Assembly (NCBI RefSeq): GCF_024521635.1
Contig: NW_026250404.1
Span: 1,550,001-1,614,000, forward strand
Reading direction: 5' to 3'
DNA from: Tricharina praecox
Taxonomy: Eukaryota
Length of the DNA: 64,000 nt
Under the pieces are notes generated by a model. It made no database searches and had not been told where the DNA came from. It saw only the letters and a program-made list of their open reading frames with translations. This document shows, in pieces, positions 1-64,000 of the stretch (positions are counted from its first letter, which is position 1; every line of letters begins with the position of its first letter). Both the position numbers and the translations under genes were made by a program.

Positions 1-3000
1 CTTCTCTATCCGACATCTCCTCTACATACTCCAGGTACTCCGGGAGCATCAGAGTATAAGAGTGCGACGCGGCTGAGTAATAGCTCGTAACAGCTCGTTG
101 GCGAGTAATAGTGAGTCGGCGCATCAGTTGAGCCGATCCCTCCCAGGCGCAGCTCGTAGCTCGCAGCTCGTTTATGCGGCTTTCTTTTCCTTTCTTTTGC
201 CTTCAGCCCCGTTTAGTTACTCTAGTTACGGCTGTCATCTTCGTACTCGGATGTCGGAGTCCGGATGATTGCGACGCCGTGCGGAATGGCCGATAACGTT
301 AACCCCGGGCTCCGATCCCCCATGTTCCAACACGTCAGGTAGATATCATGTGCAACTAGGTAGGTAGGGTAGGTTGGTAGGTTGGTAGGTTGGTAGGTCT
401 GCGCATGAAGTCTGCAGATTCCCAATTTCACCGGTGGAAATTATCGACTTCTGGTTGAGTCAGGCACCCTACGGCCTTATTTATGTGTGCGTGTGTATGT
501 GTGAGTGTGTGTATTAGTTGCCCTGCGCACGCCTTGCGAACACGGAGCGGAATGAGGATCTGCGGGCCCGGTTCGGAATGAGGATCTACATACAGTTCCG
601 GTTCGGAAACGAAGTGTGGGCAGCATGCTCGGCGCATCACTCGGCGCATCACTCGCGCCCGCCGGAACTATCGATAGGAAACTTCGCCGCTTGCGGTTGG
701 CGAGGAACTGTATGTATTCCTGGTACAAAGTTTGTGGAAGACAGCCGCCGCGCAGATAATTTGCCCGGAGTATCCGGCAACTATGAAGATGGACGCGAGC
801 TCGCGCTGAATTATGATATTTACTTATGTTTAGTGCACTCTACACGCACGGTAACCTAGAGGCTACTACATCCTACTACTATCTACTACTGAGTTCTAAC
901 TAGTAGCCATTAACCAGAAACTATGTACCTGCAAAGTGTATACCAACATCACCCATCGCCCGACCGTCTAATTTGGTCTAAATGTTATACCGTGACTCCG
1001 TGATCGCCAGCTTAGGTATCCAAATATAGTGGATCACGCTCCACCCTCGACGGCGAAACGCTTATCGTGAGTCGTGTTTAGTGATGGCAAGAGTACGTAC
1101 GCACGTATGATACCGCACTCTGACTCTGTTTCGGAAAAAGAGGGCGACAGGGTGGGTTACGCTCGAGGCTCGAGACTAGAGGAAACTCCAGGAACTGCGT
1201 ATTCTACTATACGGTACCCTACCCTACCCTACTCTACTCTACTCTACTCTACTCTACTCTACTACGGTACGGGTACGGCGGTACAGTACGGTATGCGACG
1301 TATCCTCCAGCGGCAGAAGGTTCCAGCGGGCATACATGGATGGATGGATATATGCGTGCGTGTGTGCGTATTCGAGTCCGGATTTACGCTGCCTACTTAC
1401 CCACCTATTAACCTACCAGTCTAGCTACTGGCCTACCAACGATCCCTGAGCAGTGAGGCCGCGCGTTCACGTGCTCCGCCACCTCCTCCGCCACCTCCGT
1501 TCCGCTCGTTCGTTTTCGTTCGTTTTCGTTCGGAGCGCCGTATATATCCGTATCCGCATACCTCGACTCGACTCGACTTGGGATCTGGGCCATGATCCGG
1601 GCCTGGGGAGTGCGCGGCCGGGGTCGGGGTCGGGATCCGGCGAAACGGCCGTGATAACGGCCTCGGCGTCTGGTGTCTGGTGTCCCGTATCGTGTCTCGT
1701 GTCGTCACTCGCTCACTCGATCGTGGGGACAGGGTTGCTCTGGCTGCCGAACCCGAATACCGATGCGATATAGAATCGAGCAGTGAATCGAAGGCCCTCA
1801 GCTAGATAACTAAAGCCCACACGTATGCACTCCCGGTAGGTCGCCTCGCCCCACGCCCGACTTTGACGATGCGCACTCACTCCGGGCGTTCGGGCGTCCC
1901 GCCTGCTGTCCGGTGTACATAACTTCACTTCCCCCGGCTTTGCTTCATTTTTCACTCTTCACTCTTCATTGCCCCATTGAGCTCGTCGACGGGTGGTAGT
2001 TGAATGGCTCGGGATGTCTGGCTGGCTATCTCGACGGGATCCAATTCGGCATTTGAAGCCTTGGCCACCGCGTTTAGTGCCGACACTGCGCAAGCGAAGA
2101 CCACTGCTTGGTTCCACTCGGATACCGTACAGGCACGATTTCCCCCTGCCGTACAGGCATGAGCGTGTAGGCGGCTATCTAGTGATGCGTGATTGACCGT
2201 CACGGAAGGAAACCACCGAGTGATCGTGACCGACATGAAGAACGCAAGAGGGGCGGAGGCGTCTGCTTCCAAGCCGGTCGCAGCACCTCTGTACGGGAAC
2301 CGCAATAGGGACGTAGAAGCACCCTCGCCACCACCACTATCACCGCCGCCACCACCGCCCGCGGGTGGCGGGATGCAAGGGAGTGTGGTTCCAGCCTCCA
2401 GGAGTCTTTGGTTCAGCACATCATACATGTACCAGTACGTACCTACATACCGCCATTCCCTCGAGCCGAGCCATACTCGATGCGAGCGGCCATTCTTGTT
2501 TCATCGTTCCGTACTCGACCGCTTCCGATCATCACCATGGTGCATACCTACATGCTGCGTCTCCTCCGCTGGTGACTTCCAAGCCACGTATGTAACTCCC
2601 AAAGTGGTGTTCGCAAGTCTAGTTGACACATTATCACCCGCACCTCTAGCATGTACATATAACCTAGATACTCCCTTCCCGGTTCGCCGTACGTACGGCA
2701 TCACGGTCACCGTCGCCGTCGCAAAAGGTGGGTGAGCGACGATGAGTGACGGGCCAGAAACGAGTGATGGGCTGCGATTCCCCGCCGCGGATGGAGACCG
2801 AACGAGCCTTGTCTACATGCGGCATAGCCGCACTATAACTATCTAGATATATCCAAGATCCAGCACTGTCCAGCACGCAAGAAGATCTACGTACGTAGTT
2901 AGAGATGGAAATGAGCCGGCACGAATACGATCGGAGCCTCATGCGTTCTTTTCTGTTCGCGGCGGCCCCGCACGTTCGCTCGCAAGTTCGCAACTCGGCC

Positions 3001-4583
3001 CCGCCTTTGAGGCTGGAGGGTTGGAGGCGGGGCCCGAGGGCCCGAGTGGGGCGAGCCAGTGGCAAACTCACCGCTGCTCACCGCTGCGCACTCACGATGG
3101 GGGGCCGCGGCGATGCCAGAAAGATCTGTCCCGGAGTAACGGTCCGATGGTCGGTTCCATCGGACATCGCTCGCTCGAGGTAGATACTCGAGATACTCTA
3201 CTCTGGTTAAGCCCGACTCGTCCAGCCTCGGATACCGTATGTGCACCAGCTCCAGCTCCATCTACAGCTTGAGCCCTCTGCTCGAGATGGGTCGGCTCGC
3301 GTCCTCCGTTGGTCGACGCCAGAGTGATTCACAACCATCACTCGCGTGTTCGGCCCTCGCCTTTCACGAGATGTCACGCGCGTGGGATATCGTCGAGTCG
3401 ACGGATAGAATGCGGCGGTGGCTGCTCCTCGACCCCCACCCACGCAGCAGCAGCAGCGATTGTAGAACATCCGCTGATACCTACGTAGATACCATGCAGC
3501 AAGTGACGCGTCGAGGTGGCCATGTCCATGGCCATTCCATTTCCGCGATGAGGGCGTGATGTGGAACCTCACCCCCATCGGATGATTAACTGGGTGGGTG
3601 GGTATAGTAGTCCGTCCTGCGCTGCCGGAAGCCCGAGACATAGTTACTTATCATTGTGATTGCAGAACCGGGTCCATGGTCCATCGGCAGTACATACATA
3701 TGGCCATATGATACTCCATCTGCCATATAGATAGTACTATGAGTTACAATCGGTGACGGCGACCGGCTTGCTGGGCTACGTATGTAAAGCAATGTCCGGT
3801 TGACCGCGCGCGCGAGCGAAAACACCGTGTTCGGCGTGTTTCCCCGGGCCCGCTAGGCTCCGTTTGGTGAGCTCGTGCCAGCTTGCGTGGATATGTATGT
3901 AGGTACCTATTATTCTCGGTGGCCAATTCCGACCGCACGCACGCACGCAGATCCGCCGCGACGAGTGATCCCACGTGTACGGGCGGAGGTTGACACGGAA
4001 GGGAGGGGCGGCAGCCTGGTTCTGGCTAGGGTGGGATCCGTTCGCGTACTATGGTATTATGATAGTACTAGCGATGGATAACTACGGTAGTTACTTGGTT
4101 AGTTGACTGAGTACATATCATAGGTACTCGTATCTAGGTACTTACCTGGGTGGTTAGTCGTATGATGATGGTTTTCCGCCGAGCAGTCTTTGCTGTTGGT
4201 TTGTGATATCGATGGTTGTTCATGTCTGGGCAACGGCTATGGTTAGATATGACGGTGATCGATTCGAGCACGTCAACGCTACCAGCGACGATCGAAGGGC
4301 TCAACCATCCCTCCCTCCCAATTGCCCAATGCCCTTGTCGTTTCCTCCAAGTCCACCCCCCCTCCACACTTCCCTGCTCACCCCACGCCGTACATAATGG
4401 AATCTACACACGAGATGTCGGCAGGAAAATACATTACCCAACATCAACTTGTTTGAAACCGTCTGACGAATCAATCCGTATTCACGGACGGATGCAAGCC
4501 ACACTCGTGTGGAATCGAATCAACAGCATCAACGACAACCGAGTAAGACGGGGGGCTACGATCTGTGTCTCGTCTGTTTGGTA

Positions 4584-4702
4584 GTGTGAGGGGTGTGCAC
4601 CGCAGCTCAGCATGGCAAGCCCCCTCTCTCTCTCTCTGTTGTGTGAGGGGTGTGCACCGCAGCTCAGCATGGCAAGCCCCCTCTCTCTCTCTGTTGTGTG
4701 AG
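4584..4702. repeat. Tandem duplication of a 57/55-bp unit
   Basis: gtgtgaggggtgtgcaccgcagctcagcatggcaagccccct(ct)n-gtt at 4584-4640 and 4641-4695, differing only by one CT unit; a partial third start follows at 4696-4702. Confidence 0.95.
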
Positions 4703-6814
4703 ACACGTCCACCGCCGTTTCTTTTCTCCTGCCTCCCTCCTCGCCAGGTGTGCTCTGACCTCTGCACCGTCGGCCAGTCCACAAGCAGACTGCGCTAATC
4801 GATCGTGCATGATGCTGCCCGCTCGCCTACATGGCAGTCGTCACTCTAAATCCTCGACTTCCCAGCCCGCCTCAACACACACAACAACAACAATTGAACC
4901 CCGTCCCGGTAAAATCTTGGAGGCCAAGAATCACCACATCAAGCAACATCTCACGCCCCACTGCGTTCGTTCGTTGTGCTGGCCCGCCGTAACTTCGCTC
5001 ACATCCTTCACCTCTCCCGGGATATCCCAACCTCGGCGTATGTATCATACTGTGAGTGCATAACGATTACGCTTCATCCGAACCCTTTCCCGGACCGTAG
5101 TCAGTCCGACTTCTAATTGCCCATTGAAAGGGCGCTCCTCCTGCCAGGCAGCCACCGGGGGCGATGGCAATGATAGGTACGGAGACGACACCCGTCTCGA
5201 GTCGAGCTGACGAGCCCATCCCATCCCTCCCCTCCTCTACATCCAGGCTTCCGGCCCCTCCCTCCCAGTCCCCTCCAGACGAGCGCACTCTCACGCCCTT
5301 CCAATCATCGACAAGATGTGGTAGGACGACGGAGGTCACCCAGGGCCAAACCCGCACAAACCACAGACTACTGTATCACGCCTGCTTACATACGGGCAAG
5401 GGTGGATTACCATAGGTTGCTCTGCTTCTCGACGGGAGAAGAAAACGGCAGCACGAGAGAGAGAGAGTGAAGCGATTGGCATCCCCCCGCCCGCCCGAGC
5501 TGGGGGGCACTCTCGTCGATGATGCTCACACCTTGGGTTGAATGGGTTCCCGTTGCGCTAAGCAGGGTAGCCGCCTCACCGACCACCCACACTGCCTACC
5601 ACCACCACCGCTGCCACTACATACCACCACTACCACCACCCCATCCCCGCCCCTGTGTATCCCCGGTGATGTTTAGGAAAGCGCAGAGTGGAAAGTGCAG
5701 AGTCGAAGAGCGAGTACGGATATTCCGCGCCGCTGCGATGCGCCGTACTCTACCCTACTCTATTCGTTCCTACAACGGGCAAAGCGCCAAGCAAGCGGGT
5801 AGGGATAAGGATAGGTAGGCACTCTACTCTAGAGTACGGATGGCTGCGATGGGCCGCCCTTCGTGCGACGGATACGCGGAACTGGAACGGCCCGCAATTC
5901 CGAGTGACAGGGCGTGACCAGAGGCCGGCCGGGCGACGGCGATGGCGTTCGGGACCGTGCGACTGTGCGGTGAGGTGCGGTGTGATGATAAGGCGGGATA
6001 GGGAGGGCGCTTCATCTTTCGTCGTCGTCGGTGGAGTGGGGGGGGGGAAGGGTGCATGGTCGGTGGTCGTACCTACGTACGCAAGCCACAAGAACTTCTT
6101 CTTCATTGCTACGGGCATGTTCCGTCCACCACCATCCACCACCACCATCTGCATCCTCTCTGTCTGTCTGTCCCTCTGTCTTTCGGCGATGATCGCACCC
6201 TCACACCCTCTCACCCTCGCTGGTCGACGAGGATCGGCGTCTCGCACGCAGATCTGCCCAGCGGTCAAGGTTTAATAGAGTGTGTGCATACATACGGTGC
6301 ATACAGTGCATAGATACGGTAGTTAGACGAGAAACGAGAAGATGGACATCACTGATCGCACCCACGCACTCACGCACTCACGCACTCACGCACGCTTGCA
6401 CGTGCATATCGAAGCACCCTTGCCCCTCCCATCCTAGGTAGGTAGTGTGGATGTGGATGGGGACGACGACATCCCATTATTATCGTTCGTTGCACCCCCC
6501 TTTCCCTTACCTTTCCCTTGCCCTTTCCCTTGCTCTTTCCAGAGTACACCGGATCCGTCCTCCCAGCTAGCATATATAGGCGGGCGGGGGGGGGGAAGGG
6601 GGGGAGATGGAGATGGAGGGGAGGGGAGGGGGCACAGATATGCCATGTACGTTGTACCCATCTACCGTACCTACCTAGAGCACCTAGGGCACCTACCTAG
6701 CAGTGCAGTGAGCACCCCTGGGAGCTCCGAGCCCGACTCCCACACTCTTGGTTTTTGGATTTTGGGGTTACGTGCTCCATAGTACTCTACCTATATGTAG
6801 TACCTATTGCGTTG

Positions 6815-6912
6815 GGACACTGGACACTGGACACTGGACACTGGACACTGGACACTGGACACTGGACACTGGACACTGGACACTGGACATTGGACATTGG
6901 ACATTGGACATT
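6815..6912. repeat. Heptamer tandem repeat (GGACACT)10(GGACATT)4
   Basis: 14 consecutive 7-bp units read directly. Confidence 0.97.
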
Positions 6913-7554
6913 CGATGCCGATGCGTAACGGGCGAGTGATCGTGGATGATGGTGGATGATCGCGCGACGACGGGGAGGGAGTGCTCGATTGCTTTGTAAG
7001 TTCTCGCGGCGACGCCGGTAGGTACATACTCTACTGCGTCGACATCGGACTTCCGTCACTCGTACCGACCTGCCTACCTGCCTATGTATGTACACGCGTG
7101 GAGACAGACCTAGCCGGTGCGCGCTCCGTTGTGGAGCTCGTGGAGAAGAAGGACCTGGTATGGTCTGGTCTGGTGCGGTCCTGTGCGAAATAATATACAT
7201 GATACCAGGGTCGAGAAGTCCAAGTCCAAGTCCAAGCTGCTGGGGAGCCTGCCATGTACATAGATATTTACGGGGACCTACTACCAGCCGACGACGGAGC
7301 GGTCTTCTTTCATAGTCTATAATAGTAGAATACAGTGGAGTGGAGTGGGAATAACTATCCCGTCCAATCAATCAAATCAATCAATCATACCATAACTACA
7401 GCCCCCAAGCAAAAAACCGACAAAGTGAAATCTATACGCACGAACGGACGAACGCCATGTCCCCGATACCTACCTATTATACAGTACAGTTGAAGAGCAG
7501 AGCAAACCGAGATCTCCGCCCCGTCCCCGTCCCCGCCCCCCTCCCCCTCCCCCC

Positions 7555-8286
7555 TCAGCACCCCTCCCCGCCCGTCCTCCACCTCTCCTCCCACCTCCCA
7601 CAATCAAACACGTTCTTCCCCAGTTTCTGATTAACATCATTATGCGCCTCACAAAGCCACTTTCCCAGTGTCTTCCGTCCCTTAACAACCTCGTCGAGCG
7701 TCTTCCCACTGCCCGGCTTCGGCGCCGCCATCCACGCCCGGAAATCCGCCGCGCAGCTCCAGCACGGATATATCCGCCCAAAGATTTGCAGGAACTGCGA
7801 CATGTCCGCTTGCTGCGAGGGGGTGGCGGTGCTGGGGTAGGTTGCCGCGATAGAGTGTAACAGGGTCCAGGAGGCCCGCCCGAGCTGCTCGACGTCGGGG
7901 GGGCAGTCGTCGCGGGGGATGGGTGCCGAGGTGGGTGCCCCGGTGGGGAACGGGCGGGGTGAGGAGGCGGAGGAGGAGGCGGTCGCGCCGAAGAAGTCTT
8001 GGTACGTGTTGCAGGTGCGGCAGCTGATGGCGTTGGTTAGCGAGGTAAGAGCGGTGGGTGGTACGAGTGCTGGCGGTGGTGGTGGTGGGGGTGGGGGCAG
8101 GTGCGTGGGGCAGCTGGGGCAGGTGGCTCACGGTTTGCCATCGGGGCCGAGGACTATTCCCTTCTTTTTCGTTGTCGCGGGCGCGTGTGGTAGTGGTGGT
8201 TGTGTTGGGGTGGTGGTGGTATGTTTTTGTGTGCTGGCTGGTGGTGGTGGCTGGTCATCGGCCTGGAGTGACGAGACTTCCGTCAT
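7555..8286 (-). CDS. ERV1: Erv1/ALR FAD-linked sulfhydryl oxidase (mitochondrial intermembrane space); exons 8286-8132 and 8023-7555
   Basis: Spliced protein MTEVSS...GIVLGPDGKP|CRTC...DCPPDVEQLGRASWTLLHSIAATYP...IYPCWSCAADFR...WLCEAHNDVNQKLGKNVFDC...WEERW. Both CxxC motifs and the structural cysteines are present. Intron 8131-8024 is GTGAGC...GCTAAC...CAG. Confidence 0.96.
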
Positions 8287-9524
8287 TGTTGGATGCGGTA
8301 TGGGTATGACGACGCGATTAACGTTTTCGAGTGGCAGGTTTGTTTCGTACGAGAGTTAAGTTTGATAGTTATGATCGGGCACGAGGGGGGGTTGAGATCA
8401 GCCGGTTTTGTTTTGCGGGGTAGGTACGTAGGATAACGGCGAGGGAGGCGGAAGATCGGATGAAGTTTCGACACAAAAAGATCCATAATCAGCAAAGAGC
8501 CGTGGAACATCCCAGAACACGCGACTTATTTTTTTTGGCTTGGGATTGAGGCTCGCGACACGTGGGATGGATTCCCAATGGACTTTCGCTTAGCTGGACA
8601 ATCGGGATGAGGACGGGGATGGACGGGACGGGATTGACGTCGTGCTTGGATGAGGGTGGAGTTAGGTGCGTGCTTATCAATCCCATCTTATCGATGCACC
8701 TAGCAGAGCTCATTCATTCCCGTCGCATTTCGTGAATCGTGCCATGTAGATACATTTCTACATACCGATCGATACTCCGGGTCTCTACGTCTTTTTTTCG
8801 TTCAGCTCGCACGATCAAGGCAGGCGCATATAAACAAAACATTCCTAGGCAATTGCAATTTGGCGACGCCATGAGCCCAACGGTGGCAAAGTTTCCAAGC
8901 CAAACAATGTTGACCACGAAGGAGCCCATCCCGCTGCGGCCTGGCGGGGGGCCGTTTCGGCGTTATCACGGCATATTCTCGGGCTCTAACGTCATCGACG
9001 ATGCCTGTGACAGCGCTGATTAGTTACTCGTCGGCATGCTCCATCCCCCACACTGCAATTGCCAACTATCGCCAATGCGTGTGAAACCGACGGTTAAATT
9101 GGGGCCTTGGGTGTTTTGCGGGGGCGTCATCGAGTCACGTCCCGGGTCTGAGGGCGGTGTCTCCGGCCGGTCTGCTCAGACAGGCGTTTATTCGCGAGCT
9201 AGAACGTTGGGGGTTCGTGTTCGAGCTGAGCAAAAGGTCAATTGGGGGGGAGAGGAGGGGGAGCCGAAGTATAGTACATACCGGACGCCGCCGTGTGTGA
9301 TAAGCTGCCTGCTATGATAGTCCAACCCCAATACTCAGCAGCTCAGTCGGCTTCGCGCCCGAGAGCGACTATGCAGAGCATGCACGAGAGAGTGAGAGTT
9401 AGTTGGAATGTTGGAATGTACCTATCTGCTAGTACCTGGGTTACGTTACAGCCACACACACACGGTGGGTACTTTTAGTAACCCATCTTGTGGGTCAACC
9501 CAGATGGTACTGACTGCATCGCAT

Positions 9525-9527
<3 letters not shown>

Positions 9528-9588
<61 letters not shown>
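9528..9588. repeat. (CA)n microsatellite, about 30 units
   Basis: Read directly. Confidence 0.98.
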
Positions 9589-9589
<1 letters not shown>

Positions 9590-12500
9590 GTACCGTATCC
9601 ACCCCGCGTGATGGATTGGATGATGTTGGGGAACGCCCGTCGAGATCGCGATGCAATTTGCGTATCGAACATTCCGGATCTCTTCTCCTCGCCGGTAGCG
9701 ACTGCCACATGAGGTTCTCTTCATATCGGGTCGGCCTTGGCTGGCCTTGGCTGGCCAGCCTGCTTCCATTTCCTGTTCGTGCGGGTACACACGGCCGGCC
9801 GGCGCAGGACGTGCAGTCGTCCGGACCGAAAGTATCGGCGGTTGATCTTTTCTGCCTCTTTGCACCAAACCCCCCCAGCATGAGATGGGGGCGGGGGAGG
9901 GAATAAGCGCGATGTTATGCAATGTATGCAGATCCGTGGATGGATGGTGCGAGCCTTTTTTCTCTCTCTTCACGTGCGTGTGAGCTATTTCGGCGACGAG
10001 ATACCTACATCCCCGCTACGTACGGCCTAGACATAAGACACGCAATCAGCAGTTGCAGGCAACTTGGGGGCAGGTTGGAGCAGTTGGGAACAACCGTCTC
10101 AAATCTCGCTTGAAATAATGGTCCTGCCCTGTCAACAACAACCACCCCAACCCAACCCCCAATACCGGGTCGCTGGGCACGCGGGCGGGTCCCCCATCAG
10201 ACAAGTTGATTACATGCGTCATCCCCATGTTCTCGATTGCGTTCGTCTCTACTGGGTGATTCCGTCGGCCACCCGGATTGTGGGTTCTAGCTCTCTCAGC
10301 TTACACGAGATGATGAAGCATCTAACGCCCTGGTCTGGGGTGTTGGAATGTAACTACTGGTGGTGATGCTGGTGTGCGGGACGTTTGGACGAAGGTCGGC
10401 CAGCGGGTGTGGTTTCCCCGACGGATCGGACCACCGCAACCAGAGAAGGGTGTGGTTCATGTGATGTGATGCGAGAGGGATCCTGTCCAGAAATGTGTAA
10501 CCGGATTACCTATAATATAGGTATTCCAATATCACGGAGGACTGGAGGAGAAGACGTTGAGTTTGTGCTCGCCCGCTGCATGAGCCAAAACACCAATTGT
10601 GGGGGAGGGGTGTCCCGGTTACGGTGGATGGTGGGCGCACTATCTAACGGATGTCTCGGATTGTAAGGAGGGAGAGCGAGAACGACCACGGCCTCACTGC
10701 CGCCTACAGTGCGTAGGCCACCCTTTCCCCTGGAACTAGGTATCAAAATCAGTACCCAGTCTTGAAACCTCGAATAGTGCCGTGGAACACCAACCAACAC
10801 CATGACAATCCACTTCACATCCAGTGGCCACCTGGCCAATCGTCCCCCCAACCAACACCACGAGAAACCTACTCTCAACCTGGGCTCTGGCTTTGTGGAG
10901 TAGTGGAATCATAACGACAGTTATGATATACTATACCGACCCTATCCCAAGAAAACACAACGACCCAATCGTTTGGCAGAAACGGCATTCAGCCCTCGCG
11001 CTAAGTTGTCATACCGGCCACCCTTCTCTGTCCCCCATGCCCTTGAATGGGACTTGTTGTTATCTTCTCTGCCTCTTCTAACCTCCTCTAACCTCGCCTA
11101 CCCTCCTGTACCCTCTTGGGCATCTGTAGGCAGCAACAACGGCAGCAGCAGCAGTACAGTGCCGTTCGGTCGACTGCGACCGGCCGGTCGACCGTCATCA
11201 GCACGCATAGGCAGTCACGCACCAGGGTGGTGGGTCTGCGTGTGCCCGGGATCTTTGGGATCTGAATCACACGGAACACAATCGCTCGGTATTTGGGGTT
11301 CTGGTGAAGCCGAAGTCTGTTGATGTTGGTCATCTAGGCCCCATCCGTCGGGTTATAGCGAAATTGCGGTGCTTGCTTGCTTGTTCCCTCCGCCATGGAG
11401 CCGGTGTCGTGTCCATTTCCGTTTCCCCTCCACTCCCCTCCCTTCAATCCTCCAAGAGTCGGTTTTCGTTTCGGCAGTGACGGTGGCAACGGGCATGAGG
11501 GCAGCATGCAATCGCGACGATGGAGCTTGCCATCCATCCATCCATCCAGCCGGCCGCCCATGCCGGATGCAGCAGCACCGATTGCGGTCCCGTGACTTGC
11601 ACTGACGCATCAGGGGTTGCGCTGCCAGGCTGTGTTTCCACCTATGTATGTACGTACCGGAGCCAGGGGTCCCAGGTCTCAGAGATTAAGCACGCACACG
11701 CCTTTAAAAAACTTCAATAAGCCAACGGTTGTCGAGGTGCGAGGGAGGGTGAGAGGGTAGGTACGCATACTCGCAAGCAAGCACACACACACATACTCAC
11801 ACATGCCTATACCCGGACGCTCGCAATTGCTGACATATGTAGGTAGATCCTCGACGTTCTTGCATCCGTGCCGGCCGGACACATACGTACACGTAGGTAG
11901 GCAGGCAGGTACTGAGAAGGGACTTGGTTCGTGCGGAACATGGCTTCCGTCCGAGACTGCATTCGCCAGCAGAAGCTGAGGCCGTACAACCGGGCCGGGC
12001 AGGTATGATGGAGGAAGGGGGAAGGAGTGCGTCAATGTGTCAGTGTACGACACACTACGTGTGCAAGATTTCCTGGCAGGTTTGAGGGTTTTTGGTGTTG
12101 AAGGCGGGGGAGGGGTGGACGAACATTGGCAGGTCGCCGGAGGAAGAAGTAGAGGTGGAGGTGGAGGTAGAGGAAGGGGAGGGACGGCACGATGTCGACC
12201 GCACTGCAGACGGATTTTAAGGTTCACGGTTTGTTCACAGGCCAGCACTCCGCCTCTGGGATTGGAGGATATGCATAGTATTTGCTGGGCCACTCATAGA
12301 CGCCAGAGACGCCGGGGGGAGGGCGCACCCACTGCCCAGCGTCCATGTAAGCAAGTCGATAAGCCAACGACGAATTCCCGCGCGGATATGCGCACACTCG
12401 GCTGATCATTGCCCATGATTCGCGGACCGAGTGGCAGTTAGAAGCGCGCGATCGGAAGATCCGAGAGGTCCGAGGACGGGCGAGGCGAGCTGACAGAGTC

Positions 12501-14554
12501 TGTTCCCTTCCCTCCCTCCCGGAGCCCCGCCACCACCCCAACCCCATTGCGGCACAAGACAGAGATCGAAAGATCGATATGAGTAGTTATACAGCTGAAA
12601 CGGGAAGGGGCGTCCTTAGTTGGGTAGACCGTAGTTGATCACAGCACACGGACCCTTTCCTGCTGCAGCTTCGTCCTCCTCCTATGATTTGATACATGCC
12701 TCCAGCTGCTCAGCTCGTGAAACGCCCAAAAATAAATATTTGAGGATGGGTGCTCTACATGATCTGCCAGACACAGGCCGCACAGCAGCACCCAGCACCC
12801 AGCGCCTCCAGAGCTCACTTCCCAGAGCGGTGGTGTTGATCCGGGGAGTAGATGTGATGTAGCAGAGATACTCGAGCGCGCGTGCGTGCGTATGTATGTA
12901 GGTACTCTAGAGTACGGTAGGTACAATACTCATTATACGTATCTCCACGTACGTACGTCGGTGGGTACTTTGATAGTTATCTCCAACCCACGCCGAACAG
13001 GGGTATCTAACTATATCTTACAGCAACACAGCAACAGATCCGAACCCCACAAGGTCCACCTGCATCAATCATCAATTCATCCTGCGTTTCTCTAGTGCGC
13101 TCAGTGCCCACGGACGCCGCCGCCGCCAAGTTACTTACACGCCGGTGGGCAGGTGGGCAGTTGGGCAGTTAGGCAGTTAGGCAGGCAGGCAGGTGGTGCT
13201 CGATGGAAATGAGATAGTTACCGGTAGGTAGAGTACTCTATTCTACTCTACTCTACTCTACTCACAGTCCACTCCACCACCACTCCGCCTTCACTCCGCC
13301 TCGCTCTGGGGTCTCGGGGGACGGAAGAATCCGCAATCATCCGATCCCGCAGTCCCCAAACACTCCTCATGGGGGGCAAGCAAGGGCGTGGGCATTGACC
13401 CCGCGCGCCGCACCGACTACTCTAGCTACCCGTACCTAGAGTAGGCAGGCAGGCCATCGAACGGTTTTCTCCACCACATCACATCGTTCCACATCACATC
13501 ACATCACATTACATCCGAACATCACATCACATCACATCGCTCGTTCGCTCGCTGTCACATCACATATCCCATGACCCCACGGCGAGTGCCATCTGATTAA
13601 TCGGAATTCGGCGATAACACTACGGTAGGTATGGAAGTGGAAGGAAGTGGAAGGTTCCGGTCAGTTCGATCGGATTGGGCTTTGGCTTGGGCGAGGGGAC
13701 GCCCCGCTATTATTTCTGCTGGGGGTCGGCGGCAAATACCTTGAACTGTGAGGAGCGAGAGAGAGGCGAGAAACATTCGAGACGCTGGCGAGATAGACAT
13801 ATCCACCCAGAATACCGGTAAGTACGAGTCCCCTCGAATACGGCCCGCGCACTCTCTTTCGCGTCACTCTCACTCTCACTCTCTCTCACTCACTCGCTCT
13901 CTCTCTCTCTCTCGGCGCGTGGGGGAAGGAAAAGCGAGACGCTTTGATTGCCCATACATATACCCGCGGACGTGCAGCTGCCGCACAACCTAGTCCCCAT
14001 GCGCAATCACTCGCCTGCCCCTGCCCTTCGCACCCCCCCTCCCTTTTTGCCTGCCCCTGGCGGCAGGGCGGTAAAAAGGGTCCGTGCAGGCGGCAAAGGC
14101 AAAGGCAAAGCCCTGCACACTCTGCACTCTGAACTTTGAAGTGCGCCAAATATTGGGGTTCGTTCGGAAAAGCTGCCGGGGGGTCTGGGGCCTCTCGCTT
14201 AAAATAGAGTACCTTCCACTCTATCTATCTATGCTAGGTATGCCATATGCTATGTATCATGCCTCGCAAACTCACTGAGAACTTCACCGACAAGTTACAA
14301 CTGCCGTTGAGACTTGAAGGTGTCACGGACTCGCGGTTGATATCACTCACTACTCGGTACAATACATACCATGAGTAGTAGTGACTGACTGGCCCGCTCA
14401 GCTCCTGAGTCCTGTGGCGGTGGCAATTCAGGCGGGCCATGCTGCCATGCTGGCTCGCTACCTTATACCCACCTAGTAATCTTGACATTTGTGACTGGAG
14501 AGCTGGCTCCCTCTCGAATGTGATTCCTCGCCCTGTTGGGATGTACTCCAGGTA

Positions 14555-14636
14555 CTCGGGTGTAAGGGTAAGTGGTGCACCCCATTAAGCACCATTTGGT
14601 AGTGGTGGTGGTGCACGACTTTTCCTCACACTGGAG
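14555..14636. mobile_element. 82-bp TA-flanked foldback element (MITE-like, Tc1/mariner-type ends)
   Basis: Left end TA|CTCGGGTGTAAGGGTAAGTGGTGCACC; reverse complement of the right end TA|CTCCAGTGTGAGGAAAAGTCGTGCACC. The left end is shared with the element at 22710. Confidence 0.7.
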
Positions 14637-14660
14637 TACATACTGGTACATAAGTTATGA

Positions 14661-14704
14661 CCCCCCCCCTCCCCCCTCCCCCCTCCCCCCTCCCCCCTCT
14701 CCCC
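14661..14704. repeat. (CCCCCCT)n-like tract; G-quadruplex-capable on the minus strand
   Basis: Consecutive runs of 4-9 C separated by short T-containing spacers. Confidence 0.8.
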
Positions 14705-16701
14705 TGGTCCAGTGATTTTTACGTAGTACCTATGAGCGACCCAAGGATGGCGAGGGAAGACTCGAGGGGAGGGGGAGTTCGTCCAGCCGCTAACTACGGT
14801 AGAGTACGCGGCTAAATTTCCCAAAACGCCAGCATGCTCGAACGCAAGCATGCTCGAACCGGGGGCCAATCAGCCGTGCGTAACAGTTCCCGTTCTCGGT
14901 CACCCCACGGGCCACGAGCAACTACTATCAACGAGTCCCCCCCTAGTGGCCCGTTGACGTTGTGGATGCGGAGGGATCGGCTACCTACTCTTCCTAGTGG
15001 GGTTTTACCTACCCACCTACCCACCTACTCTATCTACGGTGGTATCTATCTATCTGTCTATCTAGAGGATCTTGCGCCCGCCCGCCATGCAGACTCCGTG
15101 TGCAGACTCCGTGGTCCGTAGTCCGTGGATCTTGTGATCACATACATACATACATCCATCCATCCATCCTATGTACAGTACGGGATGCATCTTTTGGGTG
15201 GGCGGATGTACGAATGCGAGGGAGCTGTGTCACGATACGATACGATACGGTTCGGGCATTCCGCTTCTTCGTTCCCCCTGGTTGAACAACGGCGACGAAT
15301 GTACGACGGCCGCGACGACAACGACGATGGCCGTGACGATCGATACGGTTGCGGGGTGCCGAACTCCCGAATACACCTACACCTACATACCGGACCACGT
15401 CCTGTGTGTATGTCTGTCTGTCTGTCTGCCGGTTTGTAGGTTTGAATGATGTGCCCCTGTGGGGAATGCGGGGATGGGATGGGAGCAAAAGTTAGTTCCG
15501 GACCGTGTCGTTGTCGTCCAGTGTATTGTACAATACTCTACTATTATTGTAGGCCGGCCGGAGCTGGTCGTAGAACCACCAGGTATACTATGTATTACAT
15601 TATACATACGGACAAGTCACACGATTTGACGTCGACGAACGACGTCGACGACGTCGGGAGTGTTTGCGCAGCGCAGCGTGGAGTAACTGCTATAGAGTAA
15701 CTAGAGTATCCAAGCAAGGAAAAACAAAACAAGACAAGACAAGACAAGACAAAACCACTCGGCGGGGCAGTGGGCACTGCGCTGCCGGCCGGCTTGCTTG
15801 GAGACGCGTCAGTGCAGTGGGCATCCATCCATCCATCAGGCGGTGCGCTGTTTCCTACCCCCTCCCCCTCTGGGAAGTATGCATCTCGAGCGAGCGGGGA
15901 GTGGGGGAGGGGGAAGGGGAAGGGGAGCTCATGGCGGAGAAGGATGGCGGGCACCGGACTGGCTGGCTGGCTGGCTGGCTGGCTCGCTGGCTGGCTCGCT
16001 GGTCTCTTGTTTTTTTTCTCCTTCCTTTCCTTTTTGGTTTTGTTTTTTCCTTCATTCTTCCCTTCCCTAGCCGTCACTGTCACTGTCACTTGTTTGCAGC
16101 AGCAGCGGGCCCTTTCCGGGCGAGCGTGTGGTAATGGCAGTAACCGCCATGAAACCTTGAAAAATATTCCCTCTCCTCTCTGACGCCGACTCTGCCTGTA
16201 CCTCTGCCTCTGCCTGTGCGGCGGCGGAGGACCCGGGGATGCATGTACGGCATTACTTACTTCTCGCTGTGTGTGGTAAACGGCGCCGTGGGCGAGATAG
16301 ATACGGTGCAGTGGGTATAGTTCGATACCCCACGTCCTCGCCGTCTCCGATCTCTGTCGCCCTCTGTGTTTTCTATTTGCAGATCCTAAGTTACTCTACA
16401 TACATGCGGCCGTCTGGGGACGCTGGCCTGCTGGAGGCTGCATGAGAAGAGGTCATTGATTCATGTTTTTCTTTCCTTTCTTTCCTTTTGTTTCCTTTCT
16501 CTTCAGACTCGGCGCGGGGCGGGGCGCGGCGCGGCGGCGATACTTCTCGCTCTCTCTCGCTCGTTCACACTCGTTCGCGGCCACTAGGTAGAACAGTGCC
16601 GTAGGCAGCCGGGTGTTGTCCGTCCGGAGGTAGGCAGAGTGTGTAGCGACTCGCGAGTGGTAAGCCGGTATGTAGGTAGCAGGGAAGAAGTCAGAAGAAG
16701 G

Positions 16702-16719
16702 AAAGAAAGAAAGAAAGAA

Positions 16720-16768
<49 letters not shown>

Positions 16769-16787
16769 AAAGAAAGAAAGAAAGAAA
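16702..16787. repeat. (GAAA)n purine microsatellite
   Basis: Read directly. Confidence 0.95.
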
Positions 16788-17823
16788 GCACGGTGCGAAG
16801 CGACGAAAGCAAGGGCCAACATCAATTCCAATTCCTCACATCCTCAATTCCTCACATCCTCAATTCCTCACATCCGCACCGTCGTCGTCGGCGCCGGACC
16901 GATTACCGAGCTGAAAAAGAGCACTCCCGCACGCACGGCGTAAAGTCCAATCAGCAGCCGTGTTTGGGCATGTTTCGTAACTTTCGTTGTGCGAAACTAC
17001 TACTCTGGTTAGTTAGTTGGTGCTCTAGCGAGAGGCAAGAGGCAAGACGCGAGGACGCGAGGAGGCGAGACGAACGGTGGGTCTGTGCGGTGCGGCGGTG
17101 GGGCGCGGCTGAGAACCAGGAGCTCCCCTCTGAACTTTGAAGGGCAGTAGAGTATGGTACAAGGTAGAAGCTGGCACGCGCGGCGGGGGGACGTCGGTCG
17201 CGTCGGTCGGTCACGTAGCACCCACCATCCAGCCCTCGGCGGCGGCGGAGGGATATCGCTCAAACTCTCTTTCCCTCTTGGACGTTTGGATCTTGTCCTC
17301 CTCCTCTTCCCCTCCTCCTTTCTGTAAGGTACCAAGTACTCTGGCAAAGTTACTTTTCACTTTACTTCACTTTACTTTAGAGCTCTCCTACCGGCATGGC
17401 GTGGCGTGGCATGACATAACTACCAATTAGTAGTAACTAGCATGGCATGGCATGCCATGGCTGCCCTTCCCTGTGTCACATCGACACTGCACTCATCCCA
17501 CATCCCACATCCCCACGTCCGTCGGACCCTTGCTCTCCTCCCCCTCTCGCACTTGCACTCCCACTCCCACTCACACTTCGCTCGTAAATTCGTAAACGCA
17601 CAACACATCCGCTAGCTACAGTAGCTAGCGACGACCCTGACCCAAGCAGGGTGGGGCTGTCTCGAGATGGCTGGATGGATGGATGGAGCAGAGTCCATAC
17701 TTGCCTCTCACTACAGTTATGTACCACTCTGGGCACCACTCTACCCTCTACCACTCTACCACTCTACTCTACTCTAGGTAGTAACGCACTCACTCACTCC
17801 CACACGCACGTCCACGTCTCTGT

Positions 17824-17883
17824 TTGCTTTGGTGCTTGCTTTGGTGCTTGCTTTGGTGCTTGCTTTGGTGCTTGCTTTGGTGC
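17824..17883. repeat. (TTGCTTTGGTGC)5 minisatellite
   Basis: Five 12-bp units. Confidence 0.95.
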
Positions 17884-18445
17884 TTGCCTGCTTGCTGCCT
17901 GATTATTTCACTCTACCGACGCCCCAGCTCGTGTCGCCACCTCCCACTGATAAAAGGCCTAATGTGCGTCCATGGATGGTCGCGTTTGAAATGTGCGGAT
18001 GCGGGAGTGGCCGACTCGGGGAGGAAGATGAAGAGCGACGTGACGGCGAGCGAGGGACGTGACGGAGCGAGCGAGGGAGTGACCAAGTGAAGTGAGCAAG
18101 TGGATGGAGAGACCGAGACCGACACTACTCTACTAACCTATACAGAGACGAGAGGGGAGAGTTGTTAGAAACGAATGAACATCCCTACCTCTTTCCCGGC
18201 CCCTACTCTACTCTACTCTACTCTATGATACGCTTCTACGCTGGATGCATAACTACCGTAGAATTAACTACACCCCACCGCGAAGGCGGAGAGCGAGCGA
18301 GGGACAGAGGGAGCAAGATCTTGGAGCCACCGTTTCGGCTACGACTCTTGGCAGAGCTACCGCAGCGGTAACTTGTGTGTAAGTGGCCGAGCAGGCTGGC
18401 TGGGGGGGGGTTGCGTACTCGCTCGTTCTGTTCTGTTCTGTTGGA

Positions 18446-18446
<1 letters not shown>

Positions 18447-18491
<45 letters not shown>
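18447..18491. repeat. (CA)n microsatellite
   Basis: Read directly. Confidence 0.97.
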
Positions 18492-18497
<6 letters not shown>

Positions 18498-21430
18498 CAC
18501 ACACTTGCACCCCCACAGAAGGCGAATTTATCTATTTTCTTCAGGTCAGGTCACGGCCCACTCGCTACTCTACCCACTCTACCTATGTACTCTAGATACC
18601 TACTCTGCCTACTCCACTTCCTTGGACGTGGATCCGTGGTTTCGAATTATCCCGCAAGCATTCGGTTGGAACCTGTGCTCTCCTGTGCCTGTGCGTGTGG
18701 TTGGATACGGAGAGCCCCCAGAGAGATAGGTAGTTATCGAAGTTATCTATCGGACTCCTCGTTGTGGTAGGTATCTGTAGTGTGTGTGCGCGCGAGGAAT
18801 CCGAGGATGTGTGTGTGTGTCTGCTGAGTGGATGGATGGACGCATACTCGCATGCTCGCCCGCCGGCCGACTGGGCGTCCGTGGCAGAACATCTCCATTG
18901 AACGAAAAGTGCATCTGTATGTAGAGTAGATTGCGGCAGTATGTGGGTATGTAGCAGTGAACTGCCTACCCAACTGCCCAACTAGCTGCCGGGATGCTGT
19001 GGATGCTATGGATGCCATGGATGTGCATGGGAATGGGAATTCCGCGTCTGAGGAAGTATGCTAGGTAGGCAGATATGTACCGTATCGCTCTCCAAGTGGC
19101 AGGAGAAGTGTGTGCGTATCTATGGTAAGTAACTCTCCTGACGGACGGACGCGGAGGCGGTCGACGACGGGGAGATGTGTGTGTGTATGGGTGGGTGTGG
19201 GGATATTCTGATGGACGACGAGGTGGTCGACGACGAGGTGGATGATGAGGACGAGGACGAGGAGCAGTACCTGCCCTCTACATCATGTTGGAGTTGGCCT
19301 TACATCCGAGTCGCGATACCGATGCCGGTTCGGCAGCTGGCGGACTGGCTGGCTGGCTGGCAGGCAGTCCGTGCTCGAACCAACAACTGCAACAACATCA
19401 ACAGCAACATCAACAGGAACAACCACAATCACAACAGCAGCGGCGACAACGTCAGCAATTGCACTTTTCGTAACTTGAGCTCTTTGGCTAACTAGTACCA
19501 GCTCCTACATAGTACTAGCATCTACTAGTACTAAATAGCAGAGAAGCTTGAACGGCGCAATAAGCCAGCGCTAACCACTCTAACTACCGGAGGAGAGTCC
19601 AGTCAACTTCGCACGACCGCAGTCTCGTCCTTCTCGCGCATCGGCCCATATGATTTCGCCACTCCCCCCAGACTTCTCCCAGGGCCAAACCTCATCTCGG
19701 CCCGCACTTAGTTGCTAGCAACTAGAAGCTCCTTTTTGGTCGCTACTCCGTGATAGGTAAGAAGCAGTCGAGAGAGCTGTCCAAGTGGCGTACTAACTAG
19801 TAGAGCTCCCCTCTAGCTCACTTGCTTGCTTGCTCGAAGTGGCGGCGCAGAAGTTCACAAAGAAAAAACAACATCTACTCTACAAAACAAAAGAAACCGA
19901 AACCTTCAAGCAAGCAAGCAAGTCAGTCAGTCAGTCAGTCACTTACCCACCTTTTTCCTTCTTTTCTTCTTTCCAAATGACAAATATAAAAACACCATAG
20001 AGTAGAGTACTTGGCGCCACCCTCCCCCCACCCCTCTGAGAGGGCCGCGGTCGTGGTGCATAAGTGCATACTACCTATACCTACGGTGGCGCAAATTCGT
20101 GTTTCTTCACCCTTCACCTGACATTTCATCCGTGCATATTTGTTTCTTCTTCTTCTTCTTCTTCACATCCGTGGGGTTTTTGCCATCCGTTAAACCTAGG
20201 TAGAATTCAGACTCGCTCGCCAGGTCGGTCGGTCGATCGGCGTGCCATGGACCGTGCGAGCGAGCGAGCTGGATGCCCAGATTTAATATCCTCTACACAC
20301 GGTAGATACGGTACCTATCCAGGTGTGTTTTTTCCTGGCCTGGCCCTGCAGAGAACATGTGGCCTGGACTGCTGAGATATGCGCGCCCGCCCGCCTGCGG
20401 CAACTTGCTACCTACCGAGTCATCCGGCCGGCCGGGCTCTCCAGCTATCCGCGAACTTCTCCTGGATGTTGCAGGCGCCCCGCGGGGATGGAGTGGATGG
20501 CGATTTGGGCTCGAGCTCGTGCGAGTGCATGCTCCTGAATAGGTGTACATAGATGGATACATGCGTACGTAGGTAGGTAGCATACGTACATCGGGGTACA
20601 TACCGGCTGGTCACGACTCACTGGTGAACCTGGGGGTTTTCAGGTCCGGATCTTAAGCTTTGAGCACTACCTACGGGCTACCCAAAGGTGGTTGTGGTTG
20701 TGGTGGTGCTAGGTAAGTGGAGTACGAAGGTACCCATCCCTCGCACTCGCCTACGACCACAACCGACCCCATGCATGCGTGCGTACCCCATATCACGGAG
20801 CGGCGGCGGCGTGGTGGGTCGGTCGGTCTGTCGGCCAAAGGCGAGGCAATCATTCGCATACTTTGGCGAGCTCCAGGACTCCATGTACTCCAGTACCTAG
20901 TGTACTCTACTCTACGTAGATGGGTAGATTTATTTTTTCGTGAGGCGTGGACGACTGATGAATTTTTCTTCTTCCTTTCGGGAGGGGAGGGAGGGAGCGA
21001 GGGAGCGAGGAATGGAAGGAACAGAACAGTGGTAAACCGTAAAGGTTGTGTGGTATCGGTATTGCGGTACCTCGAACACACACACCCACACACAGCACAC
21101 ACACATCCACACATCCACACATGAATATCCCCTCTCCCCCCCCGCTCGCCGGGCATATTGTTTTTTTTCCTATTTTTTCTTTTCTTTCTTTTCTTTTCTC
21201 CCTCCCTCCCTCGAGAGAGATCATCCGGGGTCCCGCGTTTTCGACGCTCGGTTTGGTCTGGTTGGTCTGGTTGGCTGGCCTTGGCTGGAGCTCCTGGAGG
21301 TGCAGAGGTGGAGCGGCCTGTACTCTACCCTACTCTATGTAGGATTGGATTGGATTGGAGAGGGGAGGTGGATGTGAGCAGCAGGCGAGAGCCGTTGAAC
21401 CAGGGGTTTGGTGTAGGTGGCCGTGTGCTT

Positions 21431-21488
21431 TTTGCTTTGCTTTGCTTTGCTTTGCTTTGCTTTGCTTTGCTTTGCTTTGCTTTGCTTT
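21431..21488. repeat. (TTTGC)n microsatellite
   Basis: Read directly. Confidence 0.95.
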
Positions 21489-22709
21489 GGGTGGGGAGGG
21501 TGGAGGGGGGGGAGGGAACGCAGGGACCAAGATTTGCGCAACCAGCAACGCAGCAGCAGCAGCAGCAGGAGCATCAAAACCCGAAATAAATAAAATTTCT
21601 TGCATTTGCTTTTGGACTGCAGACTGGAGAATCGAGATGCATACTCTACTCTACATACATACTCTGCACGAAGCAAGGTGCAGGTGGGGGTGGAGGTGGA
21701 AGTGGTGGTGGAGGTGGAGGTGGACTTGGCCGTGGAGGTGGAGGTGGTGGAGGTATTCGTGGTCGTGGCACAAAGCGGCAAAGCCAAAGGAGGAGGAGGA
21801 GCGGTCATGTCCGCGGCGGCCTGACCTGGCATGGCCATGGCATGGCACATCTGGGGCGGCTTGCAGTATGCCAGTGAGTGCTTTGTCCGGTGGTAAACAG
21901 GCGGGGGGCGGAGGGCGGGGGGGACAGCGAACGTCGGGAATTGCTATGGATGGGTTGGAAATCCGCCGGACCAGATGGACGTGGAGGAGGAAGATGAAGA
22001 TGAGGCGGTGGGGGAGGAGGAGGACCTCGAACTCGGGTGTCACGTCACGTAGGTAAAGTAACCATCGTCTATACCTGCAGTTGGAAATTTGGAATGCGTT
22101 GGTAGGTACTCTAGGTAAGTGGATTGGGAGGACGAGATGTTACGCGATCTAGAACCACCCCCTCCCCAGATGCGAAGGGATCTGGGGGTCTGTACATCCA
22201 TACGGCCAGATGCTGCAGATGTTGCATGCCATGGTTAGGCGAGTTAAACCGGATGGAAGCTCTCCATCCGTAGAGTGTAACTCACTCTATTGCATGTCGT
22301 TGTCGTTGTTGGGGATACATATGGTACTACTTTACGGGCAGGCGGACAGGCAGACAAGACGGACGTTGTATTGCATGCGTGAAATATGCTGCTGCTGTTC
22401 TCCAGATATTAGCCTCTGGGGTGCTTTCGAGATACCCAAGCAGATACATATGTGGGTACTTGGTTACGTGCGTTAACGTTCACTCCCTGCGAGATGTATT
22501 TCCAATGCTCTCATGTATGTAGGTACATGAGTATAGTACTCATGTACCGTGATGTATGTCCCCAGGTGTCTCACATGACGGGCCATGGCTTGCTATGTAG
22601 CCCATCGCACAGGGCGGGGAAGAGGGAGGAGAAGATGGAGAAGAAGAAGTAGATCTTTTGCAGATGTGTAGGGAAGTTACCGTACCTGATGTATGTACTT
22701 GGGTATGTA

Positions 22710-22870
22710 CTCGGGTGTAAGGGTAAGTGCTGCCTCACCAGTTTTTCCCCCATGCAGCTTAGTCACAACCACTCACTCATTTCATTGTATCTGGCTTAGT
22801 GTGCTTCTGATATAGACTAGTTCTTGTAATTCGCAATGGTGGTGAGGCACCACTTATTGGCAGCTCCTGG
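22710..22870. mobile_element. 161-bp TA-flanked MITE-like element, same family as 14555-14636
   Basis: TA|CTCGGGTGTAAGGGTAAGTGCTGCCTCACCA ... TGGTGAGGCACCACTTATTGGCAGCTCCTGG|TA. The inner 17 bp of the inverted repeat match 16/17 and lie at equal distance from both TA ends. Confidence 0.7.
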
Positions 22871-25756
22871 TACATGCAAGTACAAGGCTAGGTACATTGC
22901 GTACATACGTTGGGCGATTAGATAGTCCACCTACTTCTTACTTACTCCCTACATACGACATCGACGTCTTCAGAGAACTCCCATGTCAGCCGGCTCCGCT
23001 GATACAGTTCCAACACACCTCGTGGCCGTGGCCGTCTGCTCCTATCGCCTAAACGCTTCTCTCCCACCCACTTCTCGACTAGAGCTGATACTGTCTAGCA
23101 GGGACGTGCAGAGTATGGGTCTCACTCACTTCCATCCAAGCACCCACGACTTCTGCCAGATGATTGGGTGTTGGTGCGATGTGATTTCGAGCCTCGTTAA
23201 CGTTCCCTTCAGGCACCCACCGCCACGGCACGGGACAGGGTAGGCGATAGTACTCCAGAGTACTGCCTGCGACCTCGAGAGATGAGGGAGGGACTTGAGA
23301 ATTCGTGGGCACAGACACACTGGCTGGCTGTCTAACTGCATGACGCCGCCGCCGTCGCCGTCCACGGTGGGAAGGAGTGACAGAGTGCCGATTGAAGTGC
23401 AGTTCTTCCATCGGAGGGGGGGGGGGGGGTGTCGACGGTGGCCACCTCGGGGCAGTTGCCGAAAACACGACCACCGTGACCATGAAACTTGCACTTTGCT
23501 CCCGGGTGCCTAGTGAGTGAGACTGTTGTTGCTATTGTTGTTGTTATTATGGCTGTTGTTGTTCCTGTTATTATTGCTGCTGCTGTTGTTGTCGTTCGAA
23601 CCGTGGGCCTTCACCGAGACATACACATTCGCTATCCAGGGTGCTCTACCTATCGCATGTGCGAGGCAGCAGAGACATACATACGGTACATGCAAGACCC
23701 ACTTCGGTGAAACATACTTGGGCTCCCTCGCTCGTTCGTGGTGTTCTCGCAACGAGTCGAGTGGTTCCGTCCGGTCTGCGTATACATGCGCCCCTTAGAG
23801 TACTCTATGCATACACAGGAGGTTGTCCTGGCCAGTCGAGAGGGGAAAGACACCTCTCAATTGATCCTGGACGCCACCGATGTGACGGGCCGCTCAGCCT
23901 CCCGGATGCTGGCTTGACCGCGGAAAGGCTGGATGGATGGATGGAATGATGGACATGGAATGATGGACATGCAATAATAACAACGACAATATCATCATCA
24001 TCATCATCATCACGGTTTAGCTTGCTCGTTTGAACAATCGTTTCTGCTCCTGGCCAGAGCCGACCGGCCCGCAGGTTGAGACGGGACGAGACATCGAAGC
24101 TCTTTTCCGGACCGCTGGTAGTTGGAGCTCGAGTCGTGCGGGTGGAGTGAAGTTTCACGGACCGTTCGTCTTTCCTTTTGGTCGCGCGAACGAAGCTGTC
24201 CATAGAGTAGTGCTATTATATAGTGGATATACTATGGCTAACCCAGCAAGCTTCCTCTTTCTCCAGAATATCCGTTGGTGCACTTAGCAGATATCTACCC
24301 GTGCCAGTGCGTGAGGAACCAGGGCCACAACAACGCCGAGAGTCACTCTCGAAAGTGTCTCGCCGTCCGCATAATCGTCGGAACTATAGTCATCGGCCCG
24401 GCCTCGAAACGGGTAGGGAATGTCCCGGACTCGGGGATTGTTGCCGGGCTGGACGTGCTCTCCGATGGCAGTATCGACAGTACATACAGTCGTGAATGGA
24501 TAGCAATCGAACGAAGCGGACATGGATTATCACAGTCGATCCCAGTGCTGAATCCAAAGGGCAGGAGAATACTTTGGCTATCAACTATGGCAGCTACTTA
24601 CATATCTACTCTACTGTGGAGCGGAGTGGCGCTCCAAAGTACCCGCCATGTGGCCGTGGCCATGGGGACATGATCCTCAGCCCCCCGTCCAGAATCCGCA
24701 CCGGGTACCCCATAGCTTGTCAAAGTACGGCCCCATAATAACTACCGTCCATCACCCATCACCCATCACCCATCACCCATCACCCATCGCCAACCGTCAA
24801 TCGTCCATCTCCCTCCAGAAGCACTCAGGTATCCACCAAGTACACCCCAACCGCCGTCCATCGCGCTGACCATCATCCCCCGACAGTCCGCGATCGCAAG
24901 GGTGGATTGACCCGTTCGGACGATCAACTCGGTACTCTGTGCTCGGGAATTAGCGCTGCTGCTATGTAGGTCTGTATGTACGAACACCCAACAACTCATT
25001 CGCCGCCGCCGTACCACATTCACTCTCGCTGTGCCTTAGTGGCACTCTGAACACTCATTCATCAACCCACATCACAAATCTGCAGCTGCTTTTGGTGTCT
25101 CTCACTCCACACACCACCTTCTCCGCCCGCCGCCGCCGCAACTCATCAACTCTACGCAACGGATTCGAACTCTACTCTTCGACTTCATCCCCCCATACTT
25201 CCTCCCCCAGTCAACAGCTTCCCCCCCTCCCACTCCCCCATCCCACCAGTTAAACCCGCACCCGCACCCACCCGCCGCACCTCCACCACCACCCACCTCC
25301 CTTCTATCGAATATCGCCGCTACTGCTATTACCACAACTCACAACGCCCCCCTCCCCCCAATAATCCTAGTCAACACCCACCGCATCTCTTTTACCACCA
25401 CCACCATCACCAGCAGCACCACCACCACCACCACCACCACCACCCCGAAAGATACTATATGGAAAGCTGTGTGTGTGTGGTGCCTGTGTGTGGGTGTTTT
25501 CGGCTCCAACCAAATCTCCGGTTTACTTCTCTCTTTCTCTTCCTCTCGAGCACTCTCTTGTTTGTTGAATGAGTAACAACATCCCACATCCATATCCGCA
25601 TCCGCATACGCTTCCATTTCCATAACAAGGCCCGGACTGCCCTGCCTCAAACCGCAATACTCCTACACACCACACCATCACTTTCCCACTTCCACCACTT
25701 TCCACACACACACTCACACACCCTGGAAAACATACAGCTACAGCTACCAGAAGCTG

Positions 25757-25759
<3 letters not shown>

Positions 25760-25810
<51 letters not shown>

Positions 25811-25831
25811 TTACTACTACTGCTGCTGCTG
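25760..25831. repeat. (CTA)n tract grading into (CTG)n
   Basis: Read directly; lies in the putative 5' leader of the transcription factor. Confidence 0.95.
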
Positions 25832-26780
25832 CCGCCCTCCTGACCAACCTGATACCACAACCACTACCACTACCACTACCTACCACCACCACCACCCCCA
25901 GCCGAAAAAAGTTCAGCTTACCCATTTCAACTCCTACATACAACAACACATATCATCCCCCGACCCCCTCGACCATCTCCCTTCCCGCCTTTTCCAATCG
26001 TCAACTACAACAAACAAAGGAAGGCACAAAAAATATCCCGTCGACTCCAGCAATTCCCTTTCGTCTGATCTTTTGTGTCGCTCGTTCGTCGCCCTCCCAT
26101 CGGTAACTGATCGATTGAAACTCTATTCCGCTCCGACCACCGAACACCGCCAACTGGCAACCACGACCCATCGCAACTCGCCTCGTCTCAGCCTTACCAG
26201 CCCGTCCAATTAAACCACGAAATCGAAGCTGTCGTTTCGCACCAGAGAGATATCACCATCCACCATCCGCTTCGATTACTGGAGGACTGAGTCTTCACCA
26301 CTTGCTTTTTGCTGCGGCTGAATTGAAAGAGAAAAGACAACTGAAAGAGAAATAGAGGGAGAAAATTAAAGGGAAAATCTTCAGCTCTGAAGAACCTTTG
26401 GGATACCTGAAGGCTCTCCGATAAATAAAACAGAAGAAAAATAAAACATATTCGCACCGACAAAGTCGGGCAGCTTCAGGCAGGTTCGCCCTGCACCAAT
26501 CGCCAACATAGCGGCCGATAAGTCTCAGTCGCCGGTCGGTCAGCATTGGCCTGATCGGTTGTTGTCGTTAAGGGACCAGTACCACCAACAACACCAGTTC
26601 CCTCTGTCTCCCGACAACACCCAGCCTCGGTACGCGACCGACCAATACAACAACGGAAACGGCAACATCGTCTTTCGGGACGGGTTCTGGAGTCCGACAA
26701 GTGAGAGGAACGGCTCAGGCTCAGGCTCAACCAGTAGGAGCCCGGACGAAGCCAACAACAACAGCGACGGTTTCTTCCGT

Positions 26781-28579
26781 ATGGCAGATGCAGGTCTGCA
26801 CCATTGCCACTCTAACCGAAGCTTCGGCAGACTCTCAATATCGTCAGCCTCTACCACGTCTTCAGGCGCCTCCTCCATGGTGGGACGCACAATGTCAAGT
26901 TGTTCACCAGACTCGTCAACGAGTTCATCGCCGCCCTACAGATGCTCGCCTCTCCCGACAGACGAGCCAGTCACCAAGATCGAGGAGGTGGACGATGATG
27001 ACAAGAGCCAACTGATGAGCGTACCGCAAATCCCGACAACGCTCACCAACGGCGAGCCGGTCAAGCGTGGAAGAGGACGGCCGCGTAAACACCCCGTACA
27101 GCCACCGAAGACTGTCCAGAAGGTTACGAAAGGGCGGTCCAAGACCGGATGCATCACATGCAGACGTCGCAAGAAGAAGTGTGACGAGACAAAACCTGAA
27201 TGTACGCTGCATTCGCCCCTCCAAAAAAAAACCCATGTGGTTTGGCCTACTAATGACATTTCTTCTTTTTTGCAGGCAACAACTGCGTCAAGAACTCAGT
27301 GGTGTGTCAAGGGTACCCGGAGAAGACTGTTTGGCAGCCGGGGCGACACAAGAACGAAGGTAGAGCCAACTCTGTATATCCCCCTTTCTCGCCGCATGAG
27401 ATCCTAACCGTTGCAGCGCGACAAGCAGCCAACGCCATCAGCCAGTCATTGCCCACCCTGGTAGATGGAGTCGAAAGTCGTATGGACCACTTCTTGTTGG
27501 ACCATTTCACGCACCGGGTCAGCAGGATTCTAACGCTGTTCGACGATGACAGCAACCCATTTCACGATTTCCTGCTGCCTCTGGCGATGCGGCACCGGGC
27601 GTTGATGCACTCCCTGCTGGCCTTGTCGAGTTCGCACCTCGCCAACTCCAACGACCAACATCCCGACTACCAACAAGCTCAGGGTCATCATCTTAGCGAG
27701 GCACTGTCGGCTCTGCGACTGGGGTTGAACGATGGTTCGAGCAGTAACGATGCGGCTACAACCTTGATACTGTGCTTGGACTCGATCGCGAAGGGCGACA
27801 CTTCGGGCGAATACCGACCGCATCTCGAGGCGGCACGGGTAATGCTTTCGTCTGACAAGAGTCAGGAAGACATCCCACTCAGACGTTTCTTGTACGAGTT
27901 CTTTGCGTACCACGACGTCGCCAACTCGGTAACGATCCTGAACCGGAATCCGAGCTTTCTGAGTGACCTCCCGATGCCGGCATTCATAATGCAGCCTGAG
28001 ACTGGAGCTCTCCTCGGTGTGCTCGACGGACTGTTCACCCACATGTCCAAGATCACGATATTGAGGAATCAGATCCGTGAACGCAGGGAGAAGCATATCG
28101 ATCCAGCGGTCGATTACAAGATGCTCACTCAGGCCGTCGCAATCGACGCCGAGATTCACGAGTGGAAGCCCGCACAGCCGCCGAACTCGGTTAGATATAT
28201 CGCGGCACAACTCTACCGCCAGACAACTTGGGTCTACCTCTACAGGACCATCATGCCTTCTCAAGCGTCGCCCAAGATCCTGAGCGCGGTGGAGGCTGGT
28301 CTGGAGTTTATGCGCTTGCTCCCGGAGCATGCGGGTACGCAGAGCATTCTGCTCATGCCGCTGTTCTTACTCGGTTGCGCAGCATTCGATTCGTCTCAAC
28401 GGCCAGAGATCAGCCGGAGATTCAGCGGTCTGCACGAATGGTCCGGCTTGGGCAACATCGTACCGGCACACGATGTGGTCAAGAAGATTTGGGGGCTGAT
28501 GGACGCCGGAGATGAGGAGGCTACTTGGGACTGGGAGTCGTTGATTCAACAAATGGGATACGATTTCCTGGTCACCTAG
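26781..28579 (+). CDS. AT-hook + Zn(II)2Cys6 transcription factor with fungal-specific TF domain (architecture resembles Aspergillus OefC-type regulators, recalled not verified); introns 27202-27275 and probably 27360-27416; true start may be upstream
   Basis: AT-hook KRGRGRPRKHP; binuclear cluster CITCRRRKKKCDETKPE|CNNCVKNSVVC restored across a GTACGC...ACTAAT...CAG intron; C-terminal domain with NPF..LLPLA..H..LMHSLLALSSSHL, FFAYHDV and ILLMPLFLLGCAAF. The first in-frame AUG is 26781. Confidence 0.93.
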
Positions 28580-31500
28580 ACGCGTCGATTTTGCTGGAGA
28601 GGCGTTGGGATGGGCGGAGGGGTCTTTTTTTCTTTCTCTTCACTGGCGTTGTCGTTTTTCCGCATCGTTTTTTTTTCATTTTGCTTTTACCTTTCCTGCA
28701 TTTTCACTTCTTTATGGGGTCGGAGTTTCGGATTTGTGTTTTTCTTCTTTTTCTTTTCTTTTTCTTTTCTTTTTCTTTTTCTTTTCTTTTTCTTTTTCTT
28801 TTCTTTCTCTCAGCGTTCTTGGTCTGTCGACATCTCATATCCCTCTTACGTTTCCTGGGGAGCTTTTTCGTGGATGGCTTCAGTTTTTACTAGTACCTTT
28901 TTTCCCCCGAATGTTTCATTGACGGCCGATGTTTTTGAGTGGGTCTATGTTTATACTTCCTCCTTGTGTCCTGTTTGCCAGTTTTTGGTTTGTTTCACTC
29001 CATCTCCGAATTAGGGCGGCTATCTGTTTGATTTTCTTTATGTTCATTTCCCGCAATTTTTCGTTTTTTCTTGGACGGGGCCAACCAGGCAACTTGGGGC
29101 ATCGCATTTCTCGGCATGCGAGTGTTGTGTCGTGCAGAAGTGCAGGAGAATTTAGACTTTGGGTAGAGAGATATATGTACCCGAATCTGTGTGGCCTTTT
29201 GATTTCCAGTTTTTGTTTTTTTGTTTTTTACTTTCAGATGCTTCGTTTTGCAAATGCTGGTGGGGCTTTTTTTTCCTGTTGTCTTTTCTTCTTCTGCTCG
29301 GTTCTATTCTAACTATGCTCTACCTATCAAAGGATCTTTTCCTTCTCGTCGCTTGAAGTACGTATACGGGGGGACGGTACGGTACATATGAACATTAAAG
29401 GCAATGGCTGGCGCAGGAGGAGGAGGAGGAAGCTTCAAGCTTGCTGCTTGCAGGACATCAGGGTGTCCCTACCTACATACATAGAGTACAATGTATATCT
29501 GAGCTACCTATCCGTCTATCCCACTTGCATACGAGTATGTACATAAGTGCCTGATGTTTACTGCCTGTATGTACGTACAAGTGTCAATCACGAAGAAGGC
29601 GGCAAAGGCTTGGTTGAAGGCAGCTTCTCTACACTAACTACTACTACATAGTAGTAGTAGAAGTAGGTGCTCTAGTGTAGTAGTGCAGTGTAGTAACTAA
29701 ACCTCCGCGAATCTGCCATATGATGTCGACCAGCAGTAGTTTTGTGCGGAGGATGCATGTGGAGTATCATCTACCCACCTACCACTTACCCACCTGCTAC
29801 CTACCCAGCTACAGTAGATACAGTACAGTAGCTGTGCATCCCCCGACCCCGTCTCCGCCCCGTACCTGCAAAACTTTCTTCTTCTTTCTTCTTCTTCCGA
29901 GTCTTTCCTCTTCTTTTTTCCCTCGTCAATCACCCCACCACCCCCCACCACTCTCCAGCCCCACCACTCTCCGGCCCCGTCCCTGACCCTGCCCTGTCCT
30001 TCACTCGCTCGTCCGTCCGTTCGTACCTTTCCGCGGGATTTTTCCCTTCGTCCCCGAGATGTTTTTTTTGTTTTTCTTTTGCTGCTTTTCTTTTGCGGCT
30101 TTTCTTTTTCTGGGTTTGGTTTTTTAGTTTTGGGAGGGTTGGAGATGCGAGGGTGGGATATGCACATCCACACATGCACATCCACACGACGTCCACGACC
30201 GTCACCCCCCCTCCCCCTCCCCCCCGCCTCTCCGCGTCCCTCCCGATACCGCGGAGGCGCATGGATGGATGTGTGGATGGATGGGTGGGTGGATGGGGGA
30301 TGTGCGGTGTGCGGTGTGTCTACGGTGTGTGTGCGGTGTATGTGTAGTGTGTGCGACGGACCGGACAGGACAGGACAGGACGGGATAGGGCAGTCCAGGG
30401 CCAAGAAAGCATATCATGCCTGTGCCTGTGCTTCCCTAGTTACGTGGGGGAGGGAGCCTGGAGGGGGAAAATTTCACCCCGCCCACGCATGCCACCCACG
30501 CACCTACGCATCAACGCAATGATAGGGCTGACGAAGTGCCCCGAAGTCTGTTCACGGACGTAACCAGTTACTGTAGACGTAACTGTGTGATAGACGTGGA
30601 TGGGTAGACGTGGGTGGGTAGACGTGGGTGGATGCGGGGAGGGGTCCTAGTGGTCCACCGCCGGTGGAGGTGGAGGGGAGGTGGAGGTGGGTAGGAGGTG
30701 GGTTACGTTTTGCCGTTGGCAAAGCGAATCGAATGGATTGCGTTGCTTTTTTTCTCGAGAGGGAGACTGAAGGGAGAGGGACTGACTGATGGGAGAGGCC
30801 GGGACGGTACGGTGAGCGGCGTTTGCTGCGTGTGTATCTCCCGACGGCGACGGCGACGGCGACAACGGGGAGAAGGAGATGCTACGGAGTCTGGATCTGG
30901 CAGTAATCTAGAGTAGTTGGGTACGCATACGTCCCAACACCTCAACTCTACTCTCCGTAGGTAGGTACCGTGCGGGGATAGGAAGATGAACTTGGAAAGG
31001 CCGGAGCCGGTCCAGAAGTGAAGCTGCAAAGGTGCAAAGGTGCAAAGGTGGCGGGCGAGATGGTGGCTACATACGACGCTGTTCTTGCTCGCTCGCTCGC
31101 TCGTTGGCGTTGGCATTGGCGTTGGAATTGGCGTTGGGCGTTGTGGGGTACATACCTCCTACATACATACATGCTGCGATACTTCGTACGTCCCTCACCC
31201 GTAGATCACCCCCCCTCCCCTCTGCGGAGTAGTGGTGTTGTGCGGCCACAAAATTGCCTGGCCACTGGTGATGGTGGTGTGGTGCGGGGCGGGAAGTTTT
31301 TTTTTGCTCACCTCATGTAGGAAGTATCTACAGTACCTGTCATGTATCGTACTATCGTGTATCGTACTATCGTGTCCATGCATCCATCTCCGGTACATAA
31401 AGTACAGCTACCGTAGGTATATATTTTTCGTGTGTCACCCCTCTCCAGTCCAGTCCAGCTTCCAGGAGGATGGTGAGCATGTGAGTACATAAGCATGTAT

Positions 31501-32175
31501 GTATCTGCAGGGCATTGGTGTGCTGTGCGGGGTGTGCCGTGTTGTGCGGGGGGCGGGCGAATGTGTGGGTGTGCGGGGTGCGGGGAGGGTACATATGCTA
31601 GTCGAGGACATGACGTTATCACTCGGCTATCGACACTGACGCAGACGCAGATGAAGTGTTTTTTGGCTTGATAGGCTTTTCCGGGGTGCGTTGGCGCTGG
31701 ATGGATGTGCCGATTGCAGATTTGGATTGCATTTGAGTGGCGTTTGATGGGACGGGAGGGGGAGGGGCACATGACGAGCAGATGGGGAGGGGGTGGGCGG
31801 GGGTGAGGTTGCACAGAGGGAAAATCGAGTGAGTGAGTGATGACTTATGACGCAAAGCGCAGCAGCGGAGAGAATGTCCGTTCTGCTTGCTTCTGCGGGG
31901 GGTTCTAGAACTCAATGGCGACGACGCCACTGGGACTGACTCGTAAATCGCATTGCATGCTGTACTCTAGGTACTTGGTTAGTGCTTATGTATGCATGTA
32001 CCGGAAACTGGAGGGAGTTCCAAATTCGAGATTGGGCATTGAGCGGTAAACCGTCGAACAGCCAGGTGAAACAGCGGAATGGCTCTCACTGACCAAACGA
32101 AGCATGTCTGAATATGGGAATGTACCGCGGAGACGATGTAGGTTTACGTAGGTAGGCATAATAGGGCTAGAATTT

Positions 32176-34365
32176 TCAAACCCCTGCCGGACTCCCCAGT
32201 TCCCAGTCTCCAGTTCTAGATGTCCGCCAGGCAGGTATGATAATCAAACCGCATCTCCTCAACTCTTTCGATTGCATCAACATCGCTGACCATTCCCGCA
32301 CTGTCCTAGCGATGTCGGAACCATCCCAGCCGAGCTCATGAAGCCAATTCTCGAGTCTCGACCCGTAGAAGAACACCGACCATTCAAGCCCTTATTCGGA
32401 CGGCTCCTCTTCTTGGCGAATAAAGATATCATCGGTCTAGTTCCAAAGTTCGTCGTAGTAAATCAGCTGAGTACTCAGCGTGATTTTATCCGGAAAAAAA
32501 ACCGAGCTGAGAGAATATGATACGGAAGTAGATACAGTGTTCGACATAGTCCGGACCGGACGGACTGCAAAGATCTGGTCCATTCTGGCCCCTTGGACAG
32601 ACTGCGTAAAAGTAGTCCGTCCAGTTCGTGGATTGGGTGTTCTTGGCATTGGACTGCAGTCCATCCTGCCCTCAATTTTTTTTGGACTAGTCCGTTCGAA
32701 CACCGCACCCGGACGGGCTGTCAAGATACAGTCCAGTCAGAGGCTCAGGACGGACAGACTGGACTATGTCGAACGCCGTCCCTGAACTTGATGCGAGAGA
32801 GACCCTCCAGCAATGAGCACAATACTCATGTCTGTATCCACTGGTTCTTTAAGAAACAGTCGGAGAATGGTGATTTCTGCTCCAAACAGTGCAGCCAAGA
32901 TCACCATATCCATCGTTCCTGGGTTCTGGAAGATTGCATTCCGGTCGACGTCTCGAGATCCTACTTTGCATAGAGCTCGCGAGCTTCAAAGAATGCCTTG
33001 CCGAATCTTGGGTGGACATCCCTGATAGTGGTATACCTACACAGGAGTATGTGTAAGAACGTGGTGAGGATTCCTGCCGTACCCGTTGGGAACGATGACG
33101 CTCGCAGGGCTATTCCCAATATTCTCCAACTCTTGAGGAGCTTGATTGTGGTATTGTAGAGATAAGACTTCTTCTACTAAATATTTTGGATTCCCGTCAA
33201 CGGCAATCTGTATGTCCACGAGGACTGCATTCTTTGGCTGGGGATACTCAAAGCGCAATTCGGCATCGACGGGATAATCACAGGCAGTGGGCAAGTGAGT
33301 TGCAACTTGTCGTTGACCAAGCCCGGCCGTGCCCCATAATCGGCAACCCCAGTCGTTTGTTATCGGTGCTGTACACATGAGGGAGTGGCTGGCTCTCGTT
33401 GGTGACCCAGAAGAGTTTGTCTCCTTTGTAGAACTGGTCCTTAAATAAACAGCATCTGCTCCACATAAAACATGGCCACGAATTGTGTTCGCTATACTGG
33501 CGGCCTTGGAGAATCAGAAAAACAATTCAATCCACGCCTAGACGTTGTCGTTCTGCATGTGGCAATCTCCCGTGGCATGAAAGATGGCGACCTTTCGCGC
33601 TTCCTCATCCGGAAAATTGTAATAGGATCGGTCCCCGAGAAAGTCCTCGACTTGCTTGCTTGTGTCCATCTCTTTGCGAAGTTGGATAGGAAGCCGACGG
33701 GGAGCAGCTGTTCCACTAGTAATTCGTCTCATTCCGAAGACCTAATAGTTGAGTCAAAATTCCGCGTACATAGGGCGAGTAGGCGTCCATATGTCTGTGA
33801 GCCTTTCGTATATCATAATGCATCACATGGGTTCAGGCGCACTCACAGCCCTCACACTTATTATCCAGACTGCTCCAGATTATCCTTGTGTAATCTGCCT
33901 CTTGTGGGGTGGCCTGTGGTTGTGGCTACTCCAGATTGCTCTTCGGTCTTTGGCGGGTACTGTGATGCCAGCAGTAGTGCAGCCTGCCCATCCTCTATTA
34001 ACCCCATGTATCGATTTCCGGAAGAAATATGGCCCGGTTTTCCAGCTTGAAATGTGGACAGACGAGTGCAGCCAGAATAGGAGGGTTTCGAATGTGGCTC
34101 ACATAGCACTCCACAGTACTTGAACATGCAATCTTTCGACGAGAACGCAGGGTCGTCCCACTTGTTGGGGCCTGTGTACGGAAATGGAAGTTGTATCAAT
34201 TCGCCAGTAGAACACCTCTTGGTCTGAAGTGGAGCTATATTAATCAGATCCGTATTTCACGGTAACATTTGTTCATGAGTTCTCGTCGAATGGCAGCTGT
34301 ATTAGAGCTGTGTGCTCGTCAATTGAGTAAACGTCATTGAAAGTAAGTATATAGGTAAATTCCAT
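32176..34365 (-). pseudogene. Probable decayed protein-coding gene of unknown family, interrupted by a MITE
   Basis: A repeat-free stretch inside otherwise microsatellite-rich DNA. The minus strand gives collinear protein-like fragments broken by stops or frameshifts, e.g. ELIQLPFPYTGPNKWDDPAF, KDQFYKGDKLFWVTNE, IRDVHPRFGKAFFEARELYAK*, QLIYYDELWN*TDDIFIRQEEEPSE*GLEWSVFFYGSRLENWLHELGWDG. No family recognised. Confidence 0.45.
32535..32778. mobile_element. 244-bp MITE with 18-bp TIRs (Tc1-like CAGTG end)
   Basis: Left TIR TA|CAGTGTTCGACATAGTCC (32535-32552); right TIR GGACTATGTCGAACGCCG (32761-32778), 16/18 inverted identity. Many internal GGAC/GTCC motifs and the palindromes GGACTGCAGTCC and GGACTAGTCC. 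Confidence 0.8.
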
Positions 34366-34648
34366 TTCTTCTGCTTCCTCAGACTGTAGATATACTGCGA
34401 TGACCTCCTGAAGTCAGGTACTTCTCCGAGTTCGTCAGGTGTTATTCGTAGTACTACGGTGGAGAATTATCGTTGTTGATAGTCGCTGGCAGCTGTCGTT
34501 GACTGACGAGGGAGCTCCAGCTTAAGCTCGCGGGTTCCAAAGGACGCTAACGTTAGCGGCCGAACGCCGAGCCTCCCCTTATGTATCCATACCCCGCCAT
34601 GACCCATCACGCATCCATCCATCCAGACGACCACCACCCCGAACAGCA

Positions 34649-36049
34649 ATGGCGACAACGACGATAGCCGACGAGGACGACACGTACATTGACTACGACG
34701 CCTTCCTAACGCCTCAATTCTCGGCGCACTCCTTCGCCAACACGTTAATCCTGGGCACAAACGTTGATCCATCGGATCCCACCCTCGACCTGACCACGCC
34801 ATTGTCGCGCGTCCTCTTCGATTTGCAGGAGATAGATACGCACATTCACGCGCTCACTACTGCCTCCGCACTACCGCTATTGTCGTTCACCGCTACATCC
34901 CGCGATGCCTCGGAATCCGTCCTGGCAGCCGTGGATGCACAGCTCGATGCTCTGAAGACCGCGCACGAGCGGTTGCGCCGCGATGTCGCGGACCGCAGTC
35001 ACGTGGCTGGACAGGTTCTCGTCGCGGTGGAAAGGCTCCACGCCGTGACGACGCAGCTTCGAGAGCTGGGGCGGGCATTGGTTGTGGCACGGCAGATTGA
35101 AGTGCAGATGCAAGAGCTTGGACGGGGCGGTGGCGGGGGTGGTGGTGGGAGTGCGGGGGGCAGAGGCGATGGCGGTGCGGAGTACAACAAGGCGCTTGTG
35201 CGCGTAAGCCATAATATCCGCGAGCTGCGGCTGGGGAGGGTCCTGGCGGATGTGGACGACGATGTAATCCTGGCGCAGGACCTAAAGAAACATGTGTTTG
35301 TGCCGGCGGAGACGGCAGTGCTGGCGAAGGCTAGGGATGCGGTGTTAGCGTTCGAGCCCGTGGCGCCCTCTACCGCTGCCTCGGGGAATGGTACTAGCAA
35401 CGGGAATGGTAGCGGCGGTACTGCGCCGACATCGGCCGCGGCAACATCAGCATTCGGAGTAGGAGTTGCGGGCGGTGCCGGGGCCGAAGTGATGCGTGCT
35501 CGTGCCGCAGCAGGAGTACTAGCACTATACCTCCTCTCGCGGGAAGAGGCGGTCCTCCTCACGAACGCCGTTCAAACCCACCTCAACAGTGCTGTCAACG
35601 CCAGTCTCACCGCGCTCACCCGGAGTCTCACCGCACTGACCACGCTCGACCGCAGCGTGGGCGAAGTCGCCGCCCGCTGCCAAAACCTAGTCGCCCTCCA
35701 AGCCCTCCTCTCGGGCATCCCGGTCCCAACGGAAGATATCGCCGACGACCAACAGCAACAGCGAAAACAAAAATCTCTGCTCGACCCAGTGTTAACGCAA
35801 CTCGACAGCGGCGGCGGCTTGCCAAGTATCTTCTTCCGCAGTCTGGCGGCAGGGATAGAGCCGCGGGTGCGGGAAGTTGCTGCGCGGGGTGGCGCGAATG
35901 CTCGCATTTTGAAGGGCGCGAAGGATCGTGTAAGGAATGCGTTCCGTGCGTGTGTGGAGCGGGGATTGGTTGGTGCTGCGGCGGAGCGAGGGGCGGTCGA
36001 GTTTGAGGTTGCGGTTATGGTTGGGGCTGCGGGGGCACTGGGAAGATGA
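34649..36049 (+). CDS. COG5: Conserved oligomeric Golgi complex subunit 5 (single exon, 466 aa)
   Basis: N-terminus YIDYDAFL.PQFS..SFANTLIL.TN...D..LDLTTPLSRVLFDLQEIDTHIH and C-terminus ...EFEVAVMVGA are typical of fungal Cog5. Confidence 0.9.
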   Translation: MATTTIADEDDTYIDYDAFLTPQFSAHSFANTLILGTNVDPSDPTLDLTTPLSRVLFDLQEIDTHIHALTTASALPLLSFTATSRDASESVLAAVDAQLDALKTAHERLRRDVADRSHVAGQVLVAVERLHAVTTQLRELGRALVVARQIEVQMQELGRGGGGGGGGSAGGRGDGGAEYNKALVRVSHNIRELRLGRVLADVDDDVILAQDLKKHVFVPAETAVLAKARDAVLAFEPVAPSTAASGNGTSNGNGSGGTAPTSAAATSAFGVGVAGGAGAEVMRARAAAGVLALYLLSREEAVLLTNAVQTHLNSAVNASLTALTRSLTALTTLDRSVGEVAARCQNLVALQALLSGIPVPTEDIADDQQQQRKQKSLLDPVLTQLDSGGGLPSIFFRSLAAGIEPRVREVAARGGANARILKGAKDRVRNAFRACVERGLVGAAAERGAVEFEVAVMVGAAGALGR

Positions 36050-36492
36050 ACATGCACGGGGGCATACTTATCAACGAAGTGGGCATATAGGGCGTTTTGG
36101 TTGGGCATTACGATAGATCGATACATAATGAATAAAAGAAGCAAAATTGGCTGCATCATCCATATCACTCGTGCATCACTGCACGCAAGTATCTAACCTC
36201 GTTCCTCTACGAGAACCCCTACGAATACATGCGGGTGTCGGGATACACTTCCTTCCCCACAAGGATCCAATTCCAATCCAAAAATAACAGGACGATTTGG
36301 ACAAACAACAATAGATGATAGATATTGCTTGCAGCCCGCAAATTGTCGGACAGCTAAGTACTCTCCATCATCTACAGCACACACAGCCAGCAGTAAAGTC
36401 AAATTCGAGTAGAGAAACCAAACACAAACTCCGAAAACACCCCATCCCTCCTTGGTATGTGAAACTTACACCATCATCCCCCGCCTTAGGTG

Positions 36493-38528
36493 CTAGAGAC
36501 ACAATTCCCTCGGCGGGGCCACAAGTGGAACATGACCGAGCTTGAATTCCGGCGCCCTAAAAGCTGCAAGTTCCTCGGCGGTGTACTCTAACACGGGGTC
36601 ATCCCACTTCTTCTGTCCGGCTGCCGACGCAGCAGTTTGTCCAATCGGGTTTACGGCACTAGGAGTTGTCTGGGGCTGCTGCTGCTGATGGGGCTGTCCG
36701 GCGGATTGGAATGGGTTTGCATTGCTGAATGGCGACGCCGACTGCTGTTGGGGAGCAGTGGCGAATGCGTTTGTTGGCGCTGCGGCGGCGAGCAGGGCGG
36801 GTTGGCCGAAGGGATTCGCGGCCGGGTTCGCCTGTTGCGCTTGCTGAGTCTGTTGGAAGGGGTTGACCTGGCTGAACGGCGAGGCGGCATTCTGTGCCCC
36901 CTGCGGTTGTCCAAAAGGGTTAGCAGCTGCTGGAGCCCCACCCTGCTGCGCCTGTTGCGCAAATCCGCCGAACGGACCGCCAGCGTTCTGGGGCTGGTTC
37001 TGCGTCGCGGCGGCAAACGGGCTGCCGTTGTTTTGCGGTTGCGCTGCGGCGGTGGCGAATGGACTGGCCGCAGCGGGGTTCTGGGCTGCTGCGGCTGCAA
37101 ATGGACTCGGCGCGGCGCCCAATGCCGATGGCTGACCGAATGCCGATTGTCCAAAAGCTGGCTGACCGAAGGCAGGCTTTCCAAACGCACTAGCACCACC
37201 AAAAACACCCTGTGGCTGCGCAGGTTGTTGTGGTTGCTGAGGTTGTTGGGCGGCAGCGAATCCTGACTGTCCGAATGCCGGTTGACCAAAGGCCGGCTTC
37301 CCAAACGCACTCTGAGATGCCGATGTCTGTCCGAATGCTGGCTGGCCGAATGCCGGCTGTGGTGGCTTGCCGAACGCACTCTGCGGAGCCGACGTCTGTC
37401 CGAAAGCCGGCTGCCCAAAGGCAGGTTGGGTGGGTGAGGCTGCCGCAAAAGGCGACGGCGCAGTCAACGAGATAGTCGGCTGGCTTGGTTGCCCGAACGC
37501 AGATTGCCCGAACGCAGGCTGTCCGAATGCACCCTGAGCCGGCGCGGGCTGGGTCGGTGCGCCGAATGGGTTCTGGTTTGCATTGAGTTGCTGCTGCTGC
37601 TGGGGCTGTAGGGACGGATGTTAGCAGATAACCCATGTGGTGATTACGAGACAATAGTACCTGTGAGAACGGCGAAATAGGGCCAGTAGGATCACCACCC
37701 GGTGTCCTGTACTTGTAGAGCTGATCGCGATTCTCTTGCGCCTGTGTTAAGAAACGAACAGCTCCCGGGAGATCGCTCATGATATTCCGGATTTGTGTGT
37801 CGGCCTCCGTGTTGAGTTTTACCCATTGTTGTTCCTTTTCAAACAGAGGAGGTCAATTCAGTGAGCCGAATGGAGGAGGAGGAGGAGGAGGAGGAGGAGG
37901 AGGAGGAGGAGGAGGAGGAGGAGGAGGAGGAGGAGGGGCCGAGAGAATAGAAGGTTGCGCGGCGTACATATGCAACGGGATTCCCTTCCGCTTGACATTG
38001 ATAGGCTAGCACTCGAGCCTCTTCGAACGATATATCTTTGCCATCGATGAGCTGTACTGGCGGGTTTTTGCCGGGTCCGTACGACGATAAGATCCACATC
38101 GGCTTCTCGACTAGGTCGATATTGATGGTTTCGCTCGTGGCTGGGTTGTAGCTTGATATAGACATTGCGAGTTAGCTCGTTGTCGAAGAACGTATAGAAG
38201 AAGGTTCTCTGTGTAGGAGAAACGAAGAAGTCGTGGGGAAAACGATGGGTGGTCGAGATAGTGGAGCTGCTGCAGCACACGTGTCTGGCGCCATTGTTCC
38301 CGGCCCCACCACGCTTCTTCCCGCGCGTCACTGCTCGCTATTCAAGGTTACTCACCCATCGTTTTCCCGTTGCTGCTGTTGGTTCTGTGGCGCGCCTCCG
38401 TACTGCTGTCCTTGGCCCGGCACTCCTCCATTCCCGCCCCGAGTCGGCTGGCCTGGATGAATGAATTTGCACTGGCTGCCGAAATTGCAGGTACCGCGCT
38501 GAAAGAACTTGCACACAGGAGTTGACAT
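36493..38528 (-). CDS. NUP42: CCCH zinc-finger FG nucleoporin (Amo1/Nup42/NUPL2 family); introns 38355-38152, 37967-37835, 37660-37606
   Basis: N-terminal CKFFQRGTCNFGSQCKFIH (CCCH); conserved WILSSYGP...DISFEEARV; many PAFGQ/SAFG/NPF repeats; C-terminal F.APEFKLGHVPLVAPP (Gle1-binding-type motif). Confidence 0.9.
37872..37934. repeat. (GGA)21 microsatellite inside NUP42 intron 2
   Basis: Read directly. Confidence 0.97.
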
Positions 38529-38845
38529 CGTGGCGGTGTGCGAGTATGTTGTTGGGCAGCGCGAGTTGTTCTTCCTGCCTCCCTCTCGGTTGGTATTAGG
38601 GAAAAGCCGAAATTGTTGGAAGTTGGATACTTTGTTGTCGGTAACAAGAAGAGCTGTGGGTCGAGACTACCCTATGGTCAATCCCGTGACCAGCCACCAA
38701 CTTTCTCGAAGCGACGCGGCTGCCCTTCACAGCACGTTAACCAGCGCGTCTAACCATCATTCACCACTCACCACCAACACTACCACCAACTTCATCGTCA
38801 CCTGCACCACTACCTACGATACATACAATACACAACGAGCACACC

Positions 38846-39832
38846 ATGGATATTCCCGATGATCCTCTCCTCGACTTCCGCAATGTCTTCCCCGCCGACC
38901 TCAAGAACCCCTACCCAAAAGCCCGGGTCGACGAGATCCTGCGCAACCGCCAGCTTCTAGACGAAGAGCTATTCTTCGACAGCCTACTGAAATCCTTTGC
39001 CAGAATCAAAGACGGCATGCTCGCCCTCCCCTCTTGGTCCACCTCCTCCAGCTAACAATCAACCGCAGTGCCAACAAACTACCCTCCAAAATCCGTTACC
39101 TCGCTCAAATCCCTCCACACGTTGATCACAACCTCGGACCACCTCGACACGCTGAAGAAGCACACGCTCCTGTACTACCTGCTGCTGGACCTACCCACTT
39201 CCACCGCCGCAAGCACCTTCGCCGCGCGCATCCTTCTCCCGCAGAATTTCATCGACCTGATCACGGCGGTGCACGATCTCGACAACCTCTCGCTGCAGTC
39301 GGCGCTGGCGCACCTCACCGCGCCCGCCGTAACCCCTCCCGTTCCGGAGAAGATCCTCAAAACCCTCTACACCCACGGCTCCGCGCGGATGGCAGTCACC
39401 TTCGTCACCTGCGTGCAGCCAGTACTCGAATCGCCAGAGGCGGTCGAAATCTTCTTCACCGCGCAGATGCAGCTGAGTCCCGAGGCCGCTTTCTTGTATG
39501 CGCGGACGGCGCCGGGGTTCCTGCGTACCCAGTTTTTGAGGAAACTGGTGAACTACTGCATCACGACCAATCCCGCAGTCAATGCGCTCAAGCTCTTGAA
39601 TCTGCCGTTTAGTGAGGAAGAGAAGACGGTGTTTGTGGATGCATTGAAGGGGAGTGGACATGAGGTCGCGAAGGATACGTTGGTGGTGTGGCAGGTGCAT
39701 CAGGGTCGAGTGGAGGATGCGTTGAAGAGTGCGCAGCAGGCGGCGTTGAAAGGGGACGTTGGGGGGTTGGATTGGGCGGTGCTTGGGGAAGGGCTAAAGA
39801 AGGGATTGGGAGCTAGGAATGTTGCTGCTTAA
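38846..39832 (+). CDS. ELYS-like nuclear pore assembly protein (fungal ELYS domain); GC-AG intron 39015-39068
   Basis: NPYP...IL.NR..L..ELFFD.LL...YPPKS...L..LH..I....KHTLLYYLLLD and L.LPF..EEK..F match the fungal ELYS domain. The two ORFs are in the same frame, joined by a 54-nt intron. Confidence 0.85.
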
Positions 39833-40132
39833 TTTGATTATCACCATCATCGCCATCACCAGCATGGATAATCACTAGCTGGAATCACAAAAAGGTTGTT
39901 CGTATAATGATGCTTTTTGTTTGTAATATCATACACCTAGCCGTCCCCAACATTTACCGCATCAAAGGATCTTCTGCCCGGATCTTGAAAGATCCGCAAA
40001 TCAGGAGTCGTAAAAAGTAAGGTGCCCCGCCTCGCCATCATAAATTGTCGAAGAATGAAAAAGAAGGAATGTTGTACAAGTTTGCTAATAGAAAAGAGAT
40101 GTTAAGAGAGAAAAGGCCCGAAGTGACTATAC

Positions 40133-41256
40133 TTAAGCAGAAACAAAGTTCTTGACGTTTTCAAGCCAGCTCAGGTACTCTTTCTGCTCCTTGTAGTCAA
40201 TGTAGTCAGGGATGAAGAGCGCCAGAGAGGTGTTGATGCCTCGCTCATCCAGGTAGCGCTCGAGAAGAACCTGAAGGTCCTCGTCAAGGTTACCAAACGG
40301 AGGGCCGGCGTAAACGCCCCTCCTCTCCCAATCGGCATCCGCGGTCTGAGCGGTTGCCAGGGTGGCGTTCTTGTGGTAGAATACATTCTCGATGACCATC
40401 ATGCCGTCTTGTGCGATGGCCTCGACCTGGAGAGCACCCTGGTTGGGCTACATGGTTGCCGTCAGCACTGCCTTCCTTCCGAGTTCATAGATTTTCCTGG
40501 GTAAACGAACCTTCTCAATGGTGACATTGACACGAGCGGGGAAAGAAGGCTCCTCGTCTTCGTCGCCAAACTCATCCTCATCCTCATTGGCGTCGTCGGC
40601 GACGGCGATGTTACCATTATCCTTTCCGGCGGCCGACTGAGCACCTCCAGACTGCATGGAGTTGCGAGGCATCGAAGGCTCCTCCTCGTCGAAAAGAGCG
40701 TCCTCGTTCAGACCATCCTCGGAAAGAGCGTTCAGGTCGGAAATCGAGAAGACAACACGGATGGTCTCATCCCCGAACTTGCGGATGAGCTCGACCTCTT
40801 CCTGGCCGGGCTTGTCGTTGATCTGAAGTCGCGAATTATCCGTTAGTATGGCTTCAATTACAGCAGCGCAAACAAAACGAACCTTGAAGGAGCTGTTCTG
40901 GATGAAGTCGGCCACGATCTGAGGGATCTCATCGTTCTCGGACACCTCTTTCTCAAGGTTAAGCTCCGACTCGAGCTTCAGCGCAAGTTCCTCGTCCACT
41001 ATTTGTCAACGAGCATTACGTTAGCTAGGCAAATCGTAGTAACTTTGCAAGTTGGTGATTGCTTACCGACACCCTGCTTCTCGAAAGCACGGAAGGTGGT
41101 TGAGAAAGGCGCGATCAGGCGGGGCTGTCGGATAAGAGCGGAGCTCTTCCATGTTGATGCCAGGACCGATTTCTGGGGTACAGTCGAGATTGTTCGGGAC
41201 ACGGACCGGGAGACGGGTGCACGGAGGGCACGGATTACTGTTCTGGCTGAAAACAT
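40133..41256 (-). CDS. MAM33: Mitochondrial acidic matrix protein Mam33/p32 family; introns 41066-40999, 40882-40823, 40510-40448
   Basis: Arg/Ser-rich presequence MFSARTVIRALRAP; D.PGQEEVEL.RKFGDE.IRV.FS; C-terminal YAGPPFGNLDEDLQVLLERYLDERGIN..LA.FIPDYIDYKEQKEY..WL. Confidence 0.94.
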
Positions 41257-41579
41257 TGTAAGATTTGGGGGTGGCGAGGATGAGTACTGAGTGGAGGGGC
41301 GAAATGGATGGAGTTGAAGGTTTGGTGGGATGGTTGGCGGGGAGTTCCAGATTAACATCAGAAAGAAAAATTAGAGTCGCTAAGACGAGAACTATTAGAT
41401 GGCTTGGCAGCATGCTCTCAATGCGCTAACATGTGTGCTCATATTCTTGGGTTTGATATTGGAATTTGACGAAGAATTCAAGTAAGTCTCAGTCGATATA
41501 GATTTCAATTGCCCGACTTTTAAACGCCAAACTCCAACTAAATCTCCCCTCCCGGGAATCATTGCCCTCTCGGCATAAT

Positions 41580-42222
41580 CTAGGTCTCCATTTTATCCTC
41601 CACCACTGGAGGGTCCTCTTTGGACACTCTTGTGAACTTGACCTGAGCCAAAGACCCAGTAGTTCCATCCCACCGCTGCAGATTCACGATATTGACCATA
41701 TCCTGCAGGTCAGGCATTAGGTACCCTGTCCGAAATTCTTCACGCTCTCTCTCCACCTTGTTCTTGAGCTCTAAGTACTTTGGAAGTGGAGGACGGCCCG
41801 CTCGTCGCTCGAGCTCGTAACGCTCGAGTTCGGTTTCCTCGCGGCTTACCCATCTGCAGTAACCATTTATTAGCGGTCGTGTCCCTGGTAGTATGGATGG
41901 TGTACGAACTGTGCGATCAGGTCTCGGGTCTTCTCAATGCTGAGTGGTTCAGTGACACCCTTCGTTACGACCTTGAAGTAACCGATGCGCAGCACTGGAG
42001 AAGTATAGTATTAGCCATCACCATATCTGAACGGTCAACTGAAAGAATCCTCATACTCTCGTGCTCCTTCTGTATGTTGCGAACCTTCGCCGCATGCTTA
42101 AGCTTCTGGTCCCGCAACGAGGCACGGTTCATTCGCGCGGCATTGCGGTCTCCGAGGCCATCAAGCGCACCCTTCTTCTTGCGGATCTTTTTGGAAACTT
42201 TCTCGAGGGCGATCTTGGGCAT
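41580..42222 (-). CDS. TMA16: Translation machinery-associated protein 16; introns 42056-41995 and 41909-41854
   Basis: Spliced protein MPKIALEKVSKKIRKKKG...RMNRASLRDQKL...ERRAGRPP...EREEFRTGYLMPDLQD..N...LQRWDG..GSL.QVKF.RV. Confidence 0.88.
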
Positions 42223-42320
42223 TCTGGCGGTGGTGGTTGTGGTGGGATGGATGTGTAGGGGAGCAGTGGTGGTGCTGCGAGCATGCAAGCCTTTTTTGCA
42301 TGCGCTCCAGGCTTAGCTAG

Positions 42321-42629
42321 CGCGATAGTATAATTCATCTGGCGTCACTCGGAAAACCTCCGGATTTCACTACAAGCTCCACTCGGCTGATGAATCAGGA
42401 TCCTGTCATCCCTCTCGCCTGCAAGAAATGATGATGCTCGCCACTTTATCTGTTGCCGTTCTTCAATCCAGATTCGCGAGTGATTTGAAACGGCTGCGCG
42501 ATCGAGGTTAAAAATCAAAATGGATCAAGCTAGTGGGAAAAGCAGTGCTCTCATGTGCCATATTCTACTTACCAACCTAGTCGCGTGCGACGGATCATGG
42601 AACACGGGTTTCGCTTTGATGCGGACGCG
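42321..42629. promoter_or_regulatory. Cluster of five CGCG (MCB-like) cores in the TMA16/EXO1 divergent promoter
   Basis: CGCG at 42321, 42475, 42497, 42582 and 42626; no perfect ACGCGT. Function inferred only from the adjacent DNA-repair gene. Confidence 0.3.
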
Positions 42630-42719
42630 CCTGGGTGTTGAAGTACTTTAGCGGCCCGCAACCCTTCTGTCAGGGCCTCCACCTCTGAAAGATATCTCCA
42701 CCCCGTTTTCTGCTAGAAA

Positions 42720-44787
42720 ATGGGTATCACAGGTCGGTTTTCGAGCTTGCCCTTTCTGCTGACATTCGATTTGACTGACCTGTGTCCTAGGTCTTCTTCC
42801 TCTTCTCAAGTCCATCCAAAGACCGGGCCACATTAGGGATTGGGCTGGGAAGACGGTTGGTGTCGACGCGTATGGATGGCTACACAAGGGCACGATATCA
42901 TGTGCGGTTGATTTAGCATTGGGGAAACCCACTGTCAAGTACTTCACCCTTTTTCCATTCGCTGCCGAGTGAAAGCGACTGACGGACTGGATAGATATGT
43001 CGACTACGTTATGCACCGAGTCAGGATGCTACGGCATTTTGGCGTCACGCCGTATCTAGTATTCGATGGAGACTACCTTCCGAGCAAGTCCGGAACCGAA
43101 GTTGAACGCGAGAAGTAAGTGCGCTGATATGTCCAACACATCACACAAGTTCTAATTGTAATATAGAAAACGTGCACAGAGCAAAGCCACCGGACTGGAA
43201 CTCCTCAAGCTCGGCCGCAGCTCGCAAGCGTACCTCGAGCTTCAAAAATCGATCGACGTGACCCCGATGATGGCCCGCCACATCATCGACGCGTGTGCCT
43301 CCCTCGGCGTGAAATGTCTCGTCGCCCCCTACGAAGCCGACTCGCAGCTCTACTACCTCGAGAAAATGGGAATCATCGACGCCGTTATCTCAGAAGACTC
43401 GGACCTGCTGGTGTTCGGCGTCAAGACTCTTCTCACGAAGCTGGACCAGTTCGGGGAATTTGTGGAGGTCAACCGTGAGCACTTCACCGCTTGCAAGGAA
43501 ATCAGTCTGGCCGGGTGGACACAGACCGAATTCAGGCATATGTGTATTCTGAGTGGCTGCGACTATTTGGAGAACATTCCGACGATGGGTCTCAAGACTG
43601 CGTATAGCTACATGAGACGCTACAGAGATGTGGAAAAGCTGCTCCGAGCCGTCCAACTGGAGGGGAAGAAGAAGGTTCCTTCGGGGTACCTGGAGGCGTT
43701 CAAGCGTGCGGATATGACATTTCTACATCAGCGCGTTTTCTGCCCAATACAGGAGCAGATAGTGATGGCCAATGATCCGAGTCCGCAGGTGACCATCGAC
43801 GACGAGATACTTTGTTACATTGGCCCGGAAATCGAAGCGGATATCGCACGTCTTGTTGCTTGCGGGCAACTCGACCCGATGACGAAGGAGCCCATCCAGA
43901 TTGTTCCACTGCCCCCGGGGCCGAGCAATTCGGCGAAGCCATGGCCCCCGCCAAACCAGAAAGTACAAATGACGACGACGCCAAAGAATAAATCCATCAC
44001 ATCCTTCTTCAAGCCAAAATCAGAAGCACGCGCCATTGTTGCTACTCCGGTGCTGCAACCGAAGAATACGAATAGGATTGTTTCTCAGTCCGCGCCAGCA
44101 AAGACGACATCGGCATCAACCCCCATGAAACGCCCGTTTGATGCGACCACCACCTCTGCGAGCAAGAAACTCAAGACCACCGCCACAACACCCACCCCAG
44201 CAGCGGTGGAACGGAGCCCATTCTTCGCCACTCAGAGCCGGCGACCCATCAACAGTACACCGACACCGAAGCCGCGACCGAAGAAGAACATCACACCCGC
44301 GCTCACTCCGACCACACTCGCACTGCAGCAGAAGAAGAACGTGCCTCCCATACCCACCCAGACCGAGGAGTCGTCACCCAGTCCCAGTCTATGTCTACCA
44401 CCCTCACCAGCCGCGATCGAATCTGCCAAGAAGGTCGCGCAAGGCTGGAAAGAAGCATTCGCATTCCCGAAGCAGGGAGGCGTAAAGGATCTCGCCGCTG
44501 TGATCGAGAAGCCACGGGTGCAGAGCACTGCGGTCCTTGCAATGACATCGCTACAGCACTTGGGTGCGAGGGCTCTCAACCAAAATCCTAGAACAATTCC
44601 CCCATCCAGGTCGGCGACTATGCCATTATCAATACCCATACTTGCAAAATCGGAGTCGGCGGATAGCAATGAGAGTGAGGAGTTCCTGTCTGGTTTTGAT
44701 AGGTATGTCACGAGCGCAGATAATAGTCAGGACGTCGATGGGGTGTTCGGGAAGGGGATGTTTGATAGGTTTGCATACAGTAGGTGA
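42720..44787 (+). CDS. EXO1: Exonuclease 1 (XPG/Rad2 family); introns 42733-42790, 42939-42994, 43115-43166
   Basis: MGITGLLPLLK...GKTVGVDAYGWLHKG...PYLVFDGDYLPSK...VAPYEADSQL...SEDSDLLVFG...CILSGCDYL; low-complexity C-terminal tail. Confidence 0.97.
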
Positions 44788-45852
44788 GCGTGGCAGTGTG
44801 TAGTATAGCATCTGTATATGGCGTTTCTTGTGTTGGTTTGGGCCGGTTATACCTTCTCGTCTCTTGTTTTTTTTATCCAACTGTTCTTTATATTTGTTAT
44901 TAGCATTAGGTGAAGTGGCGATTTATATATATGCACTGGATTATGAGATGGGATGAAATACCAAGTTCACGATGGCACTTTGGTGGGGACCTTCATTATC
45001 TCCATTGACACGCGATATCATCTCTTTGCTCCGGGGTAGTTACACAGTTGCAGCGCAACATCTGCGACCGTTCTCACCCCAGGCTATCGACGCCTAATAA
45101 ATCATAACAGAGTCAATATTTGTCGCACTCTCTTGATATGATGAGGCGTACTAGTAGTTACCAGTACAGACTCGTCGGTTGGGTTGCTATGGTGATTGGG
45201 GTGTTTACATCCGCTTCCCCACACCGCGCCTGTCTGTTGTATGTGTGTCCAGCACACACCCGCAGGAGAATGCCCCCTCCCCAAATTAGGCCCAGCCAGC
45301 CCAGCCCACCAGCCCACCAGCATCAGCCGCCTGCCAGCCTCTCTACTTTCAACTTTACTTTTTGGTGCGGTGCCTGGCTGGATTCCACTTGACTCGATTG
45401 CGCGTCAGATCATAGCGTATCAATCAATCACATATTCATCACGACACGAACACGAACGAACGATTGCAACGAACGTGCTTGCTTGCCTGCTGCTGTTGCA
45501 TCTTCCTCTCGTCCCGACAAGAAGAAGTCCGCGTCAACAGAACCCGCCACCATCAACATCAACAACACCAACTACCGCTGCCACTACTCCCTCCGCTCTA
45601 CATCCTCCTCCTGCACATCATCACAACATTTAGCCCGCCGCTCCTGCATCCGCTTTGCATCCATCCTAAACACCCGTCACGAAACAATTTGTTTACACGT
45701 CGCCGCCGTCTCGAAATCCACTCCCGCTTCTCCTTCCCCTCCGACAACGGCGCAGCACCCACGAGTGCAGACCACTTCAACTCACCCGTCAATCGTCGTC
45801 TTGTCTGGTTAAGAGTGATCAGTAAGGCCGGGAATCTTCGCTACAGCATAAA

Positions 45853-46859
45853 ATGGTTGAGCGAAAGATCAAGTTCGTGTTCGGCTTCCAACGTTGGTTC
45901 TCCCTCTTCGACGTCCTCGACCTCCGGAAGGGCATCGCGACAATAATAATCAAAGCTGACAATTGAACAGGGCTGGTGCCGTTCCTCGGGTACCACCATG
46001 TGTTAATGGTACTGATTCTCGTTGCTATAATCTTACTCTGTTCGTCGCAACTTTCTCCGGTGATCGCGGAGCTCTGTAGCTAATGCATTTACCTTACAGC
46101 ACTGTTACTAGCAGGATGCTCGTCAAGTTCCGTGTTGATACCGTCGATATTCCTCATTAATCTCTGGTACGACCGCACGTCCCCCGTTTTCGACCCCGCG
46201 CAAGTCGACCCGGGCTTGTCGCGCGCGATCGGCAACATCGTGGGTGATGCTCAGCTGGAGGCCCGTGTCGGTTTCTTCGGAATCTGTGTCAACCCTGACG
46301 GCGGTTCGTGGCTGTGCTCCGCGAATGCTTCCTCTCTGGCCGCGCAGATCCCTTCGGACCAGGACCCCCTCAACCTTGTGTGGGTCGCGCAGACGTTCAA
46401 GGACAGCATCGTGTTTCCCTACCTCATCATCATCGCTATCATTCTCGCTACCGTTGTTTTACTACTACTCGCTACGTTCCCTGGCTACGAGGAGGAGTAC
46501 CCGGGTGGTCCCAATGTTGGCCGGTTACCGTCTAGGGCTGTCAGCCAGATTGCTCTGGCGGTGATCTTCGTGGCTGCTATCTTCGTGCTCGTTTCCGTGC
46601 TTTGGCAGCATACGGCGTCCGTTGCAGCAGCGACTATAGCGGAAAACATGGGGAATGGAAGTGTCCAAACGGGAGTGGGTGTTACCGCGATGATATTAGG
46701 CTGGTTCGGATTTGCACTGTTAATCATCGTTACCATCGGTCTCCTTGTCATGTATGCCCCCCGCATTCTTTCCTCACTGTGATGCACTTTGCTAACGCTT
46801 GAAACAGGATTCTGTCCATGCACCTGGTTGAGAAGTTGACCAACGAGGAAGAGATCTAA
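45853..46859 (+). CDS. FIG1: Fig1-family Ca2+ influx / cell-fusion membrane protein; introns 45893-45970, 46040-46099, 46752-46807
   Basis: RLVPFLGYHHVLM...LLLAGCSS; claudin-like RVGFFGIC...W.C motif; DPLNL; LWQHTA; several hydrophobic helices. The first-exon boundary is inferred from frame. Confidence 0.88.
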
Positions 46860-47355
46860 ATCTACACCCATCCGACACACGACGAACCTAATGAGGGCTA
46901 TGCCAATTGTATTACAAAAAGAAGATAAGTACGGGTCAGGGGGTTTGGGGCTTGGTTGGTTGGGCAGGGTGTCATGAGTACGATGAGTGTCTCTTTTCAT
47001 TTTCGGCGGTGGCGATTTCCTTGATGCATTTCCTTTGGGTTTTCTTTTCTTTTTCTTTCCTTGTCTTTCCTGGGCGGGATGGGGGCGATTCGGGCTTTGC
47101 AGTTATAACGAACGACTACGATGATGTGTTGGTGCGATGGGAGAATTTTGGGATGAGGATTTTTGTTTTGTTTTACGATACCATTTCCTATATCCACACA
47201 CGATGGTTGCACGGGCTGGGCATGTACATGTAATTATGATAAGACTGCTTTTGAATGGTGCAAAGCAGCAGTAAGATGATGAACAAAGCTTGCACAAGCA
47301 AGCGACGCTTGAATTCCAAAATGTTGTCCGACGAATAAAGATGCCAGTGAATGCC

Positions 47356-48126
47356 CTACGAAATGTCCTCTTCCTGCTCCTCCGCTTTCCCAAAGGCGTC
47401 CTCGCCCTTCTTTCTCAACACATCCACTCCTGCCGTACCCTCCCATTTGTCACACAATTCCCTCAACCGCGCCAGCACCTTCTTCGCCTCATCCCCCCTT
47501 CCCTCCTCCACCAAGCCCCGAATCCTCTCCGGTGCCGCAAGCGCCCACTTCGCCGTTTCCACCCCCTTCATTTTCCCCCTTGCCGTCGATGGCCTCGGAC
47601 TAGCCGCCCTCATCCCCTCCACTAACCCGCGACTCACACCCTCGATATGGCTCACCGCCGGCTCCAGCGTACTCGTCGTGGGAGTCAACGGCTCCATACT
47701 AGCCCTCATCCTCCTGATCGTATCGGTCGCGGCGATCAGTTTCGAGTAGTTATCATACACGAGCGCCTTGCGCTCGCCATCCAGCCCGCGGATGTCATTG
47801 ATCAGCGTGTTCTCGAGGGTCAGCAGGTCACGCAGCGATTTCTCTGACAGGATATTGGTGATGTAGCTATCCGCTGAGAAGTCGTCGCGGTCGAGCGATG
47901 GCAGTGGCTCCCCGGTCGTCGCCGAGAGGTTGTAGAACTGCCGGAGTGCGTGCCGTGTCCGCTTCGGCGCGCTGCTGTTGCGCGGGATGTCGAGACTGTG
48001 TTGTGGGCTCGAGGATGAGGAGATGGGCGTGCTGGGATTGGGGAAGGGGAACGGTGGGTATGATGTTATTGGCGTGGTAATGGAGATTGAGGGTGCACGT
48101 GAGGAGGAGGGCGAGGAGGATTGCAT
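47356..48126 (-). CDS. VPS51: GARP complex subunit Vps51 (single exon, 256 aa)
   Basis: ALRQFYNL; LD..DFSADSYI..L....L.DLL..EN.L..DIRGLDGERKALVYDNYSKLI.ATDTIR.M. Confidence 0.94.
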   Translation of the reverse strand: MQSSSPSSSRAPSISITTPITSYPPFPFPNPSTPISSSSSPQHSLDIPRNSSAPKRTRHALRQFYNLSATTGEPLPSLDRDDFSADSYITNILSEKSLRDLLTLENTLINDIRGLDGERKALVYDNYSKLIAATDTIRRMRASMEPLTPTTSTLEPAVSHIEGVSRGLVEGMRAASPRPSTARGKMKGVETAKWALAAPERIRGLVEEGRGDEAKKVLARLRELCDKWEGTAGVDVLRKKGEDAFGKAEEQEEDIS

Positions 48127-48260
48127 TTTTGGTGTTCGTGGTGGTGAGGTCTGAGTGAGCTACCGTAGGTATTTTTGAGCTGAGGTGGATTTAAGGTTGC
48201 GTCTGGACCAGTCTTATCGAGTCTCCTGCATTGTTGGTCCCCACCACCAACCACGCAACC

Positions 48261-48989
48261 ATGCTCGTTCCAACACCTTCCCAGCCCCCCCCTTCAATCG
48301 ACGTGCTCCTCGAAATCCTCTCCACCCAACACCACCTTCACGCACGTCTATCGGTCCTGCGCACGCTCCTGACCGCTCTACAATCCTCGGCACACCCTCC
48401 CACGGGGAAGGCCCTAGTGCAATCCCTCAAATTCCGCCTGTTAGCATCCGACATCACGCTGTCCCTCCAGCCCTACGCGAACCTATGTCTCCCACCGACG
48501 CTTCCCGCAAAAGCGCCCGTATCCAGCACCCTCCCTAATGACGGCATCATCGTCCAGATGCTGGACATCCACGACATCAGCTCCTCCCGTAGCGATGCTC
48601 TGGACCGCCTGGAGATGGCGGAGCGCGGCGAGGTAATGCGCGGGCGCGAGGTCATCCGTGTCGTCCCCGGGGAAGATAATACCGCCAACGATACTGGCTC
48701 GGGTGAGGCACGCGCGGGAACGAGGAGTATGCACAAACTACTGCTGGAAGACGCGGCAGGCAGGAGGGTGTGGGGATTTGAGCTGGAGCCTGTGGTCGGT
48801 GTGAAAGTGGGGATGAATATTGGTGCGAAGATGCTGCTGAGGGGGTGTACGGTTGCGAGGGGCGTCGTGCTGTTGACCGCAGCTACGGCAACGGTGCTGG
48901 GGGGAAAAGTGGAGGCCATGCAGGCTGCTTGGATGGAGGGCAGGAAGAGGGCTCTAAGGGAGGCGGTAGAGGGACCGACGAAGACGTAG
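48261..48989 (+). CDS. RMI1: RecQ-mediated genome instability protein 1 (OB-fold)
   Basis: FRLLASDI; IVQ.LDI.DIS.SR; ERGE..RGREVIRVV; HKLLLEDA.G.RVWGFEL; IGAK.LL....VARGV.LL......VLGG.V. AUG at 48261 in accATG context. Confidence 0.92.
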   Translation: MLVPTPSQPPPSIDVLLEILSTQHHLHARLSVLRTLLTALQSSAHPPTGKALVQSLKFRLLASDITLSLQPYANLCLPPTLPAKAPVSSTLPNDGIIVQMLDIHDISSSRSDALDRLEMAERGEVMRGREVIRVVPGEDNTANDTGSGEARAGTRSMHKLLLEDAAGRRVWGFELEPVVGVKVGMNIGAKMLLRGCTVARGVVLLTAATATVLGGKVEAMQAAWMEGRKRALREAVEGPTKT

Positions 48990-49681
48990 CTGCGGAGGGA
49001 GGTGATTGGGACCAGTGCGTAGATCTGGTACAACCCTGAGGTACGCGATGGGAACTCATCTGATACAGCTTGGGGCAGTGTACTCGATGAACGAAGTGGC
49101 TACATCATTACATGTGCTTCGTTTTGTGCATTCATTAGAGGAAGGAGCGAGCTCTGTGAGCTTCAAGGTGCACTGGTACTACTCCAGTGTGTATTGCCGC
49201 GCTCGCGATGTGTACAATACTGAAAGGCGGCAGTGGCCACTTGCACTTCACATTCAACCACATCCCATCACCATTCATCACTCGCTAGTAGCACAAATTA
49301 TCACCCATAAAACATCGTATTTCATAATTTTCGAAAGCCGAGCACTTGACCCGGCTCAAGCACTCAATTGAGAGCAACCTCTAACTGTTGAGCATGATAA
49401 AGCCAGAATATGCGCGTGCCGGCAGGCTCTTCGCGCTAATTGGCGTGCTGCAGAATCAGTCACGTGCCATAAAGACCCGATGCTCACTCTACCTGTAGAT
49501 AGCGCTTTTAATACCCATCCCAGAACCCTCGCATTTTATACCTTGGTCTCGCCATCATATCTTTTCAACTTTTTGGCTGGCTCAAGAGTCTTCTTCCCTT
49601 TGCTCCACCGGCGCCTAATCCACACTGACCACATCCCACCAAACTTTCACCACCGACCCTCCCCCCATCGCCGCCGCAATA

Positions 49682-51532
49682 ATGTTCGCGCAGGCGGCAC
49701 CGTCATCGGCCCGCGAGTACACGCCCGAGCATATGCAGCAGTGGAGCTCTCTTCCGGCGGACCCACCACTGCCGGAGCGCGAAGCAGTGCGCGCGATCCA
49801 CGTGTACGATTTCGACAATACGCTCTTCTGCAGTCCGCTACCCAACTACAAGATCTGGCACTCGCCGACGCTCAACAACCTGCAATCGCCGACCTGGCTC
49901 GCTAATGGTGGGTGGTGGCATGATCCGCGGATTTTAGCGGCTACGGGCGACGGGCTGGAGGCAGAGGAGATGCGCGCGTGGCGCGGATGGTGGAATGAGA
50001 ATATTGTACAGCTGGTCGAGCTTAGTATGCGCCAGAAGGATGCGTTGACTGTGCTCCTGACTGGCAGGAGCGATACGGGCTTCGCCGAGTTGGTGCAGAG
50101 GATTGTCAAGAGTCGCGGATTGGTGTTCGATATGGTCGTCCTGAAGCCGAAGGTCATGCCCACTGGACAGCAGAGTCAGAATACTCTCGCTTTCAAGACG
50201 GTGTTTTTGGCCGAGCTGTTGAATACCTACTCGGAGGCGCAAGAGCTACGGTTAGTCATACCCCGCGCCGAGTGGAAACCGGATGACTGACGTTAAAACA
50301 GAATCTACGAAGACCGAGTAAAGCACGTGCGCACCTTCGAGGACTTTTGCAAAAACTACGTCCAGACGACCTACAACCGACGAGCGCACCTCAAGACGGA
50401 TGTCATCCAAGTGGCCGAGACCGCGCGATCTCTCGATCCGACCATTGAGCTCAAGCAAATCCAGACGATGGTCGATGAGCATAACGAGGTGCAGCGGTCG
50501 TTCGGTATGCGTGGGTTCCAGCCGTTAAGGATCAAGAAGACGGTTTTCTACACCGGGTATCTACTCAGTACCGCTACTAGTACGGCGCTGCTGAACGACC
50601 TGGACATTCCAACCATGTTGGCGAAGGAGAATGATGTCAAACTGATGGCGAATAACGTTCTCATCACTCCGAGACCGGCGTCGAAATCCGTGTTGGCAAA
50701 GACCGGCGATTTCGGGAGTAAGGTCGAGTTCGAAGTCGTCGGTGTGGCTCACTGGGAACATAAAGTTTGGGCGGCGCTGGTGAAGCCGGTGGATGAGAGT
50801 ATTCGGGTCTATACGGGTACCAAAAGGTTCACACCATCTCTTCGTTGAAATGCTGACAGAAAATAGATAATCCGGAGCCGATAGTAGTGCTCGCTGTCCG
50901 ACGGGGATCGAAACCCATCGATGCCGGCCGTATCGACAAAAATCACTGGAAGAAGCCGGCGCAGACGGTCCGCTTCAACACGGTTGTCGGCGAGAGACTT
51001 CTGCTGCGTATCGAGGAAGATAACAATGAAGGCGAGTGGGAGAGTCTCTTTCCTAGGCGCAAATCCTCAGGGAACATGGGGGCCAACCCCTCTGCACACC
51101 ACAACAACACCTCCAGCGTTACTGATACGCTCCCCGGATCTGCTGGCGCACCATCGATGATGGCGATTCCCAGTTGGGGGTCGAGCGGGAGGTGGTGATT
51201 GGTGTTTTTGTTTATCATTTTTTGTCTATTCCCTTTTGGACACCCCCCATGTTCCTTCTCTATACTTGCCCTTTTTTTTCTTTTTTCTTTTTCCTGTTTT
51301 GGTTTCTTACTTTCTTTGTTTCATTTATAAAGGTCACCACCACCGACGAAATGATTACCGGGGATCTTGGGAAGGGCACCGAGGAGGCGGCGGCCGACGT
51401 GGCCGAACAGGCTTTGGAGGGCGAGGACGAGGAGGAGGCCGTGGTGGATATAACGGAGACGTGAGACATGTCGCGGACCATGGACCGATCGGTGCCGTGG
51501 AATCTATGGGCTGGCTTAACGACGTTTGCTGA
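49682..51532 (+). CDS. HAD-superfamily 'Swiss army knife' RNA-repair-like protein (former DUF2410); introns 50251-50301 and 50817-50866; last intron (about 51173-51332) and RGG exon uncertain, unspliced stop at 51198
   Basis: HVYDFDNTLF.SP.PN..W (DxDxT motif); GWWH; WWNE; VLLTGR; FD...LKP; T..FK; IYEDR.KH. Confidence 0.85.
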
Positions 51533-51921
51533 GCGAGCGATATATGATTCATACATGATGTGTATGAGTTTGGGTTTTGGCGTACAAGGCTGAATGAATT
51601 TTTGCTCTGGGCTGGTAGGCTGTGTTTTCTACAATGTGTACTTCCCAGCACTAAGCTTACGGCCGTGGGATACTTCCTCGAATGTAAAAGTTGAGGACTT
51701 GAAACGTGGCATATAGCATCTGAGTGACAAACTGTGATGTTTGCGGCAAGTTCCGCTTAGAGTTTCGCGCTTTCAGGTGACTTTCTTTAAACAAATCAAA
51801 GGCTGGGCACACTTAGAACCGCGTCCTTCCAACTTGTCGACCATATCACCACACATCAACATCAACTTCGATCACCCGCAAACGACACACTCCACTACCG
51901 CTGCCGCCGCCACCTCGCACG

Positions 51922-54096
51922 ATGGTGCAGTCCATATCGCGCTCGCTGCCAACTCCGGCAGCGAGACCGCCGCCCCCTCATTACCAGACGATACTTACAC
52001 CTCTGCTACATCGGAGGTTTGCACACGCCTGCTTGATTTCACTCGGCTTTTGCTACCTGGAAGCAATCATCATAAGCGATAAATCGAACTGTGAGCCTCC
52101 TGCTCTCCCAAAGACGACAGTCGAATTTGTACTGACGACAGGTGTTGGCAGTTTTTTGGGTGCTGTTCCCGATAAGCATGACCGGGCTGAAATGCTTTGT
52201 GCTGTTTTTCCTGTCGGCTATGCCACTCTTGATCTTGAGGATCGCGCAGCTACACGGTTGGTTTTACTTGCGGGGGGAATTTTGGAGGACGGAGAGACGA
52301 GAGCTCTGCTAATACAGCTTCTGCCAGTTGTCAAAAGAGCGCACTCATCCCCGTTTCATGCCTTCCAGAGAGCGATCGGATCTTTTGCGACTTACTCGGC
52401 AATCTTTACCTACGTGTTGTCTTCGGTGGTATTCATGACGCTGTACTTGTTGTCTTGCGGCCCCGAAGACCAGCTCGGTGTTGTGGTTGAGGGAAGGTGC
52501 GTACACATTGGTCAGATGGTGGTGAAGGAGCTGTGCTGACTGAGGATTGTAGGAGCTACGAACGGCCAAGGCTGAATGAGAGGTTCCTTTATCTGGTGTT
52601 CTTCTCCGTTTTCATCGGTGTCTTCCGCGGTTGCGCACATGTCTACTACGACAGGGCGAGATTGGTATTCCCCGAGGTTCCGTATGCCTCCTACAAGGAC
52701 GCCGGTGCGGCTCAGATCCCTACTGTGGCGTGGAATGTGGGATACTATGTGTCTTTCTTTTCTATCTTCGGTCCTCTCGTGTACTTTCCGTTCCGATATA
52801 TCCTTTGGTCCCACACATTGGCGTTTGCGAGACACTTTTACTGGTATGCTTGGTTGCGCTTCCCGGGTCATTGAGGGTATTGACTGTATGCCAGGTTGAA
52901 CCGCTCGGCTGCGCTCCCCTCGTTTCCGGTTGGACCTACGCTCTTCATTCGGTCTTGTTTCCTCGCGCTCATGATCGTTTTATCGTCTGAAGTCTCCCAT
53001 GCTGCTTTTAACGCCTTCTTTACCGAGGATCCGTTCCAGGGCGGCAAGACGATCACCGACAAATCGAGCGATCCTAATGGAACTCTCATTACTGGGCTCC
53101 GTACTGCCAAGGCCCCATTGACACAGGTGCGTATCTATTCTCGCTTCCGAAGGAACTGCGAATGGCTAACCGTGAGCACAGCCGATGGCCTTCGCGGAAT
53201 TGAACCACATTGCCCACAACCGTCCCGACCGCCGACGCGCCATCTTCGCCGATGTCGACCGCAAGCCATCATCATGGGAACACATCCTTAATGAGTGCCT
53301 GCGAGCTGTCAACGACGTCGAGATCAAGCTGACCGAGCTCAAATCCCCGCACACCCCAGCTGCTGTCTCCGCACCACCCACGCAATCTTCTGCCCCAGCG
53401 CACAACAGTCCGCCTCCGATCCCGATCAACCAGGCCAACATCCTGGTGAAGACAGGCCCCCGCTCTCCCGGTCGTAACCTACTGGATATGGTACAGGCTG
53501 GTGATGGTTCCGCGTCCCCGAGCGCCGCCCTGCGCAAGCACTTGTCAATTCCGGATTCGTTTGATCCGAGCAAGGCGACGAAGTCGGCTTTGGACATAGT
53601 CAAGGAGCAGATTGAGCCCATGCTGGCGTCGTCCTGTGGAGAACCGTTTAGGCAGACTGTTCAGCGAGTGACTGCCGGTGCTATTCCCAATGTGCGGGTT
53701 CCGATCGATGCGGTTTCTGGTATTTCCCTCCTCTTCCCTTCTGCAGCCATCACAGGCTGACCCATGCGGTAAATAGCACTTGGAAAACTAGTCATCTCCT
53801 CACTCGATGAAGACGACTTTGGTGTCGTCCAGGGCCACGTTGGTAGGATACTCCAGAGCTTCTGCGCCACGTTGGAGACCCTCGAGAGCTATACCGCCAA
53901 TCCCCCATTACACTGGACCGATACCGAGGCACACCTGGCGACCGGAAAAATCTGGCTCGAGGAGCCTGAGGCCTTGATCGCACAGCTCAAGACTACCATC
54001 GCCGATATCGCCAATGCATTTGCGCCGTTCCTAAACCAGATGGAATTGCCCAGTGATGTGCGGAGTAAGCTGCCTCTTGGTATGACTATGATCTAA
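51922..54096 (+). CDS. NDC1: Transmembrane nucleoporin Ndc1/Cut11; introns 52091-52151, 52257-52327, 52497-52552, 52844-52894, 53127-53181, 53720-53776
   Basis: YQTILTPLLHRRF; LRIAQLH; ERPRLNER; IT.KS.DPNGTL..GL; AF.EL..IA...PDRR.AIF; SL.EDDFGVVQ. Confidence 0.93.
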
Positions 54097-54388
54097 AAGA
54101 ATTGACAAGCGATATTATCTTGTATGTTGGGCAATTTTTCTGCGTTCGGTTTCAATTGTAGTACTGGTTGCGGTTGGTTGCTTGGTACTTTACCTACGGG
54201 TGGAATGGATTGGCGTTTGCTTTTTTTTCCCTTTATGTTATGTTTACTCACTATACTCATTCTCATTTCTGCATGATGGAAGGACGGGGATTCTTTCTTG
54301 TAAACTTTTTTTATTGCCGGTTCCACGGGTGTCTCCGCATCGTCTATCTATCGAATGATACAGATACTTTTACAACAGAGTTGAGACC

Positions 54389-57300
54389 CTACACCAAAGA
54401 AAGCCCCTCATACTCCCTAACCACAGGCACCTCTACCTCCACCACCTGCCCACCCTCCATCAAATGCGGCACAAAAACCGTCGGCACCGCCTCCTTTAGC
54501 ATTGCCAGCAACTCCACCACCGCCTGCTGCAGAGCACCGGCACTCTCCCTCATGCCTCGTCTAAACATCGCCTCGACCAGCCCCGCCATCTCCTCCCTAA
54601 CACTATCGACCCGCTCTACAAGGCGACGCACGGAGTTGACCAGATACTCCTCTTCGTAGACACTGCCCTTCTTGCCGCGGGCGCGCTTCCGCTCGTCTTT
54701 CCGGCGGTTCTTGGAGGTCTTCCTTGTCTCGCCCGTCTGTGCGGTTCCGAGGGAGGCACCGGTGTAGCGGGTAAACAGCGAGGCGCCCGACGTGCTGGCG
54801 TTGGTCGGCGCGAGAGAGACATTGTCGGGTGCGTCGGCCTCCGTGATGGCGTCGAGATAGGCGAGCGGGTCGATGCTGGCTTTTTCGCGGAGCTCGGCGA
54901 TCCGCGCGGTTTGTGCCTTGAGTTGCCCGCGGCACTCGGCGAACAGGCTGGATGACGAGGCGAAGGCGTCTGTGAGCGCGGGGTCGATGATGGTGCTTAG
55001 GAGTGTGGGTTGCTTGTGCAGCATCACGGTCCGCATGGCCTCTGAGTAGTGGGTGCCGGCGCACAGGGCGGCGGCCGCCGAGGGCACGTCGGACAGATAC
55101 GAGAGGTAGATTGTTGCTGCTTCGCGGTGGAGTTTTTGTTCGGCCAGGGATTCGGCCAGGGAGGCGGCGAGAGAGGGGAGGTCGGACACTTGGGCCCGCG
55201 TCGCGATGAAGAGACATTCTTCCCATTGTCCGGCGTTTTGGTAGCTTTCTATTGCCAGGGCTGTCTCGTCCAGGTACTCGTATGCTACATCCAGATACAT
55301 CAGCCATTGAGCCCCGCCACATTTGCCAATCTTGAGACCAACCAAATCCTGCCTCCTTGAACCGACTCATAGCATGTAAGAAATCGGCATAGTCGCGCAT
55401 GACAGCTTTCATATGTTCCGGCTCGTATTTGTACAGCTGGAGGGCTTCGGTATACAGTTCCTTCCGAATAGCGTACCTTCGAGTCTCCTCGAAGCTATCG
55501 CCGCCCATGTCGAATAAACTTTGTAGCGCTTTCGAGTACCGGCCAAGCTTATCATCGATCGTGAAGCGACGTCGGAGCTCGGACATTTCCTGGAGGCTTT
55601 GTAGGAACGGAAGGTACTCTCGTGGGTCCTATCAAGCTCAATTAGCACGAATAACGAGCGAGTGAGTAGTTGTGACGAACCTTCTGTGCCTGTTGTGCAA
55701 TCATGATCGCTACTTCCAGATCATATATTCCCAGAGCAGTATCATACAGCTTATTAACATCGGACAGGAAACATATATGTGTAATCGCTTGTTCGTACAA
55801 CTCCTTCCCCTTGAGCGATGTAATCAAGCTCAGCGCCGACTCGTGGTCTGGCGGAGTCTTGCATACATATGCAGTGATGATGTTTTGCATGTGTTTAGAG
55901 AGATACTTTTTCCGCAGGACGTCGATGAAGGCATTACAGATGGTATTGACTTTGTTAGTAACTCCAGTAGCAGAAGGTTTTGTTTCCGGCAAGAGGGATG
56001 TGACGGAGGGCAGTGTCTCCCTGTACATAGTCTTCGTCACATCTTCTTCCCTATGTCCCAGTTAGCGGGTTCTTTCCCCCAGTAACAGGTGAAAGTCTAT
56101 CAGAGCATACCGTAATTGCGAAAGTACCAGATCGATATATTCAATCTTCTTCAACTGTGTGACAAACAGCTCAATGCACTCCAGAAACTGCGCGGGCGCG
56201 TAATCATGCAGTAAGTTAAGGTCTACACGGTTATTTCGACACGCAAGGAACGCTTTCTTATAATTACGAGCTTCAATGCTTCTGCGTATTCCTGCCAGCA
56301 CGAGGGCCCGAGGGTAGATGGCTTCGAGATTTCCACGAGGCATCTGCAGGACTAGCGAGAAAGTAGAGGGCATCACGCTGACTATGCGCGAGCCACGCTC
56401 GATGTTTCGGCAGCGCTCGTCACCGTTGGCTTCATCGGAGGGCACTTCGAGATCTACATTCCGAGTTAGTGGCTGGAACAGAAATTTCTGAATTGACAAA
56501 GACCTACCGTGGATGCTGGATGCCAAGTGAATGAATTTGATTACATGCTGACTGGTCGTGAATATCAAGTGCGAATCTGTAACGGCAAACGATGTGCACG
56601 ACGAAGCCAGCAGTCGTTCATTGGCGTAAAGACGTCCAGCCTCCGAAAGACCAAACACGATAATCTCAACTCAAAGTTAATAAAAATCCTTATGGTGGGC
56701 ACTTGCAGAGTCCTACCTGGCCCTCTAGAGTGACGGCTTCCATCCACGGACATTTTGCGGGGAGCGCGCAGACCGGATAATTCGTTCTGTCCTCGAAATT
56801 GTATCGAGTCACAATTCCAGTCTGGCTCTGACGCAACACCCCTCCAAGTTCTCCAGCAGCCTTGATGTTGCACACTGACGAGTCGATGGTGAAAAAGTGG
56901 AGATTCTCAGCGTCTACTGGATTGCTAAGCGTTACTCGGCGCAATATATTTGCATCACCTGCATCCTCTCCCAGCAGGCAGATTGTCTCCTCATCGAGGA
57001 AACAGACCTGGCGAAAGCTTTCGCTGCTTGAAAATGTGAAGAGATTTCGAGTGACTTCAGGATCCTTCGCTGGCTTGAACCCCCAATCGATGAGATCCAC
57101 ACTAGTGTGCTGCAGGACTGCAATACGGGTGCCGCTTGGGCTTATTGCCACGTCAACAGCTGTGGCGTCCAGTCCCGCATCACAGAATGACATCGGTGGT
57201 GGAATATTGGCGATTCGAATCGGCGTCAGTTTAAGCTTGTCTGCGTGCGGGATTGTGAGAAATCAGATGCTTCCTCTTCATAGTGGGGTACACACCTCCG

Positions 57301-58641
57301 TCCACCACACCAACAATGCCGTAATCATTGGGCGCGACCAACGACCCTGAGGCAGTGTTCCATACAAACGAGTTGAATTTGACCATTTCTAAAGCCGCAT
57401 CAGCACTGATCGAAATAGGAACGACGATTGACGCCTGAGTTCTTACTGGCCGAAGTAAGGACAAATTGCAAGGGTTTCTCGGGGTGCCATTGGAAACCAT
57501 ATTTAATTTCTGTAGAGGAAGACGATGAAGAGGGGACCATGAGCTCCTGCTTTAGATACCAGTGATAATTTCCCGTGCTCCACAGCTGGACTCTATCGGC
57601 GAGGCCAACTGCCAGCACTGAGGAATCTCCGTTCCAGAGCATCGAATTGACCTTGAGCTCAGTCGATGGCGTCTTCTCTCCTGTCTTGAGAGTAAACTCT
57701 CCATGACGAAGACCATTCCGTTCAAAGAAAACAACATCCACCCCGCTGGGCTTCCGCTGAATACCGGCGATCAGGTTGCCGACTGGCCGCCAGCTCAGCG
57801 GTGATTCTAGTCCATCTACTGGCTCGCTAACACTGTCCAACTGTCCTTCACGACTGTACACACGGACCATTCGTCGTTCCTGGTCCTCGATCGTAGACAC
57901 AGCCAGGTATGCACCATCACCCCTCCAAGTGATCACAGTCTGCGCGTCGTCCCGCGGACTAAGCACTCCCGAATCCACCTTCTCCGGCACTGTAGGATCC
58001 CTTAGGCCTTGCGCCTTCGCATGTTTCCCCTGGAACTGTGTTTCTGCTTTTCCCCAGCCGACGCTCACATGTCTCGACGCTTTGAAGTCCTCGACTGAAA
58101 ATGCCACTTCCTCGATCGGCTCGAACTCCCTCGTCATCAACAGTAGTGTCTTGGTCTTTGTCGCAATGGCCAGCACCTCTTCGTCGGGTGACCATGCGGT
58201 GGCCGAGATCCCGCTCTCGATGGACCCAACAATCTCAACCTCCACACCTATGTCCTGTTCGCGCACAAGCACTATATCTCCGCCTGAGAAGATGACGCAT
58301 GTAGAGGATGTATCCGGGAGGTAGAACAAGCTGACGATGCGATTATTCGTGGCCTCGTCGTCGTCCGGTATTACCGTGGCCTCCCATGAGGTTATTGGCG
58401 TAAAATCTCCATTTGCCTACAATTCCCTCCTCATCAGCGGGGCATCCCAACTCCTCCGATATTATCTCCAACTCACCGTAGCCCTCATGAGCTCTACCAG
58501 TCCCTCCCCCTCCGACGGCCCAAACGCGCATATTAAACTGTCGGTGGAAACATCCCACGTGGACGCAGTAATAGGCGCATCGGGGAAGATGGTGGCTTCA
58601 ACGGCGACGGTGCGCTGGTATGTTTTCAGTAGGTTGCGCAT
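54389..58641 (-). CDS. ELP1: Elongator complex subunit 1 (Iki3), multi-exon
   Basis: MRNL; WSPDEE; VSVGWGK.ETQFQGK; TWRGDGAY.AV; FFERNGLRHGEF; NYHWYLKQE; LQMPRGNLE.IYPR; QKDPREYLPFL; RKRARGKKGSVYEEEYLVNS. Confidence 0.98.
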
Positions 58642-59321
58642 TGTGGGGTTGTGGCCGTTTGTTTGTTTGTTGCGGTGAAGACGGCTGCGACGTGCCCCGC
58701 TATAATTTTTGGGTTAAACATGTGCCCCACTACTGGGTGGTACAACTATGACACACGTAACCACACTCCGACACAAAAGCGGAGCCGCATTGCGGCATAA
58801 GCTGAACACTTGAGCGAATTCATCGAAATCATGTCACTCGACAGGAAATTCTCCGAATTTTGAAGGATTTGAGTCGGAAGGCGCAAGGCTGGTTGATTGG
58901 AGTGGAGTATTCAAACGTATTTGTAGCCGGTGGTCTGTTGCCGCCCAGGGCGAGGATCGATGACACACTACTATAGACCGTCGGTCTTCACGGTCAGGTT
59001 GGCTTCCGCATGCCAATAAATGCGCAAGTCTTAGCCAGCTCCAGATGAGAAGCTGTTGTTGTGGCCACATTCCGCCGTCGCCGCCTACGCAGTTCGATTT
59101 CAACATATGCCTCAGAAAACTACCCCCTCGATCTTTCCCAACACACAGGAAGGCAACACGCATGCAGAGTGGGTACCAATGAAGATCGGTTCTATCCATT
59201 ATGATACAAAGTTCGAGCATAACGAAACCCAGCACTTGTGCTCGAAGCAAGCTGCATGTACCACAATCACCCTGGCCCCATCTACCTCACAGTCGCTCAA
59301 GAATGGTGCCACGTTATACAT

Positions 59322-59625
59322 CTAGGCGTTCTTCCTGAGCTGGTAGACGGCGATGCCGAAGGGAAGTCCGAAGCCGACGACTGTTCCGGGGATGTCAGGG
59401 TACAATTTGAGTGAAGCTGAATGGCTGAGTGAACATACCGCAGAAAGAGACGTATCGGACGGCGAACCACTTGGTCAGAGGGTTGAAGGGAAGGTTGCTT
59501 CGGGGACCCTCGGGGTAGTGGTATCCGCCCATGCGAGCCGGAGTGACGGAGAGGTTTCGGCGGGCGGCCACAAAGGGGCTCTGGCGGGCGGCAAGGGCCG
59601 AACGACGAATAGTTCCGGAGATCAT
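59322..59625 (-). CDS. COX8: Cytochrome c oxidase subunit VIIc (yeast Cox8); coding intron 59438-59381; probable 5'UTR intron 59762-59628
   Basis: Presequence followed by HYPEGPRSNLPF...F..RY..FC|VVGFGLPF.IA.YQL.K, the COX7C signature. Confidence 0.93.
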
Positions 59626-60264
59626 GGCTTGACGCAGTACGAAGTCAGCAGGCAGACGGACGGCAATGATCGGTAAGGCGGGGTTTTCCGGACTCAAATC
59701 ACAGGCGCTGAATGCCGAGTTCGAAATTTGGGTGTGAGCTCGAGAGGAATGAAGATGCTTACCGGAATGCTGGCGGGTTGGCAGTGTGCTGAGACTGAGT
59801 GGAGATGGAGGACTTGGTGGTTGGTGGTTTGGTGGAATGGGGCGATGGGCTCTGGGTGGAAGCGTTTCGGGATTTACCCAGCCAGACCAAACAACCCTAG
59901 ACGACTAGCGCTTCTGTCTCTCCCACTTGCTCAGAGGTAGAGTGGAAATCGGCCCAGGCCCCCTGCTGGCATTCAATCAATAGAACGCTTGGCTCAGTGC
60001 GTTACCCGGCCTCCGATTGCCCGCCTGTGGTCCCACCAGCCCTCGATCCCACCACGAACAAAAGCACACTAAGTTCTGGGTTCTACATAAGTTTGCCGCA
60101 TTAGCTTCGATTAGCGTGAAGCCTCCAGTAGTCGCTTCTCAAAGTCTACTTGCTTCTGAACCTCGTCCTGGATCGGTCGCGATCTCTACTGCAACGTACT
60201 GATTCACATACAACCCCCTCCATTTCACTCTTCGATTTCATTCTACCACTCTCCCCCGGCGGCC

Positions 60265-63200
60265 ATGTTTGACGACGACGAGCTTTTCGACGTGTTCGAC
60301 CAGGACGCCCCACCACCAGCGCAAGATCCCAGCGCTGAGCGACGGCCGAGAAAAAAACGCAACGCAAATGGCAACGGCCGTGCTGCGGGCGTAGACGATG
60401 TCGCTGCGGGAGAAGCCATGGCGGTGGACTCGGCTCCGCCGGCGGACAACCCCCACCAACAGCAAGCACAACAGACGGACGATCTGCCACAGCCGTTGAA
60501 TCCACCGTCCCCAAAACGGCGGCGCCGCACTCCTGCGGATGGCGCCCCTATCGTCACCGATGCCTTTCAGATTGAAGCTGTACGGGAGGTGCCGGCGTCG
60601 GGTGGTCTCACTTCGCAGAATACGGAGGGTCAATCCATCATCATCCCGCATCAAGTACGACATCAGGTTTCGCTTCCGTTAAACTACAAGTACCTACCGA
60701 TAGAAAACCACGTTTTTCATGATCCTCCAGCACGCAAATACTCCTTCGAGCTGGATCCCTTCCAGAAGACGTCAGTAGCGGCGATAGAGCGCGGCGAGAG
60801 TGTGCTTGTCAGCGCCCACACCAGTGCGGGAAAGACGGTGGTGGCGGAATATGCGATCGCGCAGAGTCTGCGGGACAACCAGAGGGTGATTTACACCAGT
60901 CCGATCAAGGCGCTGAGCAACCAGAAATTTCGGGAGTTCACTGCGGAATTTGGCGATGTGGGATTGATGACGGGTGATGTAACAATCAATCCGTCTGCGA
61001 CCTGTTTGGTTATGACCACCGAGATTCTGAGATCTATGCTGTACCGCGGATCGGAGGTGATGCGAGAGGTGCAATGGGTCATCTTCGACGAGATCCACTA
61101 CATGCGAGACAAGGCCCGAGGAGTGGTGTGGGAGGAGACCATCATTCTGCTGCCCGACAAAGTTAGATATGTGTTTTTGTCTGCTACCATTCCAAATGCC
61201 ATGCAGTTTGCGGAATGGATCTGTAAAACACATACACAGCCTTGTCACGTAGTCTACACCGATTTCAGACCTACGCCACTGCAGAATTATCTATTTCCCT
61301 CTGGCGCGGATGGCATCCACTTGGTCGTAGACGAGAAGGGCATCTTCCGGGAAGACAATTTCCAGAAAGCCATGGGCTCTCTGGGTGACGCCCATGGCGA
61401 GGACCCGTCCGATATCAATGCAAAGAGAGGCAAGGGGAAGAACAAGTGGCAGGTAAAGAAAGGAGGAAATAAAGGTATTGCTTCTCATTCCTCGTTGCCG
61501 GACAATACCGTGCTAACACATGACCAGGTCCCACTGATATCTACAAGATCGTGAAGATGATTATGATCAAGAACTACAATCCTGTCATTGTCTTTTCCTT
61601 CAGCAAGAGAGAGTGCGAAAACCACGCATTATCCATGAGCCAACTTGCGTTTAACGACGACGCCGAGAAAGATATGGTCGGGAAGGTCTTTGAGAACGCC
61701 ATCGGCTCGCTATCCGAGGAGGACCGTGGCTTGCCTCAAATACAGCACATTCTGCCGCTATTGCGCCGTGGAATTGGTATCCATCACTCTGGACTGTTGC
61801 CCATTCTCAAGGAGGTGATTGAGATCCTTTTCCAGGAGGGCTTGATCAAGGTCCTGTTTGCGACCGAGACCTTTTCCATTGGATTGAACATGCCGGCGAA
61901 GACTGTAGTCTTCACCAGTCTCCGGAAATTCGATGGAAAGGAGCAGAGATGGATCTCTCCTTCGGAGTTCGTGCAGATGGCCGGTCGTGCAGGTCGTCGT
62001 GGTCTCGATGACCGTGGTATCGTTATACTTATGATCGACGAGAAGATGGATCCACAGGTTGCCCGTAACATCGTCAAGGGAGAGCAGGACCGCCTGAACT
62101 CGGCGTTTTACCTGGGATACAACATGATTCTGAACTTGATCAGGGTGGAGGGAGTTTCGCCCGAGATGATGCTTGAGAAATGTTTCTATCAGTTCCAGAA
62201 TACTGCCGGTGTATCTGTGCTAGAGAAGGGTAATATATCCTTTGCATTATATGGTGTGATTATGATGCTAACGACGAGCTAGAACTTGGCGAATTGGAAC
62301 GGGAAAAGTCCCTTATTTCGATCGACGACGAGGCCACGGTACGAGAGTACTATGACTTACGGCAGAAACTTGACATGTATGCGAAGGACATGAGGGATGT
62401 CATCAACCACCCAAGCTATTGTCTCAAGTTCATGCAGCCCGGCCGTCTCGTCAAAGTCAAGTACGGCAATCACGATTTCGGCTGGGGAGCTGTCGTTGCT
62501 TATTCCAAGCGAGCACGCGGCAAGGTAAGCACCCGATGGCTTCGCTATTCTTGCTCACACTAATTCCGTCTAGGAGGAGTTCTCACCCCAAGAGAGTTAC
62601 GTTGTGGATGTCCTCTTGTGCGTCGCGCAGGACGCTCCTACATACACAAGGTCGAATCCCGACTTGCCACCGGGCGTCCGGCCACCTGCTGAGGGTGACA
62701 ATGGAAAGATGGAAGTCGTTCCAGTGTTGCTCTCATGCCTGGATGGTATCTCAGGACTCAGGATTTTCCTTCCCAATGATATGAAGCAAGCCGAGCAGCG
62801 AAATACCGCCAGGAAGAATATTGATGAGATCAAGCGCAGATTCGGTGATGGAATATCAATCCTTGACCCTGTCGAGAACATGAAGATTACAGACGATTCC
62901 TTCAGAGCTCTTCTCCGCGTAAGTCCCTTTTAGCTGGAATGCGTGTTACCCCGTAGCTAACTTGCTTTTCAGAAAATCGAGGTCCTCGAGTCGAAGTTGC
63001 TCGTGAATCCCTTGCACAACTCTCCTCGTCTTGTCGATCTCTACAACAAATATAGCTACAAGATGGAAATCACCGAGAAAATGAAAGCTACCAAGAAGAA
63101 GATCACGGTTGCTCATTCAATCATGCAGCTGGATGAATTGAAGTGCAGAAAGAGGGTGCTTAGACGGTTGGGGTTCATCAGTGACACTGATATCGTTCAG

Positions 63201-63885
63201 CTCAAGGCGAGGTTGGTCACTCCGGATGTTATAGGTATTATGGCCGTTACTGACGTATCTACAGAGTTGCCTGTGAAATCAGCTCCGGGGACGAACTGTT
63301 GCTTAGCGAGCTGCTGTTCAACCGGGTGTTCAACGAGCTTAGTCCTGAGCTGACCGCCGCACTTCTCAGCTGCTTCGTCTTTGAGGAGAAGAGTAATAAT
63401 GAGCTGCAGTTGAAGGAGGAACTTGCCGTGCCGTTTAGAGAACTGCAGGCGCAAGCCAAGCTGATTGCCAAGATATCGACCGAGAGCAAGTTGGCCGCCA
63501 TGACAGAAGACGAATACGTGCAGAAGTTCAAGCCGCAGTTGATGGAGGTTGTCTACGAGTGGTCGAAGGGGGCTTCTTTCTCGGCTATATGGTGAGACTT
63601 CCAATCCTTTATCATAAAGTTTATTATTTGCTAATACTTTTCCAGTAAAATGACCGACGTCTACGAAGGCAGCTTGATTCGTATGTTCCGTCGTCTCGAG
63701 GAATTGTTGCGACAAATGGCTCAGGCTGCGAGGGTCATGGGCAGTGATGAGCTGGAGAAGAAGTTTGAGGAGTCGCTGTCCAAGGTTAAACGAGGTGAGT
63801 TATCCCCATTACAGAATAAGCGGACCTTTCACTGACACCCTCTGTCTCTTCAGACATCGTTGCCGCTGCTTCACTCTACCTGTAG
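60265..63885 (+). CDS. MTR4: Ski2-like DExH RNA helicase Mtr4/Dob1; about seven introns, first 61475-61527
   Basis: [66 protein letters not shown]; arch/KOW region; C-terminal [19 protein letters not shown]...[11 protein letters not shown]. Confidence 0.98.
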
Positions 63886-64000
63886 ATGTGTCGACATATG
63901 AGACAAGTTTGTATATACCTTACGCCTAAACTGCTCGGAGTTTTTGATTGCAAACGGTAACCTAATGAACGAACGTACGTACGGAGAGCCAAAGGATTGT

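Follow-up and report, generated by a model that had tools for sequence, protein, structure and literature searches.

Where does translation of a transcription factor begin when its reading frame runs far upstream of the first AUG on its mRNA? The question is raised by a locus of Tricharina praecox that lies within the 64,000-nt stretch of contig NW_026250404.1 analysed here (the window; positions are those of this stretch, and all features described are on the + strand). The original prediction was that an AUA codon serves as the start of an N-terminally extended form of the protein. Our comparison of the locus with its orthologues indicates that a longer form of the protein probably does start at a non-AUG codon.

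The gene and its AUG-free leader

From its domain and similarity matches, the gene is a Zn2Cys6/Fungal_trans_2 transcription factor of the OefC type. Pfam searches gave a match to PF11951 (Fungal_trans_2, E = 9.6e-67) and a match to Zn_clus that, since intron 1 interrupts the cluster, is partial and scores 20.9 bits (cut-off 21); both PF00172 and PF11951 are present in the orthologues. The best named relatives place the host among the Pezizomycete fungi. The product is 45% identical (E = 1e-123) to a Penicillium protein named OefC, whereas its identity to a protein named PRO1A is only 35%. Counted from the first AUG, CDS exon 1 (26781..27201) ends in the first half of the Zn2Cys6 cluster, to judge from the partial Zn_clus match and the RNA joint 27201->27276. 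Exon 2 (27276..27359), delimited by the RNA contigs, carries the second half of the cluster, and exon 3 (27417..28579) contains the Fungal_trans_2 domain and the stop codon TAG. The two introns (27202..27275 and 27360..27416) are both of the GT..AG type and are removed in the RNA-derived contigs of two out of two runs (X1 and X2); for intron 2, the cut was shifted two places to the right of the RNA joint 27357->27415 seen in X1 and X2.

The + strand had been described as free of ATG for about 1.2 kb ahead of this CDS, and it is: no ATG occurs between 25569 and 26781, a gap of 1,212 nt that is the longest in the window (the runner-up is 583 nt) and in which a first-order Markov model would lead one to expect 7.8 ATGs. 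The X1 and X2 contigs are collinear with the window from 25845 to 27201 with no mismatch and no gap, which places both leader and upstream frame on the mRNA. The part of the transcribed, unspliced and AUG-free leader that is shown on the mRNA spans 25845..26507, while the ATG-free stretch itself begins after 25569-25571. Two circumstances named beforehand as fatal to an AUA start were a transcription start site (TSS) downstream of 26508 and a spliced upstream exon supplying an AUG. The transcript reaches at least 663 nt 5' of 26508, and no AUG-bearing spliced exon was seen in the dominant transcript, the X1 and X2 contigs having no joint in 25845-27201. The RNA evidence consists of assembled contigs, each with a single depth value, without TSS resolution and with minor variants dropped, and it is compatible with a share of transcripts that start 3' of 26508 or with rare spliced forms. 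A minor transcript with an upstream exon or a different TSS might provide an AUG, and low-depth X1 contigs do lie further 5' (25453-25747, with a depth of 18, and 24884-25205, with a depth of 4.19 and a joint 24825->24884). However, the contigs collinear over the whole leader are the dominant ones (depth 306.6 and 399.8), an acceptor would be needed 3' of the in-frame stop (26442) but 5' of the conserved codons at 26508, and the in-frame stops of the relatives are at other positions. We consider an AUG supplied in this way extremely unlikely.

The leader was AUG-free in 12 out of 12 orthologous loci examined, over 762 to 1,689 nt: 1,214 nt in L001, 1,226 nt in L002, at least 1,017 nt in L003 (bounded by the contig end), 765 nt in L004, 762 nt in L005 and L006, 1,634 nt in L007, 1,610 nt in L008, L010 and L011, and 1,689 nt in L022. 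The Markov expectation was 5.7-13.1 ATGs per leader (L001, L003, L004, L007, L008 and L022). Among distant family members, L009, L044 and L049 have an ATG 51-86 nt 5' of the first in-frame ATG (3/3, these being all those with enough upstream sequence). The Tuber-like orthologues do not keep the extension, and their leader is nonetheless AUG-free; the absence of AUG is therefore not dependent on the extension alone. In L022 an in-frame stop lies 20 codons before the AUG.

Coding conservation of the upstream frame

The transcription factor frame is open from 26445, 112 codons ahead of the ATG at 26781-26783, as originally read, and is bounded by an in-frame TAA (26442..26444); across the species the stops precede the ATA by 22, 34, 70 and 33 codons. 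The last 91 of these codons (26508..26780) form the putative N-terminal extension, which continues into the transcription factor without a change of frame. Their coding-like appearance is borne out by GC3, which is 0.705 in the transcription factor frame versus 0.51 and 0.505 in the two other frames, where 2 and 4 stops occur. One further frame of the window has no stop between 26572 and the ATG.

Four species were compared (the window, L001/L002, L003 and L004-L006), the DNA of the three related species being from metagenomes. In the three relatives, 79-96 codons 5' of the AUG remain in frame, with neither stops nor frameshifts between ATA and ATG. The dN/dS of the extension (NG86) is 0.215, 0.17 and 0.187 for the three close pairs (Fisher p = 3e-6, 5e-7 and 1e-7), with dS of 0.53-0.62, and shifted-frame controls gave 0.94-2.45. 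All 10 pairwise gaps in the extension are multiples of three, whereas of the 39 in the preceding 600 nt 11 are; the same two regions have similar DNA identity, 0.77-0.83 versus 0.71-0.77. Just after the ATA, GGC/GGA and CCG/CCC are synonymous changes, and a serine switches codon family, being TCT in the window, L001 and L003 and AGT in L004. Six homologous proteins (P0001, P0002, P0006, P0005, P0003 and P0275) align into the extension. The called starts of P0275, P0006, P0005 and P0003 lie upstream and are given as M, which need not stand for ATG, since a single GTG start appears in the caller output both as M and as V (P0001 versus P0265). The alignment of orthologues proposed as a check thus returned an open frame, changes biased to synonymous sites and a conserved near-cognate codon. 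Taken by its substitution and gap patterns, the extension is evolving as protein-coding sequence in the transcription factor frame.

Could the upstream frame instead be untranslated, its conservation reflecting an RNA- or DNA-level element or the recent relic of a lost AUG? The whole leader is moderately conserved in DNA (0.71-0.77), and the second open frame of the window would also suit such a reading. However, the transcription factor frame alone has a dN/dS near 0.2 (at least 0.94 in the shifted frames), the gaps of the extension keep to multiples of three throughout, and the GC3 periodicity tracks the same frame. As for a relic, the AUG is missing in all four species despite saturated synonymous divergence to L004, and the frame would therefore have been kept long after any loss of an AUG. 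An untranslated frame is very unlikely.

The AUA codon, its context and the downstream hairpin

The in-frame ATA at 26508 lies within gccaacATAgcg, exactly 91 codons before the ATG, and has the A at -3 and the G at +4 that had been ascribed to it. The initiation context CAACATAGCGG (26504..26514), with the proposed AUA start at 26508-26510, is conserved: the ATA is invariant in 4/4 species (window, L001/L002, L003 and L004-L006), inside an invariant CAA(C/G)ATAGCGG. This motif was found in 6 of the 80 loci retrieved, and it matches once in the window, where 0.07 matches would be expected by chance. About 35 nt 5' of the ATA there are indels of 10-11 nt that break the frame, and no further near-cognate codon of the upstream interval is shared by the four species. 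In this alignment the conserved near-cognate ATA lies at the 5' edge of coding conservation. AUA is among the weaker near-cognate codons; within the CDS, ATA makes up 4 of the 25 isoleucine codons.

A different start for the extension would have to be a species-specific near-cognate codon, either 5' (ATA 26448, ATC 26499) or 3' (TTG 26559/26562, CTG 26604) of the invariant ATA. Another 21 codons 5' of 26508 are free of stops and include such near-cognate codons, and the ten codons preceding the ATA are also alignable in frame in the three close species, so that the start could lie slightly further 5' in single species. On the 3' side, CTG or TTG codons occur in the conserved LL of the DRLLSL motif. 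None of these alternatives, however, is conserved in the four species or combines a purine at -3 with a G at +4, and the frame-breaking indels upstream of the ATA also count against this reading. The residues right after the ATA are conserved at the protein level, as the synonymous changes and the switch of serine codon family indicate, and therefore the start is not 3' of those residues. A start at another codon is unlikely on this evidence.

The first AUG (26781..26783) is the probable start of a short isoform. Its context, ttccgtATGg, is weak, with C at -3 as noted before and G at +4, and the Tuber-like loci, L001, L003 and L004 share its methionine with the window.

A hairpin had also been proposed downstream of the ATA, and folding recovered it at 26531..26559, with 12 pairs, one bulge and -16.5 kcal/mol; its first paired base is at +24, and the other register (26533-26561) begins at +26. 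The z-score is -2.9 when the hairpin is folded alone, with 3 of 200 shuffles folding equally well, and just -0.96 in a 101-nt context. The four-species consensus fold keeps 11 of the 12 core pairs in all four species, with only one-sided or wobble changes and no double compensatory change in the core. This conservation is possibly due to coding, since the hairpin overlaps the conserved codons GQHWPDR. The position at +24 to +26 falls within the range of +23 to +26 reported as best for a structure downstream of CUG in reticulocyte lysate (PMC11165317).

That 4/4 species strictly keep ATA with a G after it would also fit A-to-I mRNA editing, which in fungi accompanies sexual development and could turn AUA into AUI, read as AUG; the long isoform would in that case be switched on through editing and not through decoding of a near-cognate codon. 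In all four species the third A of the codon is preceded by U (-1) and followed by G (+1). In Fusarium graminearum, 85.7% of the edited sites are described as having U at -1, with A/G favoured at +1 and UAG/UAA as preferred triplets (PMC4817773). Sexual-stage editing is reported for the Pezizomycete Pyronema confluens (PMC5381528), and AUI derived from AUA is described as competent for initiation in reporters, in the order AUA < AUI < AUG (PMC13542072). The locus thus shares with known fungal editing the U-A-G triplet and a lineage in which editing is reported. In the consensus fold, moreover, a 4-bp stem carries the AUA in its 7-nt loop, but single-sequence folds with 30 nt on each side do not support this placement, the A being in a hairpin loop in 0/4 species. 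The base at +2 is C, whereas the enriched base is given as G (PMC4817773), and the A at -3 and G at +4 are explained equally by initiation context. The X1 and X2 contigs have no other letter at the site, although contigs drop minor variants and partial editing would be invisible in them. No report of start-codon creation by fungal editing was found in the literature searched. We regard editing as the source of the long isoform as improbable. Its fuller version, in which the invariant AUA-G is a developmental switch, edited in the sexual stage by the tRNA-deaminase machinery into an AUG-like start whose context is otherwise perfect, with the long isoform of a developmental regulator made only in fruiting tissue, is a little more doubtful still; if true, it would be the first start-codon creation by mRNA editing in fungi.

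A two-isoform model and its known counterparts

The reading that we favour, and hold to be fairly likely, is initiation of the 91-residue extension at the AUA, aided by the hairpin, together with leaky scanning to the weaker AUG, giving two isoforms. The 5' leader of the mRNA would be unspliced, at least 936 nt long and devoid of AUG in all frames, and scanning 43S complexes would arrive undiverted at the AUA at 26508 because the leader is AUG-free. There they would meet the codon in a near-ideal context, CAAC-AUA-GCG, with A at -3, G at +4 and alanine as the second codon, and with the hairpin next, at +24 to +26. Some ribosomes would initiate at the AUA with Met-tRNAi, producing the long isoform with its N-terminal extension, and the remaining ribosomes would scan on to the conserved AUG at 26781, producing the short isoform. 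Initiation at AUA, the help of the hairpin, the two isoforms and a regulatory use of start-codon stringency are what we infer from these features.

That the locus is a further case of a known kind, the near-cognate-initiated N-terminal extension, is well supported. The closest likeness is to Neurospora crassa cpc-1 and its homologues, described as encoding a fungal transcription factor with a long leader and a conserved in-frame extension 5' of the main AUG, translation of which is deduced to start at conserved near-cognate codons with favourable bases at -3 and +4 (Ivanov et al. 2017, PMC5487733). In Agaricomycete homologues of cpc-1, the single conserved near-cognate codon can be AUU, UUG, AUA or CUG (PMC5487733). 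By the same account, cpc-1 differs in having two AUG uORFs, whereas this locus has none, in using several near-cognates rather than a single invariant AUA, and in encoding a bZIP rather than a Zn2Cys6 protein (PMC5487733). The present extension, known from sequence and RNA contigs, also belongs to a different and narrower clade, a subset of the Pezizomycetes without the Tuber-like orthologues. The stable stem-loop 3' of a non-AUG codon, inside the optimal range, recalls structure-assisted RNA translation (START) as presented in PMC11165317; it differs in stability, with -16.5 kcal/mol here versus -21.6 for the model structure, and the assay there was of CUG in rabbit reticulocyte lysate rather than AUA in a fungus. 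A third likeness is to the C/EBP isoforms (cited in PMC5487733), in which a good-context near-cognate codon and leaky scanning to a poorer-context in-frame AUG yield long and short forms of a transcription factor. C/EBP belongs to another protein family and kingdom, and the isoforms at the present locus are predicted ones.

Annotated orthologues begin at an AUG, either the first or a later one (e.g., Trichophaea hybrida P0151). If the extension is real, they miss about 80-96 conserved residues, among them the motifs GQHWPDRLLSL and FRDGFWSP, which may have a regulatory function. The locus also suits studies of start-codon stringency in filamentous fungi as a clean natural test case, because three features meet there: a kilobase-long AUG-free leader, a single codon that is weak but invariant and has ideal flanking bases, and a hairpin whose distance from it is the one predicted to be optimal. 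The AUG-free leaders of every orthologue, the Tuber-like ones included, suggest that selection has kept 0.8-1.7 kb open to uninterrupted scanning, which merits an explanation of its own.

The AUG-free leader and its transcript

The plus strand carries no ATG between 25569 and the first ATG of the transcription factor (TF) gene at 26781. This gap of 1,212 nt, put at about 1.2 kb in the original prediction, is the longest ATG-free run anywhere in the 64-kb window (the second longest measures 583 nt, and the minus-strand maximum is 693 nt), and 7.8 ATGs would be expected in it under a first-order Markov model of the same stretch. The other elements predicted for this region were recovered as well: the TF frame is open from 26445, directly after an in-frame TAA (26442–26444), for 112 codons ahead of the ATG; an in-frame ATA (26508–26510) lies 91 codons ahead of the ATG in the context gccaacATAgcg, with A at −3 and G at +4, and would open a 91-aa extension (26508–26780); and the first ATG has C at −3 (ttccgtATGgca).

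Sampled words were found at fractions of 0.86 and 0.79 in two sequencing runs (X1 and X2, from two studies and two organisms) and almost not at all in three others (X3–X5). When the X1 and X2 contigs were compared with window positions 23000–30000, each run yielded a contig close to 2.8 kb in length (at depths of 306.6 and 399.8, respectively) that skips exactly both predicted GT..AG introns (27201 to 27276, and 27357 to 27415, where the cut is read two places further right) and follows the genome collinearly between 25845 and 27201, free of gaps and differing letters. The absence of the introns indicates that these runs are RNA-derived, though no run is recorded as RNA. The mRNA has at least 936 nt ahead of the AUG and at least 663 nt ahead of the AUA, unspliced and AUG-free; both lengths are lower bounds because the contigs stop at 25845, adjoining a trinucleotide repeat, upstream of which depth drops to 18 in X1 and 0 in X2. 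A transcription start site (TSS) downstream of 26508, raised with the original prediction, is not what these contigs indicate. Nor is a spliced AUG-bearing exon seen in them, and a cryptic exon of this kind is extremely improbable as the source of the start, although each contig has a single depth figure and TSSs, minor isoforms and partial editing are not visible in such data.

The repeat at which the RNA contigs stop on the 5′ side is an (ACT/CTG)n microsatellite (25750–25845), and the 3′ region holds a (CTTTT)n repeat (28730–28810); the contigs break at both. RNA cover restarts at 28814 at similar depth and runs to 29828 in X1 and past 30000 in X2, so that the gene may have a 3′-UTR of more than 1.2 kb or may be abutted by a second transcript. 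An 18-codon ORF (25569–25625, stop TAA) starts at the last ATG ahead of the gap; it lies upstream of the high-depth transcript, is covered by the depth-18 X1 contig only and would be an upstream ORF only in rare longer transcripts. The roughly 8 kb upstream of the gene (about 17000–25500) is of low complexity, has no convincing long ORF and is covered by low-depth RNA contigs only, two of them spliced (23112 to 23213 and 24825 to 24884, both in X1 only).

The gene family and conservation of the leader

On the basis of Pfam and the RNA contigs, the coding sequence from the ATG comprises 26781–27201, 27276–27359 and 27417–28579 on the plus strand. Pfam matches are to Fungal_trans_2 in exon 3 (E = 9.6e-67) and, at the end of exon 1, to the first half of Zn_clus. 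The best named relatives belong to Pezizomycetes (Trichophaea hybrida, Tuber, Geopyxis, Rhizina and Pyronema), and the window is thus probably of Pezizomycete origin. The C-terminal domain is nearer to OefC, a protein so named in Penicillium (45% identity, E = 1e-123), than to PRO1A, so named in Fusarium (35%), and orthology to PRO1/ADV-1 was set aside on this ground. No similarity to Penicillium OefC was detectable in the extension; the two proteins align only once the basic stretch is reached.

A single metagenome scan gave 80 loci from relatives. Among these, L001/L002 and L003 represent two close species (81–82% identity over residues 10–252 of the translated query), L004–L006 a third, more distant one (54% identity), and L007–L011 and L022 are Tuber-like loci that match from the Met onward only. 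The run before the first in-frame ATG was ATG-free over 762–1,689 nt in all 12 orthologous loci examined, where 5.7–13.1 ATGs per leader would be expected under the Markov model (L001, L003, L004, L007, L008 and L022). An upstream ATG does occur, at 51–86 nt, in each of L009, L044 and L049, the three remoter family members whose upstream sequence was long enough. The AUG-free leader of the orthologues is a family trait. The Tuber-like loci L007, L008, L010, L011 and L022 have ATG-free leaders of 1,610–1,689 nt (10.3–13.1 ATGs expected in L007, L008 and L022). An in-frame stop lies 20 codons ahead of the AUG in L022, at a place where L007 reads through, which indicates that the extension is not kept in this lineage; the AUG-free leader is kept nonetheless. 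The −3 base of the conserved AUG is C in the window, L001, L003 and the Tuber-like loci, and G in L004.

Within the leader, a block at 26255–26320 is conserved in all four species (about 2790–2860 in L001, 500–560 in L003 and 2800–2860 in L004). It reads CCATCC..CGATTACTGG..GA..G..TT..CTTTT, then GGCTGAA, even in the distant L004, and the adjoining sequence is rich in indels; this block may have a regulatory role within the leader. An Rfam scan of 25400–26900 gave no match at E up to 1.

The extension is coding sequence

From ATA to ATG the frame is intact in all four species, spanning 91 codons in the window, 96 in L001, 93 in L003 and 79 in L004. Nei–Gojobori dN/dS of the extension was 0.215 (window–L001), 0.17 (window–L003) and 0.187 (L001–L003) at dS 0.53–0.62, with Fisher tests of non-synonymous versus synonymous changes giving p = 3.2e-6, 4.6e-7 and 1e-7; the remainder of exon 1 gave 0.04–0.05. 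When this alignment was shifted into either of the other two frames, dN/dS rose to 0.94–2.45 and stops appeared. In free nucleotide alignments, pairwise gaps were multiples of three in 10 of 10 cases in the extension (DNA identity 0.77–0.83), 6 of 6 in exon 1 after the ATG (0.85–0.90) and 11 of 39 in the 600 nt upstream of the ATA (0.71–0.77), these counts coming from species pairs that are not mutually independent. GC3 of the extension is 0.705 in the TF frame versus about 0.51 in the others. Amino acid identity is 0.80–0.81 among the close species and 0.42–0.43 to L004, in which A-G-D-x-S-P directly after the ATA is retained, the changes being synonymous or, for serine, a TCT/AGT switch. Divergence from L004 at synonymous sites is saturated, and an upstream ATG is present in none of the four species, so the frame has long been maintained without an AUG, which rules out a recent relic of a lost AUG. 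The extension is present on the mRNA and coding, and an upstream frame kept open without translation is very unlikely.

Homologous proteins were collected by a full HMMER scan with the translation of 26445–27200, in which the Met is residue 113. Five align upstream of it: P0001 (86% identity, residues 10–252), P0002 (60%, 31–252), P0006 (48%, 26–252), P0005 (63–252) and P0003 (75–252). P0275 (665 aa), a cluster member from spliced contigs, has a homologous extension containing KIAAD, GQRWPDR and YRDGYWSP motifs. P0001 and P0265 are identical except for a first residue printed V and M, respectively, indicating that GTG starts were used by the callers and that an initial M printed in ORF calls of this kind is not necessarily encoded by ATG. 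Where the window has its first AUG, P0006, P0005 and P0003 have no Met, which fits a more upstream protein start in these species. The organisms of P0275 and P0006 are not represented among the 80 metagenome loci. A search in which the 91-aa extension was the sole query matched only P0001 among 59 candidates, so this search gives no measure of how widespread the extension is.

The candidate AUA start and its neighbourhood

The codon matching 26508 is ATA in all four species and sits in an invariant CAA(C/G)ATAGCGG. This motif occurs once in the window (0.07 matches expected) and in 6 of the 80 loci, exactly L001–L006; ATA is a minority isoleucine codon in the TF gene (4 of 25 versus 16 ATC). 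In-frame stops lie upstream of it at differing distances (22, 34, 70 and 33 codons). About 35 nt upstream of the ATA, the window differs by frame-breaking indels of 10–11 nt from both L001 and L003, which themselves differ by 1 nt at the same site. The residues directly downstream of the ATA are under protein-level constraint. Between the indels and the ATA, no near-cognate codon is common to the four species. Translation of the extension from another start codon is consequently unlikely, and the best candidate start is the invariant ATA, which is flanked by A at −3 and G at +4 and followed by an Ala codon.

The predicted hairpin downstream of the ATA is present at 26531–26559 (−16.5 kcal/mol), with a z-score of −2.9 folded alone and −0.96 in a 101-nt context, where its stability is not unusual. 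It begins at +24 from the AUA in the single fold and at +26 in the four-species consensus fold; a study of structure-assisted non-AUG initiation puts the optimal structure position for CUG in reticulocyte lysate at +23 to +26 (PMC11165317). Of the 12 core pairs in the consensus fold, the four species share 11, all changes being one-sided, with one A-C mismatch in L004. Since the hairpin overlaps the conserved GQHWPDR codons and shows no double compensatory change, its conservation may stem from coding constraint as well as from any selection on structure. Single-sequence folds also give a second small stem-loop from +4 of the AUA (26511–26532) in all four species, pairing GCGG... with ...CGC or CCCGU.

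It is conceivable, though improbable, that the start is created by A-to-I editing of AUA to AUI. AUA-G contains the U-A-G triplet favoured by fungal A-to-I mRNA editing (PMC4817773), such editing is reported from sexual mycelium of the Pezizomycete Pyronema confluens (PMC5381528), and AUI derived from AUA is initiation-competent in reporters (PMC13542072). However, the X1 and X2 contigs show no variant at the AUA, which is weak evidence from assembled contigs, and single-sequence folds leave the A outside a hairpin loop in all four species. The literature searched, which covers part only, contained no paper on start-codon creation by fungal editing and none on non-AUG initiation in Pezizomycetes.

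The closest precedent comes from cpc-1, whose near-cognate-initiated extension is conserved in Pezizomycotina and Basidiomycota and involves AUG uORFs and several near-cognate codons (PMC5487733), whereas the TF gene has no upstream AUG and a single invariant AUA. As judged from sequence comparison, the support for a putative AUA-initiated extension is unusually clean. Cap-dependent scanning would pass through the long AUG-free leader, partial initiation at the AUA would give a long isoform, and leaky scanning to the conserved AUG would give a short one. We infer that the TF is made as two isoforms from these starts, that the hairpin would assist initiation at the AUA, and that start-codon stringency would regulate this transcription factor.
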